Below the pieces are notes generated by a model that saw nothing but the letters and a program-made list of their open reading frames with translations, was not told where the DNA came from and searched no databases. A DNA stretch of 64,000 nucleotides from Sulfolobales archaeon (GTDB lineage: Archaea; Thermoproteota; Thermoprotei_A; Sulfolobales; NBVN01): assembly GCA_038841535.1 (NCBI GenBank), contig JAWBTQ010000003.1:64001-128000 (forward strand), given 5' to 3'. Of the stretch, positions 1-64,000 are shown one piece after another. Made by a program: the position numbers and the translations under genes. The stretch's first letter is position 1; each line of letters starts with the position of its first letter.

Positions 1-67
1 GGAATCCCACTTAGAGATGGGATTAAATAGGTTAATAACTACGCTTAGCTTCTATAGGGGGTAGTAC

Positions 68-262
68 ATGAGAAAGGAATTTCGAGAAGTGTTAGAGAGG
101 GGAGGTGTGAAAGTACTTGATGTCTATAGGCATAAAGATAGGGATTCCATCAGGTTTCTATATAGAGGTAAAGTGTATCTAGCGAGTCTTAAAGGTTTCT
201 ACGACGCTATGAAACCTGAAGAGCTTCTCAACATTCTGCTGTCTCAAGTTGAGGGAAAGTAA
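68..262 (+). CDS. small hypothetical protein (64 aa)
   Basis: ATG ORF with G-rich SD-like upstream sequence and protein-like composition; no family recognised. Confidence 0.6.
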   Translation: MRKEFREVLERGGVKVLDVYRHKDRDSIRFLYRGKVYLASLKGFYDAMKPEELLNILLSQVEGK

Positions 263-411
263 AGCTGGCAACTAGTGATAACATCCTAGAACTTTAACCT
301 ACTGCTCAATACTTTCAATAGCTGGTGCCGCACAAAACTAGCGAGTTACTAATAAGAGAGCATGTCGTGAGTAGTGAATTAGTTTTATGACTTGCGAAGG
401 GAGGCTGTTTG

Positions 412-603
412 AGGGGTTCAGCTCTGATGTAAGTTCACATAGGTTGGTTTCATTGCCTCATCTCTGTTCCCCCGTACTCCGCTCGGGTCTTCATCGGGCT
501 TAGGGGCGTTCGGGGCGACCTCAGGCACTCCACATCTTGAGTAACTCGGGGAGAGTCGATCTACAGAGCTCTAAACCCCTTATCGAGCTACTTCCACATA
601 TCA
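412..603 (-). mobile_element. non-autonomous tnpB-derived mini-element/omegaRNA-like repeat, copy 1
   Basis: Aligns by eye with 37127-37324 and with the reverse complement of 59131-59328 (shared CAAGATGT.GAG.GCC, GCCCC...GGGGGAA and GAGC.GAACCCT-like blocks); the TnpB origin is recalled, not searched. Confidence 0.6.
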
Positions 604-696
604 CCACACAAGCGTCTCCATCCACATAAACAAAGTATGGAAAGATGTGAAACCTGAAACAGCTACTCAAGGCAAATGACGTTGATCAGTTTGCTG

Positions 697-984
697 CTAT
701 TTTACCCTTAGTTCAACCAGCTTTCTTCCTATTAGTTTAACTACTTCATACTTGCTAATGCCGTTCGGTACTTTTAATACTATTAGTGCTGAAGGCTTGA
801 ACCACGCTCTCGGATACCTTCCTTCTTTTACTTCAAACTTGTAGCCTAAAATCTCACACGCCTTGAGTACTTCAGCTAGCTTAGGCTCAGGTACAGTAAG
901 TGCTTTAGAGAGCTTTCTTCCGTATTTACGGCTTAGGTTTTGATCGAAGTAGTTAATCCATATTCTTACTTCCTTATCTACCAT
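697..984 (-). CDS. srp19: signal recognition particle protein SRP19
   Basis: IWINYFD...SRKYGRK and YPRAW motifs; lies next to S8e as is usual. Confidence 0.93.
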   Translation of the reverse strand: MVDKEVRIWINYFDQNLSRKYGRKLSKALTVPEPKLAEVLKACEILGYKFEVKEGRYPRAWFKPSALIVLKVPNGISKYEVVKLIGRKLVELRVK

Positions 985-989
985 CAGAG

Positions 990-1382
990 CTACCGGTTGG
1001 TCTTGATTAGAACAGCATTTACTACTCCGTCTCTAGAAGGCCTTGACGTAACTTGAGCAAGACCTGCTTCAGTCTCAATTACCGATCCTTTAGTTATTAT
1101 CCCTAACCTCACGTATTCTCTGTTAGCTCTGTTTTCGACGACCTTAGTTATCTTTACTTTTCTACAGGTCTTTGCTTCCGGGTCATATACGTTGGCATAC
1201 GAAACTAGCTTAGCCCTCACAAGAATGCGGCCCCCCATGACCCTCTCCTTTATCCTAACGTCCTTACTCCCGGTTTTCGTCAGTAGTGGATAACCACCTA
1301 ACTCATACTTCCTCTTCTTCCTACTAGGTCTCCTCACACCACCCGATATCTTTCTGGAGTCATTTCCTTGGTATATAGCCAT
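990..1382 (-). CDS. rps8e: 30S ribosomal protein S8e
   Basis: KKRKYELG, GIITKGSVIET and VTSRPSRDGVVNAVL motifs. Confidence 0.97.
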   Translation of the reverse strand: MAIYQGNDSRKISGGVRRPSRKKRKYELGGYPLLTKTGSKDVRIKERVMGGRILVRAKLVSYANVYDPEAKTCRKVKITKVVENRANREYVRLGIITKGSVIETEAGLAQVTSRPSRDGVVNAVLIKTNR

Positions 1383-1483
1383 ATACTGTTGCCCACTACT
1401 TAAGATAGTGCTTGCTTATTAAGCTTGTGAAATTACTGAAAAGTTTTTAGGATTGACTAATGCCCCTATAATGGGGGAAGAGA

Positions 1484-1750
1484 GTGGTGAGACCAGCCCT
1501 CAGATCGAGGTCTCCAAAGAGGGTATCCAGAAGGACCCCAAGTGGTAAGTCTAAGGTATTTTATGGGAGAAGAGATTCATATAATGCTTACTGCCCATTA
1601 TGCGGCAAGCCTTTAGGAGGAGTTCCAAAGAGCCTTAAAGAAGTAAGACTCGGATTCAAGTCGCGTAAGAGACCTGAGAGACCCTATGCTGGGATGCTTT
1701 GTCCCTTGTGTCTAGCACTAGCATACAAGGTAGCGGTACGTAGTATGTAA
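1484..1750 (+). CDS. rpl34e: 50S ribosomal protein L34e
   Basis: RRTPSG, CPLCGKPLGG and RPERPYAGMLCPLC motifs. Confidence 0.96.
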   Translation: MVRPALRSRSPKRVSRRTPSGKSKVFYGRRDSYNAYCPLCGKPLGGVPKSLKEVRLGFKSRKRPERPYAGMLCPLCLALAYKVAVRSM

Positions 1751-1758
1751 GCTAGGCG

Positions 1759-2346
1759 GTGGTTTTGGTAGATCTTTGCGAAGCTGGTTTTGTTGTTGCT
1801 ATTAGTGGAAAACCAGGAAGTGGAAAGACTACACTAGCTAAAAACATAGCTAGAGAGCTTAACCTAAGATACGTCTCCATGGGGCAGATCTTTAGGAATA
1901 TAGCTGCTGAGAGGATGATCAGCTTAGAAGAGCTTAGTAAAGTAGCTGAGGAGGATCCAAGCATAGACTACCTCATCGACAGTACGGCTATAGAAGAAGC
2001 TAAAAGAGGTTGTGTCGTCCTAGACGGACATTTAACGGGATGGATCCTTAAGGATATAGCGCACATAAAGATACTTACATACGCCCCACTTCAAGTCAGG
2101 GCAGAGAGATTAGCAAAACGAGATGGAAAAACTGTTGAGGAAGCTCTACACGAAATTAAAGTGAGGGAAAACTCCGAAGTTCGGAGGTACAAGAAGTACT
2201 ATGAAATCGATGTAAGCAACTTAGACGTGTTTGACATTATACTCAACACGTCTTTGTTAAGTGAGGAAGAAGCAGCTAGAGTGGCTACTGAAGTAATTAA
2301 GATTCTAGCCCCATTAAAATTTAAGAAAGAAGAGAAGAAGATATAA
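1759..2346 (+). CDS. cmk: cytidylate kinase
   Basis: P-loop GKPGSGKTT, SMGQIFR; conserved position after L34e. Confidence 0.93.
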   Translation: MVLVDLCEAGFVVAISGKPGSGKTTLAKNIARELNLRYVSMGQIFRNIAAERMISLEELSKVAEEDPSIDYLIDSTAIEEAKRGCVVLDGHLTGWILKDIAHIKILTYAPLQVRAERLAKRDGKTVEEALHEIKVRENSEVRRYKKYYEIDVSNLDVFDIILNTSLLSEEEAARVATEVIKILAPLKFKKEEKKI

Positions 2347-2354
2347 AGGAAGTA

Positions 2355-2439
2355 GCCGGGGTGCCCGAGCGGTCTAAGGGGCCGGCCTTGAGAGCCGGTG
2401 GGTTAGGCGCCCGCGCGGGTTCGAATCCCGCCCCCGGCG
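2355..2439 (+). tRNA. tRNA-Ser(TGA)
   Basis: GCCGGGG/CCCCGGC acceptor stem, anticodon arm CCGGC-CTTGAGA-GCCGG, long variable arm, GGTTCGAATCC T-loop. Confidence 0.97.
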
Positions 2440-2838
2440 CCTCGCAGAACTGTTTTGGGTTTTATACTGGTTCATAGTGTTTGTTGCTATTCTTCTGCTA
2501 TTATTACGTATAGCGGAGTCTTATCCTCTCCTTGTCTTTCCTGTGCGTGTGAAACTGGACTAAACACGTGTGGAGACGATATTAGCTGCTTAAGAGAGCG
2601 TTAAAAGATGACGATATCTTAATAAGCTACTAGGGTATGAGACTTGTGGTATGGTACTTTTCCAAAAGCATGGAGTTCCTGTTCGCCGTCTTTGTCTGTT
2701 TTACTCCTGAAATAAGATAGGGAGCGTAGTCTTCTGGAGAGTGAGGGATGTCCGTATTTGGATTAGTTCTTATAAACATCTTTCAGCTCAAGTAAAAAGT
2801 GCGGTGGGAGTATTAAGAAGGGTAGGCTCGTTGTTTTC

Positions 2839-3045
2839 GTGAGTTACGGTCCCAGGTCTCAGCAGAATATTAGAAAGCTTAGTCTGATGATGGAGAAACT
2901 TAAGGAGTACTTCGAGATATCCTTAATTCACGTACCAGATGATGTGGCTGATGATTTGCCTTATATTAGAATAGAGCCACTCGATGGTGCAGAGATTCCG
3001 CTTAGAGAAGTAGATTTAATGCGCGAGCTTGAGAGTAAAGTTTAA
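2839..3045 (+). CDS. hypothetical protein
   Basis: ORF just upstream of the Lrp gene, downstream of TATA-like TTATAAA (~2770); frame is open upstream, so an ATT start at 2812 is possible. Confidence 0.55.
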   Translation: MSYGPRSQQNIRKLSLMMEKLKEYFEISLIHVPDDVADDLPYIRIEPLDGAEIPLREVDLMRELESKV

Positions 3046-3078
3046 ATGCTTACCTCTCCCTTTGTATTTGGTGCTAGA

Positions 3079-3342
3079 ATGTCTGAAGGTTCGGCTACAG
3101 CAATAGTGCTACTGAATACCGATATAGGGTCGGAGGATGAAGTACTAGAGCAGCTATCAAGAATAGATGGGGTTATAGAAGCTAGTGTAGTTTATGGAGT
3201 CTACGACGTTGTAGTTAAGGTTAGAGCAAAAACGATCGAAGAACTTAAAGAAATAATTACAAATAGAATCAGAAAGCTATCGAAGGTTAAGTCTACTTTA
3301 ACTATGATCGTTGTAGAGGGTAAAACCTTCGAGAAGAAGTAG
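3079..3342 (+). CDS. Lrp/AsnC ligand-binding (RAM) domain protein
   Basis: VYGVYDVVVKV and IRKLSKVKSTLTMI motifs; stand-alone RAM domain; ATG 3079 preferred over 3046. Confidence 0.9.
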   Translation: MSEGSATAIVLLNTDIGSEDEVLEQLSRIDGVIEASVVYGVYDVVVKVRAKTIEELKEIITNRIRKLSKVKSTLTMIVVEGKTFEKK

Positions 3343-3344
3343 GA

Positions 3345-4679
3345 TTGAAGATATCTATTGGAATAGATAGTGTTGACTCTCAATACGGTGGATGCACTAC
3401 TCATGTTCTATACCGCATTTTTAAAAGACTCGTTGATAAAAGATATATTAAGAGTATAGTTGATTACCCATACTTAGTTAGGCTAAACCCATCAATACCG
3501 TATAAGACTCGCGGAAACGGTGCCGTAGCAATAAATCTCGAGCTTAGAGTGAGTGAATCCCTTAATGCCCTGATAGACGAGGTAGCTAATGTAGTAGTAG
3601 AGTACATCAACGATGTTCAAGGTGAACTATCGAGGGCCTGTGTCGCAATAGTGCCCTACGAGCTTAGTGAGCACTTTAACGAAATCTATGTGAAGGCGCT
3701 GACAGATTTCGTGCACCTAGATTATGTCAGCAACTTCATTAAGCCTATAAGGGACGAGGTTATCTTGCCCTTCGGGTTAAACAAGGGATGTGTAGGTGCT
3801 TTAGCTGCGCTAGGATGGGATAAGTCAACGTGTAGTTACGAACTCCTAATATACAGGTCTGTGTTTGATAAGGAGAAAAGTAGAGAGGTAGTTGACAGTA
3901 GGGTTTTAGCTGAGCTAGACTCTTTAGAAGAGTACGGAACGTTCTGTAATTATGACTATGAAAGCGGTAGAGCGGTATCAGTACCTCGCGGACCTGATCC
4001 TGTGCTCTTAGGGATACGAGGGCTAGACCCGGATAAATTAGTTAAAGCTCTCAGCTTTCTTAGGTTAAGTGAAGCAGTTGAGGGGTGGTTCATCTTCAAA
4101 ACAAATCAAGCCACTGGCGCACATATGGTCCCGAGGACTTCACTCGAGTTAAAGCCCTTCAGAACAGGCTGCCTTACTGGGGTAGTTAATTACGTATCTA
4201 TATACCCTGGTGGAGACGTTGTTCTAAGTCTAACAGACGGACTTGGGAAAATTGACGCAGCTGTGTTTAAGGAAAGCGGTTTAACGAGATACGCTCGCAA
4301 GTTAATAGCGGGCGATGTTGTGAAAGTATGTGGGTCGGTGAAACTATGGGACAACTTAAGACCGGTCCTACACGTAGAGTTCTTGGAAATCATAGACCTC
4401 GCAGACAAGTACTTAAGGCTTAACCCGAGGTGCCCTAAGTGTGGCGCGCGGATGAAATCCTCTGGAAGAAATAAGGGTTATAAGTGCTTAAAGTGCGGCT
4501 TCAAAGCAAGTGACCTACGGTCGGAGATCTTGAAGTTACGTAGAGATATAGACATTGGAGTATACCTACCTACGTGCAGATCCGTTAAGCACCTCAGTAT
4601 TCCAGCTCCTCTTCTAAACATGTCTCTAGACTGCTGCGAAAAGCCTCCTACAGTGGTTTCAGACTTCTATTACCAGTAG
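3345..4679 (+). CDS. tiaS: tRNA(Ile2) agmatinylcytidine synthase
   Basis: GIDSVDS..GGCTTH, LVRLNPSIPYKTRGNGAV, TNQAT, C-terminal CPKC...CLKC zinc ribbon. Confidence 0.96.
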   Translation: MKISIGIDSVDSQYGGCTTHVLYRIFKRLVDKRYIKSIVDYPYLVRLNPSIPYKTRGNGAVAINLELRVSESLNALIDEVANVVVEYINDVQGELSRACVAIVPYELSEHFNEIYVKALTDFVHLDYVSNFIKPIRDEVILPFGLNKGCVGALAALGWDKSTCSYELLIYRSVFDKEKSREVVDSRVLAELDSLEEYGTFCNYDYESGRAVSVPRGPDPVLLGIRGLDPDKLVKALSFLRLSEAVEGWFIFKTNQATGAHMVPRTSLELKPFRTGCLTGVVNYVSIYPGGDVVLSLTDGLGKIDAAVFKESGLTRYARKLIAGDVVKVCGSVKLWDNLRPVLHVEFLEIIDLADKYLRLNPRCPKCGARMKSSGRNKGYKCLKCGFKASDLRSEILKLRRDIDIGVYLPTCRSVKHLSIPAPLLNMSLDCCEKPPTVVSDFYYQ

Positions 4680-4811
4680 TGCGGTCATAAACTTACCGTC
4701 ACAAACTATGAACTAGCTAAGGTTTGAACTGCCCGTACGTATAAGTAAGTTTAAGTAAACGTTATAACTATTTAAAAGCCAAAAAGCTAGCTTAGTAGTG
4801 GTGCACACTTA

Positions 4812-5387
4812 GTGGGATTAGTTCTTAATAAAGATACAGTAGAAGTGAGATTTCACGGTCGCGGAGGGCAGGGAGCCGTAACAGCAGCTCACATCCTAGT
4901 AGACGCAGCAATGAGGGCAGGTCTTTGGGGAACAGCTTTTCCGTTCTTCGGTGCAGAAAGAAGGGGAGCACCAGTAACAGCATATGCTAGAATAAGTCAT
5001 AGTAAAGTTCTGACGAAGTCTATGATCAGGAGACCGGATGCTGTCGTTGTTTTGGATCCAGCCATAATGAAGTACGTAAACGTGTTCGATGGGTTAAAGG
5101 AGGGTGGGGTTGCCGTTATTAACTCTATAGAGCCGCCGACACTCCCCATTAAGATCAAGCTCTACGTTGTTGACGCAACTAGAATAGCCCTTGACTTAGG
5201 TCTCGTTCTTGCGGGCTGGCCGTTAGTTAACGTGGCGATGGTCGGAGCTCTTTCCCGTATTATCGGTATAAAACCAAACTACGTTCTTGAGGCAGTAACT
5301 AATATTCTCACTGGGAGATCTGCGGAACTCAACGCTAGGGCTGCTGAAAGGGCCTATTATGAGGTGAGTGAAGTTGGAGCAAACTGA
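4812..5387 (+). CDS. porC: 2-oxoacid (pyruvate/ketoisovalerate):ferredoxin oxidoreductase gamma subunit
   Basis: EVRFHGRGGQGAVTAA, FPFFGAERRGAPV. Confidence 0.93.
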   Translation: MGLVLNKDTVEVRFHGRGGQGAVTAAHILVDAAMRAGLWGTAFPFFGAERRGAPVTAYARISHSKVLTKSMIRRPDAVVVLDPAIMKYVNVFDGLKEGGVAVINSIEPPTLPIKIKLYVVDATRIALDLGLVLAGWPLVNVAMVGALSRIIGIKPNYVLEAVTNILTGRSAELNARAAERAYYEVSEVGAN

Positions 5388-5646
5388 GTACCTCCTACCT
5401 CTATCAAGACCTAAGATTGGAGTTCAGGGAGTTACCGGTAGCTGGAGGATTAGAAAGCCTGCTATAAATTACGGCAAGTGTGTTGGGTGTGGGTTGTGCT
5501 GGCTCTATTGCCCTGACAGTGTAATCGATATTGAAAATAATGGAGCACGATTCAGAGTAGCTATAGACTATACTTACTGCAAGGGATGTGGAATCTGTGC
5601 GTCTATTTGCCCCGTAAAGGCTATTGAGATGGTGAAGGAGGTGTAG
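5368..5646 (+). CDS. porD: 2-oxoacid:ferredoxin oxidoreductase delta subunit
   Basis: TGSWR..KP plus two CxxCxxCxxxCP motifs. Confidence 0.93.
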   Translation: MKLEQTEYLLPLSRPKIGVQGVTGSWRIRKPAINYGKCVGCGLCWLYCPDSVIDIENNGARFRVAIDYTYCKGCGICASICPVKAIEMVKEV

Positions 5647-5650
5647 TTTA

Positions 5651-6829
5651 ATGGCTAAGCTTACTCTAACCGGTAACTACTGTGTAGCGTATGCCGTAAA
5701 ACTCTCGAAAGTCAGAGTAGTATCCGCCTACCCTATCACACCCCAGACAACAATAGTTGAAAAGATTAGTGAATTTGTTGACTTAGGTGACGCCGATATA
5801 AGAATGATAAGAGTAGAGTCAGAGCATTCCGCATTAGCAGCAGTATACGGTGCGGCTACAGCTGGTGTTAGAGCGTTTACTGCGACTTCATCTCACGGTC
5901 TTCTCTACATGCACGAGATGGTTTGGTGGGTGGCTCAAGCCAGAGTGCCCCTAGTTATGGCAGTTGTTACGAGAACTATCGGACCCCCTTGGAACATATG
6001 GACCGACCACCACGATATCATGGACCAGAGAGATACCGGTTGGTTAATAATGATGGCGGAAAGCAACCAGGAGGTACTTGATGAAACCATAAAGCTCTTC
6101 AAGATAACTGAAGATCCCGAAGTCTACTTACCGGGTATAGTGGGTTTAGATGCATTCATTTTAAGTCATACTGTTGAACCGGTTGAGATACCTGAGCAAG
6201 AATTGGTTGATTCGTTCCTTCCTGAGAGGCGGCAACCTTATGTGATAAAGTCTGGTGAAGCGTTAATTATGGGCAATGTCCCGTCGGATCTGCTCGCTAA
6301 CTCTCGGATGAGGTGGGATGTTCATATAGGGTTAAGAAAAGCTGAAAAAGTGATCGACAGAGTAGACCTAGAATGGGGAAAACTCACCGGTAGGCATTAT
6401 GGAGGTTTGATTGAGTGTTATAAGTGTGAAGACGCTGACTACCTTTTCGTAGGTACTGGAGCTTGGGTTGGTGATATGAGATTAGCTGCTGATAGACTTA
6501 GGGCTACTGGTGTAAGATTCGGTGTTCTTAAGATTAGATACGTGCGGCCATTCCCGCATCTGAGGGTGTTGGATTCTATTAGAGGTAAGAAGGGTGCTCT
6601 AGTCTTTGATAGGTCGGTGTCAGCTGGTTCCGCTGGACCATTATTCTTAGACTTAGTATCGCATCTGTATCCACATAGATTGAGCATCCCAATAAAGAAT
6701 GTGGTAGCTGGTCTGGCTGGCTACGAAGTCAACTACGAGGACTTCTTCAAGATAGGTGAGTCGTTCGTAAGAGAAGTATCGGAAACTGGCTGGACTTCGA
6801 GCTTCCTTGAGTTTTATCCCGGTAGGTGA
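5651..6829 (+). CDS. porA: 2-oxoacid:ferredoxin oxidoreductase alpha subunit
   Basis: AYPITPQT, VESEHSA, FTATSSHGL. Confidence 0.93.
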   Translation: MAKLTLTGNYCVAYAVKLSKVRVVSAYPITPQTTIVEKISEFVDLGDADIRMIRVESEHSALAAVYGAATAGVRAFTATSSHGLLYMHEMVWWVAQARVPLVMAVVTRTIGPPWNIWTDHHDIMDQRDTGWLIMMAESNQEVLDETIKLFKITEDPEVYLPGIVGLDAFILSHTVEPVEIPEQELVDSFLPERRQPYVIKSGEALIMGNVPSDLLANSRMRWDVHIGLRKAEKVIDRVDLEWGKLTGRHYGGLIECYKCEDADYLFVGTGAWVGDMRLAADRLRATGVRFGVLKIRYVRPFPHLRVLDSIRGKKGALVFDRSVSAGSAGPLFLDLVSHLYPHRLSIPIKNVVAGLAGYEVNYEDFFKIGESFVREVSETGWTSSFLEFYPGR

Positions 6830-6835
6830 TATGGG

Positions 6836-7729
6836 ATGCCTTTAACCATCAGAGATCTACCTAAAGAGAAGTATGTGTTACCTGGTAACGCTGCCTGCCC
6901 TGGCTGCCCTGAGGCCATGGGTTTAAGGTATGTTGGTATGGCTTTAGGTAGTAAAGCCATCCTAGTTATACCCGCTGGTTGTACGTCGATAATTCAGGGG
7001 TTAATGCCTGGTTCTGGACTATCATTTCCGATAGTGAATGTAGCGTTTAGTTCAGCTGATGCTGTAGCTTCTGGGGTCTCGGCTGCTAAAGAACTAATTG
7101 CTGAAGAATCCGTAGTCGTTGTGTGGGCTGGCGATGGAGCTACTGCTGATATAGGATTTGCTACACTGTCTGGAGCAGCAGAAAGAAACGATAATATCAT
7201 ACACATATGCGTCGATAACGAAGCTTACATGAATACTGGCATTCAAAGGTCATCACTTACACCACTTGGAGCATGGACAACTACGACTTGGAAAGGGAAG
7301 ACGGAGCCTAAGAAGAACATGCCGCTGATAATGATTTCGCATGGAGTTCCATACGTTGCTACAGCTAGTGTCGCCTACCCAATGGACTTCATCGAGAAGC
7401 TGAGGAAGGCGGCATCGATTAAAGGATTTAAGTATGTTCACCTGCATGCACCATGCCCAGTTGGTTGGAGATTTGATCCCTCTGAGACCGTTGAAATAGC
7501 TAGACTCGCCATTGAAACCGGGTTGTGGGTATTGATGGAGGCTGAAAACGGAAAAATAAGTATATCACCACCTAGCAGACCCTATATTGATAAAAACAGG
7601 AGAAAGCCTCTGAGAGAGTATCTGGGGAGGCAAGGAAGGTTTAGAGATCTATCCGATGAATTAGTTAAAGAAGTAGAGAAAGAAGTAGATGAATACTGGA
7701 AATTGCTAGTAAAACTATCTGGCCAGTAG
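6836..7729 (+). CDS. porB: 2-oxoacid:ferredoxin oxidoreductase beta subunit
   Basis: ACPGC, TPP-binding GDG...DNEAYMNTGIQRS. Confidence 0.93.
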   Translation: MPLTIRDLPKEKYVLPGNAACPGCPEAMGLRYVGMALGSKAILVIPAGCTSIIQGLMPGSGLSFPIVNVAFSSADAVASGVSAAKELIAEESVVVVWAGDGATADIGFATLSGAAERNDNIIHICVDNEAYMNTGIQRSSLTPLGAWTTTTWKGKTEPKKNMPLIMISHGVPYVATASVAYPMDFIEKLRKAASIKGFKYVHLHAPCPVGWRFDPSETVEIARLAIETGLWVLMEAENGKISISPPSRPYIDKNRRKPLREYLGRQGRFRDLSDELVKEVEKEVDEYWKLLVKLSGQ

Positions 7730-7897
7730 ATTCAGTAAGGCTATTGAAACTACGAAGACTAATGAAATAATTATTAGCTGTTTAGGAGTTATTTCGAAAA
7801 CGGACTCTACTTCCTCAAAAAATCTAACAAGACCAGCTCCAGGTGATACTGGTGCCTCCTTACGCTTTCTTCTAGTAGCAGACATCTTCTTTACCAT
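7715..7897 (-). CDS. secG: preprotein translocase subunit Sec61beta (SecG)
   Basis: GAGLVRFFEE...ITP followed by a C-terminal TM helix. Confidence 0.9.
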   Translation of the reverse strand: MVKKMSATRRKRKEAPVSPGAGLVRFFEEVESVFEITPKQLIIISLVFVVSIALLNLLAR

Positions 7898-7953
7898 AAT
7901 ACTTTAGCACTTAAGAGATATAAGCGTTCAGAGTCCAACCCTTTGGATCCAGT

Positions 7954-8220
7954 ATGCTGACCATTAAAGAAGTTCAAAAAATAATGAAATCTATGTTTTA
8001 TGAAAGAGACTACTCTAGAGGGGTGTATGCGACATTTACGTGGTTAGTTGAAGAGGTGGGTGAGCTAGCAGATGCGATTCTCAATAACAATAGAAAAAGT
8101 ATTCAAGAAGAAATAGCTGATGTAGTAGCGTGGACACTATCGCTGGCAAACCTTTTGGATATAGATGTAGAGGAAGCTATCAAGGAAAAATACTACCAGA
8201 CTAGAGCTTGTGGGACATAA
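7954..8220 (+). CDS. MazG-like nucleotide pyrophosphohydrolase
   Basis: WLVEEVGEL...EEIADVVAW motif. Confidence 0.9.
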   Translation: MLTIKEVQKIMKSMFYERDYSRGVYATFTWLVEEVGELADAILNNNRKSIQEEIADVVAWTLSLANLLDIDVEEAIKEKYYQTRACGT

Positions 8221-8227
8221 TTCCCAC

Positions 8228-8501
8228 TCCAGAGGAAAAGAAGGGGAGGGTTGAGAAATAGCCGCCTAGACACCCCACTTTATCTACTGGAAATTTCCAG
8301 ACGATAGAACAAAGCTCTGAATTTGATTGTAATTTATTCTAATTTAGTTTGTATAAAATTACGTTTAAGAATGATTAACACGGCATATACGTAATCAATA
8401 AATCTCACAGAATCATTTACCATATTTTGGAGTGGAAATGATGGGGTGTGTGTAGCTACTCTTTAGTGGGAATTTTGTGGGATTCAGTAGAAAAGATGGG
8501 G
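8228..8501. promoter_or_regulatory. oriC: putative replication origin (ORB elements flanking an AT-rich DUE)
   Basis: ORB-like 19-mers TCCAGAGGAAAAGAAGGGG (8228,+), TCCAGTAGATAAAGTGGGG (8273-8291,-), TGGAGTGGAAATGATGGGG (8428,+), TTCAGTAGAAAAGATGGGG (8483,+) around an AT-rich ~110 bp core. Confidence 0.75.
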
Positions 8502-8527
8502 TATTGATAGGTGAATTAGGACTCAGC

Positions 8528-9385
8528 TTATTCGGTATTGGCCGAGGATCTACCGATGCTGTTAAGAACATTGAATAGGTTGTTTACCATTACATCAAAT
8601 GACTTCGAGATTGGAGAATCAGGTTTATCTATGATCAGAATTCTCCCAGTTTTCACATACTCCGGTAGTTCTAGGTCTACGGGAATCTTTGCTAGTATTG
8701 GTATCTTATACTTCGATGATAGTGCTTCAACCACTGAGTCGCCGAAGATATTGTACTTAGTGCTTGTCCCGGGACAGTAGAAGTAGCTCATATTCTCGAT
8801 GAGTCCAATAGGCTTAATCCCAACTAGTTTAGCAAAGTTAATTGCTCTTGTTACAACGTTTTTAGCTATATCAGATGGTATCGTAACGATCAATGAGCCA
8901 TCTATGTACTTGACTGTTTGTGCTAAAGTTAAAGCTTCATCACCTGTTCCGGGAGGCATATCTATTACTAAAAAGTCTAAATTACCCCAACTTACTTCTG
9001 TTAATAGTTGAATAATCGCGCTAGACTTTAGAGGACCTCTCCAAATAACTGGAGTTTCATCGTCTGGAGCCAGAAACGCTAAGGACATTACCTTAATTCC
9101 TAGAGGTCCTTCAACAGGTTCTATTCCTCCAAGAGTTAAGCTAGGTCGCTTATTTCTTAAACCAAGAAATAAGTGAGAAGATGGACCATGAAAATCCAGG
9201 TCTAACAAACCCACTTTCAAACCATTTTTAGCTAGAGCTACGGCCATGTAAGAAGCTATCAAGGACTTTCCAACACCACCTTTACCACTCATTACTGAGA
9301 TCTTATAATTTATTTGTTCAAGGACCTCCCGAACTTTCTTATCTATGATATCTCGTGGGTTTAGTGTTGGTAAGTTAACTCTTAT
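8528..9385 (-). CDS. mrp: Mrp/NBP35 Fe-S cluster carrier ATPase
   Basis: SGKGGVGKS, WRGP, DMPPGTGD, ENMS..C; frame stays open 31 codons upstream of ATG 9292 to an ATA at 9385 behind GGTGA. Confidence 0.9.
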   Translation of the reverse strand: MRVNLPTLNPRDIIDKKVREVLEQINYKISVMSGKGGVGKSLIASYMAVALAKNGLKVGLLDLDFHGPSSHLFLGLRNKRPSLTLGGIEPVEGPLGIKVMSLAFLAPDDETPVIWRGPLKSSAIIQLLTEVSWGNLDFLVIDMPPGTGDEALTLAQTVKYIDGSLIVTIPSDIAKNVVTRAINFAKLVGIKPIGLIENMSYFYCPGTSTKYNIFGDSVVEALSSKYKIPILAKIPVDLELPEYVKTGRILIIDKPDSPISKSFDVMVNNLFNVLNSIGRSSANTE

Positions 9386-9386
9386 T

Positions 9387-10100
9387 TCAACTCACCTTTC
9401 TAATATCAACTAATTCTAAAGAGAATCTATAGTTGTTAATAGTTACATCAGCTTGCACGGGGATGTAGCCAAAGTCTATTAACCTCAGTGCCGCTACCTC
9501 AATATACTTAGTTTCACCATCTATAGCTCTATAGTACCTATACACCTGAGAAACAGTTTTCACTTCACCAAGAGCTTTTGAGCTTATTACTCTCTCCTCG
9601 AGGCTCGACACAGTTAAATTAGTCCATGTAGTCCTTATCTGAGAATTAAAGAAGACGTCATCTATATTCTCAGACTTGAAGGCCAGGCCAAGTACTTCGG
9701 CTACAGCATATAGCGGACCCTGATTGGCGTATATAATCGATGTGAACATAGTTCTACGCGATTCATTCGATGTCGTGACCTCCTTACTTATGTAGATATA
9801 GACATAGTCAAGTGTACCTAATACAAAGGTGCTAGATGGAATATTTCCTCTAACCTTATAGACCAGGATTATAGACTCATTAATAGCTCTATTTTCACTA
9901 ACAAAGTTCCTTAACACTCCCAATGGGTCTTCTTTTTTGGTTTCAGCACCTGGTGGAGGCTGAGCAGCCATGATGATGTTATACACTAAAATACCAGAGA
10001 CTATTAGGATTATCCCTAGGACTATCAGGTCATATCTTATCTTTCTGTACTTCCTCCTAGTTATCTGCTTACCTACTTGCTTTCTCTTCCTCTGGCTCAC
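9387..10100 (-). CDS. hypothetical membrane-anchored protein
   Basis: Basic N-terminus, one TM helix, then a beta-rich domain; GTG 10100 has a GGAGG SD. Confidence 0.7.
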   Translation of the reverse strand: MSQRKRKQVGKQITRRKYRKIRYDLIVLGIILIVSGILVYNIIMAAQPPPGAETKKEDPLGVLRNFVSENRAINESIILVYKVRGNIPSSTFVLGTLDYVYIYISKEVTTSNESRRTMFTSIIYANQGPLYAVAEVLGLAFKSENIDDVFFNSQIRTTWTNLTVSSLEERVISSKALGEVKTVSQVYRYYRAIDGETKYIEVAALRLIDFGYIPVQADVTINNYRFSLELVDIRKVS

Positions 10101-10169
10101 CGCATACCTCCAACAGATATCCTGTCTCGTAAAATAAGTTCCGATTAGAATATGCAAAGATGAATGTGA

Positions 10170-11564
10170 TCATACAGATACTCTTCTGATTCTAATGACT
10201 TCCTCATACTCCTCTACTAGACCGTAAACTAAGACTGCTATATCTCCAGCCCTAAGCATACCGCCTGAGATCAAGAATTCATAGAGCTTCTCAAGTCCCT
10301 CAGAATATGAGCTAGCTTCAATTACGTATGTAGAAAGTCCCCACATTATCGAGAGCTTTCTAGCGACTTCAGGTTTAGGTACACCAACGTATACAGGTAC
10401 TCTAGGCCTCATAATGGAAGCTCTTTTTGCTGTAACACCTCTCATGCTATAGATGGCTATGGCGGCACCAAGATCTTCAGCGAGCTCAATGACACCTCTA
10501 ACGAACCTAGTCCGAAGGTCTATGGCTGGCCTTTCTTGAGTTAGAGACAACCCGGCTTCAGCAACTTTTATTATCTTATTCAACCACCGGATTACCTCTA
10601 CCGGGTATTTACCGACGGCCGTTTCTCCAGTTACCATTAACGCATCTACACCGCTCTGAACGGCCTCGTAGACGTCGACAACTTCAGCTCTCGTGGGAAC
10701 CGGGTTATCTATCATAGACTCTAGAAGCTGTGTAGCAACTATAACAGGTTTTCCATACTCTCTGCTTTTCCTTACTATCCTTTTTTGTAGGGAAGGGACT
10801 TCTTCGAGACCCAAATTCATACCAAGGTCTCCGCGAGCTACTACGACTCCATCAGACTCATCGATGATCGAATCTAGATTCTTTAAGGCACTGAGGGTTT
10901 CTATCTTTACGAGGACGCTGGATCCGCAGTTTAGCTTTTCAAGTAATTTTCTGACGTATAAAACATCTGTAGAACTTCTAACGTAGCTTAGTCCGACATA
11001 ATCAAATCCCTCTGAACACGCGAACTTCAAGTCGTCCATGTCTTTTTTGCTTAGAATAGGTAAATCGAATTCTTTGCCCTTCACAATAAGTGCCTTCCTA
11101 GACGATAGTACAGAGTCTGTTTGAGCAACTGCGTTGAAGTAGCTATCACCGACTTCTATAACACTAAACGATACTCTCCCATCGTTCATAAGCACGACAT
11201 CACCCTCCGAGACCTCTTCAATTACCTTCTTAGGTACGTCTATTGGTACTTCGATTACTTCCCTACTTTTTAGCATAGAGGAGCTCACCATCGAGAACCT
11301 AACGATAGACCCTTTTTTGACATCAATATTCTCACTGAGTTTACCTAATCTAAGTGAAGGACCCATTAAGTCCCCCACTAGCGCGATATACCTACCACTA
11401 CCTAACTCCGCCTCTCTAACTATGTCAACATAATTAGACCAAGAATCCCTATCTCCATGCGCAAAGTTTACTCTAAACCCGCTAATTCCGAGAGACACCA
11501 TCCTACCGACTATGTCGCTATCACTAGACGCAGGGCCTAGGGATGCCACTATCTTAACATTCAA
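10170..11564 (-). CDS. pyk: pyruvate kinase
   Basis: KIVASLGPAS, RVNFAHG, KIET, VARGDLG, ATQLLESM, PTRAEV. Confidence 0.97.
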   Translation of the reverse strand: MNVKIVASLGPASSDSDIVGRMVSLGISGFRVNFAHGDRDSWSNYVDIVREAELGSGRYIALVGDLMGPSLRLGKLSENIDVKKGSIVRFSMVSSSMLKSREVIEVPIDVPKKVIEEVSEGDVVLMNDGRVSFSVIEVGDSYFNAVAQTDSVLSSRKALIVKGKEFDLPILSKKDMDDLKFACSEGFDYVGLSYVRSSTDVLYVRKLLEKLNCGSSVLVKIETLSALKNLDSIIDESDGVVVARGDLGMNLGLEEVPSLQKRIVRKSREYGKPVIVATQLLESMIDNPVPTRAEVVDVYEAVQSGVDALMVTGETAVGKYPVEVIRWLNKIIKVAEAGLSLTQERPAIDLRTRFVRGVIELAEDLGAAIAIYSMRGVTAKRASIMRPRVPVYVGVPKPEVARKLSIMWGLSTYVIEASSYSEGLEKLYEFLISGGMLRAGDIAVLVYGLVEEYEEVIRIRRVSV

Positions 11565-11813
11565 GCTACCACCAAGCTTTATTGCATATTACTGTTAAGA
11601 GCAAACTCTCCTACTCTCGAAAACCTGTTTCAACTTTGGTAGAGCAAGGTAAGGAGGTGAAGGTACAAAGATATTCACAAGTACTTAGGTATCCATTAGA
11701 CCCAAACTCACTGTGTAGGTCCACTTATTACCTAACTCCGAGATCTACAGAATATTGAAGTTCAATTGCCCGAAGTAACGTAGTGATTCTCACTAACCAT
11801 AGCAGTAAGTTAA

Positions 11814-12143
11814 GCGGTGACCGGTGCCGGCTATAACCCGCCTTCCGTACTACGGTAGCATTAGACTATGCGGCCTACCCGCACCTCGCACGGCAATTCA
11901 TCGGTGCTGCTCGGCCTTGCTCCCGGAGGGGCGGCCGTTTCAGCGCATCCACCCCCATACTCAGCGGGTTGCTGGCACCCCGTTACCGGAGTGCCCTCAC
12001 CACCTCATAGACATCTGGAGGCGGCCGTACCGTTTCTGTGCCGTTGCCGCGGGTCTCCCCGCGCTCCTTGCGGAGCCTCCGTGCCGTGTGGAGGGCGGTG
12101 TTTCCTCAGTTCCCCGTAGCTACCAGCCGGCTCCGGCCACCGC
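11814..12143 (-). ncRNA. rnpB: RNase P RNA
   Basis: Minus strand carries GAGGAAAC (CR-I), ACAGAAAC, TGAAACGGC, GGAGCAAG and ACGGAAGGCGGGTTAT (CR-V); terminal P1 helix. Confidence 0.93.
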
Positions 12144-12310
12144 TTAACTTACTGTTACAGAAGCTAAATACGTTGTTGTACTAATGCTCTCAAGGTTTAA
12201 AGTCTAGTAACAGGCTATAGCGTCGCGCCTAGAAAGACCGCAGGTCAGCTTCTTAGTGGGATCTTTATAGACCTTTATATAGCGCTCAGAAAGTTTCTTA
12301 GGTAGTAGCT

Positions 12311-13036
12311 GTGGCTCTCCCGTTGGTGTATTTACCTATAGCTAGAATAAACAACCCGGTTGTAATAGCTAGAGTAGATGGTATGAGCTTAGACCTGAGG
12401 GCAGAGATCATCCCCTTTAGAGGGGTTGATATAGTAGAACTTCCAGAACCGGTAGCTAAGTACGTCATCGAGTTTAAGAAGGAGTTGGAGAGAGTAGTTA
12501 ACCTCAGTTTTAAACTCGTTTGCAAGGGCCGCACTGACTACGATGCTCTTGCTTACGTTACTATAACCAACCAGATTCTACGCACTCTACTTTCCCATTT
12601 GAGAGAGGACGACTATGAAATAGCTTACTCTATAGACTACAGACTAGGTCTTTTGGACCACGTATTGGCACTTAGGCTTACCGACATAGTAAATTCACAT
12701 TACGCTTGGAGACGTGGAGAACCTCTAGTGGAGCTAGGAGATAAAATAGCGTTCAGAGTTAGAGCCATTAGAAAGGTAGCTAAACCCAATGAGCCGTTTC
12801 TAGAGGTAGACAGAGAGGCCTTAGTTCATGTAATCGGTAAATCCGCTATAGCTCTTGCTAAAGCTATCGTAGAGGGAGACTTCAGAAGGATCAGGAGAGT
12901 CATGGAGTTTATAAATGGGCTGTGGTACTCTATCTACAGTCTTAAAACCCCATGCGGAGAAGTCTTCTCTACGTACATACCGGGACTTGAGGAAGTGTAC
13001 TGCGTTGAGCTAGACTTCAATCCCAAAACCTCCTAG
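12311..13036 (+). CDS. hypothetical protein, possible inactive GHMP/mevalonate-kinase-like fold
   Basis: C-terminal IGK...AIVEGDFRRIRRVMEFINGL resembles mevalonate kinase helices; no PxxxGLGSSA motif. Confidence 0.6.
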   Translation: MALPLVYLPIARINNPVVIARVDGMSLDLRAEIIPFRGVDIVELPEPVAKYVIEFKKELERVVNLSFKLVCKGRTDYDALAYVTITNQILRTLLSHLREDDYEIAYSIDYRLGLLDHVLALRLTDIVNSHYAWRRGEPLVELGDKIAFRVRAIRKVAKPNEPFLEVDREALVHVIGKSAIALAKAIVEGDFRRIRRVMEFINGLWYSIYSLKTPCGEVFSTYIPGLEEVYCVELDFNPKTS

Positions 13037-15779
13037 TTCTGACAAATAGCTTCTCAAGCTCATAGAGCTTAACGTAAAAATCCTCACCCTCGTAGTGGAG
13101 AGCTTTCTTAGCTGTTTCTGGGCCAACACCGTGTGCTGCTAGAGCCTCAATGGCCTTTCTACCGTAATCTAAAACTAGGACGGCGCTATCCATGAGCTTC
13201 TCGAAGATCTCAATTTCCTCACTATTTAATTTGAACTTGTAAGCTTTACCTAGCTTAATGGCCTTTCTAGCAACTTTAACTATGTCTTCTGAAACAACCT
13301 TGCTTACCCCAATAAGCCCGTATCCACAAGTGCTACAGTTAATCTTACTCTCAAGGTCCCCTATCTTAGCTACCCAGCTGTGTCCGCAGTGCAAGCAGAC
13401 GAGTAAAACTTCCTTACCCAATATACGCCTCCGGACGATTTCCGCTATAATCTTCCTAGGAATAAAGCCTCCTCTGACTCTATCGTAGACCTTAGCGTCT
13501 TTAAGTCCCTCCGCGGCTAAGGGGGACAGCTTAGGCCCGGCTCTAAGTTCAACACGAGCTCTACCACTACTGATGTCCTTGATGAGCTCTACCACAACTC
13601 GAGCATCTACATACCGCATTAATCCTTCTCTCAACGCCTCCGAGCTAACTACTTCATCATTACGAAGCCCGGATATTATGGCCTTAGCGACCTTCGGATC
13701 GGCGTCATCAGGTATGAGGTTAAGTCTGCGACCAACGTTAAATAGCAGAAAATCAAAGAGTTTCGACTTCCTCATGCTATCAACCAACGCCTCCAGGGGT
13801 CTATCTACTTTTAGAGCTCCTAAGATGTTCCTAAAGACGCCATTTGAAGGCAGTCTATACGGTAGTTCAATGATTACCCGGTAAGGATCCACCTTGAACG
13901 CTGGATTAATTCCATACACGCGCTCGAGCTCTGAGAGAATAAGGTAGGCTAGACCACGGTTGCCCTTAGTGCCTAGACAGCTTACTACTACAAGGAGAGG
14001 TCTCTCACTATCAAGATACTCTACGACTACGCTTCTATCGGATGGTAGGGGGAAACCTCCGCGCTTGTGCTCTTCTATAACCCTCTCCACATAGCTTATT
14101 GCCTCCTTATTCATAAACGACGAGTACTGAGAAGGCAATTTGGCGGCTGTGACGGCAGTTCTTATAGCCCCACAAACTTCTCTAGCGACCTTGTAGTCTA
14201 CTGGTATGGTTTCTCCAGTCCAGGATGGTATCAGCGCTTCTTCTCCTACCACCTCCTCGACATAAACCTTGTGTGCGTCGGGATCTATAGCAATAACTTC
14301 CCACAGTCTTCCTCCAAGTACCAGCTTAGTTCTCTCTACTAAATCTACTACGAACTCTTCATCTAGGCTTCCCAAGTTTTTCCTAGATAGTGAGTCTACT
14401 ACGTCGTAAGAAGAAGTATCAACTATAGTTGTCGTAGTCATGTAGAATATCTTGCCTTTCGTTGTCGCACTGAGAACACCGCTCTCCTGGACTCTGAGGT
14501 AGCCGAATTCTACCGCCTTATCTACGACCTTCTTGAGCTCATCTAGTGTGAGCTCTGAATAGGGGTAAGACCTAGATAGAACTCTATAGGCCCTATCAAT
14601 ACTGTAGCCTCCCTCTAGTCCCATGCCTACGAGGGTGTGTATTAGGACATCGTAGGGTTTTTCGTAAGGCCTAGCTCTCTCGAAATCCCCAGATAGCGCT
14701 CTCCTAATTATGACTGCCGATTCTAGTATGTCATCTATGGTATCGTCACACACTATATAGCCTAGAGCCCTCCTTCCAGGGCCGTGGCAAGCCCTCCCAA
14801 CTCTCTGAACGAGTTTGAGGACCTGCCTAGGTGATGAAACCTGAATAACAGCTTCAACCGAACCTATATCTACTCCAAGCTCGAGGCTCGACGTGGCAAC
14901 AACGCAAGACAGCATTCCCTCTTTTAAAAGCTTCTCTGTTTCCTCACGCTCCTCTCTAGACAGACTACCGTGATGTACTTTGACCCCTAGGTTTAGTTCA
15001 CTCAGCTTTCTACCGATTAACTCAGCATCATCTCTAGTATTAGTAAAGACGATAGATGTTCTGTGCCCCTTGACTATATCTGCGATAGTTCTAACTTTTT
15101 CTGACTTGTCTACGGAGTAGTACCCAGAAAGCAAGTATATCTCCATCTCACGCACGCCCTCGACTATAGCTTCATCCACCTGCTTTCCATAAGCAAGAAA
15201 CTTCTTGGCGGTCTCGATGTCTCCTATGCTAGCAGAGATACCTATTCTCTGGAAGTTACCGGCTATTTCTGCGAGTCTCTCGAGATTTGCCGATACCTGG
15301 GAACCTCTCTTACTTTCAAGTAGCTCATGTAGCTCGTCTACTACAACCCATCTAACGCTCTTTAATGCATCCCGAAGCTTGCGGTTCACCAGTATATAGG
15401 AAAAAGTTTCAGGTGTTGTAACCAATATGTGCGGTGGTCTTAGGGCTATAAGCCTCCTCACTGAGGACGATGTATCGCCGTGTCTTACTGATACTTCTAT
15501 GCCTAGCTTAAGAGAAATGTTTCTTACTCTCTTCATGATATCTCTATTAAGGGCTCTGAGTGGGGTAATGTAGAGTACGGCTGTTCGCTTAAGGTACTCT
15601 CTTCTAAGTATCTCTGATAGAATTGGAAAGAGCGCTGCCTCGGTTTTTCCCGAGCCTGTGGGGGCCACTATAAGTACATGCCTTCCCGACAGGATTTTAG
15701 GGATAGCGAGTTCTTGTATTGGAGTTAAAATGGTGTAGCCTTCGCTAAGCACTACGTTCCTCACTCTCTCATCGAGCAT
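13017..15779 (-). CDS. lhr: Lhr-family DEAD/DEAH-box helicase
   Basis: APTGSGKT, DELHE, HHGSLS, ATSSLELGVD, QRVGRA, IPSWTGE, C-terminal zinc ribbon. Confidence 0.93.
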   Translation of the reverse strand: MLDERVRNVVLSEGYTILTPIQELAIPKILSGRHVLIVAPTGSGKTEAALFPILSEILRREYLKRTAVLYITPLRALNRDIMKRVRNISLKLGIEVSVRHGDTSSSVRRLIALRPPHILVTTPETFSYILVNRKLRDALKSVRWVVVDELHELLESKRGSQVSANLERLAEIAGNFQRIGISASIGDIETAKKFLAYGKQVDEAIVEGVREMEIYLLSGYYSVDKSEKVRTIADIVKGHRTSIVFTNTRDDAELIGRKLSELNLGVKVHHGSLSREEREETEKLLKEGMLSCVVATSSLELGVDIGSVEAVIQVSSPRQVLKLVQRVGRACHGPGRRALGYIVCDDTIDDILESAVIIRRALSGDFERARPYEKPYDVLIHTLVGMGLEGGYSIDRAYRVLSRSYPYSELTLDELKKVVDKAVEFGYLRVQESGVLSATTKGKIFYMTTTTIVDTSSYDVVDSLSRKNLGSLDEEFVVDLVERTKLVLGGRLWEVIAIDPDAHKVYVEEVVGEEALIPSWTGETIPVDYKVAREVCGAIRTAVTAAKLPSQYSSFMNKEAISYVERVIEEHKRGGFPLPSDRSVVVEYLDSERPLLVVVSCLGTKGNRGLAYLILSELERVYGINPAFKVDPYRVIIELPYRLPSNGVFRNILGALKVDRPLEALVDSMRKSKLFDFLLFNVGRRLNLIPDDADPKVAKAIISGLRNDEVVSSEALREGLMRYVDARVVVELIKDISSGRARVELRAGPKLSPLAAEGLKDAKVYDRVRGGFIPRKIIAEIVRRRILGKEVLLVCLHCGHSWVAKIGDLESKINCSTCGYGLIGVSKVVSEDIVKVARKAIKLGKAYKFKLNSEEIEIFEKLMDSAVLVLDYGRKAIEALAAHGVGPETAKKALHYEGEDFYVKLYELEKLFVRTRRFWD

Positions 15780-15893
15780 ATTTATAGGTTCCGTACTCGT
15801 GTCACCTTCCCATAACTAAGTATAGAGCGCGTACAGTAACTATAAACGTTATACTGCTCGGTAGATATAGAGTTTGGTGAAGTAGCTCTATGT

Positions 15894-17189
15894 TTATGGA
15901 ATGAGCCTCCTCTTGTCCCTTGGGAAAGCAGTAAGCTCTCTAACGTTTTTAGCACCAGTCAGCATGAGGCCGAGCCTTGCCAGCCCCATACCCCACCCTG
16001 CGTGAGGAGGCATCCCGAAGTCAAACCACCTTAAGAAGAAATCGAAGTTCTCAGGGTTTAGTCCACGCTCTTCTAACCTCTTAACTAATAGGTCTCTTTC
16101 ATGCACTCTAGTGCTCCCAGACGCTATTTCAAGGTAATTCCAGACGAAGTCGAAGGACTCGCTAAACACACCGTCGTTTTTGGGCATAGTGTAGAATGGC
16201 CTAGTCTTGTCCGGCCAATCCACTATGAAGTATACGTCTTCCTCTATTAACTCAGATAATTTTCTCAGTTGAGGCGTAGATAGGTCTTCACCTAGACTCA
16301 CTTTTTCTCCACTTTCAGCCAGGATCCTTAGTGCGTCTATATAAGAGATTCTCTTAACCGGCAATTTAAGCTCCGGGGGTTCGTAGCCAAGCACCTGGAG
16401 TTCCCTAGTAGCAACCTCCCTAACCTCCTTAACCACTCTTGCTACAACTCTTTCAAGAACGTTCATAGCGCCCTCGTAGTTCGTAAAGGCCATCTCCATA
16501 TCTACCGACACGAACTCTGAAAGATGGTAGGGAGTATCTGACTCCTCAGCTCTCCACGCTGGGGCGATTTCGAAAACCCTCTCAAAAGCTCCTGCTAGTA
16601 GCTCTTTATACAACTGCGGACTTTGTGCTAAGTATGCTTCACGACCAAAGTAGGCAACTGGAAAGAGTGACGCACCTCCCTCTGTAGCAGCTGCCACTAT
16701 CTTAGGGGTAAAAACCTCTATGAAACCCATACTGTAGAGCTCCTCTCTAATGGCTCTTAATGCTACAGACAGTACCTTGAATATGGCCCTACCCTCATCT
16801 CTCCTTAAATCGAGAATTCTCTCTCTAAACCTGGTGTCGATGTCTGCTGGAACTTTACCGCTAACGTCCAGTGGTAGGGGGGCCTTAGCTACGCTGTGTA
16901 CTACTATACTACTCGGTACTATCTCGTATCCACCAGGTGCTCTGGGATCTGCTCTCACTCTACCCGCAACCGATATAGTTGACTCCAGCGTGAGCTTGTA
17001 GAACATTTCTGCTAGTTCTCTCTGCTCTTTACTTATGACTACCTGTATAACGCCATCCTTATCTCTTACTAGTAGAAACTTCTTACCCCCCAGATCCCTC
17101 TTTGCGTGAACCCATCCGGCAATAACGACGCCGGCTTCGTTTAACTGGGGGCTGAGTTCGGAGGAAAGATGTGTCCTATACCTACTCAG
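15894..17189 (-). CDS. aspS: aspartate--tRNA ligase
   Basis: YLAQSPQLYK, WRAEESDT, GMPPHAGWG, FPRD; the conserved N-terminal OB fold (YRTH...GWVH...VRD) lies upstream of ATG 17006, implying a CTG start at 17189. Confidence 0.95.
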   Translation of the reverse strand: MSRYRTHLSSELSPQLNEAGVVIAGWVHAKRDLGGKKFLLVRDKDGVIQVVISKEQRELAEMFYKLTLESTISVAGRVRADPRAPGGYEIVPSSIVVHSVAKAPLPLDVSGKVPADIDTRFRERILDLRRDEGRAIFKVLSVALRAIREELYSMGFIEVFTPKIVAAATEGGASLFPVAYFGREAYLAQSPQLYKELLAGAFERVFEIAPAWRAEESDTPYHLSEFVSVDMEMAFTNYEGAMNVLERVVARVVKEVREVATRELQVLGYEPPELKLPVKRISYIDALRILAESGEKVSLGEDLSTPQLRKLSELIEEDVYFIVDWPDKTRPFYTMPKNDGVFSESFDFVWNYLEIASGSTRVHERDLLVKRLEERGLNPENFDFFLRWFDFGMPPHAGWGMGLARLGLMLTGAKNVRELTAFPRDKRRLIP

Positions 17190-17707
17190 CTCTCCATCAC
17201 CCTAATTCTCACGTTTGCCCCAACTATTTGCGATAAAAGGTGCTCTACGTCTTCTTGGGACGCAGGTAGGTGCTTTAAATCAGACCTAGGTATCCTTACT
17301 ACGTACTCCATTGAGCCATCTGGAAGCCAGAGTGTGTTAACACCCAATACCCTAGCTGGCTGTATGATACTTCTCACTAAGTCTTTAGTATTAGTGCTTT
17401 TAGTGTCTATTATCCTCACTCGAGTTTTGAACTGGCTCTCTAAATGCTTTGCTAACTTTAGGAGGGATCTGTAGTCTATATTAGCAGGCGGTATGCTGAG
17501 CTGTACTACTAGAATATTCCCAAGGTTTACGGATTTAACGTATTCAGAATCCCGCAGAAATCTATAGTCCGGAGAAGCCTCTGCTTTAAGAAGAGACTTC
17601 ATTACCTCCAGATCCAGCTCCGTAACAGCACCACTTCTAACTAGCGCCTCACATCTAGGACACAGCACTCCAGACCTTACGCAGAGCTGGTCTAAAGGTA
17701 TTTTCAA
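17186..17707 (-). CDS. NusA-like KH-domain protein (crenarchaeal)
   Basis: MKIPLD..CVRSGVLCPRC, PARVLGVNTLWLPDG. Confidence 0.8.
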   Translation of the reverse strand: MKIPLDQLCVRSGVLCPRCEALVRSGAVTELDLEVMKSLLKAEASPDYRFLRDSEYVKSVNLGNILVVQLSIPPANIDYRSLLKLAKHLESQFKTRVRIIDTKSTNTKDLVRSIIQPARVLGVNTLWLPDGSMEYVVRIPRSDLKHLPASQEDVEHLLSQIVGANVRIRVMES

Positions 17708-17790
17708 TTTCTACCATCTCTGCGATTTTATCCGTTACATATTCTGACTTAAACTTTTAAGTGTAATCTCTCCAATAGCTGGGGTAGTCA

Positions 17791-17958
17791 ATGCCGATCA
17801 CAGATCCAGCACTGCTCAAGATAGTTGAAAGCAGGGTACTGAACAAATTAGTGTGTAGAAAGTGTGGAGCCAAAAACCCAGTTGGGGCAACTAAGTGTAG
17901 GAAATGCAGGAGTCGAAACCTTAGACCCAAGAAGAAGAAGATCGGAGTAAAGAAGTAA
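17791..17958 (+). CDS. rpl40e: 50S ribosomal protein L40e (below the ORF-track cutoff)
   Basis: Manual translation [55 protein letters not shown]. Confidence 0.95.
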
Positions 17959-18205
17959 TAAGTCAATCTCAGTACTGCTTTTAGTTACTCACTAAAGTTA
18001 TCGCAAAGGCGATGGTATATGTCCTCTACTTACTCCGAAGCATAACTTAGTTAAAACTAGGAAGCTCTCCCTGCGAGTGATAGGTATAGCTGTGTTGTGT
18101 TTCTGTGCGGGGTGGAGTGAGTAGTTAAACTAGCTTTGTGTGGGTATATGCATGAGTTGAGCTCCTCTTATAAGCTCTACGTTTAAAGTACACCTAGGTG
18201 AGAAC

Positions 18206-18760
18206 GTGTTTTCAAATAGGGCGTTAAGTAAGATGATTAGCGTGCTGCGGACTAAAGGAGTTGATGGTGTTATAATTGGTAGTACCTCGATAGAGCTAGC
18301 TCTCAGGAGAGATAGTTTTGAGGGAGATATAGATCTGCTCGTGACTTCAGCGTCCGTGCTAGTAAATTATGGGGTACTGGAGGAATTGGCTAGAAGTCAT
18401 GGCTGTACGCTGGGGTCTACATGGCTCGGCACTCCAAGTATTACTTGCTTTATTGATGGTGAGGAAGTCACGGCAGACCTTTACGAAAATCTGCATGACT
18501 TCTACATACCTGACGAAATAGTGGAGAATGCTGTAGAGTACCAGGTTCTTGGAATTAAGGTAAGAGCTATAAAGCCAGAGGACTATGTAGTCCTTAAAGC
18601 TGTTGCTGGAAGGAACGAGGATCTAGAAGCATTAAGAAAGATCGGGGAGGCTATAAGAAGGCGGGAACTCAAGATAGATAGAAGGCTTGTAGAACTAAGG
18701 GTGGAACTCTTTAGTGAGAGGCGGTCTATACTTAGGAGGTTAAGCGAATACCTGTGGTAG
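18206..18760 (+). CDS. nucleotidyltransferase-fold protein
   Basis: IIGS...DIDL motif, LKAVAGRNEDLE. Confidence 0.8.
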   Translation: MFSNRALSKMISVLRTKGVDGVIIGSTSIELALRRDSFEGDIDLLVTSASVLVNYGVLEELARSHGCTLGSTWLGTPSITCFIDGEEVTADLYENLHDFYIPDEIVENAVEYQVLGIKVRAIKPEDYVVLKAVAGRNEDLEALRKIGEAIRRRELKIDRRLVELRVELFSERRSILRRLSEYLW

Positions 18761-19144
18761 ATATCTCTCTAGTGTTTACGGATTGCATCACTATAAAGCG
18801 CCGACGAATGCCTTTAGTAGGGAGGTAACTGCTAGTGCCTAATGATGGAAAACTTTTAGAGGATTTTCTCGAAATAGTAATCTGGGGTGGGAGGCTTCTC
18901 AAATGCTATTACACTGGGTGATCGACATAAAGGATCTATATTCCTTACTTCCTTCAGTTTTTTCAATAAATGAAGCAACTAGCTTCGGACGGTAGAGGCT
19001 AACTTAATATATGTCCCTTAACTTCTTTGATACAATATTTCATTTAATCTTTGATATAAAATTCAAATAACTCCCTAATCTTGATCTGAAGTAATTATGT
19101 AAAGTTTAATAATGTCGTAGGTCATTCGACAACGGTGAAAATAC

Positions 19145-19324
19145 ATGACCAAAAAGCCCCCAGTTAAGGTTAAGGATCCACACACAGGACAAGAGCTGGA
19201 GTTAGTTCCTGAAAAGATATGGACACTAGCTCCCAAAGGGAGAAAAGGAGTTAAAATAGGACTCTTCAAGAGCCCGACAGGGAAGTACTTTAGAGCAAAA
19301 GTTCCGGAGGACTATCCGGCGTAA
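19145..19324 (+). CDS. creN7: chromatin protein Cren7 (below the ORF-track cutoff)
   Basis: Manual translation [59 protein letters not shown]; GGTGA SD upstream. Confidence 0.96.
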
Positions 19325-19671
19325 CAACACGTAACAACAAATAGCTAAATCTTAAACCCCAATCTCTTTTACTTCTAATTTGTTCGTTTTCAACACTCTT
19401 TCTCGTAATGCTTAAGCCTAGTTCTAGCGCTTACTCGGGCTTCATCGAGTTCGGGATGTCCGGAGTTACTTAACAAGTCTTAAGTACTTCGTAGAAAGAT
19501 TCTAAACCTTTAACCCGGTAGGAGAACCTCACGGACTCTTACTTGCTAGAGAAATGGCAGTGTAGTGTTGCAGCAAAGAATGTAAGAATGATAGAGGCTA
19601 GTGTGAACTATTATGCGGAATGAAACAGCTTCGGAAAGTTATTTGAAGGAACTTCTACTTCTTGACCTAGG

Positions 19672-19748
19672 TGGCGCCGGGGGGAGGACTCGAACCTCCG
19701 ACCACCGGGTTAACAGCCCGGCGCTCTACCTGGCTGAGCTACCCCGGC
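19672..19748 (-). tRNA. tRNA-Asn(GTT)
   Basis: Cloverleaf with anticodon arm CCGGG-CTGTTAA-CCCGG; CCA encoded. Confidence 0.97.
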
Positions 19749-19811
19749 ACCAGAAATTAGAGTTGCTGAGCACTTATAACTTTTATCTCACACATCTTGC
19801 GATACTTGAGT

Positions 19812-21512
19812 TTAGTGCTCTAGCTTAATTAGTAAGGCCCTAGGATCTGGGGCTATTCTCACTATGGCATAGCCTCTACCAAGAGCTCTTGCTTTTTCAA
19901 TGCGTTCGCTACTGGCTTTGAGTAGCTTACTAATCTCTTCCCAGTACTCAGTGCTTGTTGATGGCAGAACTACGAGTAGGCCTAGGTTGTCTATTAGAGG
20001 TCCCAAAGTTCTGGTAAAGTCTCTTGCTGTTTGAGTAGCTAAAGCTACTACAGTCCCGAAACTCCTTCCCACTCTTATTAATTCCTCTACTAATTCTAGT
20101 GAACTCTCTCTAAGTATAGTCCACGCTTCGTCGACTACGATTACCCTACTGTAATCGGTTCTCTCAGGATGACTTATTGACGCGGTTTTCATCGCAACTG
20201 ATATGACCTTAAGTAGTAAGGGCATGAGTGATGGATCAATAGATAAGATAGATGAAACGTCTAATACGTTTACCCCAGCAGGCTCTTTAAGTAAGCTAAT
20301 CAATCCACGCCCACTACCAGAAACGGCGGCAAGTACGGATAGAACCTTACTAATGACGAATTCTGGGTATTCCTCTGAGCAGTACCTAGAGAATCTTCTT
20401 AGGGAGTTTACGAGCTCTATGTCTCCTCCTTCAGGAATTGCAGTGAGGTTGCTTAAGGCTACGTGAAGACACGAAAAAACATCCCTTCTGTTGAGTTCTC
20501 GGTGAGATGACATTACGTCTAGTAGCACTTCTGCTAAGTCTCTATTGAGGTTTTTGCGAACTGCTTTAAGTAATTCTACCAGCCCTATTGAAACATTTCT
20601 TCCTAGAGTATAGTATGCGACCTTTTTACCGTGAGACTCAAAGATCTTTTTATACTCGTTTTTCGGATCGAGTACGAGTATTCCAAGACCGACCCTATTT
20701 AGAGATAGAGCTAGTCCAGCAAGGAAAGTGGTCTTTCCGATACCAGTTGGCCCTACTACAAGTACGTGTGGAGATGCTGCTTCATTAAGGTTCCAGTAGA
20801 CTTCTTCTCCACTATCAAGATCTACTCCTAGCTTTATTCCGGAAGACCTTAGGGAAGGTTTTGCCCTCCCCAACAAAGGAATAAACGTAAACACCGGGAT
20901 AGAGATCAAGTCTGCTACTATGGTCTTCCTCCTAAGTCTGTCTGCAACCCTATAGAGCAGGCCGCGCTTTTGCCTGGATAGTCCGGCAAGTAGCATTCTA
21001 GAAAAAGCTTTCTCAGCATCAACTTCTTCTATGTCTACGCCCAACGTGTTCAGCGTACTCCTTAAGACCCTCATCCTAGTTTTTAATACCTCGAGGGAGC
21101 TTTGGAAGTCTTCACCGCAAGCCGAGACCGCAACATAGACTTCGGTCTCAAATGGCTGTAGAGAGTCCTTGAGAATCCTGCTTCTTATATACTTAGCTCT
21201 CTCAGCCTTTATCCTGCTATCAGCTTTAAGTGGATTGACTTCGTAAGCAACGGTGTTCTCAGCTATAATTCTTTCGAGGTTCTTTGCGAAAGCGAGTCTA
21301 TCAACGGGTTTAATGAAGGTGTGAAACTCTAAGGGAAAACCTAGGTTGAACGCATTAACGTAAGCCTTTATGTACTTTACTGAGGTGAAGTCGTCGAGAT
21401 CCTGTATAGCTGTACTTACGTTTGTTACTTTAGTAACTCTCTTAACACACACTCCTGAACTCTCACTATAGACCAAAAGTCCGTCTCTAAGCTCGTAAGT
21501 CTCGTGCTCCAT
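19812..21512 (-). CDS. VirB4/HerA-FtsK superfamily ATPase (CedB-like, DUF87)
   Basis: GIKLG...SPHVLVVGPTGIGKT Walker A, IVVDEAW Walker B, RVGRSFG..LATQ; VirB4-like N-terminal region. Confidence 0.85.
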   Translation of the reverse strand: MEHETYELRDGLLVYSESSGVCVKRVTKVTNVSTAIQDLDDFTSVKYIKAYVNAFNLGFPLEFHTFIKPVDRLAFAKNLERIIAENTVAYEVNPLKADSRIKAERAKYIRSRILKDSLQPFETEVYVAVSACGEDFQSSLEVLKTRMRVLRSTLNTLGVDIEEVDAEKAFSRMLLAGLSRQKRGLLYRVADRLRRKTIVADLISIPVFTFIPLLGRAKPSLRSSGIKLGVDLDSGEEVYWNLNEAASPHVLVVGPTGIGKTTFLAGLALSLNRVGLGILVLDPKNEYKKIFESHGKKVAYYTLGRNVSIGLVELLKAVRKNLNRDLAEVLLDVMSSHRELNRRDVFSCLHVALSNLTAIPEGGDIELVNSLRRFSRYCSEEYPEFVISKVLSVLAAVSGSGRGLISLLKEPAGVNVLDVSSILSIDPSLMPLLLKVISVAMKTASISHPERTDYSRVIVVDEAWTILRESSLELVEELIRVGRSFGTVVALATQTARDFTRTLGPLIDNLGLLVVLPSTSTEYWEEISKLLKASSERIEKARALGRGYAIVRIAPDPRALLIKLEH

Positions 21513-23568
21513 AAGCTGTTTCCCCCACATGATATCCCACTGACAAAGCCGCCTTTAGTGCTAACCAGACCACGTCTCTCCAGTCTAGGGCAACTCTACT
21601 AGTACCCAAGCTGACCGAGAACCCAGTCACTAAGTATATTGGCTCAAGCTTTTGTTCAAATACTTTTCTGCCATCCAAATAAATCGCGAGCACGTAATCA
21701 CCTTCGTGCTCAATTTTCACATACAACCTCTTGCTTGTAGCTACTTCGTACTTTATACAATCAGCGTAGAATCCTCCACTAGCTGCCCTATCTGAGTAAG
21801 CACCATAGAAACACTTTCGAATAGAGTCTCTAAATACTTTAGATGAATTTAACTCGAAGCTTTCATCATCTACTCTTATTACCTTAGTGAGCTCTAGCAG
21901 AGCTGGTTCCTCACAGTTTTCTACGAGAAGATAGTCGTATCCTTCAAACACGTTTCTGTTCAAGCAGAGCAACTTTAAGGAATGTCCTGGTGCCTTAATT
22001 ACACTTTTAGACTTGGTTTCAAACACTTCTATTCTCTCACTGTAGTCTCTTTCAACATCCTTAAACTCCCGAGGGTCTAGGTATACAGTAGCTATTTCTT
22101 CGGGATCAAATAACTCCGAGTTAACTACCAGCTTAACGAGTACTTCGTTCTTCTCCGAACACTTCCCAGAGAACTTTATGGAGACATCGTTTAAGCCGGG
22201 TTTAATGGTGTTGCTGCTGAGAACAACACTGCTTTCACTAACTCCAGATACTTCCGCCTTAATCGGTACCGGTATCGGAACACGACTAGTAATTTTTAGA
22301 TTAATTCGGCCAAGGCAATTATGGTTTACGTTACTCAGAAGTTTCCCGGACTTAGCTATAGCAAGAGATTTACTGACTACGTTATCTAACTCGAGCTTAC
22401 CGAACTTGACGTATTCTTCGACAGCCCTGTAGTACGTTGGGCACTCTACTGTGACTTTTAAGTATCCTTCCCACCCCAGGGTCTTCGGATATATCAATGC
22501 GCGAAGAACTCCGGCGACAACGCTCTGTTCCCAAACCGCGGTGAATCTTGGTGAAACAGAGAAGCGACACCCATCGAACCAGGGCTTGACAACGAGTTCA
22601 GCCAATCCCTCTCCACTACCTTCATTGCGAACTTTGACCTCCACCTCAGCAGGAGCTAGAGGATCTAGAAAAGTAACTAAGTCTTCAGTGAGGCAAGCAA
22701 CACCACTAGTGGTAGATACGCACGACCTAAGCAGGGGTGAGTCAAGTGCGAAGGAGACTCTATCATTCAAGATCTTAACGAGACCAGCACGGTTTACTAT
22801 CGAGACTACGTCCTTAAAGGAAGACACCTCCTTAACTGCCTCCTTTAAGACCGTAGTGTACGCACCGTACTTCACGACCTTAAGTCCCTCTCGGTCAGCA
22901 AGGACAATTCCGTCACTAACACATGCTGCTGAGACGACCTCACTCACCTTCCCGAGAACGTCGAGAACGCCGTTTCTCACTCTAACTAAAAACCCGTCGC
23001 GGTCAATTAGGTAATCACCAGTTGGACAGCTCACGATGAACCTGAAAAACCCAGGTATTAGCTCAATACCGTTGATCGATACTGAAAGTGTCAGCGACTT
23101 ATTACTAACGGAGAACCCCCCGAAGCCCGCGTTTATACCTAGACTTCGTATCTCGCGAGGATCTAGCCTCACTGAGTCTATTCCGTATATTCTAGTTACA
23201 CCGTCTACTACATCTAGTATTCCAGTTAAGCACTTACTCCTTTTACACGCTACTAAGTATATCATCGTTCCTAGCGTTCTAATGAAACCACTGCCCCGAA
23301 ATACTCTACCTCCAGCACTCAGTACCAGCTCCGAGTTTTCACGCTTGATCACTATATCTCTCAGCTTAAGTTCCGAAGCAGAGACGTCTAGAGATGCCGC
23401 TCGAATAGGTTCTCGACTTAGAACATAGAGATAGTAGTTATTGCCACTAAGAATCTTTAGTACTGGTTTACCTAGAGTGCTCCTAGTTAACTCTACTTCA
23501 TTTACGTCACTTAGTTCATCGAAGACTTTGTTTAGTCTTATTACACCGGTTACTGAAGGAACTATCAC
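21487..23568 (-). CDS. large beta-rich hypothetical protein in the pilus operon (possibly UpsX-like)
   Basis: 693 aa, no signal peptide or TM segment, beta-strand periodicity; overlaps both neighbours. Confidence 0.7.
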   Translation of the reverse strand: MIVPSVTGVIRLNKVFDELSDVNEVELTRSTLGKPVLKILSGNNYYLYVLSREPIRAASLDVSASELKLRDIVIKRENSELVLSAGGRVFRGSGFIRTLGTMIYLVACKRSKCLTGILDVVDGVTRIYGIDSVRLDPREIRSLGINAGFGGFSVSNKSLTLSVSINGIELIPGFFRFIVSCPTGDYLIDRDGFLVRVRNGVLDVLGKVSEVVSAACVSDGIVLADREGLKVVKYGAYTTVLKEAVKEVSSFKDVVSIVNRAGLVKILNDRVSFALDSPLLRSCVSTTSGVACLTEDLVTFLDPLAPAEVEVKVRNEGSGEGLAELVVKPWFDGCRFSVSPRFTAVWEQSVVAGVLRALIYPKTLGWEGYLKVTVECPTYYRAVEEYVKFGKLELDNVVSKSLAIAKSGKLLSNVNHNCLGRINLKITSRVPIPVPIKAEVSGVSESSVVLSSNTIKPGLNDVSIKFSGKCSEKNEVLVKLVVNSELFDPEEIATVYLDPREFKDVERDYSERIEVFETKSKSVIKAPGHSLKLLCLNRNVFEGYDYLLVENCEEPALLELTKVIRVDDESFELNSSKVFRDSIRKCFYGAYSDRAASGGFYADCIKYEVATSKRLYVKIEHEGDYVLAIYLDGRKVFEQKLEPIYLVTGFSVSLGTSRVALDWRDVVWLALKAALSVGYHVGETAYGARDLRA

Positions 23569-24995
23569 GGCGTAACACCTAGCGCGTAGAGCTCTAGTAG
23601 TACTAACCCCACTAGAGCGGTATTTTCCAGGGTGCCAAATGTAGTAAGAGTAGCGATAACACTATAGAAAAGTGATGATATAAAGCAGTAGGTCCTTATT
23701 TCACCACTTGCTAGACCTGTTGCTGCCACTAGAGAGGTTGAGAAGCTCAAAATAAGTGGTAGAAAGAGTGCTGTAGCTATCACTAGGAGTCTAACAGCAA
23801 TACTCTGCTTAACGAGAGAGAATAGTTCCTCGACTATGTCCTTAAATGCTATTATTCTAGTTGTATCTACACTTCCGTGCCTGATGGACCTTAAAAGCAT
23901 GTAGTAGCAGAGTGAGGTAAAGACGCTGCGGCTACGTAGATCGCCCAGACTCTTTTCTACTAGCTCTATAGGGCGGTGAGCATAAGGCACTCTATCTGCT
24001 AAGCTGATAAGCTGAGATGGTATAGATACGACTGATAGATAGGTAGCAACAAACCTTTGAGTTGCTACAGCCCCTAGAGCGAGGAACGTTGCTCCTGAAA
24101 ATACTAGTGAAGTCTTCACTCCAATCATCGGGGATAGTAAAAAGGGTAAAAATGCGGTAGTAAGTAAGTACCTAAGTTTTTTAGTTTCTACAGATATCTT
24201 CAATAGCCTGGGTGTTGCACTCTCAGATATGGCTAACGCAATTGCGGGTGCGGCCATAGTAATATAGGTGTACTGTACTTCGGAGCCAGTTAAAGCAATG
24301 ACTAGAGCTATCAGTGGGGGAGTCAAGCCGTTAAATACAGCAGCAGTCAAACTCAGGATAGTCTTAAGCTCTAGAGAGTTTTTTGCTGAAGTTTTAAGCT
24401 CGCGGAGAGACTCCTGAAACTTACTGTATATCCATGTACCAAAGTCGGCACTTTCGCGAGTCACTATGTACTCTAGCAGCAGCTTCCTCATCGGTTTCGG
24501 GGCTCTAAGCACGTACTCCTTGATACCCTTTATCCCGGGAAAGAACTTGAAGAATAGCTTGAGTCTCATGTACTCGTTACACATCGATGGCAGGAACCCG
24601 CAGGCATGCTCCGATTCTTCTTCTAGATCCCTCACTAAGTCATCACCGGGGCTCGCACCCTCCAGTACCATGAAGTAAGCTATGTCTTCCCGCAGGCTTT
24701 TCACGTAAGTAGCGTAGTACAGAAGCTCTACGGCTAGAGGTAGTAGAAAGAGCATAGACGCCGCAACGGGGATAGTAAAGAAGAAAAAGTAGGGGTTGTT
24801 TGAATGTTTTGAGGCAATATACGAGGCCAGCGCCAATCCAAGTGTGGGTACCGCAGATACTTTGAGTATATATAGAACTGCCTTATCAGCCTCAGCTTTG
24901 GGTTTTCCTCTAGCTATTCTCACTTTGTTTAGTAGCTCTAAGTATTCACCTAGAGCTCGACTAATATGAAGGATGGGCGAGCTACTTAAACCCAT
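23565..24995 (-). CDS. TadC/FlaJ-like pilus platform membrane protein
   Basis: Several TM helices in two clusters; directly follows the pilus ATPase. Confidence 0.7.
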   Translation of the reverse strand: MGLSSSPILHISRALGEYLELLNKVRIARGKPKAEADKAVLYILKVSAVPTLGLALASYIASKHSNNPYFFFFTIPVAASMLFLLPLAVELLYYATYVKSLREDIAYFMVLEGASPGDDLVRDLEEESEHACGFLPSMCNEYMRLKLFFKFFPGIKGIKEYVLRAPKPMRKLLLEYIVTRESADFGTWIYSKFQESLRELKTSAKNSLELKTILSLTAAVFNGLTPPLIALVIALTGSEVQYTYITMAAPAIALAISESATPRLLKISVETKKLRYLLTTAFLPFLLSPMIGVKTSLVFSGATFLALGAVATQRFVATYLSVVSIPSQLISLADRVPYAHRPIELVEKSLGDLRSRSVFTSLCYYMLLRSIRHGSVDTTRIIAFKDIVEELFSLVKQSIAVRLLVIATALFLPLILSFSTSLVAATGLASGEIRTYCFISSLFYSVIATLTTFGTLENTALVGLVLLELYALGVTP

Positions 24996-27499
24996 AGGTC
25001 TCTCGCTCTATTAAACCTCGTAAGAAGAGTCTCTAAGTCTAGGTCTTCCCCATATCTATAGACGGTATTAAGGACTAGAGAATTTGACCTCAGTACAGGT
25101 TCGTCGACTCTAACAACCACCCTCCTCAAGCCGCCGTCCTCTAGAAAACTTAGAGTGATAAACAACCAGATCATGGCAAGCTGTTGAGGTGCTAACTCTA
25201 TGGGGGGTGAAGTAAGTCTTACGATGGCTTCCTCGGGTGAGCCGGCATGGAACGTCGTATTATGGGTCAGTATCAAAGACCCGGAGATAGCGTAAAGGTG
25301 GGTTCCAGGTACTTCAACATCGTATAATAGGCTCTGTTTTTCGATGAAGTCCACTCTTTTAACTTTGAGCATACTCAGCTCGCTTTCCTTGCGACTTACT
25401 GTAGCCGGGAAGAGGTTCTCGTAGCTGTAGTGCTTTAATCCTAGTACTCTGAGAAGATTTTCTCTATCTTTCTCCTCTACAATGCAGATTTCGTATTTTT
25501 CTTCAGTACCTGGCTTGGGTGGCTCAATATACGATCGCACACCGAGAGTCTTAAGTACTAGGACTAGAGACTCAGCAAACTTTCTGCTCGGTGCGTACAT
25601 CTTAAAGGTTGCGTAACTCTCGTAGTCTAAACTTACTTTATCGCTTAAACCGTCGCAGTACCCTTCAATTAGGCCTACTCTGAACTCATTTCCGGACTCA
25701 AGGGCTATACCTAAAGGCACGTGCTTCATCTCAGCCTTTGAACTACCTGAAACGCCGACAAGCAGGACAGCTAGTGGCCGGTATTCTACGGTGACGTGAG
25801 TAACGCCCTTAGGCAAAGATCTAACGGTATTTACGACCTCGGAAGGAATACCTAGACTTGCTAGAGCCTCAAGTAGCTTAGTCAGCTTAGTTGATTCAAC
25901 ATCGAGGTGCACTAGCCAGGTGTTTCTTGTGAGATCTTTCTCCACGTAACCGGTCGCTAAGTATAGCCCAAGAACGTAACCCAGATTTCTATCTAGTTTA
26001 AACCGTTTAGATAGCTCCAATGATCCGGGCAACCGATTCACGCGTCTATCAGTCAGCTCAGATCTTCCTTCTGTGAACAACCCCGGATGGTGAAGGCCTT
26101 CAGTCACGTTTAGATCTTCATCTACAATTTCTGGCACCTCTATGAAGTCCCTTTCTTGAGTTGGCTTAGGGGGGTGAGGAAGAGATACGAGTAGATCTCC
26201 GGGGTTAAGGTCCTTAGCTTTCTTGAGAGTTAGACCTAAGTCGGTATCTGCTGCTACTACTAAATGATCTTCATGAACTTCATGTGTTACTCCATTCTCG
26301 ACTTCTATTCTGACGAACTTGTTGCTACCTCTCTTTGCGACTACTGCCGATACTGGCTGCCAGGTAGGTTCTAGATCGGCTCCGAGAGACACTACCTCGA
26401 CTCTCTTATGGCTACCCTTTAGTACCCCGTTCACTACCTCCCTGATCTCGTAAAGGCCGATCTTTCCGTCGATTTTAGCCAGCACTAGTTGATCTCCTGG
26501 AAGGCAGAGACCTCCTAGACCCATGTTCATTGCTTGAACTAGGACTCTAGCTTCAGCTCCTCTGGTTTCACCTATAACTAAGAATCTGCTGACAGACGCT
26601 CTTAACGCAGCTTTAGCTAAAGCCATCTGGTCTATCCCTCTAGTAGAACCCCAGACGTCAGTTGGAACAGCATACCTAACCCAGCTGGAGCCCTTAGGTA
26701 CGTCTACCTCTGGGGTGTCCTCGATTATCGCTATTTTCCAATACCTAGGAATAGCTGAGTAAAGTATGGCCTTAAGTAAGGTAGTCTTACCAGAACCCGG
26801 TGGTCCAAGAATAACTATAGATCCTCCCTTTCTAACGACGAGCTTTATTAGCTCAGCTACAGAGCTCGGCATTACTTTGGCCTTAACTAGGGCATCGAGG
26901 TCTACAAAGCCGTGATAAAGCTTTTTCCTAATGACTAGTTCTCCGGTTGAATGAGCAACATCAGGTAGAACCAAGTGTACTCTATGACCACCGTCTTCCT
27001 CAGGTAAAGTAAAGTCCATTATTGGTATTCTCCTGTTGACTACCCTCCCAGAACGCTCAGCAGCAAGCTCCATATAGCTCACTAGTTCTTCGTAAGTAGC
27101 TACAACTATGTTGGTTTCAATGTAATCTGCTGATGGATCCTTCTCAAGTACGTACTTGTGTCTAACCCATACAGGACCCGTGCCAACGATCGATACGTCC
27201 TCTACGTAGGGGTCGTCTAAGAGCACCTGAAGCTTCTTATACTTGAGCTCCCGACTTACTACGTATGTAACGAGTTCTGGGTCGTAGTCCTTGAGGTATG
27301 TGAGTACTGCTTTAGCGACATCATAAATACTTACACTTTTCTGAGGGCCTACGAACTCTAGAGCTTTACCTACTAGTCTGGCTATAGTTTCATATTTTTC
27401 TGGGTCGATATCGTTAACTAGGTAGTAGTAGTTTCCGGAAAGGTCTTTGACTATACTAATAGAAGAAAGTCCTACGTTATAGCTAAGTAAAACCTCCAA
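24986..27499 (-). CDS. type II/IV secretion (pilus assembly) ATPase containing an intein
   Basis: LLDDPYVEDVSI, GPPGSGKTT, IEDTPE, IGETRG.EA, AMNMG...TTFHA split by the intein. Confidence 0.92.
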   Translation of the reverse strand: MEVLLSYNVGLSSISIVKDLSGNYYYLVNDIDPEKYETIARLVGKALEFVGPQKSVSIYDVAKAVLTYLKDYDPELVTYVVSRELKYKKLQVLLDDPYVEDVSIVGTGPVWVRHKYVLEKDPSADYIETNIVVATYEELVSYMELAAERSGRVVNRRIPIMDFTLPEEDGGHRVHLVLPDVAHSTGELVIRKKLYHGFVDLDALVKAKVMPSSVAELIKLVVRKGGSIVILGPPGSGKTTLLKAILYSAIPRYWKIAIIEDTPEVDVPKGSSWVRYAVPTDVWGSTRGIDQMALAKAALRASVSRFLVIGETRGAEARVLVQAMNMGLGGLCLPGDQLVLAKIDGKIGLYEIREVVNGVLKGSHKRVEVVSLGADLEPTWQPVSAVVAKRGSNKFVRIEVENGVTHEVHEDHLVVAADTDLGLTLKKAKDLNPGDLLVSLPHPPKPTQERDFIEVPEIVDEDLNVTEGLHHPGLFTEGRSELTDRRVNRLPGSLELSKRFKLDRNLGYVLGLYLATGYVEKDLTRNTWLVHLDVESTKLTKLLEALASLGIPSEVVNTVRSLPKGVTHVTVEYRPLAVLLVGVSGSSKAEMKHVPLGIALESGNEFRVGLIEGYCDGLSDKVSLDYESYATFKMYAPSRKFAESLVLVLKTLGVRSYIEPPKPGTEEKYEICIVEEKDRENLLRVLGLKHYSYENLFPATVSRKESELSMLKVKRVDFIEKQSLLYDVEVPGTHLYAISGSLILTHNTTFHAGSPEEAIVRLTSPPIELAPQQLAMIWLFITLSFLEDGGLRRVVVRVDEPVLRSNSLVLNTVYRYGEDLDLETLLTRFNRARDLWV
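25259..26506 (-). mobile_element. intein (416 aa) with LAGLIDADG-like endonuclease region
   Basis: Begins CLPGDQLV, block B HEDH, LYDVEVPGTH...THN end followed by extein Thr; LGYVLGLYLATG and GLIEGYCDG blocks. Confidence 0.93.
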
Positions 27500-27537
27500 T
27501 GAAAAACACCTTGAGTATTTCGAGTTAGAGAACTTGT

Positions 27538-27999
27538 TTACCCTAAGTTTATCGGTATTTCTATCTGTTTATTAGTGGCTACCTCACTCGCTACTACTAT
27601 AAGACCCCTGACTCTAGTAGTCCCACTAGAAACAGCTATAACGAAGATCTTTTCACTACCTGGCTCTAGGGTCACCTGCTCATTACTTAACGCATTGCGT
27701 GCCTCGACTACGGTTCCATTTGTTAATATAGCCTTAAACTCAGTCACTTTGTATGATGTCTGACCTTGGTTTCGTAGACCGACCGTGATAACTTCTTCAC
27801 CGTTAGTGTAGGTTCTGCTGACTAGATACCCACTAAGAGGCTGAACTATGTTCATGTTTTCAAGACTTCCCGCTCTACTGGACAACCAGCCTTGGACCAC
27901 CATTACTATAGGGATCACTATAGCAACCAAGGCTAGTATAATCACCAACTCACTTATTCCCCTCCTCAACTTTTTACGTACCAACATGTCGGCTCCCAA
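27538..27999 (-). CDS. archaeal type IV pilin (class III signal peptide)
   Basis: RKKLRRG|ISELVIILALVAIVIPIV cleavage motif and hydrophobic helix, then a beta-sandwich. Confidence 0.9.
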   Translation of the reverse strand: MGADMLVRKKLRRGISELVIILALVAIVIPIVMVVQGWLSSRAGSLENMNIVQPLSGYLVSRTYTNGEEVITVGLRNQGQTSYKVTEFKAILTNGTVVEARNALSNEQVTLEPGSEKIFVIAVSSGTTRVRGLIVVASEVATNKQIEIPINLG

Positions 28000-28259
28000 T
28001 AGGAAACCTCCTTAAAAAGTGTCTCAGCACCGATCAGTATTAGCCTTCGTCTATAATATCCTAATAATAGGGCGGTACTAACAGGGCCTGTAACCAGGTT
28101 GATTCACATAGACAATCAAGAGGTAGATATTGACATAAATACTGATTCCCCCTATTCTATTATTCTCCATAGATTAGATTGTCTCGACGGTAGATGCGAT
28201 ACCTGATTGATCTTACTACTTAAAAGTATGCCGTATTTAAAGGTAACTAAGGGTCTGAC

Positions 28260-28568
28260 ATGAATAGGGTTAAAAAACTGTTAGATAGCATGTACGCAAA
28301 GCTTTTCACTCCTGGAGATATAGTGGCAGCTACAGGATTACCTAGGTACGAAGTTCTTGCTGCTTTACACGTCCTAGAAGAACTCGGAATTATAGAGCTC
28401 GTGATATCTAAAGGAAACTATAAGGTGTATCGGCTAACTAAACTCGGTGAGAAGCTGTATAAAGCTCTTGAGTTAAGCGAAAGCCCCCTACTGAGTGTAG
28501 AGCTTAGTGCAGGAGCTCCTCAAGGAGAAAACAGCTCCGCGAGCTTAGTAACAGAAAGTAGTAGCTGA
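28260..28568 (+). CDS. winged helix-turn-helix protein, divergent from the pilus operon
   Basis: TPGDIVAATGLPRYEV...LEELGII...YRLTKLG wHTH pattern. Confidence 0.85.
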   Translation: MNRVKKLLDSMYAKLFTPGDIVAATGLPRYEVLAALHVLEELGIIELVISKGNYKVYRLTKLGEKLYKALELSESPLLSVELSAGAPQGENSSASLVTESSS

Positions 28569-28711
28569 TTCCACGCTTAACTAATTCACAATACAGGAGA
28601 GTTCACAAAGCAGCACATACTCATACACCACGTCTAAGACACACTTATATCGATTTCACGCACGCTGTGAAATAAACCACGAGGTTCTAAATCCAGTGCT
28701 CCCCTATTTTA

Positions 28712-28805
28712 GTGACCTCCTCCCAGCCCTAAGAGACGAGGGCTTCCTTCAACCGGTTCACTGGTCTACGGCTCACTGTCATTGTCCTCACTACTTCAGT
28801 GCTAT
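28712..28805 (-). mobile_element. IS200/IS605-type right-end / tnpB 3' remnant
   Basis: Minus strand GGAAGCCCTCGTCTCTTAGGGCTGGGAGGAGGTCAC: subterminal hairpin plus TCAC end, preceded by a degenerate TnpB-tail-like frame. Confidence 0.65.
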
Positions 28806-29136
28806 TGAACGCAACATGAGCTTACTCCTCTATGTTAGCAGACACTGTCTATAGGACAAAGTGGATTGTTTTCTTCCCGACCTCTCTGTGGAATGTTCGT
28901 AGGCTTTCTACTCACTTGCTTGTGTTAGCGTACTCAGTTTGCTGCGTGATTCTGAGTGGTGATCTAAGCTACCCGGAGTATGAGTCGATCGACCTAGATG
29001 GGGCCTCGTTCCATCGGGCTCGAAAGCCACTCACGAACTCACGTGGATATAGAGGTCTGAGTGAGTAGTGTGGAAGTCTCTAAACACTAAAGAACACCAA
29101 AATAGCGAATACCCGAGGACAAACGGTTGCTCGCTA

Positions 29137-29355
29137 CTAGGACTTGACTAGAAGTTCTTGAAGTATTCTGATATTCCACTCATGACAGGACCTCCTCCTC
29201 ACATCTATCGGAATTCCCATAGACTTGGCTTTCTCGATATTGAGACCAGCTTTCTTAATCTCACTCACACTAAAACCACGACCGTAGCGGAGATTCTTGC
29301 TTATTCCTCTATTTTTTAGTAGGATAGGAGGTTTAACGTAGGGTTCTACCTTCAC
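29137..29355 (-). CDS. rpl13e: 50S ribosomal protein L13e
   Basis: RYGRGFSVSEIKKAGL...GIPIDVRRRS. Confidence 0.94.
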   Translation of the reverse strand: MKVEPYVKPPILLKNRGISKNLRYGRGFSVSEIKKAGLNIEKAKSMGIPIDVRRRSCHEWNIRILQELLVKS

Positions 29356-29444
29356 GTTGCGTCCCTACATATGCCTTACAGTCTAGATAAAAGCTTTAGT
29401 TGACTGCTTAAATCATTCGAAAAAGGTATTTTGAGGGAACTTCG

Positions 29445-30407
29445 ATCAGGCAGTGCGATATATGTGGTGAGACTGGAGCCAGAATTGTACAGAAACATAC
29501 CAGAAGGGCTTTTTGCGACAAGTGCTTTAGAGAGGACTTACTCAAAAGACTCAAAGACGAGGTACTTAGGTATAACATGTTTACTCCCGGCGAGAGTGTA
29601 CTTCTAGCTCTCTCGGGGGGAAAGGATAGTTACGTACTCTTAGACCTCATCAGAGAAGTACATGACGTGAGTAAAATAGGTGTGGTAACGATAGTAGAGG
29701 GAGTAGAGGGGTATAATAGAGTAGATGACGTGGCTTGGATAGTGGACATCACCAGAAGCTACGGTATAGACCTACATCTAACGTCTTTTAAAGAGTTCGT
29801 AGGGCTCAGTCTCGATGAGCTAGTCTCGCTAGATAGGTCTAGAGAAGTGAGGGCTAGTCCCTGCACTTACTGTGGTGTACTAAGAAGAAGGATAATCAAT
29901 TATTACGCTAGAACCTTAGGCTACGATAAGGTGCTAACAGCACATAACCTAGATGACGAAGTTCAGACTTACATAATGAATCTACTCAGAGGCGATAGAG
30001 GAAGACTGGTCCAGAACCATCCTATGAGTTCTACTCTAAGTAGATACTTCGTTAAAAGAGTTAAGCCCCTTAGAAAGATATATGAATGGGAGACAGCAAC
30101 TTACGCCTTTATGAGAGGATACAAGTTTCAGGTAACGGAGTGTCCATATATAAGATTCAGACCGACCTTGAGAGCTATAATACGTGACTACCTTTACGAA
30201 GTCGAGCAACTGAAACCGGGTTCTCTCATTAAAATACTTGAGGCAGTAGATAGGTATATTGAGACGGAGCTACTGAGGTGGGTATCGCAACTAAGTGAGT
30301 TGCCGCAATGCTCGATATGTGGATCTCCTACAGCTTATGGTAGAAGCATGTGTGTAATATGTGACTTACTAAGAAAGATCGGGGTCACCACTCGACTACC
30401 TTTTTAA
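29445..30407 (+). CDS. TtuA/Ncs6-like tRNA thiolation PP-loop protein (TIGR00269 family)
   Basis: SGGKDS, CTYCGVLRR, AHNLDDE, ECPY, C-terminal Zn finger; N-terminal Zn finger (CDIC...CDKC) lies upstream of ATG 29577, implying an ATC start at 29445. Confidence 0.9.
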   Translation: MRQCDICGETGARIVQKHTRRAFCDKCFREDLLKRLKDEVLRYNMFTPGESVLLALSGGKDSYVLLDLIREVHDVSKIGVVTIVEGVEGYNRVDDVAWIVDITRSYGIDLHLTSFKEFVGLSLDELVSLDRSREVRASPCTYCGVLRRRIINYYARTLGYDKVLTAHNLDDEVQTYIMNLLRGDRGRLVQNHPMSSTLSRYFVKRVKPLRKIYEWETATYAFMRGYKFQVTECPYIRFRPTLRAIIRDYLYEVEQLKPGSLIKILEAVDRYIETELLRWVSQLSELPQCSICGSPTAYGRSMCVICDLLRKIGVTTRLPF

Positions 30408-30466
30408 TGCGGGCATAGCTCGTACCGCACTACTTCACTAGTAATGAGCAGAAGCCACGACATTCC

Positions 30467-32290
30467 CTACGACTCCCTCTCATCCTCAGCGGGCTTAGTG
30501 TAGTAGTACTCCCCAACGCTCTTGAGGTACCTGTCTAGGTAGGAATCAGGCTTGTTGACCCTTGGTCTCCCGGTTTTTACGTCTCGCCTAAAGGTTACTT
30601 CGAGCTCTTTAAGAAGCATATTCATTCCTTTTCTCACGTCTACAGGTCCGATGCTCTGCCCACTAATTCCCGGCTCGCCCGAGAAGACTATAAGTCTGTC
30701 GGATATGTAGTCTATTAACATGAGGTCGTGGTCTATGACTAAGCACGCAGTTTTCCTTCCCTCGATTATCTTCCTAATAGCTTTTGCTACAGCCAGCCTC
30801 TCATCTACATCAAGAAAGGCTGAAGGCTCGTCGAGAACGTAGAGCTCCGAGTCTCTAGCTAGAGCTATAGCTATCGAGAACTTCTGTAACTCACCACCAC
30901 TTAGCTCCTTTATCCTCTTTTCTTTAAGCTTATGTAGCTTGAACTTTCTAATCACCTCCTCCGTAAACCACTCGCTTGAAGCTATTCCGTCTTTTGCCAC
31001 GCTCTCTAGAGCATCACCTACGTACTCCCATGGAAATGTCTCTCCCTTAATGTACTGAGGCTTATAGGATATTCTTAACCCTCTGAACGGGACGTAACCG
31101 TAGTCTGGCTCGATTTCACCGACTATTAGGCGGGCAAAGGTGGTTTTACCTATTCCGTTAGGACCTACGACTCCTACAACCTCTCCTACTCTCATCTCTC
31201 CCTGACCAGCGCGTAAAGTAAAGCTGTCTAGTACTTTAATCATATCTGACCACGTTAAGTATATCTGCTTGTAACCTAACTCCACTACACGCTGTTCAGG
31301 TTTCGTATTGAAGACTACAGGCTCCGGACGTATCCTCATGTTCTCTGCAGGCAAATATCCATTAAGGAAGTGATTAACTCCTGAACCTACGGAATATACT
31401 CTAGAGTATATTCCGTAAACTCCGGGCTCACCGTATACGACAGAGACGAGGTCTGCGATGTAGTCTACCATGGCCAGGTCGTGCTCGACAACAATAGTGT
31501 ATGCCTTACTCGGTACGTACCTTCTTATAGCTCTACTTACCCTTAGCCTCTCTCTAACATCTAGGTAACTAGCGGGCTCGTCGAATACATAGACATCAGC
31601 ATCCCGAAGAAGTGCAGCTATTACTGCTACTTTCTGCAGCTCTCCACCACTTAGTGTGGATATCTTCTTTTCCATCAGGGGCTCGGCATCAAGAACCTTC
31701 ATAAGCTCCCCCAAAATACCTCTCTCATCTATTCTCTCAAGCACCTCTTTAGCGTACCCTTTGATGTAAGCTCTTATCATATCGACATGCTGTATCTTGT
31801 GTACAACCCTAATTCTCCTATTTACTAGTTTTGAAAGGTAATTATGGAGTTCTGAACCCCTAAAAAACCTGAGAGCCTCTTCCCAGCTAGGCTTGGAGTC
31901 GACCATGCCTAAGTTCGGAACGAGTTCACCAGCGAGTATCCTAAGTGCCGTCGTCTTGCCTATGCCGTTTCTGCCAATAACTCCGACTACTTTACCCTCG
32001 TGTGGTATTGGTAGCCCGTATAGCTTGAAAGCGTTTAGTCCATACCTGTGAACAACGTGTTTTTCTAGCTCGTCCGGTAGGTTTACTACAGTAATAGCCT
32101 GAAATGGGCACTTCTTAACGCAGATCCCGCACCCTACGCACGCGTCTTCGTATATTACCGCTTTACCCGGGTCCTGCGGAACCTCTATAGCTTTTTTTCC
32201 GATCCTGTTGATTGGACAGAACCTGACGCACTCCAGCTGGCATTTTCTTGGGTTACACAAGTCTCTCTCAATAGACGCTACTCGAACCAA
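30467..32290 (-). CDS. rli: ribosome recycling ATPase ABCE1/Rli1
   Basis: N-terminal 2x[4Fe-4S] Cys motifs, two ABC domains with LSGGELQ, RPRVNK. Confidence 0.97.
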   Translation of the reverse strand: MVRVASIERDLCNPRKCQLECVRFCPINRIGKKAIEVPQDPGKAVIYEDACVGCGICVKKCPFQAITVVNLPDELEKHVVHRYGLNAFKLYGLPIPHEGKVVGVIGRNGIGKTTALRILAGELVPNLGMVDSKPSWEEALRFFRGSELHNYLSKLVNRRIRVVHKIQHVDMIRAYIKGYAKEVLERIDERGILGELMKVLDAEPLMEKKISTLSGGELQKVAVIAALLRDADVYVFDEPASYLDVRERLRVSRAIRRYVPSKAYTIVVEHDLAMVDYIADLVSVVYGEPGVYGIYSRVYSVGSGVNHFLNGYLPAENMRIRPEPVVFNTKPEQRVVELGYKQIYLTWSDMIKVLDSFTLRAGQGEMRVGEVVGVVGPNGIGKTTFARLIVGEIEPDYGYVPFRGLRISYKPQYIKGETFPWEYVGDALESVAKDGIASSEWFTEEVIRKFKLHKLKEKRIKELSGGELQKFSIAIALARDSELYVLDEPSAFLDVDERLAVAKAIRKIIEGRKTACLVIDHDLMLIDYISDRLIVFSGEPGISGQSIGPVDVRKGMNMLLKELEVTFRRDVKTGRPRVNKPDSYLDRYLKSVGEYYYTKPAEDERES

Positions 32291-32384
32291 TAAACCACCC
32301 CGCAGTAGCTAGAAAAACCGATACAGCCTGTGTAGTAGAGGTAGAGATCTAAACTTAAAAACAGCTTACATAGGGAGAACGGAG

Positions 32385-32471
32385 TTACTCTTCCTCTTCT
32401 TCCCACTCTTCCTCTTCTTCCTCCTCCCACCACTCTTCCTCTTCTTCCCACCACTCTTCTTCCTCGAACAT
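32385..32471 (-). CDS. 28-aa Glu/Trp-rich small protein MFEEEEWWEEEEEWWEEEEEEEWEEEEE
   Basis: ATG with GAGTGA SD-like element, BRE/TATA (AAAAACTTATAA) upstream, GAA/GAG variation confined to the third codon position. Confidence 0.65.
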   Translation of the reverse strand: MFEEEEWWEEEEEWWEEEEEEEWEEEEE

Positions 32472-32529
32472 AGGTGGTCACTCAACTAACCCCTCTAGTT
32501 AAATCTTATAAGTTTTTAGGGTGAAGCAG

Positions 32530-33282
32530 CTATGAGAGGATCCTGAGAATTCCGGAAGCGAGTCTGCTTATCGCTTCATCAGGCGCTTTCTCGGGTTCAG
32601 CTGGGGAGTTACAGCAACTAGCGATAGCGCGTAAAAAGATGTCTTCAGTTTCGGTAGCTCCCGGTAAACAGGCGTGTATAGCAACGTATTCTTCTGTCCG
32701 CCCACTCTTGATAAGATTGAGCACACTGCCTATCTGCCTGTCCCCAAAGTAGTAAAGCAGAAACTCCAAGGACTTCTTCTTACTCACGTTAAGTCCGAGC
32801 TCCATAGAGCGCAGTGCTAAGTAAGCTACTAAAGCTGAATAGCTAGCTCCGTAATAATACCTCCTTGGTACTACTTGAGCTACACACTCAGAGTTAACCA
32901 TGTCCACATAACCAAGCAACTTCTCTGCAAGGTTTTCATCAACTAGGCACGCAATAACCTTTATCGAGCTTATTTGGCTCAGATACTCCTCTAAAGGCTT
33001 AGCCGACCCGCCATGACTTATGGGAAGCAGCTGTATCAAGTCTCCGTCTCTCATTATGTAATCGTATCCGCCAAGAAGCTCGTAGTCCACCTCGTTAATA
33101 AACAGCATAAAGTAGGGCTTGAGTTGTCCGTCGAGGTTTATGGCTTCTCGAAGCCCTGGGACCTTCGAGGAGGTTATGGAGAGCACTTCCCTTAAGGTAG
33201 AACCTTCAGGAACTTCCATAATCACGTCTTTTGATCCGACTAGGTTCCTCAAAAACCCGTAGAGCTCTATTCTAACTTTCAT
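32530..33282 (-). CDS. ubiquitin-like (MoaD/Urm1) domain fused to KEOPS Cgi121
   Basis: Beta-grasp domain ending LLPISHGG internally, then Cgi121-like NVSKKKSLEFLLYYFGDRQI. Confidence 0.85.
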   Translation of the reverse strand: MKVRIELYGFLRNLVGSKDVIMEVPEGSTLREVLSITSSKVPGLREAINLDGQLKPYFMLFINEVDYELLGGYDYIMRDGDLIQLLPISHGGSAKPLEEYLSQISSIKVIACLVDENLAEKLLGYVDMVNSECVAQVVPRRYYYGASYSALVAYLALRSMELGLNVSKKKSLEFLLYYFGDRQIGSVLNLIKSGRTEEYVAIHACLPGATETEDIFLRAIASCCNSPAEPEKAPDEAISRLASGILRILS

Positions 33283-33505
33283 CCGAAACCTCCGCTTCTT
33301 GAGGAAGAACCTCTACTTTCTTAGATAACTTAACAAGACGCGTTAAGTAGCCAGCTATCTGATTCCTAAGCTTCTTAGATTTAACGTCTAGATACCTAGA
33401 TACTACCTCCTTGTTTTTCTCGAAGTCTTCTGAGACCTCACCTGGATATAGCTCCACTAGCTTCCTCGCAGTCCTCTTGATCAGCGATGTGTACACCTTA
33501 CCCAT
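33272..33505 (-). CDS. rps17e: 30S ribosomal protein S17e
   Basis: MGKVYT..IKR, DFEKNK, SKKLRNQIAGYLT. Confidence 0.96.
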   Translation of the reverse strand: MGKVYTSLIKRTARKLVELYPGEVSEDFEKNKEVVSRYLDVKSKKLRNQIAGYLTRLVKLSKKVEVLPQEAEVSDES

Positions 33506-33769
33506 ACTTCCGACTACCCAAATAGCTTATAGCAACAAGTTTTTAAGCTAAACCCGTTAGTGGGGTAGGAAGAACCATAAACGTTGGCTAAGTAGTACGC
33601 GAACACTTTTCTTCATATACTTTGATTGTCTAAGAGTGTGTGGAGGCGGTATTCGCTGGTGATGCTCTGTAAAACCGTGGAGTAGATGAGTCGACTAGCG
33701 TGTGAGCTGTTTTGCACCTATTTCGCGGTTAATAGTTCTTGCTTCCCCTATTCAGCGGTGTAGTGTGTA

Positions 33770-35092
33770 GTGGTTAACATAAAACCTGGAGATTTGATCA
33801 GAGTAATCACTAGCGGGGGGTTAGTAGTAGAGGGGGTAGTACTGCCGTCAACGGAGTTTACATCTGAGAGACACGTAGTGCTGAAGCTTTTAAATGGCTA
33901 TAATATCGGTGTATCTTTAGAGAACGCCGTTGTCGAAGTTATAGCAGAAGATTACTTAAAGCCAGGATCTCTCGAGGGACCGCAGGGAGTCACCGTGATC
34001 AAGGGTGGGGGACGGCTTAGAATAGCCTTCGTTAGCACTGGTGGAACTATTGTGAGTAAGGTTGAGTATGAAACAGGTGCGGTTAAGCCCGCACTAAACG
34101 CTGGTGACTTAGTGGAGTTTGTGCCAGAGTTGCGAGAGCTAGCTGAAGAGATAGTAGTCTCAGACTTTATGAGAAAACTAAGTGAAAACATGACACCTGA
34201 GGACTGGTCTCGCATATCAGAAGAGGTTAGTAAGTATCTGAGGTCTGGGGCAGATGGAGTAATTGTTGCTCACGGAACTGATACCATGGCGTACACAGCT
34301 GCGGCACTAGCTTTTTCCCTCAGAAACCTTGGGAACCCTGTGGTTTTAGTTGGTGCCCAACGGAGTAGTGATAGACCAAGTACTGATGCTTCTTACAATC
34401 TCAAGGCGTGCCCAGTAATCGTTAAAGAAGCCCCGTTTGCTGAAGTAGTTGTAGCTATGCATGGAAGTAGCGACGATGTCTATGTACTTGCCCACAGAGG
34501 TGTTCGAGTTAGGAAGATGCACTCGAGTAGAAGAGACGCTTTTCAGTCAATAAACGACCTGCCTCTTGCTAAAGTTTACGTTAGAGAGAAAAGGCTTGAA
34601 GTAATAAATAAAAGCTATTTACCTAGGACTAGGAGTTCCGAAGTACTCTTAATGAACAAGTTCAGTAGTAAAGTAGCCCTTCTTAAGCATTATCCAGGGA
34701 TAAACTGCGAGATCATAGACTACTTCGTAGACAAGGGTTACAGAGGGATAGTAATCGAAGGCACAGGATTGGGTCACATTAGGGAAGAATGTGTAGATAG
34801 AATTAAGAGAGCTACAGAGGAAGGCGTTATCGTAGCTATGTCTACTCAAACAATATTTGGACGCGTAGACCTCGATGTCTATACGACTGGTAGAAAGCTC
34901 CTTAAGGCCGGGGTGGTGCCTACTAACGATATGCTACCTGAAGTAGCTTTCGTGAAGCTCTCATGGCTTTTAGGAAACTACCCCGGGGAAGATCCTGCTG
35001 AAATAGGCTCTAGACTCATCACGAACTTTGTTAACGAAATAGGTGGGGTTCAAAGTCTATCAGTTTTTCCGAGGTGGCACCATGGAAATTGA
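33770..35092 (+). CDS. gatD: Glu-tRNA(Gln) amidotransferase subunit D
   Basis: TGGTI, HGTDTM, GAQRSSDRPS, RKMHSSRRDAF. Confidence 0.97.
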   Translation: MVNIKPGDLIRVITSGGLVVEGVVLPSTEFTSERHVVLKLLNGYNIGVSLENAVVEVIAEDYLKPGSLEGPQGVTVIKGGGRLRIAFVSTGGTIVSKVEYETGAVKPALNAGDLVEFVPELRELAEEIVVSDFMRKLSENMTPEDWSRISEEVSKYLRSGADGVIVAHGTDTMAYTAAALAFSLRNLGNPVVLVGAQRSSDRPSTDASYNLKACPVIVKEAPFAEVVVAMHGSSDDVYVLAHRGVRVRKMHSSRRDAFQSINDLPLAKVYVREKRLEVINKSYLPRTRSSEVLLMNKFSSKVALLKHYPGINCEIIDYFVDKGYRGIVIEGTGLGHIREECVDRIKRATEEGVIVAMSTQTIFGRVDLDVYTTGRKLLKAGVVPTNDMLPEVAFVKLSWLLGNYPGEDPAEIGSRLITNFVNEIGGVQSLSVFPRWHHGN

Positions 35093-36986
35093 TTACAGGA
35101 GCCTAGGGCTTAAAGTAGGTCTGGAGATACATCAGCAGCTGGATAGCAAGTTCAAGCTGTTCTGCGCTTGTCCGGCGAAATTAGCACCCGAAGAATCTAA
35201 GCACCACGAAGTAGTCCGCAGTTTATGGTTAAGTAAGTCTGAGTTGGGAGAACTTGATCCTGCCGCAGTCTACGAGATCGCTAAAGGTAGAAAAATAATC
35301 TACAGAGTTCCGGAAGGGTATGCGTGTTTAGTCGAACTCGATGAAGAGCCGCCGCACGACATAAATAGGGAAGCTTTACTTATATCTCTATCTATAGCTA
35401 AAGCCTTAAACGCTAAACCTGTTGACGAGATCTATGTTATGAGGAAGATCGTTGTAGATGGGTCAAACACAGCAGGATTTCAGAGAACAGCAATAATAGC
35501 TCTTGGAGGTTATGTCGAGGATGAGGAGGGAGTAGTTGGAATCCAAACGATAGCTCTAGAAGAAGATGCTGCTAGAAAAGTAGGTGAAGGACCCGATTAC
35601 GTCGTCTACAACCTCGATAGGCTCGGGATACCCCTCGTCGAGATAAGTACGGCACCCGACATTAGGACTCCAGAACAAGCTCTTAGAGTGGCATACAAGA
35701 TAGGGCTTATAATGAGGTTGAGTGGCAGAGTTAAAAGAGGTATAGGTACGATAAGGCAAGACCTAAATATATCTATAGAGAAAGGAGAGAGGATAGAGGT
35801 AAAAGGAGTTGAAAAGCTAGAGCTGATCCCCAAAGTAGTAACCTATGAAGTAGTTAGACAGCTTTCTTTACTGAATATAAGAGACGAGCTTTTCAAGAGG
35901 GGCTTAAAACCTGGCGACATACCTGAGTCTTTCATCGATGTAACTGAGTCTATGAAGAGTTGTGGGAGCAAGATGGTAAGAACTAGCATAGAGAAAGGCT
36001 TGAGGGTCTACGCCTTACCGCTACCAGGCTTTAAAGGGATTTTAGGTACGGAGGTCTGTCCAGGTAGAAGATTCGGTACGGAGCTATCCGATTACGCAAA
36101 AGCTTGGGGGGGTGTTGGTGGGATAATTCACAGCGATGAACTCCCGGCTTACGGAATCTCTGAACGGGATCTAGATGCTGTATACAGATACCTAAGTTTA
36201 AGTCGAGATAGAGACGCGTTCATCTTGGTAATAAGCGACTGCGAGAAAGCGGAGAGGGCCTTTAGAGCCATCGTGGAGAGACTTAGGTACGCATTCGTAG
36301 GTGTTCCTAAGGAGACTCGCGGAGCGAATCCAGACGGCACTACTAGGTACTTGCGCCCACAACCAGGTGCGGCTAGGATGTATCCAGAAACAGACATACT
36401 CCCGATTAGAGTAAGTCGTAAGCTGTTAAAGGAAGTAGAGAGACTGGTCATACCTAAACCTGAAGACGTATTTAAGACTCTAGTTGAGGAACACGGGCTA
36501 TCTCGGGATCTAGCGTCTCAGCTTATCAGAGATCCTGTTCTACACCTCTATTTAGACCTAGTCGAGGAGTTAAGAGGAGTAACCAGTCCGCAGATAATTG
36601 CTACAACTATAGTCGTTCACATGAAGTCCCTGAAAAGAGAGGGTATTGAAGTAGATAAAGTAGGTTACCCAGAATTAGCTAGAATCCTGAGTGCGGTAGG
36701 TAGAGGAGAGCTAGCTAAAGAAGCTATTCCTGAGGCCATCAAAGCGGTCGCTTCAGGAACCAGTCTTGAAGACTTGTTGAAGTCATTTAAGATGATGAGT
36801 GCTGAAGAAATAGAGAAAATCGTCGAAGACGTAATAACGTCTAACATCGAGCACATAAGAGCTAGAGGTCTCGACAAATCCGTCAGCTTAGTTATGGGTA
36901 AGGTTATGTCTATAATTAGAGGTAGAGCTGATGGTGCTCTAGTCAGCGCCATAGTAAAGAAGAAGCTTCGGAGTTTCTTCGCATAG
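35082..36986 (+). CDS. gatE: Glu-tRNA(Gln) amidotransferase subunit E
   Basis: GLEIHQQL, RKIVVDGSNTAGFQRT, IRQDLN, ARMYPETD; ATG 35082 has a GAGGTG SD. Confidence 0.97.
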   Translation: MEIDYRSLGLKVGLEIHQQLDSKFKLFCACPAKLAPEESKHHEVVRSLWLSKSELGELDPAAVYEIAKGRKIIYRVPEGYACLVELDEEPPHDINREALLISLSIAKALNAKPVDEIYVMRKIVVDGSNTAGFQRTAIIALGGYVEDEEGVVGIQTIALEEDAARKVGEGPDYVVYNLDRLGIPLVEISTAPDIRTPEQALRVAYKIGLIMRLSGRVKRGIGTIRQDLNISIEKGERIEVKGVEKLELIPKVVTYEVVRQLSLLNIRDELFKRGLKPGDIPESFIDVTESMKSCGSKMVRTSIEKGLRVYALPLPGFKGILGTEVCPGRRFGTELSDYAKAWGGVGGIIHSDELPAYGISERDLDAVYRYLSLSRDRDAFILVISDCEKAERAFRAIVERLRYAFVGVPKETRGANPDGTTRYLRPQPGAARMYPETDILPIRVSRKLLKEVERLVIPKPEDVFKTLVEEHGLSRDLASQLIRDPVLHLYLDLVEELRGVTSPQIIATTIVVHMKSLKREGIEVDKVGYPELARILSAVGRGELAKEAIPEAIKAVASGTSLEDLLKSFKMMSAEEIEKIVEDVITSNIEHIRARGLDKSVSLVMGKVMSIIRGRADGALVSAIVKKKLRSFFA

Positions 36987-37126
36987 CGAGAGTAAGTGCT
37001 TAACTCTTCAAGACAAACTTGTTTGCCGAATTAGCGGTACTCGAGTGGAGTCAGCAGCTATTTTGGATAATGCTTATCGAGGTTTCTGCTCTGTTTTGTT
37101 AGTGTGGGTGTGAGCTCTGCTTCGTT

Positions 37127-37324
37127 AGGGGTTCAGCTCTCGTGTTTTATATGGGTTGACTTCATCGCCTCGTCTTTCCCCCACACCCTGCTCGGGGTTC
37201 TCATCGAGCTTTGGGGCGTTCAAGGCGGCCCCGGGCACTCCACATCTTGGTGGTTGCCCTCGGGGAGAGTCCGCACCTCATCTACGGGACTCTTACCCCC
37301 TCATCGTGCAGCCTCTATACATCA
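37127..37324 (-). mobile_element. non-autonomous tnpB-derived mini-element/omegaRNA-like repeat, copy 2
   Basis: Homologous to 412-603 and 59131-59328; minus frame reads PRCGVPGAALNAPKLDENP, recalled as a TnpB C-terminal tail. Confidence 0.6.
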
Positions 37325-37568
37325 ATCAAACAGAGACACTCGTAAGCGTTTCCGCAGCGTCTATAGAGCAGCACAAACCATTACGAACCCAAAACAGTTG
37401 CTTAAAGCTCAAACGGCACTCGCGACATCAAAGGAATTAGTAGCTATGGTGGGTACAGCGAGCTGTGGAGTCTGGGTGCAACCCACCCTAGGAAAACACG
37501 AAACAACTTTAGGGTAGAAAAAGTCTTCGAGGCTCTAGAGGGAAAATTGAGTCTTTAACTTACCTCTC

Positions 37569-38159
37569 TTAGGGGGATACTGTAGTGAGAGTTACTTGTG
37601 TTATCTTTCTTACTTCACCTAGAAACCTTTGCGAGTTACGGACTACTCTCAATAATCTCCTGATGTGGGTTTTACTTAGGCCCAGCTGCTTGGAGAGTTT
37701 TGAGGGATCTACGCTTCCTTCTGTAACAAGAGCATACGCTATAGCGGCTAAAGCGTATTTTGCCCGATCTGTTCTAGAGCACAACCTAGGGTACTTAGCC
37801 ATAATAGTGACTATCTTTTCTATAGTTTCATTCTTGGGTATGCTAGCTCTCCTCTTTATGACTTTAACTCTCTTTCCTAAAACTAGGTATTTACTAAAGG
37901 AATCGGAATCGACATAGAGCTGCGGTCTATACTTAATTTCCTTAAGTATCGTCAAATACTTTATTGAAGCATCACTGAGTTTTCCGAATTTCCTCACAGT
38001 AGCTGAAACTCTATCACCTAGGGGCTCTAATTCGTTTTCAAAGCTTCCTCCACTAACGTATATGAGGTCCACGACGATGCCGCACTCAGAGCACACTACC
38101 ATACCCCGAATCTCATCCCAAACTAGGGAGTTTACAGCTCTGCAGTACGGACACTCCAA
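37569..38159 (-). CDS. truncated TFB paralogue (TFB3-like zinc-ribbon protein)
   Basis: MECPYC...WD..RG.VVCSECG.VVD.IY zinc ribbon; 196 aa, lacks the two full cyclin repeats; C-terminal HTH-like helices. Confidence 0.8.
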   Translation of the reverse strand: MECPYCRAVNSLVWDEIRGMVVCSECGIVVDLIYVSGGSFENELEPLGDRVSATVRKFGKLSDASIKYLTILKEIKYRPQLYVDSDSFSKYLVLGKRVKVIKRRASIPKNETIEKIVTIMAKYPRLCSRTDRAKYALAAIAYALVTEGSVDPSKLSKQLGLSKTHIRRLLRVVRNSQRFLGEVRKITQVTLTTVSP

Positions 38160-38374
38160 GACCTATCTCCACGAGTGGTTTGAGTGTAATACCTACTGTG
38201 TCTTCAGGTAAAAGTAGTACTATCTCTGGGAGAGGTGGTTGAAAGTAAGGTAAACGAAGACCGTAGGTTGCGACCAAGTTCGATAGGGAGTGCGGCAACA
38301 TGTAGCAGTAACGCATTGCATCTGCCACGGCTTACTTATATACTTTTAGACTATATTACTCGGGCACGCTCCTG

Positions 38375-39271
38375 ATGCTTAAGGATAGATTCGGTAGACC
38401 TGCGACGCACATCCGTCTCTCCGTAACTAATCGCTGTAACTACTCCTGCGTTTACTGCCACGGAGAGGGTTTTACTTACTCGAACGAAGAACTTTCTCCA
38501 GAAGACTGGGATTTCTTCATAAGAGTGGCTACAGGGCTTGGGCTAAAACACTATAAGGTAACTGGTGGTGAGCCACTACTTTACAGTGGAATCGTAGATG
38601 TTATATCGTCAGTAAGAAAATATGGTGGTACTCCATCTATAACTACGAATGGATACTTACTGAAGGAGTTCGCAGAACCCTTATCAAGAGCGGGTATAGA
38701 TCACATTAATGTCTCACTTCATTCTTTAAAAAGAGACGTGTTTGCAGCTCTAACCGGTTACGATGCCTTAGATAAAGTGCTATCCGGAATACAGGAGGCT
38801 TTAAACTACGGAATTAAGCTCAAGATAAACTACTTAGTTCTAAAACCTAACTTAAATGAGATATGGAGCTTACTAGATTTTGCTTCAAGTAATGGTTTAG
38901 ATGTTAACGTAATTGAGTTGATTCCTCTTGGAGTGAGTAAGGAGCTATACAAATTACTTCACGTAGATCTTGATGGTATAGTAAGCTATCTCGAAACTGC
39001 AAGCATTAAGAAACACACGGAGCAGTTTCAAAACAGGACTGTCTACACTCTTCCATCAGGAATCAAAGTATACGTCATAAAAGGCTATGGAAACCCTTTG
39101 ATGTGCGCAGGTTGTTCGAGAATACGCGTTGGACCAGATGGAAAACTAAAGTTATGTATCTATAGAGAAGTGTATCTAGACCTAAAGCAATCGATTAAGG
39201 CAAGAAAAGAGTTTGAGGTTATGAATTCCTTGGCTAGAGCCATAGAAGCTAGAGAGCCATACTTTAGATAA
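38375..39271 (+). CDS. moaA: GTP 3',8-cyclase (Moco biosynthesis)
   Basis: DRFGR, CNYSCVYC, TGGEP, CAGCSRIR..DGKLKLC. Confidence 0.95.
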   Translation: MLKDRFGRPATHIRLSVTNRCNYSCVYCHGEGFTYSNEELSPEDWDFFIRVATGLGLKHYKVTGGEPLLYSGIVDVISSVRKYGGTPSITTNGYLLKEFAEPLSRAGIDHINVSLHSLKRDVFAALTGYDALDKVLSGIQEALNYGIKLKINYLVLKPNLNEIWSLLDFASSNGLDVNVIELIPLGVSKELYKLLHVDLDGIVSYLETASIKKHTEQFQNRTVYTLPSGIKVYVIKGYGNPLMCAGCSRIRVGPDGKLKLCIYREVYLDLKQSIKARKEFEVMNSLARAIEAREPYFR

Positions 39272-39685
39272 GCCAAAGTATTTGCGTGCTGTTTGCCTTG
39301 CGTTGGCCTACGTGGGTTGACGATCGTTACTATGAGCTCGCAAGGTGTTTTGTTGAAGTGGGCTTGTGGGGGTATCCTATGCTCGATGAATACCTTAGAG
39401 TCAGCAAAACCCGTGTTCCTAAGCGCCCAGAGACTCCCTGAACATCACAAAGCTCTATGTAGGACGGGGCTAGGTATTGGAAGCGAAGACTGATGATAAC
39501 AGATACGGAAGCCAAGCTCTGGTTCCAGACTTAGCTACACTCCCTATTTACTTGCTGAACTACTAATGCAATTGTCTTGCTGATAACGCATATGTTCCCA
39601 TATATGCTTTCGTTCGAACTCTACAGATATTCTGAGTGTTGCTTCTCAAGTTACTACTAGTCTATTTTAAGTATTATGAGAGCTA

Positions 39686-40492
39686 TTGGTGGGTAACTTA
39701 GGAGTGAATACGGTGTTCATAGCTGGACCTGCGGGTTCAGGAAAGTCTATGCTTACTTCGTCATTAGCATTGTGGTTTGAGAGGTTTGAGTATAGCGTGT
39801 GTAAAGTAAACCTAGATCCTGCGGCTGAGCTTCTACCCTATGTTCCAGACGTTGATGTTAGAAGATATGTAAACGCTAGGGAGTTAATGCTCAAGCGAGG
39901 ATTAGGGCCTAATGGTGCTTTACTAGCCAGCATGGATGAGTTACTTAACTACGTTGTAGACGTTAAGACCGAGATAGAGGACTGTCGAGCAGACTACGTG
40001 TTAGTCGACCTGCCTGGGCAACTTGAAGTAATAGCGTTTAGATTGCTCGGCCCGAGATTACTACATGAGCTATCTGAGGGAAGTAAGGCGGTAGTGGTGT
40101 TCTTAGTGGACGCAAGACTCGTGTCAAGAATGTACTCTGCTTACTCTCTTTTACTACTCGCTCTATCTACTATGTATCGACTTAACCTGCCTATGGTTTT
40201 AGCTATAAATAAGGTAGACCTTGTAGTAGATCTCACTGCTCATAGTGGCTCAAAGCTGTATGAAAAACTTTACGAAGCTATACCCATATACAGGCTCTTA
40301 TCGGAGTATAGCGAGTGCCCATATTTAATCACCAGCGAGAGTTTTCTTGACACATCGATTTCACTACAACTCTGTGAGGTGTTTAGACAGTTTATTAAAC
40401 CACCCATACCAATTTCAGCACGAGAAGCTGTAGGTCTCGATAGTCTCATAGCTGAGATAGAAAATGCCATATCTACTTATAAAGAGGGGTGA
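39686..40492 (+). CDS. GPN-loop GTPase
   Basis: GPAGSGKS, NLDPA, LGPNG, DLPGQLE, NKVD. Confidence 0.93.
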   Translation: MVGNLGVNTVFIAGPAGSGKSMLTSSLALWFERFEYSVCKVNLDPAAELLPYVPDVDVRRYVNARELMLKRGLGPNGALLASMDELLNYVVDVKTEIEDCRADYVLVDLPGQLEVIAFRLLGPRLLHELSEGSKAVVVFLVDARLVSRMYSAYSLLLLALSTMYRLNLPMVLAINKVDLVVDLTAHSGSKLYEKLYEAIPIYRLLSEYSECPYLITSESFLDTSISLQLCEVFRQFIKPPIPISAREAVGLDSLIAEIENAISTYKEG

Positions 40493-40687
40493 GGCATTTA
40501 TTAAGTTGAGAGATACTACAAAGTACGTGTTTCCGAACAGTTCTTCACGCTTCGTAGAGGTTTAAACAAGCTGCCCTCTTTAGTGGGAGAGTTAGCAGAG
40601 GGAAAGCTGACACGCTAGAGACTCTATTTAAAGTAACTACACAAGGTATAGAACGAATATAAAAGAAGTAAGATAGCTAATCACGGT

Positions 40688-41485
40688 GTGAATTTGAGTA
40701 CTCGAGTGACAATTGGAATAGAACCTCTCGACGTAGGTGCGCCCGAGGGAATCTTGCGTACATCAACAGTGCTAATAGCTGGTGAATCCGGTACGGGCAA
40801 GTCTGCACTTATCGCTCACATAGCAGCGAACTTCATGTTTAAAGGTGAGAAGTGCGTGTATGTAGCTCTAGATGATTCTCCTGACTCCTTCGTCGAGCAG
40901 TTAGAGAGCTTTAAGTGGCCGGGCCGGGATTTTTACGCTAGAGAGTTGTTGTACATAATTGATGGTTATACGTATACTACAGGTAGGTACTTAGCTTCAG
41001 CTTATTCTAAGAGAAGTGTTAATGTACAGAAGATAGATGAACTAGCCTACTCCATACTTAACTCAGTGGAGGAGCTTAAGCTAGATGGTTCTGGCGTTCT
41101 CATAGTGGACTCACTAAACGACTTACTATATTTCCATGACATGTCTAAGATAGTGATGCTAATAAAGTCCATTAGAGCTCATGTATCTAAGTCGAGAAAG
41201 GTGCTTGGCTTCTTAGTTCTTCATACGGACACTGAGGAGATGATGGAGCTTGAAAAGAACATAGAGCACCTGTTTGATGGAGTCATATATACTAGAATAA
41301 ACGAAGACCTGAGAAAGATAGGGATACCGCTTAAGGAGTTATTGGTGAAAAAACTGAGGGGAGTCCCAACAAATCCCTTCTGGATACCATATGCTGTAAC
41401 TAGTTCAGGTGTTCACCCGGTAGATCTCGAGAAGCTCATGAGTCTGATTAAATCTAAGCTTGAGGAGTACGAGAGGCTTAAGTAG
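40688..41485 (+). CDS. KaiC/RAD55-like RecA-superfamily ATPase
   Basis: GESGTGKS, LIVDSL, EHLFDGVI, VKKLRG. Confidence 0.9.
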   Translation: MNLSTRVTIGIEPLDVGAPEGILRTSTVLIAGESGTGKSALIAHIAANFMFKGEKCVYVALDDSPDSFVEQLESFKWPGRDFYARELLYIIDGYTYTTGRYLASAYSKRSVNVQKIDELAYSILNSVEELKLDGSGVLIVDSLNDLLYFHDMSKIVMLIKSIRAHVSKSRKVLGFLVLHTDTEEMMELEKNIEHLFDGVIYTRINEDLRKIGIPLKELLVKKLRGVPTNPFWIPYAVTSSGVHPVDLEKLMSLIKSKLEEYERLK

Positions 41486-41486
41486 T

Positions 41487-41717
41487 TTGAAGGTCTTAAT
41501 CGAGGTCTCTAATTCCTGCAACGTGTGCGGTCTTTGCGCGGAGTATTGTCCAACAGGTGTTTTTCGGGTCGTCGGCACTCACCTAAGTGTAAACCAAGGT
41601 GAGTGTATTTACTGTAAGGGTTGTGAAGTCGTATGTCCAGTTAAGGCTATAAGTGTTCGTGCTCTAAACGATGACTTCCTTATTCTAAAGAGAAAAACGC
41701 TTATTTCAGTAAAGTAG
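41487..41717 (+). CDS. 2x[4Fe-4S] ferredoxin
   Basis: Two CxxCxxCxxxCP motifs. Confidence 0.9.
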   Translation: MKVLIEVSNSCNVCGLCAEYCPTGVFRVVGTHLSVNQGECIYCKGCEVVCPVKAISVRALNDDFLILKRKTLISVK

Positions 41718-41809
41718 TTTAACATAAATACGTAAAAAAGAGAAAAACGCATGTCAAGAACGCTACCGGACCTTAAGAAATTTTTATAAGCTCTGTATAA
41801 AACTTTACC

Positions 41810-43258
41810 TTGGTGTACCCTGTGGTAGAACCCAGGACTATGTACGTCTTAGTGATCATAGCGGTACTAATAGCTGGGTTAGTAGGATATTTTGCGGGTT
41901 CCGCAACAGCTCCACAAGCAGTCACGGGTCCCGTGACGGTCACAGCGTTTACTACCATAACGTACACTCCCGCGATGGCTGTCTCTCCAGAAAAGATTCG
42001 AGCAGCGTGGATATACGTTGGACCTATCGGTGACTTAGGTTGGTCGTATATGCATGATCTTGGTAGGAGAGTCGTCGAGGGCCTCTTTAGGCAATGGCTA
42101 GATACTACTTACTATGAAGCCGTATCTGAAGCTGAGTTACTATCGCGGGTAGACGAGCTCGTTCGAGCTGGGTATACAGTTATCTTTACAACATCCTTTG
42201 ACTTCATGGAGAAAACCTATGAGGCGGCTAAGAAGTATCCTAACGTAATGTTCTTCCACTGTAGCGGCTATATGAGGTGGGACAATATGGGAACATACTT
42301 TGCTGACCTCTACCAGGTTTACTACTTAAACGGACTAATGGCGGGGGCTTTAACTAAGACTGGTAAGATAGGTTACGTAGCAGCGTTCACCATACCTGAA
42401 GTGATAAGACACATTAACGCTTTCGCTATAGGTGCTAAAGAAGTAGGGGAGCAGTTAGGTAAAAACATTGAGGTATACGTAGTCGAGATAGGAGCATGGT
42501 TCGCTCCAGATAAAGCTGTTGACGCAGCTAGGTACTTAGTTGATGTTGTGGGCGTGGATGTAATTGCGTTTACTGAGGATAGCTCAGCTATAGTTGAATA
42601 TGCGCAGGAGCAGTATAAGAGAGGAAAAGAGGTCTACGTCTTTAGCCACTACGGACCTATGTACGAGTTTGGTCCCGACGTCGTAGTCTCAGGTCAGCTC
42701 GTTAGGTGGGAGGTAATATACGCTGATATACTAACTAAGATAAAGAGTGGAGTACTTAATCCAGTAAACTTGAGAAATGTAGACTACTGGTACCTCCTTA
42801 ATACAGGGGCTGTAGAGCTGGGAGCTCACGTATTCGACAACGGGACCGTTATGATGGTAAACCCAAAGTTTATACCTAAGCTGAGAGAAGTAGTAGTCAA
42901 AGACAGACTAACAGGTGATAGGATATCTGCTTTTGACCTCGTAATGAGAAGGTATGAACAGATGAGGAGAGCACCCATTCTTCAAGCACTCCAGTTCTCA
43001 GCTCTAACTCATGAGTTAGAGAACTTAACCTACGTAAATATAGGAGGTAAAGAGAAGCTGTACCTAGTTTCTACAGAGTTTGATCCCTTCATAGGTCCTC
43101 TAGACGGTTGGTGTAAGTACACGGGAACTTACGCTTTTACTGAATACTGTAAGAAGTCAGATAAGGTATCAATACCTGCTGGTGTAAGACTAGGACACGC
43201 AGATCTTTGGAACATGGACTGGTTTGTGAGCTGGGTAAAGTTCCTGGGGGGAAGGTAA
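41810..43258 (+). CDS. BMP-family ABC substrate-binding protein (nucleoside/purine type)
   Basis: N-terminal TM and Thr-rich linker, YVGPIGDLGWSYMH, GKIGYVAAF.IPEV. Confidence 0.92.
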   Translation: MVYPVVEPRTMYVLVIIAVLIAGLVGYFAGSATAPQAVTGPVTVTAFTTITYTPAMAVSPEKIRAAWIYVGPIGDLGWSYMHDLGRRVVEGLFRQWLDTTYYEAVSEAELLSRVDELVRAGYTVIFTTSFDFMEKTYEAAKKYPNVMFFHCSGYMRWDNMGTYFADLYQVYYLNGLMAGALTKTGKIGYVAAFTIPEVIRHINAFAIGAKEVGEQLGKNIEVYVVEIGAWFAPDKAVDAARYLVDVVGVDVIAFTEDSSAIVEYAQEQYKRGKEVYVFSHYGPMYEFGPDVVVSGQLVRWEVIYADILTKIKSGVLNPVNLRNVDYWYLLNTGAVELGAHVFDNGTVMMVNPKFIPKLREVVVKDRLTGDRISAFDLVMRRYEQMRRAPILQALQFSALTHELENLTYVNIGGKEKLYLVSTEFDPFIGPLDGWCKYTGTYAFTEYCKKSDKVSIPAGVRLGHADLWNMDWFVSWVKFLGGR

Positions 43259-43269
43259 GGAGAATAGAG

Positions 43270-44787
43270 ATGGTTTTTTCATCTACGCAACCCGCTCTTC
43301 GCGTTGCGGGTGTGACTAAGAGGTTCCCCGGAGTTCTGGCTCTGGATGACGTATCCCTAGACCTTTATTCTGGCGAAATACACTCACTTCTTGGAGAAAA
43401 CGGTTCAGGTAAATCAACTCTAGCTAAGGTTATCGCAGGCATATATGTGCCAGACGAAGGCAGCATCGAGATTCTAGGGAAACGCCTCCGTCCGGTAAGC
43501 CCAGCAGACACAATTAGTCACGGCATTTTTTACGTGCCCCAGAGCCCTAACTTAATAGATAAGCTTACTGTAACTGAGAACGTGCTCTTAACGTTGAGGT
43601 CATACGGTATTATGTCGAAAGTTAAAGAAGTCGAAGAGCTAGTAGTCAAGGAGGCCCGAAATATAGGCTCAACTATAGACCCAGAAGCCGAAGTAGGTAA
43701 GTTAAGCTACACCCAGAAACAGGTAGTAGAGCTAGTGAAGGCGTCCCTACTGGGTGCTAGGATACTACTCGTTGATGAAGTAACAACATACCTACCGAGA
43801 TCTGTTAGAGAAAAGTTCTATGACTACTTGAAAAGACTGAAGAGCGAGGGTAAAGCAGTTCTTCTCATAACGCACAAGATCCCCGAAGCAATCGAGGTAG
43901 CAGATAGAATCACGGTCATGCGGTCTGGTAGGGTGGTTAAAACGTTAGAGAAGAGAGAATTTGATATAGACCTAATCAGGAAACTGATGTTTGAAAACAA
44001 CGGTCTAAGTACCTATATGGCCGAAGGACTTTCGGGAGAGCTTATCGCAAGAGATGAGAAAGCAGTAATTCAGTTAGATGACGTGTGGGCTGTCGACGAA
44101 AGCGGTAACTACGCTCTTAGGGGTGTACGGTTCGGTGTTAGACCTAGGGAGGTTCTAGGAATAGTTGGGATTTCGGGTAGTGGTCAAAAGGAGTTGTCTG
44201 AAGTTTTAATAGGTCTCAGGCCTGTTGAGAGAGGTCGGTACTACCTAGGTGGAGTTGATGTTACCAATAGAGGCTCCAAAGTAGTAAGAGCTGCTGGAGT
44301 CGGGTTTATCTCGGAGGTTCCTCTTTACTACAACCTATCTGGAGATCTTAGCTTAACTGAAAACATGGCACTAGGTGCCCGCAATAGAGGCTTGCTTCTT
44401 TCACTGAAGTCTCTTTCAGCAAAAACCAGAGAGATCATAGAAAAATACGGAATCGTTGCAGTATCACCTAAAACTCAAGTAAAGGTTCTCTCCGGCGGTA
44501 ACGTCATGAAGTTCGCAATAGCTAAAGAGCTTGAGTTCGCTAAGAAAGCGCTGATAGCATTGAATCCGACAAGGTCTTTAGACGAGAAGTCTGTACTAAG
44601 CTTTATTAGTACCTTAAAAAAGCATGTGCGAATAGGCGGGCTTTCCGTGATATACATTAGTGAGAGCTTAGACGAGGTTCTTCAAGTAAGCGATACCGTA
44701 GCCGTTATAAACAGCGGCAGGATAGTGGGAGTTTTCGAGAGGAAAACTGTTGAGAGGGAAGTTCTAGAGAAGCTTATGGTGATGTAG
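43270..44787 (+). CDS. ABC transporter ATP-binding protein (CUT2/nucleoside type)
   Basis: GENGSGKST, tandem NBDs, LSGGN. Confidence 0.92.
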   Translation: MVFSSTQPALRVAGVTKRFPGVLALDDVSLDLYSGEIHSLLGENGSGKSTLAKVIAGIYVPDEGSIEILGKRLRPVSPADTISHGIFYVPQSPNLIDKLTVTENVLLTLRSYGIMSKVKEVEELVVKEARNIGSTIDPEAEVGKLSYTQKQVVELVKASLLGARILLVDEVTTYLPRSVREKFYDYLKRLKSEGKAVLLITHKIPEAIEVADRITVMRSGRVVKTLEKREFDIDLIRKLMFENNGLSTYMAEGLSGELIARDEKAVIQLDDVWAVDESGNYALRGVRFGVRPREVLGIVGISGSGQKELSEVLIGLRPVERGRYYLGGVDVTNRGSKVVRAAGVGFISEVPLYYNLSGDLSLTENMALGARNRGLLLSLKSLSAKTREIIEKYGIVAVSPKTQVKVLSGGNVMKFAIAKELEFAKKALIALNPTRSLDEKSVLSFISTLKKHVRIGGLSVIYISESLDEVLQVSDTVAVINSGRIVGVFERKTVEREVLEKLMVM

Positions 44788-45918
44788 GTGGTAAGAGTAT
44801 CGATAGTAATAACTAAGCGCTACAAGAGAACTGTAATTGCGTCAACACCTGTAATACTGTTAGGGTCTCTGCTGGTCGGTTTAGTAGTGTCCTACTTAAT
44901 TATTTGGGCTACAGTAGGTCTCGATCCAGCCAGTTTCTTTGGTACGTTCTACCAGACTCTGGTGTCATATACTGGGCTACTAGAGTCACTGCTGTTTCTA
45001 ACAATCCTAGGTACAGCGATCTCCATAGCCTTCTACGGGTCTTACTGGAACGTCGGTGCTGAGGGTCAGTATGTTCTGGGCATGCTTGGTGCTATGTACG
45101 TCGTGATGTTCTCTCCACTTAGTGGTCCTCTATTGAGTAATGGTCAGGTAGGTGCGGTAGGTCTTAAACTTGTTGCCATAGTCTTAGGTGGCGTACTCGG
45201 TGCCTTATGGTCGCTGGTGCCTGGTCTTATCAAAGTATTTGCTAAAATAAGTGAGATACCGGTAATGCTGTTGATGAACTACATTGCTTACAGTCTCTCC
45301 GATTACCTAACGGCGGGACCGTGGAAGGGTAGGTACACGTATGGCTACATCAGGACTGACATGATATCTGAGTCGGTGAGGTTAACTGTTATTCCGGGAC
45401 TAGAGATCTTAAGGTACGAGGTAGTGGTAGCAGCCATTGCAGTACTTGCTCTAATTTACTTAATCCTAGAGCATACATTGCTGGGACTAAAGATCAAGAT
45501 CTTGGGGACAAACCCCACCGCTCTAAAGTCTTCGGGATACGATGAGAGGAGAGTTATCGTGTTAGTAGCTACCATTAGTGGCTTTATTGCCGGTCTAGCT
45601 GGCGCTATGAGGCTCCTGGGATACGACTACCGCTTACCTTATAACATAGGAGACGGTAAGACTGGTTTCTATGGATATACAGCTATTTTAGTAGCATGGC
45701 TTTCCTTTAGGGACATCAGGTTTATCGTACCTTCCGCGGTCATAGTTTCAGCTCTAAGCAGCTTCGGCTACAGAACCCAGATGAGTCTTAAAGGCTTGTT
45801 GCCGCCCGGTATTTCGGCTTACGCCTTTTCCCAGATATTCATCGGGACTACTCTTATAGTATATACCCTAACTAGGATAACGAAAGAGTTTTCAGTGAAG
45901 CTGGTGATTCGAAGGTGA
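44788..45918 (+). CDS. ABC transporter permease
   Basis: WNVGAEGQ motif, multiple TM helices. Confidence 0.92.
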   Translation: MVRVSIVITKRYKRTVIASTPVILLGSLLVGLVVSYLIIWATVGLDPASFFGTFYQTLVSYTGLLESLLFLTILGTAISIAFYGSYWNVGAEGQYVLGMLGAMYVVMFSPLSGPLLSNGQVGAVGLKLVAIVLGGVLGALWSLVPGLIKVFAKISEIPVMLLMNYIAYSLSDYLTAGPWKGRYTYGYIRTDMISESVRLTVIPGLEILRYEVVVAAIAVLALIYLILEHTLLGLKIKILGTNPTALKSSGYDERRVIVLVATISGFIAGLAGAMRLLGYDYRLPYNIGDGKTGFYGYTAILVAWLSFRDIRFIVPSAVIVSALSSFGYRTQMSLKGLLPPGISAYAFSQIFIGTTLIVYTLTRITKEFSVKLVIRR

Positions 45919-46841
45919 GCGAGTTCCTAGATTGGTTTACCCGAACACTGGCATCGGCCTACGTAGTCTATACTCTTGCCGGCATCGGGAATACTGTCAT
46001 AGAAAGGTCTGGTGTTCTCAATCTAGCTATTGATGGACTCTTTGTGTTAAGTGCCTCACTAGCTTATACGTACGCTATACAAATGTCATCACTGATTCAA
46101 ATAGGCTCCCTGGCTACAAGTATTTCGTTACTGCTAGCAGCAGCAACTACAGCTCTTCTATATTCTCTATTTATGGTGTTGAATACTGTTTTACCGATAA
46201 GTCAGGGTGCTATTGGTCTATCCTTTATGTTTGTAGGATACGGTCTAGCTGCTGTAGTAGGAAACATAGGGAGGCTCATATTCAGCTTGCGGAGAGTTAG
46301 AATAGAGTACATCGGTATGACACACGTTAGTGCGGTCCTCATATATCTTGCTACAATTCTAGCTGTTGTAGTAGCCTACCTGCTACTCTACAAGTACAAA
46401 CTGGGAGTGCTGATAAGAGCTGTTGGAGAGGATCCTAGGTTGGTTAGTCAAATTGGTGTTAACGTTACTTACGTTAGGCTTCTATCAGGTTTACTGGGGG
46501 GAGTACTTGTAGGTCTGGGAGGCGCTCTATTTACTTTATGGAGAGTAGGTGGTTGGTCTCAAGGTCAGGGACTTAACCACGGCTGGCTCGCTTACGCTGT
46601 ATCCATTGCCGGCTGGAGGTACCCGCCTCTAGTAGCTCTAGTCTCTATATTCTTTTCAGCAGCATATGTATTGCTCCCCCATTTACAAAGCTTAGGACTG
46701 CCCGTAGAGGTATCTACCGCAGCTCCCTATATCACGTCGATAGCTCTCATGGTAGTAGTGTCCACTATGCATAGAAAAAGTAGATTGCTAGCAGACCCTA
46801 AATCTCTGGGGCGATCATTCTTCAGAGAGGAACAAGTTTGA
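45915..46841 (+). CDS. ABC transporter permease
   Basis: ERSGVLNLAIDG, IRAVGEDP. Confidence 0.92.
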   Translation: MSEFLDWFTRTLASAYVVYTLAGIGNTVIERSGVLNLAIDGLFVLSASLAYTYAIQMSSLIQIGSLATSISLLLAAATTALLYSLFMVLNTVLPISQGAIGLSFMFVGYGLAAVVGNIGRLIFSLRRVRIEYIGMTHVSAVLIYLATILAVVVAYLLLYKYKLGVLIRAVGEDPRLVSQIGVNVTYVRLLSGLLGGVLVGLGGALFTLWRVGGWSQGQGLNHGWLAYAVSIAGWRYPPLVALVSIFFSAAYVLLPHLQSLGLPVEVSTAAPYITSIALMVVVSTMHRKSRLLADPKSLGRSFFREEQV

Positions 46842-47288
46842 TAGATGTCCGCAATCTATAGCCCAAACATTTAACTGCTTTCAAGCGGTGTTTTTGTATG
46901 GAGTTAGCTTCTATGTTGATTTATAGCAACCTGCGTCATTACCTCGCGTATTCTTTTGTATTGGCCTCGACCGCCACCAACCATGAAATATTAGGCTATT
47001 TTTTCCATCTTAATGTTTTGTGCTTTGGAATAGATCCAAAACCTTGCTGTTTGTAGCTACCGGAGTTGACCGTGAAGGTAATGCTCCGAGCCTCCCGCAA
47101 CTTTAAACTACGCAAGGACTCCATCGTCGGGCTTAACCGCAACTCAAGAATAGCGAGAACGCTAAGTTCGCGTGCGCAAGGTTAATTTCATTAGTTCATG
47201 CTAGATACTGCTAGAGCTGACCTCATATTATCGATTAGAGAAAAGGAAAGAGAAGGTTCAGCTTTCATTAGCTTGTTACTGCTTACAA

Positions 47289-48104
47289 TTACTTACATAG
47301 GGCTAAGCTATCTCTTCTATTTACTTTAAGGATTTTTTCTGCTGATCCTAGGTTTACAGCTAGTTCTGCTAACTGTAAGCTGTTCTCGTAAAGCACTAGT
47401 GTCCCAGGCGGCACAGCTGAAAATACCTTCTCTACTAAAGCCAGGAATTCGTGGGCACCAACGATTACTCTTACTCTATCTCCAACGCTTAATTCGAGGA
47501 GCTCTATGATTCTTTTGAACCTCTCGGACAGTACTACGTTTCCAAACCTATCTATGTGGATTACCCAGCTTTTTACACAATCACCCACTTTCTCCAGTCC
47601 AATACGGAGTTTAGGCCTAACTAAGTCACTAGGGCTCACAGGCTCACCTAGAGACCTGAAGTCAATACCGCACGCCACTCTCGCGGCAACTGGTATAAAT
47701 ATGTCTCTTCCATGGAACGACCTTGATACTGGTTTCCAAAAGAGTTCCTCGCGAGTAAGAACTACAGCGCTCTCTAGTCCGTCTTCCTCGGCTGCTATTA
47801 TCATGAGTCCGTTATCGGGTCCGACAAAGTAGTAGTTTTTACTAGCGATAGCTATGGGCTTTCTAGACGTGCCTACACCTGGGTCAACAACTGCTGCAAA
47901 GACTGTTCCAGGTGGGAAGTATTTATAAGTAGAAAATAGTATGTAAGAGCCGTAGTCGACGTCGAATGAGGGAATTTCGTGTGTTATATCTACTAAAGTT
48001 ATGTTTCGGCAAATCCTCAGAGCTATACCCTTCATTGATGGTACGTAGGGATCTGAAGTACCGAAGTCTGTGAGTAGAGCTAAGATCCCGCAAGCCTCTC
48101 TCAT
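47289..48104 (-). CDS. SAM hydroxide adenosyltransferase (DUF62, chlorinase/fluorinase family)
   Basis: LTDFG, VVDPGVG, GPDNG, SFHGRDIF, HIDRFGN. Confidence 0.94.
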   Translation of the reverse strand: MREACGILALLTDFGTSDPYVPSMKGIALRICRNITLVDITHEIPSFDVDYGSYILFSTYKYFPPGTVFAAVVDPGVGTSRKPIAIASKNYYFVGPDNGLMIIAAEEDGLESAVVLTREELFWKPVSRSFHGRDIFIPVAARVACGIDFRSLGEPVSPSDLVRPKLRIGLEKVGDCVKSWVIHIDRFGNVVLSERFKRIIELLELSVGDRVRVIVGAHEFLALVEKVFSAVPPGTLVLYENSLQLAELAVNLGSAEKILKVNRRDSLALCK

Positions 48105-48317
48105 AAAAGCTCACCACGGCCTGATCTCCGCTACCCACATATCATTACGCTATAGAAGTACTTATTCGCCTAGCGACGAAGACATATCGAAAAAGTAGTA
48201 AGTGTTACATATTTCGTAAGCCATCGTAGATAGCTTAGCGGAATCAGGACTGCTCACAGCTCTCTTCACGGCGCTATTTATGAGCTTTTCTCTAAGCTTG
48301 TTTAGTGGGTAGTCAAG

Positions 48318-48773
48318 ATGAAAAAGGTTATTGTGGGTTCCGATGACTTGTATTCATGTGCTAAATCAGCAGTCGAGTATCTCAAGGAAAGAGGTTACCA
48401 AGTCGAATTATCTGGCTCACTGAGAACTGGCAAGCCCGAGCCATGGCCAGACGTAGCCTATTCTGTAGCAACTGCTGTAGCTAAGGGTGAGGCTCACTGG
48501 GGGATTCTAGTCTGTTATACCGGCACGGGTGTTTCAATCGTCGCTAACAAGGTCTATGGTGTTAGAGCTGCACTATGTAATGACCCGCAGACTGCTCGTG
48601 GCGCTAGGCTGTGGAATGACGCTAACGTACTAGCGATGAGTGGTAGACTTGTAACTGAAATTATGGCACGTGAGATATTAGAAGCCTGGATCTCTATTGA
48701 GAGCCCAGACATTTCTGAGTTACCCAACATCGAGAAGCTCAAGGAGATAGATAGAGCTCATAGAAAGCAGTAA
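48318..48773 (+). CDS. RpiB/LacA/LacB family sugar-phosphate isomerase
   Basis: GILVCYTGTGVSIVANKVYGVRAAL, ARLWNDANVL. Confidence 0.92.
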   Translation: MKKVIVGSDDLYSCAKSAVEYLKERGYQVELSGSLRTGKPEPWPDVAYSVATAVAKGEAHWGILVCYTGTGVSIVANKVYGVRAALCNDPQTARGARLWNDANVLAMSGRLVTEIMAREILEAWISIESPDISELPNIEKLKEIDRAHRKQ

Positions 48774-48972
48774 TACTGAATAATTAACGTCTTAACTAAT
48801 GGGAGAAAGCTCTACGGTCGAGGAGTCTCTCTTCGGGCGAGAGTGCTCTGTAATGGAGAGTCTGGAGCTCGTAGGTAGGAGGTTGTTATACAGCACAGAC
48901 TTAGTTACAGTTTCTTAAAGGTAAAGTATTAAAGTATTTATAGCTATGGCATAAAGAGCAATTGGTGGTATT

Positions 48973-50823
48973 TTGAAGGGTTGGTCAGGAAGATATCTCT
49001 ACGTAGACCTATCTAATAAAAAGTTTCATTATGTAAACTTTTCTGATGATGTACTGATAAGTTTTATCGGCGGTAGGGGTCTGGCTATTAAGCTACTATG
49101 GGACCTTAACCCAGCGGGTGTAGATCCTCTATCACCAGAGAATCACTTAATCCTTGCGGTAGGTCCCCTTACTGGTTACCCACTGCCATCTTCAGGTAAG
49201 ATGGTGGTAGCGTCTAAGTCCCCTCTTACAGGCGGTTACGGTGATGGAAATATCGGGACTAGGGCAGCTGTCGAGCTCAGAAGGCTGGGGGTCGATGCCG
49301 TAGCTATTAAGGGGAGAGCAGAGAAGCCCACTATTCTATACTTGAGTTGCGACGGTGTTGAGTTTAAAGATGGGAGGGACTATTGGGGGCTCACGACCAA
49401 GGAAACTGAGGAGAAACTAGAGAAGGAATTAGGTAAAGAAGTATCGGTTTTAAGCATAGGTCCCGCTGGTGAGAGGTTAGTGAAGTATGCTACAGTAGTG
49501 AGCGAGTTCGGTAGGTCTGCTGGAAGACCTGGTATGGGTACTGTAATGGGGTCTAAGAATCTCAAGGCTGTGGTTGTAAGAGGCTGTTATCAACCTGAGC
49601 CTGCTAACCGAGACGAGCTCTTGAAGCTGGGAGCAGAAGCATATAGAAAGATCAAGGAGTCTCCATCTTACGAATTTTGGGTAAGACAAGGTACTATGGC
49701 TACTATAGAGTGGTCTCAGAAGAACTCTGTTCTTCCTACGTACAATTTCAGTGAGGGTGTGTTTGATTACTGGGAGGGGATTGACGGCTTCATTATGGAG
49801 TCTATGAAGACTAGGGTCAAAGCATGCCCGAACTGCAATATGCCGTGTGGCAACGTAGTTAAGTATGTAACTTCAACTGAGTCTGGTGAAGCAGAACTCG
49901 ATTATGAGAATGTCGCAATGTTGGGTTCTAACATAGGTCTATCACCACTGAATAAAGTTGCTCACATAAACCTATTGGCGGATCTCTACGGTATAGACAC
50001 GATAAGCTTGGGGAGCGTGATTGGCTACTCTATGGAGCTGAGCGAGAAAGGGCTACTAAGGGAGAGAATAGAGTGGGGTGACTACGCTAAGATCAAGGAG
50101 CTCACACGAAAGATAGCGTACCGAGAAGATTTGGGAGACCTTCTTGCGGAGGGTGTTGCTACTATGGCCAACAGGATAGGAGGTGATGCCTGGAAATATG
50201 CTGTGCACGTCAAGGGCCTGGAAGTATCGGCATATGACTGTCACGCCGCGCCCGGTATGGCTCTGGCTTATGCTACATCACCAATAGGTGCTCACCACAA
50301 GGATGCCTGGTTTATTGCTACCGAGATCAGGATAGGTAGGTTTGACTACACTACTGAGAAAGTTGAGAGACTGGTTTGGATGCAGAACGTAAGAGGCGGT
50401 ATGTTCGAGTCTCTAGTAACGTGCAGACTTCCATGGGTTGAAGTAAGCTTAGACCTAGACTACTATCCCAAGCTTCTAACTGCTACTACTGGGTATGCCT
50501 ATACTTGGGACAAAGTGTTTGAAATTGCGAACAGGATTTACACTCTAATAAGGTCGTTCTGGGTGAGGGAGTACGTAGCATCAGGCCTAAAGTGGAGTTA
50601 CGAGATGGACCTACCTCCGGCAAAATGGTTTACTCAGCCTCTCACTAAGGGCTTGCTAAAGGGCATGAAGCTGGATGCTGATGGCTACATGAAGATGCTT
50701 AAGCACTACTATAGTGTTAGAGGGTGGGACGAGAGAGGGATTCCGAGAAAGTCTACTCTAGAGAAGCTCGAACTAGGTAGTGTAGCACCAGAACTTGAAA
50801 AACTGGGAGTAAGCTTAAGCTAA
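48973..50823 (+). CDS. aor: aldehyde:ferredoxin oxidoreductase family protein
   Basis: KSPLTG, GR.GMG.VMGSKNLKA, CPNCNMPC, DYE, GIDTIS. Confidence 0.93.
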   Translation: MKGWSGRYLYVDLSNKKFHYVNFSDDVLISFIGGRGLAIKLLWDLNPAGVDPLSPENHLILAVGPLTGYPLPSSGKMVVASKSPLTGGYGDGNIGTRAAVELRRLGVDAVAIKGRAEKPTILYLSCDGVEFKDGRDYWGLTTKETEEKLEKELGKEVSVLSIGPAGERLVKYATVVSEFGRSAGRPGMGTVMGSKNLKAVVVRGCYQPEPANRDELLKLGAEAYRKIKESPSYEFWVRQGTMATIEWSQKNSVLPTYNFSEGVFDYWEGIDGFIMESMKTRVKACPNCNMPCGNVVKYVTSTESGEAELDYENVAMLGSNIGLSPLNKVAHINLLADLYGIDTISLGSVIGYSMELSEKGLLRERIEWGDYAKIKELTRKIAYREDLGDLLAEGVATMANRIGGDAWKYAVHVKGLEVSAYDCHAAPGMALAYATSPIGAHHKDAWFIATEIRIGRFDYTTEKVERLVWMQNVRGGMFESLVTCRLPWVEVSLDLDYYPKLLTATTGYAYTWDKVFEIANRIYTLIRSFWVREYVASGLKWSYEMDLPPAKWFTQPLTKGLLKGMKLDADGYMKMLKHYYSVRGWDERGIPRKSTLEKLELGSVAPELEKLGVSLS

Positions 50824-50879
50824 AGCACACTAAAGCTTTATAAGCACAACCACCATTTTTACGTGAAGTAGGGTGCGGA

Positions 50880-51212
50880 ATGGAGGGTAAGGGAAAGTTA
50901 AGCTTAGAGTCAATATGTGGTGGATTACCTGAAGAACTATGCGTACAGATAAGTTCTGAACAACAGATCGTTAAGATAAGAGTAGAGAAAAGGAAGTTCG
51001 GTAAGGAGGTTACTGTAATAGAGGGATTAGACGGTAACGTGTACAATTTAAAGGAGGTTGCTTCAAGATTGAAGTCGAAGCTAGCAGTAGGAGGGACAGT
51101 AAAAGACAACCACATAGAGTTGCAGGGAAATCAGAAAACTAGGGTTAAGCAGCTTCTGATTGAGGAACTAGGTATACCTCCAGAAAACATAATAACTATA
51201 GAATCTGAGTAG
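50880..51212 (+). CDS. translation initiation factor aIF1/SUI1
   Basis: GKEVTVIEGL, LKSKLAVGGTVK, IELQG. Confidence 0.95.
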   Translation: MEGKGKLSLESICGGLPEELCVQISSEQQIVKIRVEKRKFGKEVTVIEGLDGNVYNLKEVASRLKSKLAVGGTVKDNHIELQGNQKTRVKQLLIEELGIPPENIITIESE

Positions 51213-51253
51213 CTAAATAACTAAAGTTAAATAATACTATTTTAACAACTTTC

Positions 51254-52183
51254 TTACTCTTCTGGTAGCTGTAGCTTCAGGCTTTTAACAAGCTCTCTAT
51301 ATCTATTTCTAACTGTTACTTCTGTCACTCCCACAACAGCTGCTATATCTTTCTGAGTCCTCTTTATTCCTAACATCTGGGCCGCAGCGTAGACGGCGGC
51401 AGCAGCTACTCCGGTTGGGTCTTTGCCTGCTGTAATACCCAGCTTCCTTGCTTCTTCTAGAAGTTCTACGGCTTTCTTAGCGACTCTGCCACTTAGTCCG
51501 AGAGCTGAAACTATTCTCGGCACATAATCCGCCGAGTCTGTTGGTGGGACCCTTATCTCTAGTTCCTTAACTAGCATTCTGTAACACCTAGAGATCTCGC
51601 GTTTATCAGCCTTAGTTACGCCCGAGATCTCGTCGAGTAGCCTGGGTATCTTATGGATTCTGCAGGCTATGTAAAGAGATGCTGCTGCCACGGCTTCTAC
51701 AGACCTACCCCTGATAATGCCTCTCTCGATGGCTTTTCTATATATCGATACCGCCTCTTCTTTAATAGACTTTGGTAGTCCCAGCTGATCAGCTATTCTC
51801 TCGAGTTCTACAGCAGCTTGCGTGATATTTCTGTCTATAGAGCTCTGTATTCTTGTCCTCAGCTGCCACTTCCTCCACCTCATTGCCTCAAGCCTCTTCT
51901 TCATCTCAAGCTTCTTTCCTGTAGCATCCTTATCCCTCCAGTCAATTACAGATGTCAGACCTCCATCGTGTATCATAGGCGACAAAGGAGACCCAGCTCT
52001 AGACCTCTTACTCTCCTCGTCAGAAGTAAAGGCTCTCCACTCCGGTCCTTGGTCGACAACTCTCTCCTCTATTACCTCGCCAGTTTCAGAACACACATAC
52101 TGCCCACGAGACTCATCAAACACTATCTTATCTGGTGGACACTTCTCTTCAATTACCTCTTGCTCTGGATTCTCAGAAACCAT
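51254..52183 (-). CDS. tfb: transcription initiation factor IIB
   Basis: GPEWRAF B-reader, two cyclin repeats, [10 protein letters not shown]. Confidence 0.97.
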
Positions 52184-52281
52184 GAAACCCACCGAAAAGT
52201 TTATTTTTGCCCACCTTAAACCGCTATCGTAACATTCGAATCGTAGCTTATAAGCTTTTTGCCTAATTTAAAATACTTGGA

Positions 52282-52355
52282 GCCGCCGTAGCTCAGCCCG
52301 GTGGAGCGCCGGCCTTGTAAGCCGGTGGTCGCGGGTTCAAATCCCGCCGGCGGCT
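52282..52355 (+). tRNA. tRNA-Thr(TGT)
   Basis: Cloverleaf with anticodon arm CCGGC-CTTGTAA-GCCGG. Confidence 0.97.
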
Positions 52356-52375
52356 TCAGCTCCCGTGGGAGCTGA
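52356..52375 (+). repeat. perfect inverted repeat immediately 3' of tRNA-Thr
   Basis: TCAGCTCCC-GT-GGGAGCTGA. Confidence 0.7.
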
Positions 52376-52540
52376 TTGCTTATAAACTCATCGTTTCATG
52401 GTCCTCCCTCGCATCCATGAAACCTATAGGTACAAAGGAGGTTCCACATTTAGGCCCAGAGATGAGCAAGCCTTGATAGTCTTGATAAAGGCTATCCGCG
52501 GTTGAGGGCGTATCTAATTAAGACACTAACTAGAGAGTAG

Positions 52541-54616
52541 TTAGTTCTCCGCTAGTACTTGGGGTTGAGTTTGCTCGCCAGCTTTCTCCTCGGGTTTCTT
52601 CCTCAGCTCTCTGTATTCCCTGATTATTTCCTCGAGGTCACGCAGGGACAGCCCTCTCCTGTTCAATTCTCTAGTCCTCTTAATCTCGTTGATTTTCTTT
52701 CTCACCTCAGCCATTCTGCTAGTGACTTCGGAGCCTACTATGGCTACTTTATCTAGAGTACTGTAGTCTACCTCCTTAGTGACTGGTATAGTCATCTCGT
52801 TAACTAATCTAGACAGAGCATCGTCTGGGAAGCTACTAGGCAGTATCAACCCGATCTCCAACTTCTCTACTAACGGAGCAACCTTCTCTAGACTACTTAA
52901 GGTAGGTCTTTCAATAAACACCATCTCACCCTGCTTCAAATTCTCTAAGCTCTCTAACTGCTCTGCTGTTGATACCTTCCTCACTACGATCAACCTGCCT
53001 TCGGCAACTCCTGGTAGAACTCTCGCCAGCTTGAGGTAATGTTCCTTCACGCCCTCGTACTCGGCTCTCAGATTATCTAAGTCTCTTACTACGTTGACTA
53101 ACCTCTGAGTCAGCTCGTAGACTTTGCGGTCCTTCATAATGCTTCTAGATATGCTACCTAACTCAGATTCTATTATCGTTTTTAGTTTAGAGAGCTCTAC
53201 CTCGAGGTTCTTCAATTTGTTTAAAAGTTGCTGCTTCTCTGTTTCGAGAGATTCGATCGTCCTCTCTAGCTCTCTAATCTTCTTTTTCATGAACTCGTTT
53301 GACTCGGCTAGAGCTCTAGCTTCGTGGATCACTTCTAGAACTCTATCAGTAGGTTCCTCACTGCTTAGAGCCTCTGCTATTATCTCCTCTATTATAGCCG
53401 CTATAGGAACTCCCTCAACGATTCTCACTAGGTACTTATCTAAGTTAATTGATGCTTTATCTAGTCCCATCTCCACTAGCTTACCTTCGAGCTCTCTCAT
53501 CTTTCCCTCAATAGACCTGTAAGCCTCCACGGCAGCAGCAAGGGAGTCCCTCATATGGGTATCTTTAACCTCGATATCATAGAGCTCTGCGTATTCTCTA
53601 GAGATAGACTCTTTTTCATAAGCAGCTAGACTGCGTTCGGGACTATACACTCTAGCCCCTAGAGATGCTGCTACTCGCCTCACGAACTCTGGCGGTGGCT
53701 GCTTATCTGTAGCAACCATCACAACTTTCCCAAGGTTCCGCAGCACTGAGATTACGTCTTCTCTATCTAACCCCCGGGCCGAGCTTAATGCTACCACACG
53801 CCCGTTGAGGTCGAGCACTGCGAGACCTACCTCAATGCCCGGGTCTAGACCAACTATTAGGTGTTTCTGCTCTTGCTCTTGAGACAGGACTAGATGCTTT
53901 ATAGACGTAATGTTGATTACCGGTTTTACTCGTACTACTACATCTCGTCCCACGGTGTTTCTAACAAGCCCGTAAAGCCTTTCCCTATCGCAGTATGCCG
54001 TTATTACAGCTGACTCTATCCCACCCTGGCTTCTCCTCAAAGTAATGTCGTATTCTATAGAATTAGACTTAAGTATTTCTTCTATTTTCTTAACTGCCTG
54101 CGCTACTGATGCCCTCAGGTTGCGCTTAAACCTGTTCGCACTAGAGCCACCGGCTCTACCCGACCTTCCCCTGTAGACATGTATTTTAACTTTCTTACTG
54201 AAGACCTTGACCTCCTTGCCGAACCCTCTACTAGCTAGGAAAGCTATGACTACGGCTGAGAGCTTTGAATCTAGCTTCCCGTAAGGTAACTCGAGACCGG
54301 CCTCTCTAGCTAACATGCGTAACTCCTTAAAGCTTTTTTCATCTACATTGACCTGTACTAGCTTGACTCCAGGAGGCAGTAGCTTCACGAAGTTAGAGAC
54401 GTTTCTAACAGAACCACCGAGTTCTAAGACGTTGTCTACAGCGAGAACCTCGGGTTTGAGATCCCAGAGCATTCTTAGTAATCTGCTTACCGTAACCTCA
54501 TCTACTTTCACTAGAGTTCCGTTACGCAGTACTGCTATCGAATAGACAAACTCGCCTAGCTTACTCCCGGATTTAGCTACGTCTACACCAAGGTATGTGG
54601 GTGCGTTATATTCCAT
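52541..54616 (-). CDS. DUF460 protein (RNase H-like domains plus coiled coil)
   Basis: LGVDV, LAVDNV.EL, IVGLDPG, THMRDSLAAA, long coiled coil. Confidence 0.85.
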   Translation of the reverse strand: MEYNAPTYLGVDVAKSGSKLGEFVYSIAVLRNGTLVKVDEVTVSRLLRMLWDLKPEVLAVDNVLELGGSVRNVSNFVKLLPPGVKLVQVNVDEKSFKELRMLAREAGLELPYGKLDSKLSAVVIAFLASRGFGKEVKVFSKKVKIHVYRGRSGRAGGSSANRFKRNLRASVAQAVKKIEEILKSNSIEYDITLRRSQGGIESAVITAYCDRERLYGLVRNTVGRDVVVRVKPVINITSIKHLVLSQEQEQKHLIVGLDPGIEVGLAVLDLNGRVVALSSARGLDREDVISVLRNLGKVVMVATDKQPPPEFVRRVAASLGARVYSPERSLAAYEKESISREYAELYDIEVKDTHMRDSLAAAVEAYRSIEGKMRELEGKLVEMGLDKASINLDKYLVRIVEGVPIAAIIEEIIAEALSSEEPTDRVLEVIHEARALAESNEFMKKKIRELERTIESLETEKQQLLNKLKNLEVELSKLKTIIESELGSISRSIMKDRKVYELTQRLVNVVRDLDNLRAEYEGVKEHYLKLARVLPGVAEGRLIVVRKVSTAEQLESLENLKQGEMVFIERPTLSSLEKVAPLVEKLEIGLILPSSFPDDALSRLVNEMTIPVTKEVDYSTLDKVAIVGSEVTSRMAEVRKKINEIKRTRELNRRGLSLRDLEEIIREYRELRKKPEEKAGEQTQPQVLAEN

Positions 54617-55499
54617 TAACTAGCCCCTTAACATATCTGATCGCTTTCTCTAGATCCAAGGAAACTCCATATCTGCGCTTAAAAAATTTAAGTAGATTAC
54701 CTATGTCTTTCCTCAAGTACTCCTCGGCCAGAGGGTCTTCCCTATTAACGTATTGTGGCCAGTCTATTATGTAGGGTATTTCATTAGAGTCTCTTACTGA
54801 TACTACAATATTGTATTCACTTAGGTCTGCGTGAACTATGCCGGTGTTCAAGTAGGCAGTTCTCATAGTTGTGAGTATAAGGTCTAGCATGTTCTCAGGG
54901 TCTTTAGCATTTCTATACCTATAGAGGTCTTCCCCGTCAACGAACTCCATTACTACAGCGTGCTTACTCCATCCCCACACTCTCGGAGTTAAACTAGTGT
55001 GTTTTGATAAGAGCGAAAGGGCTCTGTACTCTCTTTCAGCAGCTAGCTTGGAGGCCTTTAACCAAGAAGGCTGGTCTGTGAGATATCCCCTATACCTCAC
55101 TACCTTCTTAAAGCTTACTCTACCTATCTTGTAGAACTTTACGACAGCTATCTCACTAGTGGGGGTTTTAGCTAGGTATAGTACGCTCTCCTTACCTGTA
55201 CCTATCGAAGGACCTACGTGAGTTACTACACCTTTTTCAACCAGTTCTAGCAGAGCGAGACAGTCTAGACCGAGAAACATCAGGCGGTAAGCTGCTCTCG
55301 TTAAATGACCCTCTACCAGCTTTTTCATTCTTAAGGCAGAGATTTCTCTAGCAAAGTTCTTCTCAGGTATTCGAGTCTTTCTGAACAGTAGTTCTTCAGG
55401 TACGTACTCGAAGACTCCCAGATTCTCGTCTAAGACGGATAGTATGGATAAGCCTGTCTTACTAATATCCTTGCATACTCCCGCAAGCTTTAAATGCAT
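54606..55499 (-). CDS. rio2: RIO2-family serine/threonine kinase
   Basis: N-terminal wHTH, GTGKES, HADLSEYN, IIDWPQ. Confidence 0.92.
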   Translation of the reverse strand: MHLKLAGVCKDISKTGLSILSVLDENLGVFEYVPEELLFRKTRIPEKNFAREISALRMKKLVEGHLTRAAYRLMFLGLDCLALLELVEKGVVTHVGPSIGTGKESVLYLAKTPTSEIAVVKFYKIGRVSFKKVVRYRGYLTDQPSWLKASKLAAEREYRALSLLSKHTSLTPRVWGWSKHAVVMEFVDGEDLYRYRNAKDPENMLDLILTTMRTAYLNTGIVHADLSEYNIVVSVRDSNEIPYIIDWPQYVNREDPLAEEYLRKDIGNLLKFFKRRYGVSLDLEKAIRYVKGLVNGI

Positions 55500-55684
55500 T
55501 TCGGTGCTTCCACTCGCATTTAGGGTGTGGATAGTTTTTATGCTTACCTAGGGGTATTACACTTACCGCAATCTAAGAGCAACGTCCATTAAAGCACTGC
55601 CTTACTCAATCCATGAGGTTAAGAATAGGGGTAGATTAAACTACGATTAAAAGACTATATAGCAGAAATCCCCATATCGCTCTG

Positions 55685-55876
55685 GTGAACTGTCTGAGCA
55701 ACAAGAAAACTGTTGAACTAGACTTGATTGAAGAGTATGTCTACTGGGGCGAAAAAAGATATAGATTTAAAGTAAAAGGCACTAACATAATAGTGAATGT
55801 TAGAGCTGATAGCGTTGATGAAGGCGTCGAGAAGGCCATAGAGGTACTCAAAAAAATCGGTTACATTAGTAACTAG
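55685..55876 (+). CDS. small hypothetical protein
   Basis: 63-aa ORF with beta-beta-beta-alpha-like pattern; start uncertain. Confidence 0.6.
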   Translation: MNCLSNKKTVELDLIEEYVYWGEKRYRFKVKGTNIIVNVRADSVDEGVEKAIEVLKKIGYISN

Positions 55877-56036
55877 CACAATTTTGTTAGTCAGCAGTGA
55901 TGTTTCAGTATACCCGTATTTTCACTCGCAGACGAGAGCCCTGCTCTTCAGGATAGGGGGTCACTCTATTGCTTTAGACCCTGAGTCTTCTGTTGCAATT
56001 TTTAGTCTTAAGTTTCTCTTAATGGTGGGTGCGGCT

Positions 56037-57413
56037 ATGCCCAACATGGCTCTATCTAAGTCTATATTGAACCGTGAGTCTCTAGCTAGAACAGAGCTCC
56101 ACGCTGATGTTCTAAAGGTGCTGGAAGTAGGGCTCAGAGCAGCCGATCCGGAGTCTTCTGTTCGTAGTGCTCTCTCGAGAGGGGGAGATGTAGTGTGTGT
56201 TTTAGATGAATGCTTTAGTGCTACGGGCAGAATTCATGTAATCGGCTTCGGTAAGGCCGGTTTGGGTATGTCTCTGGGGTGCGAGAGTGTGTTAGGGGAG
56301 CTAGTAGCTGGTGGGGTAGTCATAGTTCCCTCTATAGGGGATTCTCCTAGGCTACCTAAGAAGATCGAAGTAGTCGAAGGAGAGCACCCAATACCAGGTG
56401 AGAAAACTCTGCGAGCAAGCCACAGATTGATTAAGTACGTTGAGGATAACTTGAGTACAGGAGACGTGGTGATAGTCCTAATTTCTGGCGGTGGGTCGGC
56501 TTTGTTCGAAATTCCGTATCCACCACTAACTCTAGGTGATATAGCTATCACCACGAATACCCTAATGAGGGCTGGTGCTGATATAGTCGAGCTCAACACA
56601 GTCCGCAAACACTTGAGCATGGTTAAAGGTGGAAGGCTCTTGAACTTTACTAGGAGGGCAAGCCGGGTCTTCTCTCTCATAATCTCCGATGTGGTTGGAG
56701 ACCCGATCGAGTTCATCGCTTCGGGTCCTACAGAAGCAGACACTACTACCTATCGAGATACCTACGAAGTTCTGCAGAGAAGAGGGGTGTGGGATGCTCT
56801 ACCGAACAGCGTGAGAGAACTAGTGCTAAGTGGCTTATCTGGCAAGATCCCCGAAACGGTGAAACCTGGAGATCCACTACTCGATAAGGTTAGAAACTTA
56901 GTAGTCGCCAGCAACATGATATCTCTTAAGGATATGGAAAAGAAAGCTAGAGAACTAGGCTATAAAGCAACAATAGTGACTTCCATGATGGTTGGTGAAG
57001 CTAGAGAAGTCGGTAGATTCCTCGGAAGTATAGCACGCCATATCACCAAGTACAAACAACCCGGTGAAAAGCTTATGTTACTCCTAGGTGGTGAAACTAC
57101 GGTAACGGTTAGAGGTCGCGGCCGTGGTGGTAGAAACCAAGAGCTTTGTGTGGGGTTCTCATTATCTGCTCGAGGATTAGAAAATGTCGTACTTGCGTCC
57201 ATAGGTTCTGATGGAATAGATGGTAACAGTCCAGCTGCTGGAGGAATGTGTGACGGGCTGTTGGTAGATGAAGCACTAAACGCAGGTTTAGACCCTCACA
57301 AGTATTTAAACGATAACGACACGTACACATTACTGAGCAAGTTGGGAAGGGCCATAATCACTGGTCCCACCGGTACGAACGTGAATGACTTAGTAGTTCT
57401 AGCAGTTCGGTAG
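56037..57413 (+). CDS. glycerate 2-kinase (DUF4147/MOFRL)
   Basis: GFGKA, LISGGGSAL, RKHLS.VKGG, GGETTV, GGRNQE, TGTNVND. Confidence 0.93.
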   Translation: MPNMALSKSILNRESLARTELHADVLKVLEVGLRAADPESSVRSALSRGGDVVCVLDECFSATGRIHVIGFGKAGLGMSLGCESVLGELVAGGVVIVPSIGDSPRLPKKIEVVEGEHPIPGEKTLRASHRLIKYVEDNLSTGDVVIVLISGGGSALFEIPYPPLTLGDIAITTNTLMRAGADIVELNTVRKHLSMVKGGRLLNFTRRASRVFSLIISDVVGDPIEFIASGPTEADTTTYRDTYEVLQRRGVWDALPNSVRELVLSGLSGKIPETVKPGDPLLDKVRNLVVASNMISLKDMEKKARELGYKATIVTSMMVGEAREVGRFLGSIARHITKYKQPGEKLMLLLGGETTVTVRGRGRGGRNQELCVGFSLSARGLENVVLASIGSDGIDGNSPAAGGMCDGLLVDEALNAGLDPHKYLNDNDTYTLLSKLGRAIITGPTGTNVNDLVVLAVR

Positions 57414-57423
57414 GGAATCCGTA

Positions 57424-58815
57424 TTGGTTGCTGTGGACATAGCGTTTTTAGTTGTTGTAACCCCTCTAGTGCTGATTCTATCGTTACATTCTATATACTT
57501 GCTATCGTCTAGTAGAATAGAGAGAAAAACGGCTCCCGGCCTTAGTGCGAGGGAAAGAGTCAGTGTTGTTATACCTATAAAGAGCGAACCCATCGACCTA
57601 GTTTACGATAGTGTGAGTTACTTAATTAAGCTAATAGAAAAACTCGGTAACCGTATAGAGATATACATAGTGTCAGATGATGAAGAAGAGTACGTTAAAA
57701 CCTTAAGGAATAAGCTAGACTCTTTAAGCTCGCCTATTTCGGTGAGAGTCGTAAGACGGGATGGTCGGGGAGGAAGAGTTGGCGCTCTGAACTTCGCCCT
57801 CAACGAAGTTGTGAAGAATGATAATCTCCTAGTCTTAGACATAGACGCTAAACCAAGTGAGGATTTTTTTGAAGAGCTACTAGACTGTGCTCAGGTATAC
57901 GATGCGTGCGTAGGACGCTGGGTAGGGTACTGGGTAAGAGATACCAGAATAGCTAGGGCACTAGCTTTCATAACAGAGCTTGTCGCTACAGCTCTCTACA
58001 GAGGTAGGCAAAAACTTGGGTTGCTTGTTTTTCCTCTGGGTTCCGGGACCCTTTTCAGAGTGAAGTCTCTTAAGGCTGTCGGAGGATGGGAAGATGGGAC
58101 AGTTCAAGACGACGTGATTATAGGCATGAGACTCTATGGTTCCGGTTTCAGAGTCGGATACTCAGATAAAGCTACTTTACGTGTTTTAGTTCCATCATCC
58201 TATAGAGCCTTTAGAATACAGCAACTTAAGTGGGCTTACGGCTCAGTGGAGAGCTTAAGGTATAGCTTTAAGTACCTTAAGAGGAGCATAGGTGTCCTTA
58301 AGTCGATTGAAGCTAGACTATATACTCTCCAATACGTTCCTGGACTTTCAGTATTGGCAACCTCGATGGTAGTACCCAGCGTAGCTATTGCATCGAACTC
58401 GGACTTAAGCTATCTCCCGTTGCTTGCCGTTAGTGCTATATCGTCCTTCTACGTTGGAGCCGTACTTAAGACTTTCAGTAAACCCGGAGCGAAAGTTACT
58501 AAAATACTCAGGCTACTGGGTACGGCGTCAGCAATCGGTGTAACTGTAGCACCGATCGTTATAAAAGGATTAATTCTGGGTATTCTCGGCACACGACCGA
58601 GAGCTCCCGTAACTCCTAAGGGATCCGAAGACCGTGAAAGATATAGAGAATACTTAGAGGAGTACATAGCTACCACAACTTCCCTCCTCCTCGGGATTGT
58701 GGCACTAATTAGAGGTCACTACCTTGCGTCCGGAATAGGCTTCCTCCCCACTATAGCATTAGTCTATACTCTAGCAAGAGCGACTAGACAACCCCACACT
58801 CCTACCTCAGTCTAG
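57424..58815 (+). CDS. family 2 glycosyltransferase, membrane-bound
   Basis: DD, GALN, DID, QD and QQLKW (QxxRW-like) motifs plus TM helices. Confidence 0.9.
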   Translation: MVAVDIAFLVVVTPLVLILSLHSIYLLSSSRIERKTAPGLSARERVSVVIPIKSEPIDLVYDSVSYLIKLIEKLGNRIEIYIVSDDEEEYVKTLRNKLDSLSSPISVRVVRRDGRGGRVGALNFALNEVVKNDNLLVLDIDAKPSEDFFEELLDCAQVYDACVGRWVGYWVRDTRIARALAFITELVATALYRGRQKLGLLVFPLGSGTLFRVKSLKAVGGWEDGTVQDDVIIGMRLYGSGFRVGYSDKATLRVLVPSSYRAFRIQQLKWAYGSVESLRYSFKYLKRSIGVLKSIEARLYTLQYVPGLSVLATSMVVPSVAIASNSDLSYLPLLAVSAISSFYVGAVLKTFSKPGAKVTKILRLLGTASAIGVTVAPIVIKGLILGILGTRPRAPVTPKGSEDRERYREYLEEYIATTTSLLLGIVALIRGHYLASGIGFLPTIALVYTLARATRQPHTPTSV

Positions 58816-59130
58816 CTCAAACTATAGAGCCTCCATTTTAAAGAGGCTCTAAGTCACGAGCTCCTTCGATTTACCAAGGTCGGTAAGTGCTTGGTACACG
58901 GCTTCTCTACTCAAGCTTGATCATTCTCGACTTCTATTGCCGTGCTTAAGTAACTAAGCTATCCAACATACCGTGACAGATGCTATGACCTACATAAACC
59001 ATAAGCTAACTGTCACCTCCTTAAAGTCCCGCAGAACTCTTTCTGGTTTCGCATTAGTTTATAGTGATTGGTGCTACTCTCGGTAATGCGTTAGAGACAC
59101 CTATAAACGTCTCACCAAAGAATAAAGCCT

Positions 59131-59328
59131 CTCGATGGGGTGCGGAAGCTCGTGGGAGAGCTGAAGGTAAGACCTCTCAGAGGCAATCCAGACGTCAAAC
59201 ACGCAAGATGTTGAGAGCCCAGAGCCGCCCCGAGTGCCCCTAAGCCTAATGAAATCCCGGGCGAAATGCGGGGGAAGGCGCAGGGCGATGACATCACTCG
59301 GTATAAGCCAACATCAGAGCCGAACCCT
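59131..59328 (+). mobile_element. non-autonomous tnpB-derived mini-element/omegaRNA-like repeat, copy 3
   Basis: Reverse-complement homologue of 412-603 and 37127-37324. Confidence 0.58.
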
Positions 59329-59346
59329 GAGTAAAGGTTTAGAGCA

Positions 59347-60279
59347 TCATGTGTTGAGGGTTGCTCTCAGCTTCTCTATGGTGATCCTCAACCCTGCGTG
59401 TAAAGTTATTGAAGGTTTGAAGCCGAGCTTTCTTCTCGCCCTGGTTATGTCCGCTACTGAGTGCACTATATCTTCGGGACGAGCATCCTCGTGAACCAGC
59501 CCAACATTACCCAGTCCAAGGATCCTTAGTACTTCGTTAGCTAAGTCCAGTATTCTCGTAGCTTCACCACTACCGATATTAAACACCCCTGAGGTCCTAG
59601 ACTTTAAAGCACAAACAACAGCTTGTACGACATCTGAAACGTATATGAAATCCCTCGTTTGCTCACCGGTACCGTATACTACTAGCGGCTCACCCTTCAG
59701 TGCTCTCCTAATAAACTCTACTATCACTCCTGAATAACCCGTACTCTGTTTAGGACCGTAGACGTTGAAGATCCTCAAAATCACTGGTCTAAAGCCGTAT
59801 ACCTTGGAGTAGGACATTAAGTAGAGCTCTCCAGAAGCCTTAGAAGCTCCATAGGGGGACTTAGGGTGCAGGGGGTGGTCTTCAGGTATAGGGATCTTCA
59901 CGGGATCACCGTAAACAGCAGAACTGGAAGCGTATATGAAGGAATCAACCCTCCTAGAGGCTCTAGCTAGGTTGAGAGTCCCAACTACGTTGACCTCAGT
60001 ATAGAGGTTTGGTTCTCTAAGTGATTCCCCCACGTCAGTTAGGGCAGCTAAGTGGACAACGGCATCCACACCCCGAACAGCCTTTTCAACAGCCTCATAG
60101 TCTCTAACGTCTCGGACGATCAGCTCAACACTACTTAAGACACCATGGATATTTTGGAGACTACCTCGAGAAAGATTATCCAAAACCCTCACTTCATAAC
60201 CTCTAAACACAAGCTCTCTCACGAGGTGACTCCCTATGAATCCAGCACCCCCCGTCACCAAGACTCTCAAACTATCCAT
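59347..60279 (-). CDS. NAD-dependent epimerase/dehydratase (UDP-glucose 4-epimerase-like)
   Basis: TGGAGFIGSH, SSAVYG, YGASK, FNVYGP, TRDFIYV; start could be up to 60303. Confidence 0.93.
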   Translation of the reverse strand: MDSLRVLVTGGAGFIGSHLVRELVFRGYEVRVLDNLSRGSLQNIHGVLSSVELIVRDVRDYEAVEKAVRGVDAVVHLAALTDVGESLREPNLYTEVNVVGTLNLARASRRVDSFIYASSSAVYGDPVKIPIPEDHPLHPKSPYGASKASGELYLMSYSKVYGFRPVILRIFNVYGPKQSTGYSGVIVEFIRRALKGEPLVVYGTGEQTRDFIYVSDVVQAVVCALKSRTSGVFNIGSGEATRILDLANEVLRILGLGNVGLVHEDARPEDIVHSVADITRARRKLGFKPSITLHAGLRITIEKLRATLNT

Positions 60280-61048
60280 CCGCATCAACCCATGCGTACA
60301 CAAATTCCATGATAAAAAGCGTAGTGAAACTTTATACTGTATACTGTTAATATATAACGGAAACCATAACGAAGCTACCGTGCTCTGAGGCTTGCATCAC
60401 TATAAAACTCTACTGGTGTTATTTGTATCTCGCTTCCGCGTACGTATCCGTTCATTTGCGTTTACTACTTGCGCACAGCAGTTCGCAACTCTTAAACTTA
60501 CCGGACTGGTCGACATGTTGTATACATTTTAATGGTGTGATCATGGCCCTCCGGGCGGAAGGAGAGAGTGGAAAGATTGTGCGATTAAAGAGGGTCTGGA
60601 GGTAGCTGGCTGAGGTCAGGACGAACTCGGTATCGGTCTAGCTGATGTTGCTGATCATCATACCACTCACTGTGTTCTCAGTAACCGAAATGGTTTACAC
60701 GGGCCGTAGGCGATAGCCCGAGGCCCGCACTCCATCTAATCTTCAGTATTTACTACTTACCCACGGCTTACCTCTGGGGCCAGTACCTTGCGGCCGCAGT
60801 CAAGCGGAGGGGGTGGAGAGTGATGGAGCCTTTTGAAGTAGTATTGTACGGTGCTGCGGGCCCGGTGGCTCTAGCCCTCTTAATATGTCGTACCCAACTT
60901 AACACCTCGGTCTTTAGTCCCTCTTTTTATGGATAGTTTGCCTTAACAGAGTTCTCCCGCTTTAGCGGCTAGTAGACTACGGTAGTACTAGAGTACTTTA
61001 GTTAGACTGCCGCTCACGTTTCCAGAATCTGTCTCGAGCCAGCTCTCA

Positions 61049-61226
61049 TGGATTACCGTCGCCCTGGGTTGACTAGGGCTGCGCTGGACGCTGCGCGATC
61101 CAGAGTCTTAACAGACTCAAGTAATTTACCTCCTGGAGACTGCGTAGCGTGAGGTCGAACCTGCCAAGGCTGGGAATAGAGCTACTAGTGCGGACCTTAC
61201 GGTTGGGTTTTCCATGCTGTCTCCAG
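61049..61226 (+). ncRNA. candidate structured ncRNA
   Basis: Several nested helices with G-U pairs all on the plus strand; no family recognised. Confidence 0.3.
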
Positions 61227-61389
61227 TATCCTGCTGATGTCCCTGCTTAAAACTTTCTCGGGCCTAGGCTACTTAAACACACTAGCTATCACCAGACCCG
61301 CGGAAAGCTACTGCTTTAAATAGAGCATTTCGCGGATATGGAGTGAGCCGTGGGTCTATTGGTTTATAAGTCAATAGCTCCCATGGGTG

Positions 61390-61466
61390 TGGAGCCGCCG
61401 GCGGGATTTGAACCCGCGACCACCGGCTTACGAGGCCGGCGCTCTACCACGCTGAGCTACGGCGGC
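61390..61466 (-). tRNA. tRNA-Thr(CGT)
   Basis: Cloverleaf with anticodon arm CCGGC-CTCGTAA-GCCGG; CCA encoded. Confidence 0.97.
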
Positions 61467-61583
61467 TCCACAAGTGTTGTAGTGGGTATTTTTATAAATT
61501 ACTTTCTAGGTAGGCAATCGCCACAGTCTCTAGCACGAAGAACATATTAGCTTGTAGGGTTGGTTAGTTACTGGTGAGGGGGT

Positions 61584-62186
61584 ATGGAGCGAGGCAGTAT
61601 AGTGAGCGTGATCGAGAGACTGTGGGGTCTCCGAGAGAGCTTAGCTGAGTTTAAAGAGGTTGGGCCGGGGTCTCCTCACGGTCTTTACATATACGATAAG
61701 GATAGTGACGTGTGGGTTCTATTTTCGTCTAAGGATAGTGACGTGTTTTTACCCAAGGTGGACGGTTACTACGTCATGTACTTCGACAACTCGCGCTGTT
61801 CAGCCTGCAGGAAGTACGACCTCCACTGGTTTCCGTACATTAGGCAGAACTCTCAGAGGCTCCTAGACCACTACTTTATTATAGTATTGTGCGACTGGTT
61901 TGCTAGAGAGTGCAAGTCTCCAGTTGCTAGTAATACCTTTACCTACTACGCTGTTCACGCATCACCTACTACAGTCCTTCTATATATTAAGAACGGTAAG
62001 GAGGTATATAGAGAAGCATATGATGGCTACCTCAAAATAGACGAGCTTGAGAAAGTAATCGGTGGCTTTAAGTCCCGAGTTGAGGCGTACGAGAAGGGAT
62101 TGAAAGTCAGCAAACCTATAGAAGAGGGGCAGGACATTATTAAGTTACTTAAGCAACTTCTCTCTGGTGCTCGAGAAGATGTTTAA
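61584..62186 (+). CDS. thioredoxin-fold protein
   Basis: CSAC (CxxC) after a beta strand, cis-Pro-like SPT, second Cys pair CDWFAREC. Confidence 0.78.
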   Translation: MERGSIVSVIERLWGLRESLAEFKEVGPGSPHGLYIYDKDSDVWVLFSSKDSDVFLPKVDGYYVMYFDNSRCSACRKYDLHWFPYIRQNSQRLLDHYFIIVLCDWFARECKSPVASNTFTYYAVHASPTTVLLYIKNGKEVYREAYDGYLKIDELEKVIGGFKSRVEAYEKGLKVSKPIEEGQDIIKLLKQLLSGAREDV

Positions 62187-63459
62187 TCCATACGAAATTA
62201 GAAAAGATTTTCCCATACTCAATAGAATGATTAGAGGCAGGAGACTAATCTACTTAGACAACGCAGCAACGTCTCAGAAGCCTAAGCAGGTAGTGGCAGC
62301 CATAGCTAAATATTACCTCTGGCATAACGCAAATGTACATAGAGGTCTACACACCCTCTCTCAAGAGGCAAGCCAGATGTATGAAGAGGCCCACGAGTAC
62401 GTAGCTAAGTTCATTAATGCTAGAAGCTGGGAAGAGGTGGTGTTTACGTACAACGTAACAGAAGCCATTAACCTAGTCGCTTTTACTTGGGGTTTAGCTA
62501 ACGTCAACCCTGGAGACGAGATTGTCGTTACAGTCATGGAGCACCACTCGAACATGCTTCCCTGGAGGAAGTTAGCTAAAATTAGGGGTGCTAAGGTGGT
62601 GTACGTCGACATAACTAATGGTGGTGAGCTCACATACGAGGAGTTTGAGAGAGTAATGAACAAGAGGACCAAAATTGTAGCAGCAACACTAATGAGCAAC
62701 GTTCTTGGAACAATTACCGCAGATGTGGTGAAGAATGTGGTTAAGCTGGCTCACGAACATGGTGCTGTTGTTGTAGCAGATGGAGCACAGTACGTACCAC
62801 ACGCACCAACAGACGTTCGCGACCTAGAAATAGACTTCCTGGGCTTCAGCAGTCACAAGATGCTGGGTCCTATGGGCATAGGAGTTTTGTGGGGTAGGAG
62901 GGAAATACTTGAGGAGCTAGAGCCGTTTAAATCAGGAGGAGACACTATTAAGGATGTAACACTTGATGAAGTAGTCTGGCACGACCTTCCTTGGAGATTT
63001 GAGGCTGGAACTCCAAACGTCGGTGGTGCTGTTGGACTGAAAGCAGCCGTCGAATATCTAGCGAGGCTTGGAATGGATTCGGTCAGGCAGCATGAGAAAG
63101 AGTTAGTGGGATACACTTTTAAGAGGTTTAATGAAGAACTTGGAGATGCCGTCGAAGTATACGGTCCTAAGGACCCTGAGGTCAGGGGTGGTGTTATATC
63201 TTTTAACGTAAGAGGGCTGAATCATCACTCGGTTGGCATGGCCTTAGATATGTTCGGAATAGCTGTTAGGTCAGGCAGGCACTGTGCTCACCCATTGCAT
63301 TACAGACTCGGTCTCACGGGGACTGTTAGAGCGAGTTATTATGTTTACAATGTAAAGGAGGAAGTAGACGAGCTTGTAGAGAGCCTCAAGACTATAATTA
63401 CCTTGAAGGATAAGCTTAAGTCAGGAGAAGTAGATGAAAGAGTGTGTACAGGAACTTAA
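62179..63459 (+). CDS. sufS: cysteine desulfurase (SufS family)
   Basis: YLDNAATSQKP, EHHSN, SSHKM, FEAGTP, RSGRHCA. Confidence 0.95.
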   Translation: MFNPYEIRKDFPILNRMIRGRRLIYLDNAATSQKPKQVVAAIAKYYLWHNANVHRGLHTLSQEASQMYEEAHEYVAKFINARSWEEVVFTYNVTEAINLVAFTWGLANVNPGDEIVVTVMEHHSNMLPWRKLAKIRGAKVVYVDITNGGELTYEEFERVMNKRTKIVAATLMSNVLGTITADVVKNVVKLAHEHGAVVVADGAQYVPHAPTDVRDLEIDFLGFSSHKMLGPMGIGVLWGRREILEELEPFKSGGDTIKDVTLDEVVWHDLPWRFEAGTPNVGGAVGLKAAVEYLARLGMDSVRQHEKELVGYTFKRFNEELGDAVEVYGPKDPEVRGGVISFNVRGLNHHSVGMALDMFGIAVRSGRHCAHPLHYRLGLTGTVRASYYVYNVKEEVDELVESLKTIITLKDKLKSGEVDERVCTGT

Positions 63460-64000
63460 CATCCACCCGGATCTCCATTCGAGAGAAGAGATAATCAAGA
63501 AGATAGTGAAGGAGTTACTGGAGGTTTTAGGAGAAGACCCCAGCCGTGAAGGACTTAGAGAAACACCTAGTAGAGTTTCACGCATGTGGGTTGAAGAGCT
63601 AGCGATGGGTTACTTTGTGGATCCACTAGCATACGTTAAAACCTTTGAGGTAGAGGAGTATGAAGGGCATGAAGGCTTTGTTGCTGTAACGAACATACCA
63701 ACTAGGTCTATATGCGAGCACCACCTCCTCCCCTTCTTCGGGTATACTCACGTAGTCTACATACCTTCGGGTAAAGTTCTTGGATTTAGTAAGTTTGCTA
63801 GAGTGATTAAGGTCCTCTCTAGCAAGCTCCAGATACAGGAAAGACTGACAGAGCAAATAGCAGACTTCCTTAACGAGGTTTTGAATCCAAAGGGCCTAAT
63901 AGTGCTTCAAGAAGCCCTCCACACATGCGCTCTAATTAGAGGTGTTGAGGAGTCTATGACTATGAGTACGATGGCTCTGAGAGGGATATTTAGAGAACAG
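63434..64000 (+). CDS. folE: GTP cyclohydrolase I (runs off the window end)
   Basis: Manual translation: GEDPSREGLRETPSRV, ICEHHLLPFFG, GFSKFAR, LQIQERLT, HTC...RG. Confidence 0.93.
   Translation, partial: MKECVQELNIHPDLHSREEIIKKIVKELLEVLGEDPSREGLRETPSRVSRMWVEELAMGYFVDPLAYVKTFEVEEYEGHEGFVAVTNIPTRSICEHHLLPFFGYTHVVYIPSGKVLGFSKFARVIKVLSSKLQIQERLTEQIADFLNEVLNPKGLIVLQEALHTCALIRGVEESMTMSTMALRGIFREQ

Follow-up and report, generated by a model that had tools for sequence, protein, structure and literature searches.

A conserved archaeal operon that probably unites a type IV pilus machine with an UpsX homologue and a CedB orthologue

The Ced DNA importer is driven by CedB, a VirB4-like motor. The Ced system belongs to the Sulfolobales and consists of CedA, CedA1, CedA2 and CedB, with CedD and CedE added later, while the Ups pili are encoded by the genes upsX-upsE-upsF-upsA-upsB. 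According to the accessible part of PMC3892339, deletion of upsX in Sulfolobus left pili and aggregation intact and reduced DNA transfer, and the UpsX protein shifted partly to the membrane after UV exposure. The locus analysed here lies in the window, which is the whole stretch of 64,000 nucleotides, and its host organism, an archaeon from a hot spring, falls outside Sulfolobaceae, in agreement with the non-Sulfolobus crenarchaeon supposed in the preliminary description.

Five genes were found on the minus strand within positions 19812–28568 of the window, encoding a prepilin, a FlaI-type ATPase, a polytopic membrane protein, a 693-aa beta-rich protein, and a HerA/VirB4-type ATPase. The ORF calls reproduced the five co-oriented genes and the divergent winged-helix (wHTH) gene described earlier, including the gap of 38 nt between pilin and ATPase; the downstream overlaps measure 10 nt, 4 nt, and 44 nt. 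The 44-nt overlap shrinks to 26 nt if translation of the CedB-like gene begins at the second ATG (21512), a start consistent with the 566-aa database form. The features are as follows.

19812..21530, minus strand: CedB-like HerA/VirB4-family ATPase, 572 aa (NCBIfam CedB best match)
21487..23568, minus strand: UpsX-like protein, 693 aa (profile-profile comparison)
23565..24995, minus strand: presumed pilus platform protein, 476 aa, UpsF/FlaJ/TadC role (position, all-helical model)
24986..27499, minus strand: FlaI/T2SSE-family pilus assembly ATPase, 837 aa, intein-interrupted (Pfam/NCBIfam)
25241..26506, minus strand: intein with LAGLIDADG domain, ATPase residues 332–753 (Pfam/NCBIfam, alignment)
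27538..27999, minus strand: prepilin with class III signal-peptide-like N-terminus, 153 aa (sequence reading, homologues)
28000..28259, unstranded: divergent intergenic region of 260 nt between pilin and wHTH genes (sequence reading)
28260..28568, plus strand: divergent SSO5209-family winged-helix protein, 102 aa (NCBIfam SSO5209_fam)

The 572-aa protein encoded by the last gene matched Pfam DUF87/HerA-central (2.3e-13) and also AAA_10. The best NCBIfam match was CedB (6.6e-51; residues 10–571 against positions 59–587 of a 590-position model), with a score of 173.6 bits that is far below the family cut-off of 700 bits. HerA models reached at most 35.6 bits on the same protein, and bacterial-type VirB4 models 38 bits (cut-off 643). 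A genome scan for CedB revealed this gene as the single strong match, the runner-up scoring 35.7 bits. The Walker A (G260, G263, G265, K266, T267) and Walker B (D467, E468) columns were invariant among 14 homologues. No N-terminal membrane helices could be seen in the protein, and the first 190 residues of all 12 operon-linked homologues were free of hydrophobic segments, whereas four of five Sulfolobaceae CedB proteins carried hydrophobic segments at residues 1 and 23. Phylogenetic analysis separated the operon-linked proteins of f1, f3, f6, and f4 together with Sulfolobaceae CedB from the cedA-linked CedB of families f7, f12, f10, f2, and f9 together with CedD (UFBoot 100, SH-aLRT 99, 100% of 200 bootstrap trees). 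An alternative tree placing cedA-linked and Sulfolobaceae CedB together, a grouping named for the AU test only after the tree was known, was not rejected (AU p = 0.060, lnL difference 25.3). The VirB4/CedB-like identity first proposed was thus borne out by both HMM comparison and phylogeny; housekeeping HerA was rejected on the far better CedB score and the grouping with Sulfolobaceae CedB. The protein is probably the single CedB orthologue of its lineage.

The 693-aa protein matched no Pfam or NCBIfam family, the NCBIfam UpsX model included (E ≤ 0.01), and neither a signal peptide nor a membrane segment was detected. Structure prediction (AlphaFold2, pLDDT 82.8) gave an all-beta protein with an N-terminal beta-propeller (approximately residues 1–300), beta-sandwich domains, and a single C-terminal helix (663–686), for which Foldseek searches against PDB and ESM Atlas returned only generic propellers. 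Its family comprised 38 representatives among 1.84 billion proteins, two of which matched NCBIfam UpsX (P0062, 477 bits; P0056, 45 bits). Alignment with hhalign against a profile of six UpsX sequences yielded a probability of 96.8% (E 2.7e-10, 317 columns), or 96.7% once a doubtful row was removed. The bridging sequences P0056 and L050 matched both the UpsX and the 693-aa profiles, and the family profile, run on 26 Sulfolobaceae genomes, retrieved UpsX ORFs in three. Judged by profiles alone, the 693-aa protein and UpsX are remotely homologous.

The 837-aa protein matched Pfam T2SSE (1.4e-12) and the NCBIfam models FlaI (2e-37), BasE (1.9e-28), TadA-type (3.1e-28), and VirB11 (1.2e-20), as expected of the pilus ATPase described earlier, and it also scored 74–99 bits on VirB11, TrbB, and TadA-type conjugal ATPase models. 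The 12 operon-linked ATPases formed a clade of their own (SH-aLRT 100) apart from UpsE, BasE, FlaI, and an Aap-like group. Orthology with UpsE was rejected on this placement and on the presence of a second pilus ATPase, on contig C4, nearer to UpsE (214 bits against 100 bits). Only about 5 kb separate cedA1-cedA from the pilus cluster on C4, which may therefore be what truly corresponds to Ups.

The length of the 837-aa ATPase is explained by an intein of 422 aa, which was absent from the earlier reading. The intein starts with Cys and ends with His-Asn, the next extein residue being Thr, and it matched Pfam Intein_splicing (2.5e-9) and LAGLIDADG_3 as well as NCBIfam intein_Nterm (residues 332–414). 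Alignment with intein-less orthologues gave the junction GLGGL / C...THN / TTFHAG. Inteins occurred in 4 of 13 operon ATPases seen in full, namely in the genus of the window (L016, L017, and the window itself) and in one other genus (L023).

The 476-aa protein directly follows the ATPase and overlaps both neighbours. Noted before as a TadC-like membrane protein, it proved polytopic and all-helical (AlphaFold2 pLDDT 81.3; hydrophobic segments present, 7–9 in homologues), but Pfam T2SSF/TadC recognised none of 15 family members. Comparison with one UpsF using hhalign gave a probability of 76.9% (E 2.1e-5, 212 columns), and PDB searches by sequence and by fold returned no match. It is presumed to be the pilus platform protein, in the role of UpsF/FlaJ/TadC. 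The pilin N-terminus reads MLVRKKLRRG/ISELVIILALVAIVIPIV, in which KKLRRG/ISELV is followed by a hydrophobic stretch; the motif K/R-G, then (V/I/L)(S/N)(D/E)L and a hydrophobic helix, was kept in homologues of at least 11 loci. The ATG at 27987 is a likelier start than the listed TTG (153 aa). No Pfam or NCBIfam family matched the prepilin, and neither did the UpsA/UpsB models.

The divergent 102-aa protein matched MarR_2 weakly and NCBIfam SSO5209_fam over residues 1–72 (positions 1–72 of 81; 7.6e-23) with 80 bits, the cut-off being 140 bits. Of 13 complete loci, 12 have this gene as a neighbour of the pilin gene. Above-cut-off members of the SSO5209 family also occurred in the ups neighbourhood in three of five Sulfolobaceae genomes, 2–4.5 kb from upsX. 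A TATA-like TTTTTAA lies approximately 13–19 nt upstream of the pilin TTG (approximately 25–31 nt from the ATG), and homologous loci carry a (c)acTTTATAA / TTTAAAA / TTTTTAA element at the same distance. We infer that this element is the promoter TATA. Upstream of the pilin genes, the S. acidocaldarius UV-promoter motif A(N)TTTC was not conserved. In one metatranscriptome run, short contigs 95–99% alike were found over all six genes, a weak hint that does not by itself prove transcription.

All five genes were present in each of the 13 f1/f3 loci with enough flanking sequence, the membrane protein being recognised by BLAST in 12 and by position in L027, and the UpsX-like gene by BLAST in 11 and by position in L026 and L027. 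Three further f1/f3 loci, cut at contig ends, keep the UpsX-like gene beside the CedB-like gene. The same operon was found in 3 of 3 f6 loci, with CedB split in two, and in one f4 locus; the split CedB of f4 and f6 consists of an ORF of about 190 aa and another of about 380 aa. Five other f4 loci (L035, L051–L054) carry a gene at the UpsX position, a split CedB, and the wHTH gene, with no adjoining pilin, ATPase, or platform gene; the gene at the UpsX position is recognisable as UpsX-like in only some f4 genomes. Among titled public records, the UpsX-like gene directly preceded the CedB-like gene in 37 of 45 loci, and the carriers included records titled Zestosphaera tikiterensis NZ3 and Desulfurococcaceae archaeon AG1. 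Carriers of the cluster span at least 12 genera within one family and also include members of three other families; the protein tree largely follows those groups. Such recurrence across genera indicates that the arrangement is not due to chance, and the synteny survey upholds the linkage to pilus genes on which the original proposal depended. Elsewhere, cedB is placed differently: it directly follows cedA in 12 of 12 loci of f7, f12, f10, f2, and f9 (cedA1 also found in 11), and it stands alone among metabolic genes in six Sulfolobaceae loci.

No cedA is present in the window, as had been stated; the only cedA matches of the genome lie on another contig, C4, where cedA1 (119.6 bits, above the cut-off of 100) and cedA (152.6 bits) occupy G000:C4:33580-35185 with no adjoining ATPase gene. 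A CedD-like gene with N-terminal membrane segments was found at C3:48858-50495. The proposal that the pilus platform takes the place of a CedA channel as the partner of the last ATPase was therefore not sustained. Because the genome supplies these genes at other sites, the most likely role of the ATPase is in an ordinary Ced importer rather than in a CedA-less machine. Within the host family, 42 of 52 genomes have CedA, which was absent only from the genus lacking the operon, g11 (CedB in none of 6, the UpsX-like profile in none of 6, CedA in none of 10); all other genera of the family have CedA. This shared absence counts as one event in one lineage. The cedB-like gene never adjoins cedA in the host family, the two sharing a contig in two genomes at distances of 72 and 205 kb.

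Taken together, the locus is probably a conserved chromosomal operon uniting a type IV pilus machine with an UpsX homologue and the CedB orthologue. The evidence consists of gene content, homologies, phylogeny, synteny, and presence or absence, and each functional step of the following model is drawn from the Sulfolobus systems. All genes of the operon would be turned on together, perhaps by the wHTH protein. The pilus ATPase, after intein splicing, would assemble processed pilin on the platform into pili joining like cells. A soluble CedB hexamer would then join the CedA1/CedA channel and the membrane-anchored CedD-like ATPase, and DNA would be pulled in. The cytoplasmic UpsX-like beta-propeller protein may act on DNA transfer and not on pilus assembly, as suggested by the upsX deletion phenotype in Sulfolobus and by the steady adjacency to cedB. 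If this is true, the operon joins two DNA-exchange systems whose genes lie apart in Sulfolobus, and a link between UpsX and CedB becomes testable.

It is unlikely that all five proteins form one hybrid machine, a pilus-coupled DNA translocator in which the FlaI/VirB11-family traffic ATPase takes a VirB11 role beside VirB4-like CedB and VirD4-like CedD and the pilus takes part in DNA passage; in essence, this is the machine first proposed. The overlap of the last four genes suggests coupled translation, the ATPase does score on conjugal models, and a CedB lacking a membrane anchor must dock on something; moreover, the accessible parts of PMC11868833 and PMC11823120 mention no VirB11-type Ced component. 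However, a complete CedA1/CedA channel and pilin set exists elsewhere in the genome, the gene at the UpsX position, split CedB, and wHTH gene persist at the five f4 loci devoid of pilus genes, and Sulfolobus Ups pili are reported, in the accessible part of PMC11823120, not to carry DNA. In another reading the ATPase would serve the pilus rather than DNA, for example as a second motor that retracts the pilus or that exports or positions the 693-aa protein, and would resemble CedB through common descent only. The persistence of CedB in f4 where the pilus genes are gone speaks against this role too. Such a role would fit a gene that sits in a pilus operon, never beside cedA in the host family, with a CedB score below the family cut-off, and in Archaea, which lack a PilT-type retraction ATPase according to the accessible part of PMC4858521. 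This gene is nevertheless the only CedB candidate where cedA1, cedA, and the cedD-like gene are kept; it groups with the experimentally studied CedB lineage and is missing together with cedA in g11, and a purely pilus-serving motor is quite improbable.

An integrated conjugative or other mobile element, inserted at the tRNA-Asn gene that follows the stop of the last gene after 63 nt, was considered because of this neighbour and because conjugative elements typically combine a VirB4-like with a VirB11-like ATPase. The flanks, however, are housekeeping genes (aspartyl-tRNA synthetase, a NusA-like factor, NcsA for tRNA thiolation, and RLI/ABCE1), the G+C content is flat at 0.43–0.46 across the region, no integrase occurs among the ORFs of the 15.9–32.3 kb scanned, and the broad distribution with a tree largely following the groups opposes mobility, so that this origin is extremely improbable.

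Compared with the described systems, the operon preferred here, which joins pilus genes to cedB, resembles Ted of the Thermoproteales (TedA, TedB, TedC, TedD) in that Ted is likewise a chromosomal exchange system derived from a T4SS with clustered ATPase genes. As far as PMC9905601 and PMC11823120 are accessible, however, Ted has a bona fide VirB4 clustered with VirB6-like and VirB2-like genes and not with a type IV pilus, and the window ATPase reached only its 38 bits on bacterial-type VirB4 models. The Desulfurococcales-type pilus locus of 2016 (PMC4858521, accessible part) has extra unassigned components after the platform gene, as here, and may or may not be the same operon; subsystem 4A of a 2026 survey (PMC13705601, accessible part) similarly has accessory genes downstream of the platform gene. 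The extra proteins were proposed in the accessible part of PMC4858521 to be minor pilins, whereas those found here are a cytoplasmic UpsX homologue and CedB. With Ups, the operon shares a type IV pilus core, a large cytoplasmic UpsX homologue, a nearby SSO5209-family wHTH gene, and, by homology, a link to DNA exchange. It differs in gene order (pilin, ATPase, platform, UpsX-like, CedB), in an ATPase of another clade than UpsE, in one pilin versus two, and in a UpsX likeness seen by profiles only; the endonuclease III, ParB-like, and glycosyltransferase genes neighbouring ups were not seen beside the window operon. With Ced, the host genome shares cedA1, cedA, a CedD-like gene, and one CedB-like protein, which aligns over the full CedB model and groups with Sulfolobaceae CedB; this protein lacks the two N-terminal membrane helices of Sulfolobaceae, and its gene is the last of a pilus operon, whereas cedB stands alone in Sulfolobaceae and follows cedA in others. 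No description of a union of a pilus operon with cedB was found in the accessible literature. This union in one operon, together with UpsX and SSO5209 relatives outside Sulfolobaceae, is what is undescribed, while the parts, judged by homology, belong to two characterised systems, Ups-like and Ced.

The ORF coordinates agreed with the preliminary description, in which five co-oriented genes, the last four overlapping one another and the pilin gene standing 38 nt away, had been placed opposite a divergent winged helix-turn-helix (wHTH) gene. The genome assembly carrying the locus consisted of 1.56 Mb in 40 contigs with 84% completeness, and the DNA runs containing the stretch were labelled as hot springs metagenome. 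The features of the operon and its downstream side were as follows.

27538-27999, minus strand: pilin gene, 153 aa
24986-27499, minus strand: pilus ATPase gene, 837 aa
23565-24995, minus strand: membrane protein gene, 476 aa
21487-23568, minus strand: UpsX-like protein gene, 693 aa
19812-21530, minus strand: CedB-like ATPase gene, 572 aa
28260-28568, plus strand: divergent wHTH gene of the SSO5209 family, 102 aa
19672-19748, minus strand: tRNA-Asn(GTT), 63 nt past the stop codon of the CedB-like ATPase gene
18206-18760, plus strand: DUF2204 nucleotidyltransferase gene, 184 aa (Pfam, 1.4e-53), between the tRNA-Asn and NusA-like genes

The 184-aa gene was considered as a counterpart of the 182-aa neighbour of ups; the two had zero similarity, and the DUF2204 nucleotidyltransferase was unrelated to ups neighbours. 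In one metatranscriptome run, short contigs with 95-99% identity could be aligned to all six genes, a signal that is blind to strand and to co-transcription and is not proof of transcription. In RNA run X13, the parts of the operon without coverage were uninformative, as was one contig, single and at low depth, that joined position 23379 back to 22289 within the UpsX-like gene and was probably an assembly artefact.

Domain analysis of the 572-aa protein revealed a HerA/VirB4-type P-loop ATPase (Pfam DUF87, 2.3e-13; AAA_10, 7.2e-12), of which the Walker A (GxxGxGKT) and Walker B (DE) columns were invariant among 14 homologues. The best NCBIfam family was CedB (NF041017), matched over the full length at 6.6e-51 with 173.6 bits, which is below the family cut-off of 700. 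It was the sole strong CedB match in the genome (173.9 bits in the genome-wide comparison), the runner-up receiving 35.7 bits. Within the order, the CedB cut-off was passed by 26 of 201 genomes only, all of Sulfolobaceae (family f13, 26/26); f13 was taken as Sulfolobaceae because the control genome that passed was that of Sulfolobus acidocaldarius. The cedA-adjacent CedB proteins of other families also remained below the cut-off, at 67-220 bits. The possibility of a housekeeping HerA was rejected, as the best HerA-type model gave 35.6 bits where its cut-off is 800 and the gene had no nurA, mre11 or rad50 among the operon neighbours. A bacterial-type VirB4 of a conjugative type IV secretion system (T4SS) was likewise rejected (TIGR00929, 38.1 bits, cut-off 643; no VirB6, VirB8 or relaxase gene among the operon neighbours). 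The N-terminal transmembrane helices present in Sulfolobaceae CedB were absent from the window protein and from 11 other operon-linked homologues; part of a published account (PMC11823120) describes CedB without N-terminal membrane helices in some organisms.

A phylogenetic tree of 44 CedB and CedD proteins (LG+G4, midpoint root), several rows of which had a deviant amino-acid composition, separated the operon-linked, f4 and Sulfolobaceae CedB proteins from the cedA-linked CedB and CedD proteins with UFBoot 100 and SH-aLRT 99; an alternative tree that joined the cedA-linked proteins with those of Sulfolobaceae was not rejected by the AU test (p = 0.060). The proposal that the last ATPase is CedB-like and not a housekeeping HerA was thus upheld, since CedB was its best family and it grouped with the studied CedB, apart from CedD. 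From its sequence, the operon ATPase is best explained as the putative CedB of this lineage. The operon also suggests that the name CedB spans two lineages, one cedA-linked and one UpsX-linked, which bears on the annotation and evolution of the Ced system.

The 693-aa protein did not match any Pfam or NCBIfam family, and NCBIfam UpsX gave no match at E <= 0.01. Neither a signal peptide nor a membrane segment could be detected. The AlphaFold2 model (pLDDT 82.8) had a beta-propeller at its N-terminus, domains of the beta-sandwich type and a helix at its C-terminus. Foldseek comparison of the model with PDB returned generic beta-propellers only (DDB1, IFT-A, ROS1; TM 0.12-0.27), and the ESM Atlas search also returned only generic propellers. 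Searched against 1.84 billion proteins, the family profile recovered no more than 38 representatives. Among its weak matches, the database protein P0062 was itself UpsX (NCBIfam, 477 bits), and P0056 matched both the 693-aa family profile and UpsX. Profile-profile comparison of the 693-aa family with UpsX, represented by five Sulfolobaceae UpsX genes and P0062, gave 96.8% probability (E 2.7e-10, 317 columns). An Ignisphaera-type 806-aa ORF (locus L035), included solely for its UpsX-like position, did not match the family profile significantly, so the comparison was repeated without that row and gave 96.7%. The 693-aa family profile recovered UpsX ORFs in 3 of the 26 Sulfolobaceae genomes. These profile matches identify the 693-aa protein as a probable remote homologue of UpsX, rather than a demonstrated orthologue. 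A complex prediction of the 693-aa protein with residues 1-230 of the CedB-like protein scored 0.00 against a mark of 0.32 and was no evidence either way.

The 102-aa protein matched the SSO5209 family (NF053658) at 7.6e-23 over model positions 1-72 of 81, its 80 bits staying under the cut-off of 140, and a profile built from the operon wHTH homologues recovered Sulfolobaceae members at 1e-27 and 2e-29. An SSO5209-family gene could be found in the ups neighbourhood of three of five Sulfolobaceae genomes, in one of them with upsB and a single other gene immediately before it; of the remaining two, one had no SSO5209 match and one had a weak match elsewhere. In two Sulfolobaceae genomes (L095 of genome G164; L073 and L084 of genome G186), upsX and a shortened upsE were followed by a gene of the SSO5209 family, at most about 2 kb beyond the upsX end, and at L095 upsF, upsA and upsB were absent from this interval. 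A gap of that kind in upsF, upsA and upsB is reported in the literature for Acidianus. The UV-promoter motif A(N)TTTC of S. acidocaldarius was absent upstream of the pilin gene in the window and was not conserved in homologous loci.

The pilin possessed an N-terminus resembling a class III signal peptide, a generic pattern that was kept in the homologues, and had no match in NCBIfam, including the UpsA/UpsB-type families, at E <= 0.01. The 837-aa ATPase belonged to the T2SSE/FlaI family according to both Pfam and NCBIfam. Its length was due to a 422-aa LAGLIDADG intein (residues 332-753; window 25241-26506, minus strand) inserted at the conserved site GLGGL/TTFHAG. Among the 13 operon ATPases seen in full, the intein occurred only in the genus of the window (the window, L016 and L017) and in one other genus (L023). 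In a quick tree, 12 operon ATPases formed a separate clade with SH-aLRT 100; the UpsE rows of G164 and G186 were raw open frames on very long branches, and their positions were therefore given no weight. The operon ATPases scored higher with FlaI than with BasE, the reverse being seen for UpsE. On these comparisons, the operon pilus ATPase is not of the UpsE lineage. The 476-aa protein was all-helical and polytopic. The hhalign comparison of its family with UpsF gave a weak match (76.9% probability, E 2.1e-5), Pfam T2SSF matched none of the 15 family members, and Foldseek of its model against PDB returned nothing at E <= 0.001, the PDB sequence search being empty as well. Based on position, topology and the weak UpsF profile match, it is presumed to be a candidate pilus platform protein.

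The linkage of the CedB-like gene to pilus genes was conserved in relatives, as it could be found in the window's family (f1), in f3 and f6, and in one genus of f4. Sixteen loci of f1 and f3 were compared, and in every one the UpsX-like gene stood immediately before the CedB-like gene (14 by BLAST, two by position). Among the loci of these two families with enough flank, pilin and ATPase genes were present in 13 of 13, the membrane protein gene likewise (by BLAST in 12, by position in L027), and the wHTH gene in 12 of 13. The 693-aa profile matched 38 of the 201 genomes of the order, and of the 32 matching genomes in f1, f3, f4 and f6, 31 had this match adjoining the CedB match by coordinates. 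Among 45 loci in titled public records, the UpsX-like gene was upstream of the CedB-like gene in 37, with Zestosphaera tikiterensis NZ3 and Desulfurococcaceae archaeon AG1 among the record titles, and the membrane protein gene was also present in 31. Within the window's family, CedA was present in 42 of 52 genomes and in every genus except g11. Genomes of g11 (for example G019, G094 and G103; 81-99% complete) had no CedB (0/6), no UpsX-like profile match (0/6) and no CedA (0/10). The whole DNA-exchange gene set thus seems to be missing from g11, which is one loss in one lineage.

The idea of a machine without CedA, which had been based on the window alone, was not supported by a genome-wide search. 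The genes cedA1 (119.6 bits, above cut-off) and cedA (152.6 bits) could be found on contig C4 (C4:33580-35185) with no ATPase gene alongside. A 545-aa CedD-like ATPase was encoded at C3:48858-50495, about 13.5 kb before the start of the window; it had about six N-terminal hydrophobic segments and received 72.8 bits with NCBIfam CedD (cut-off 600). Across the order, three contexts of cedB were evident: it stood alone in Sulfolobaceae; it directly followed cedA1-cedA in 12 of the 12 loci fetched from f7, f12, f10, f2 and f9, one of which had no cedA1 match; and it was part of the pilus operon in f1, f3, f6 and the one f4 genus. Most f4 genomes had the wHTH gene, an ORF of about 800 aa at the UpsX-like position and a split CedB, with pilus genes not adjoining. 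The split extended across the whole of families f4 and f6 (L050-L057 and L035); one ORF, of about 190 aa, covered the N-terminal part and another, of about 380 aa, the ATPase part. At another locus (L034:4776-10563; genome G035, family f12), cedA-cedB was directly preceded by a 125-aa pilin-like gene with a weak UpsB match (24 bits); a 608-aa protein whose N-terminus bears a hydrophobic segment was also encoded before cedA-cedB, and no cedA1 match was present there. L034 is apparently another kind of pilin-Ced linkage, as judged from its gene order.

The locus is best explained as an operon for an Ups-like pilus in which the CedB of its lineage is encoded as well, every functional role in the operon being predicted from its genes. 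The operon CedB would work with the cedA1, cedA and cedD-like products encoded elsewhere in the genome. A less likely rival explanation is a single hybrid machine consisting of a pilus and a T4SS-like translocator. The ATPase could also, again less probably, have a pilus-only role, a reading to be weighed beside its grouping with the studied CedB and beside the f4 genomes without adjoining pilus genes. A mobile element is a further and very unlikely rival; the operon was flanked by housekeeping genes (aspartyl-tRNA synthetase, NusA-like factor, NcsA and RLI), and the G+C content was flat across the region.

With this operon, UpsX-like and SSO5209-like genes are seen outside Sulfolobaceae, and the UpsX-like gene overlaps that of CedB. 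We know of no role or relatives assigned to UpsX since 2013. In the full-text literature, a scope that left out the 2016 Ced paper and supplements, neither a cedB gene as part of a pilus operon nor relatives of UpsX or SSO5209 outside Sulfolobaceae were found described, and the same full-text search returned no paper on SSO5209. An excerpt of one study of pilus loci in Desulfurococcales clade 4A mentions untraceable extra components (PMC4858521), and its locus tables may already list these operon genes.

In Sulfolobus, an upsX mutant is reported to have normal pili and aggregation with reduced DNA transfer, and UpsX to associate with the membrane in a UV-dependent manner (PMC3892339; corrigendum PMC5221435). 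The adjacency of the UpsX-like and CedB genes persists in f4 without neighbouring pilus genes; taken with this upsX phenotype, it suggests that the step at which UpsX acts is that of CedB. From an adjacency that survives the loss of the pilus genes, cooperation between UpsX and CedB can be framed as a testable hypothesis, and candidate organisms are available. A broader joint reading, which we consider rather unlikely, is that Ups and Ced are halves of one ancestral module, in which the UpsX-family propeller would serve as the adaptor that has been missing. It would hold the CedB hexamer, which has no anchor of its own, at the membrane, either on the platform of the pilus or on the CedA channel, and would thereby link cell contact with DNA import. 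The closest lineages to Sulfolobaceae would then have kept the mating-pilus genes, UpsX, CedB and the wHTH regulator in one operon. Such an adaptor, if true, would explain the normal pili and aggregation, the reduced transfer and the UV-driven movement to the membrane.

Among hyperthermophilic archaea, the exchange of chromosomal DNA is known from Sulfolobus, where the contact pilus (Ups) and the importer (Ced) are encoded apart. A second type IV pilus cluster could be found in the genome of the window at C4:24646-28520; RFC and Orc1/Cdc6-like genes occupied the approximately 5 kb that separate it from cedA1-cedA. It encoded a polytopic protein of 590 aa, a pilin-like protein of 167 aa and an ATPase that matched UpsE better than the operon ATPase did, and it may be the real counterpart of Ups. 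A 2025 paper (PMC11868833) states that other Crenarchaea lack the genes of the Ups pilus. The operon resembles Ups in having pilus genes, a probable remote UpsX homologue and a wHTH gene of the SSO5209 family; however, it differs from Ups in an ATPase that is placed outside the UpsE lineage and in a pilin without an UpsA/UpsB-type match.
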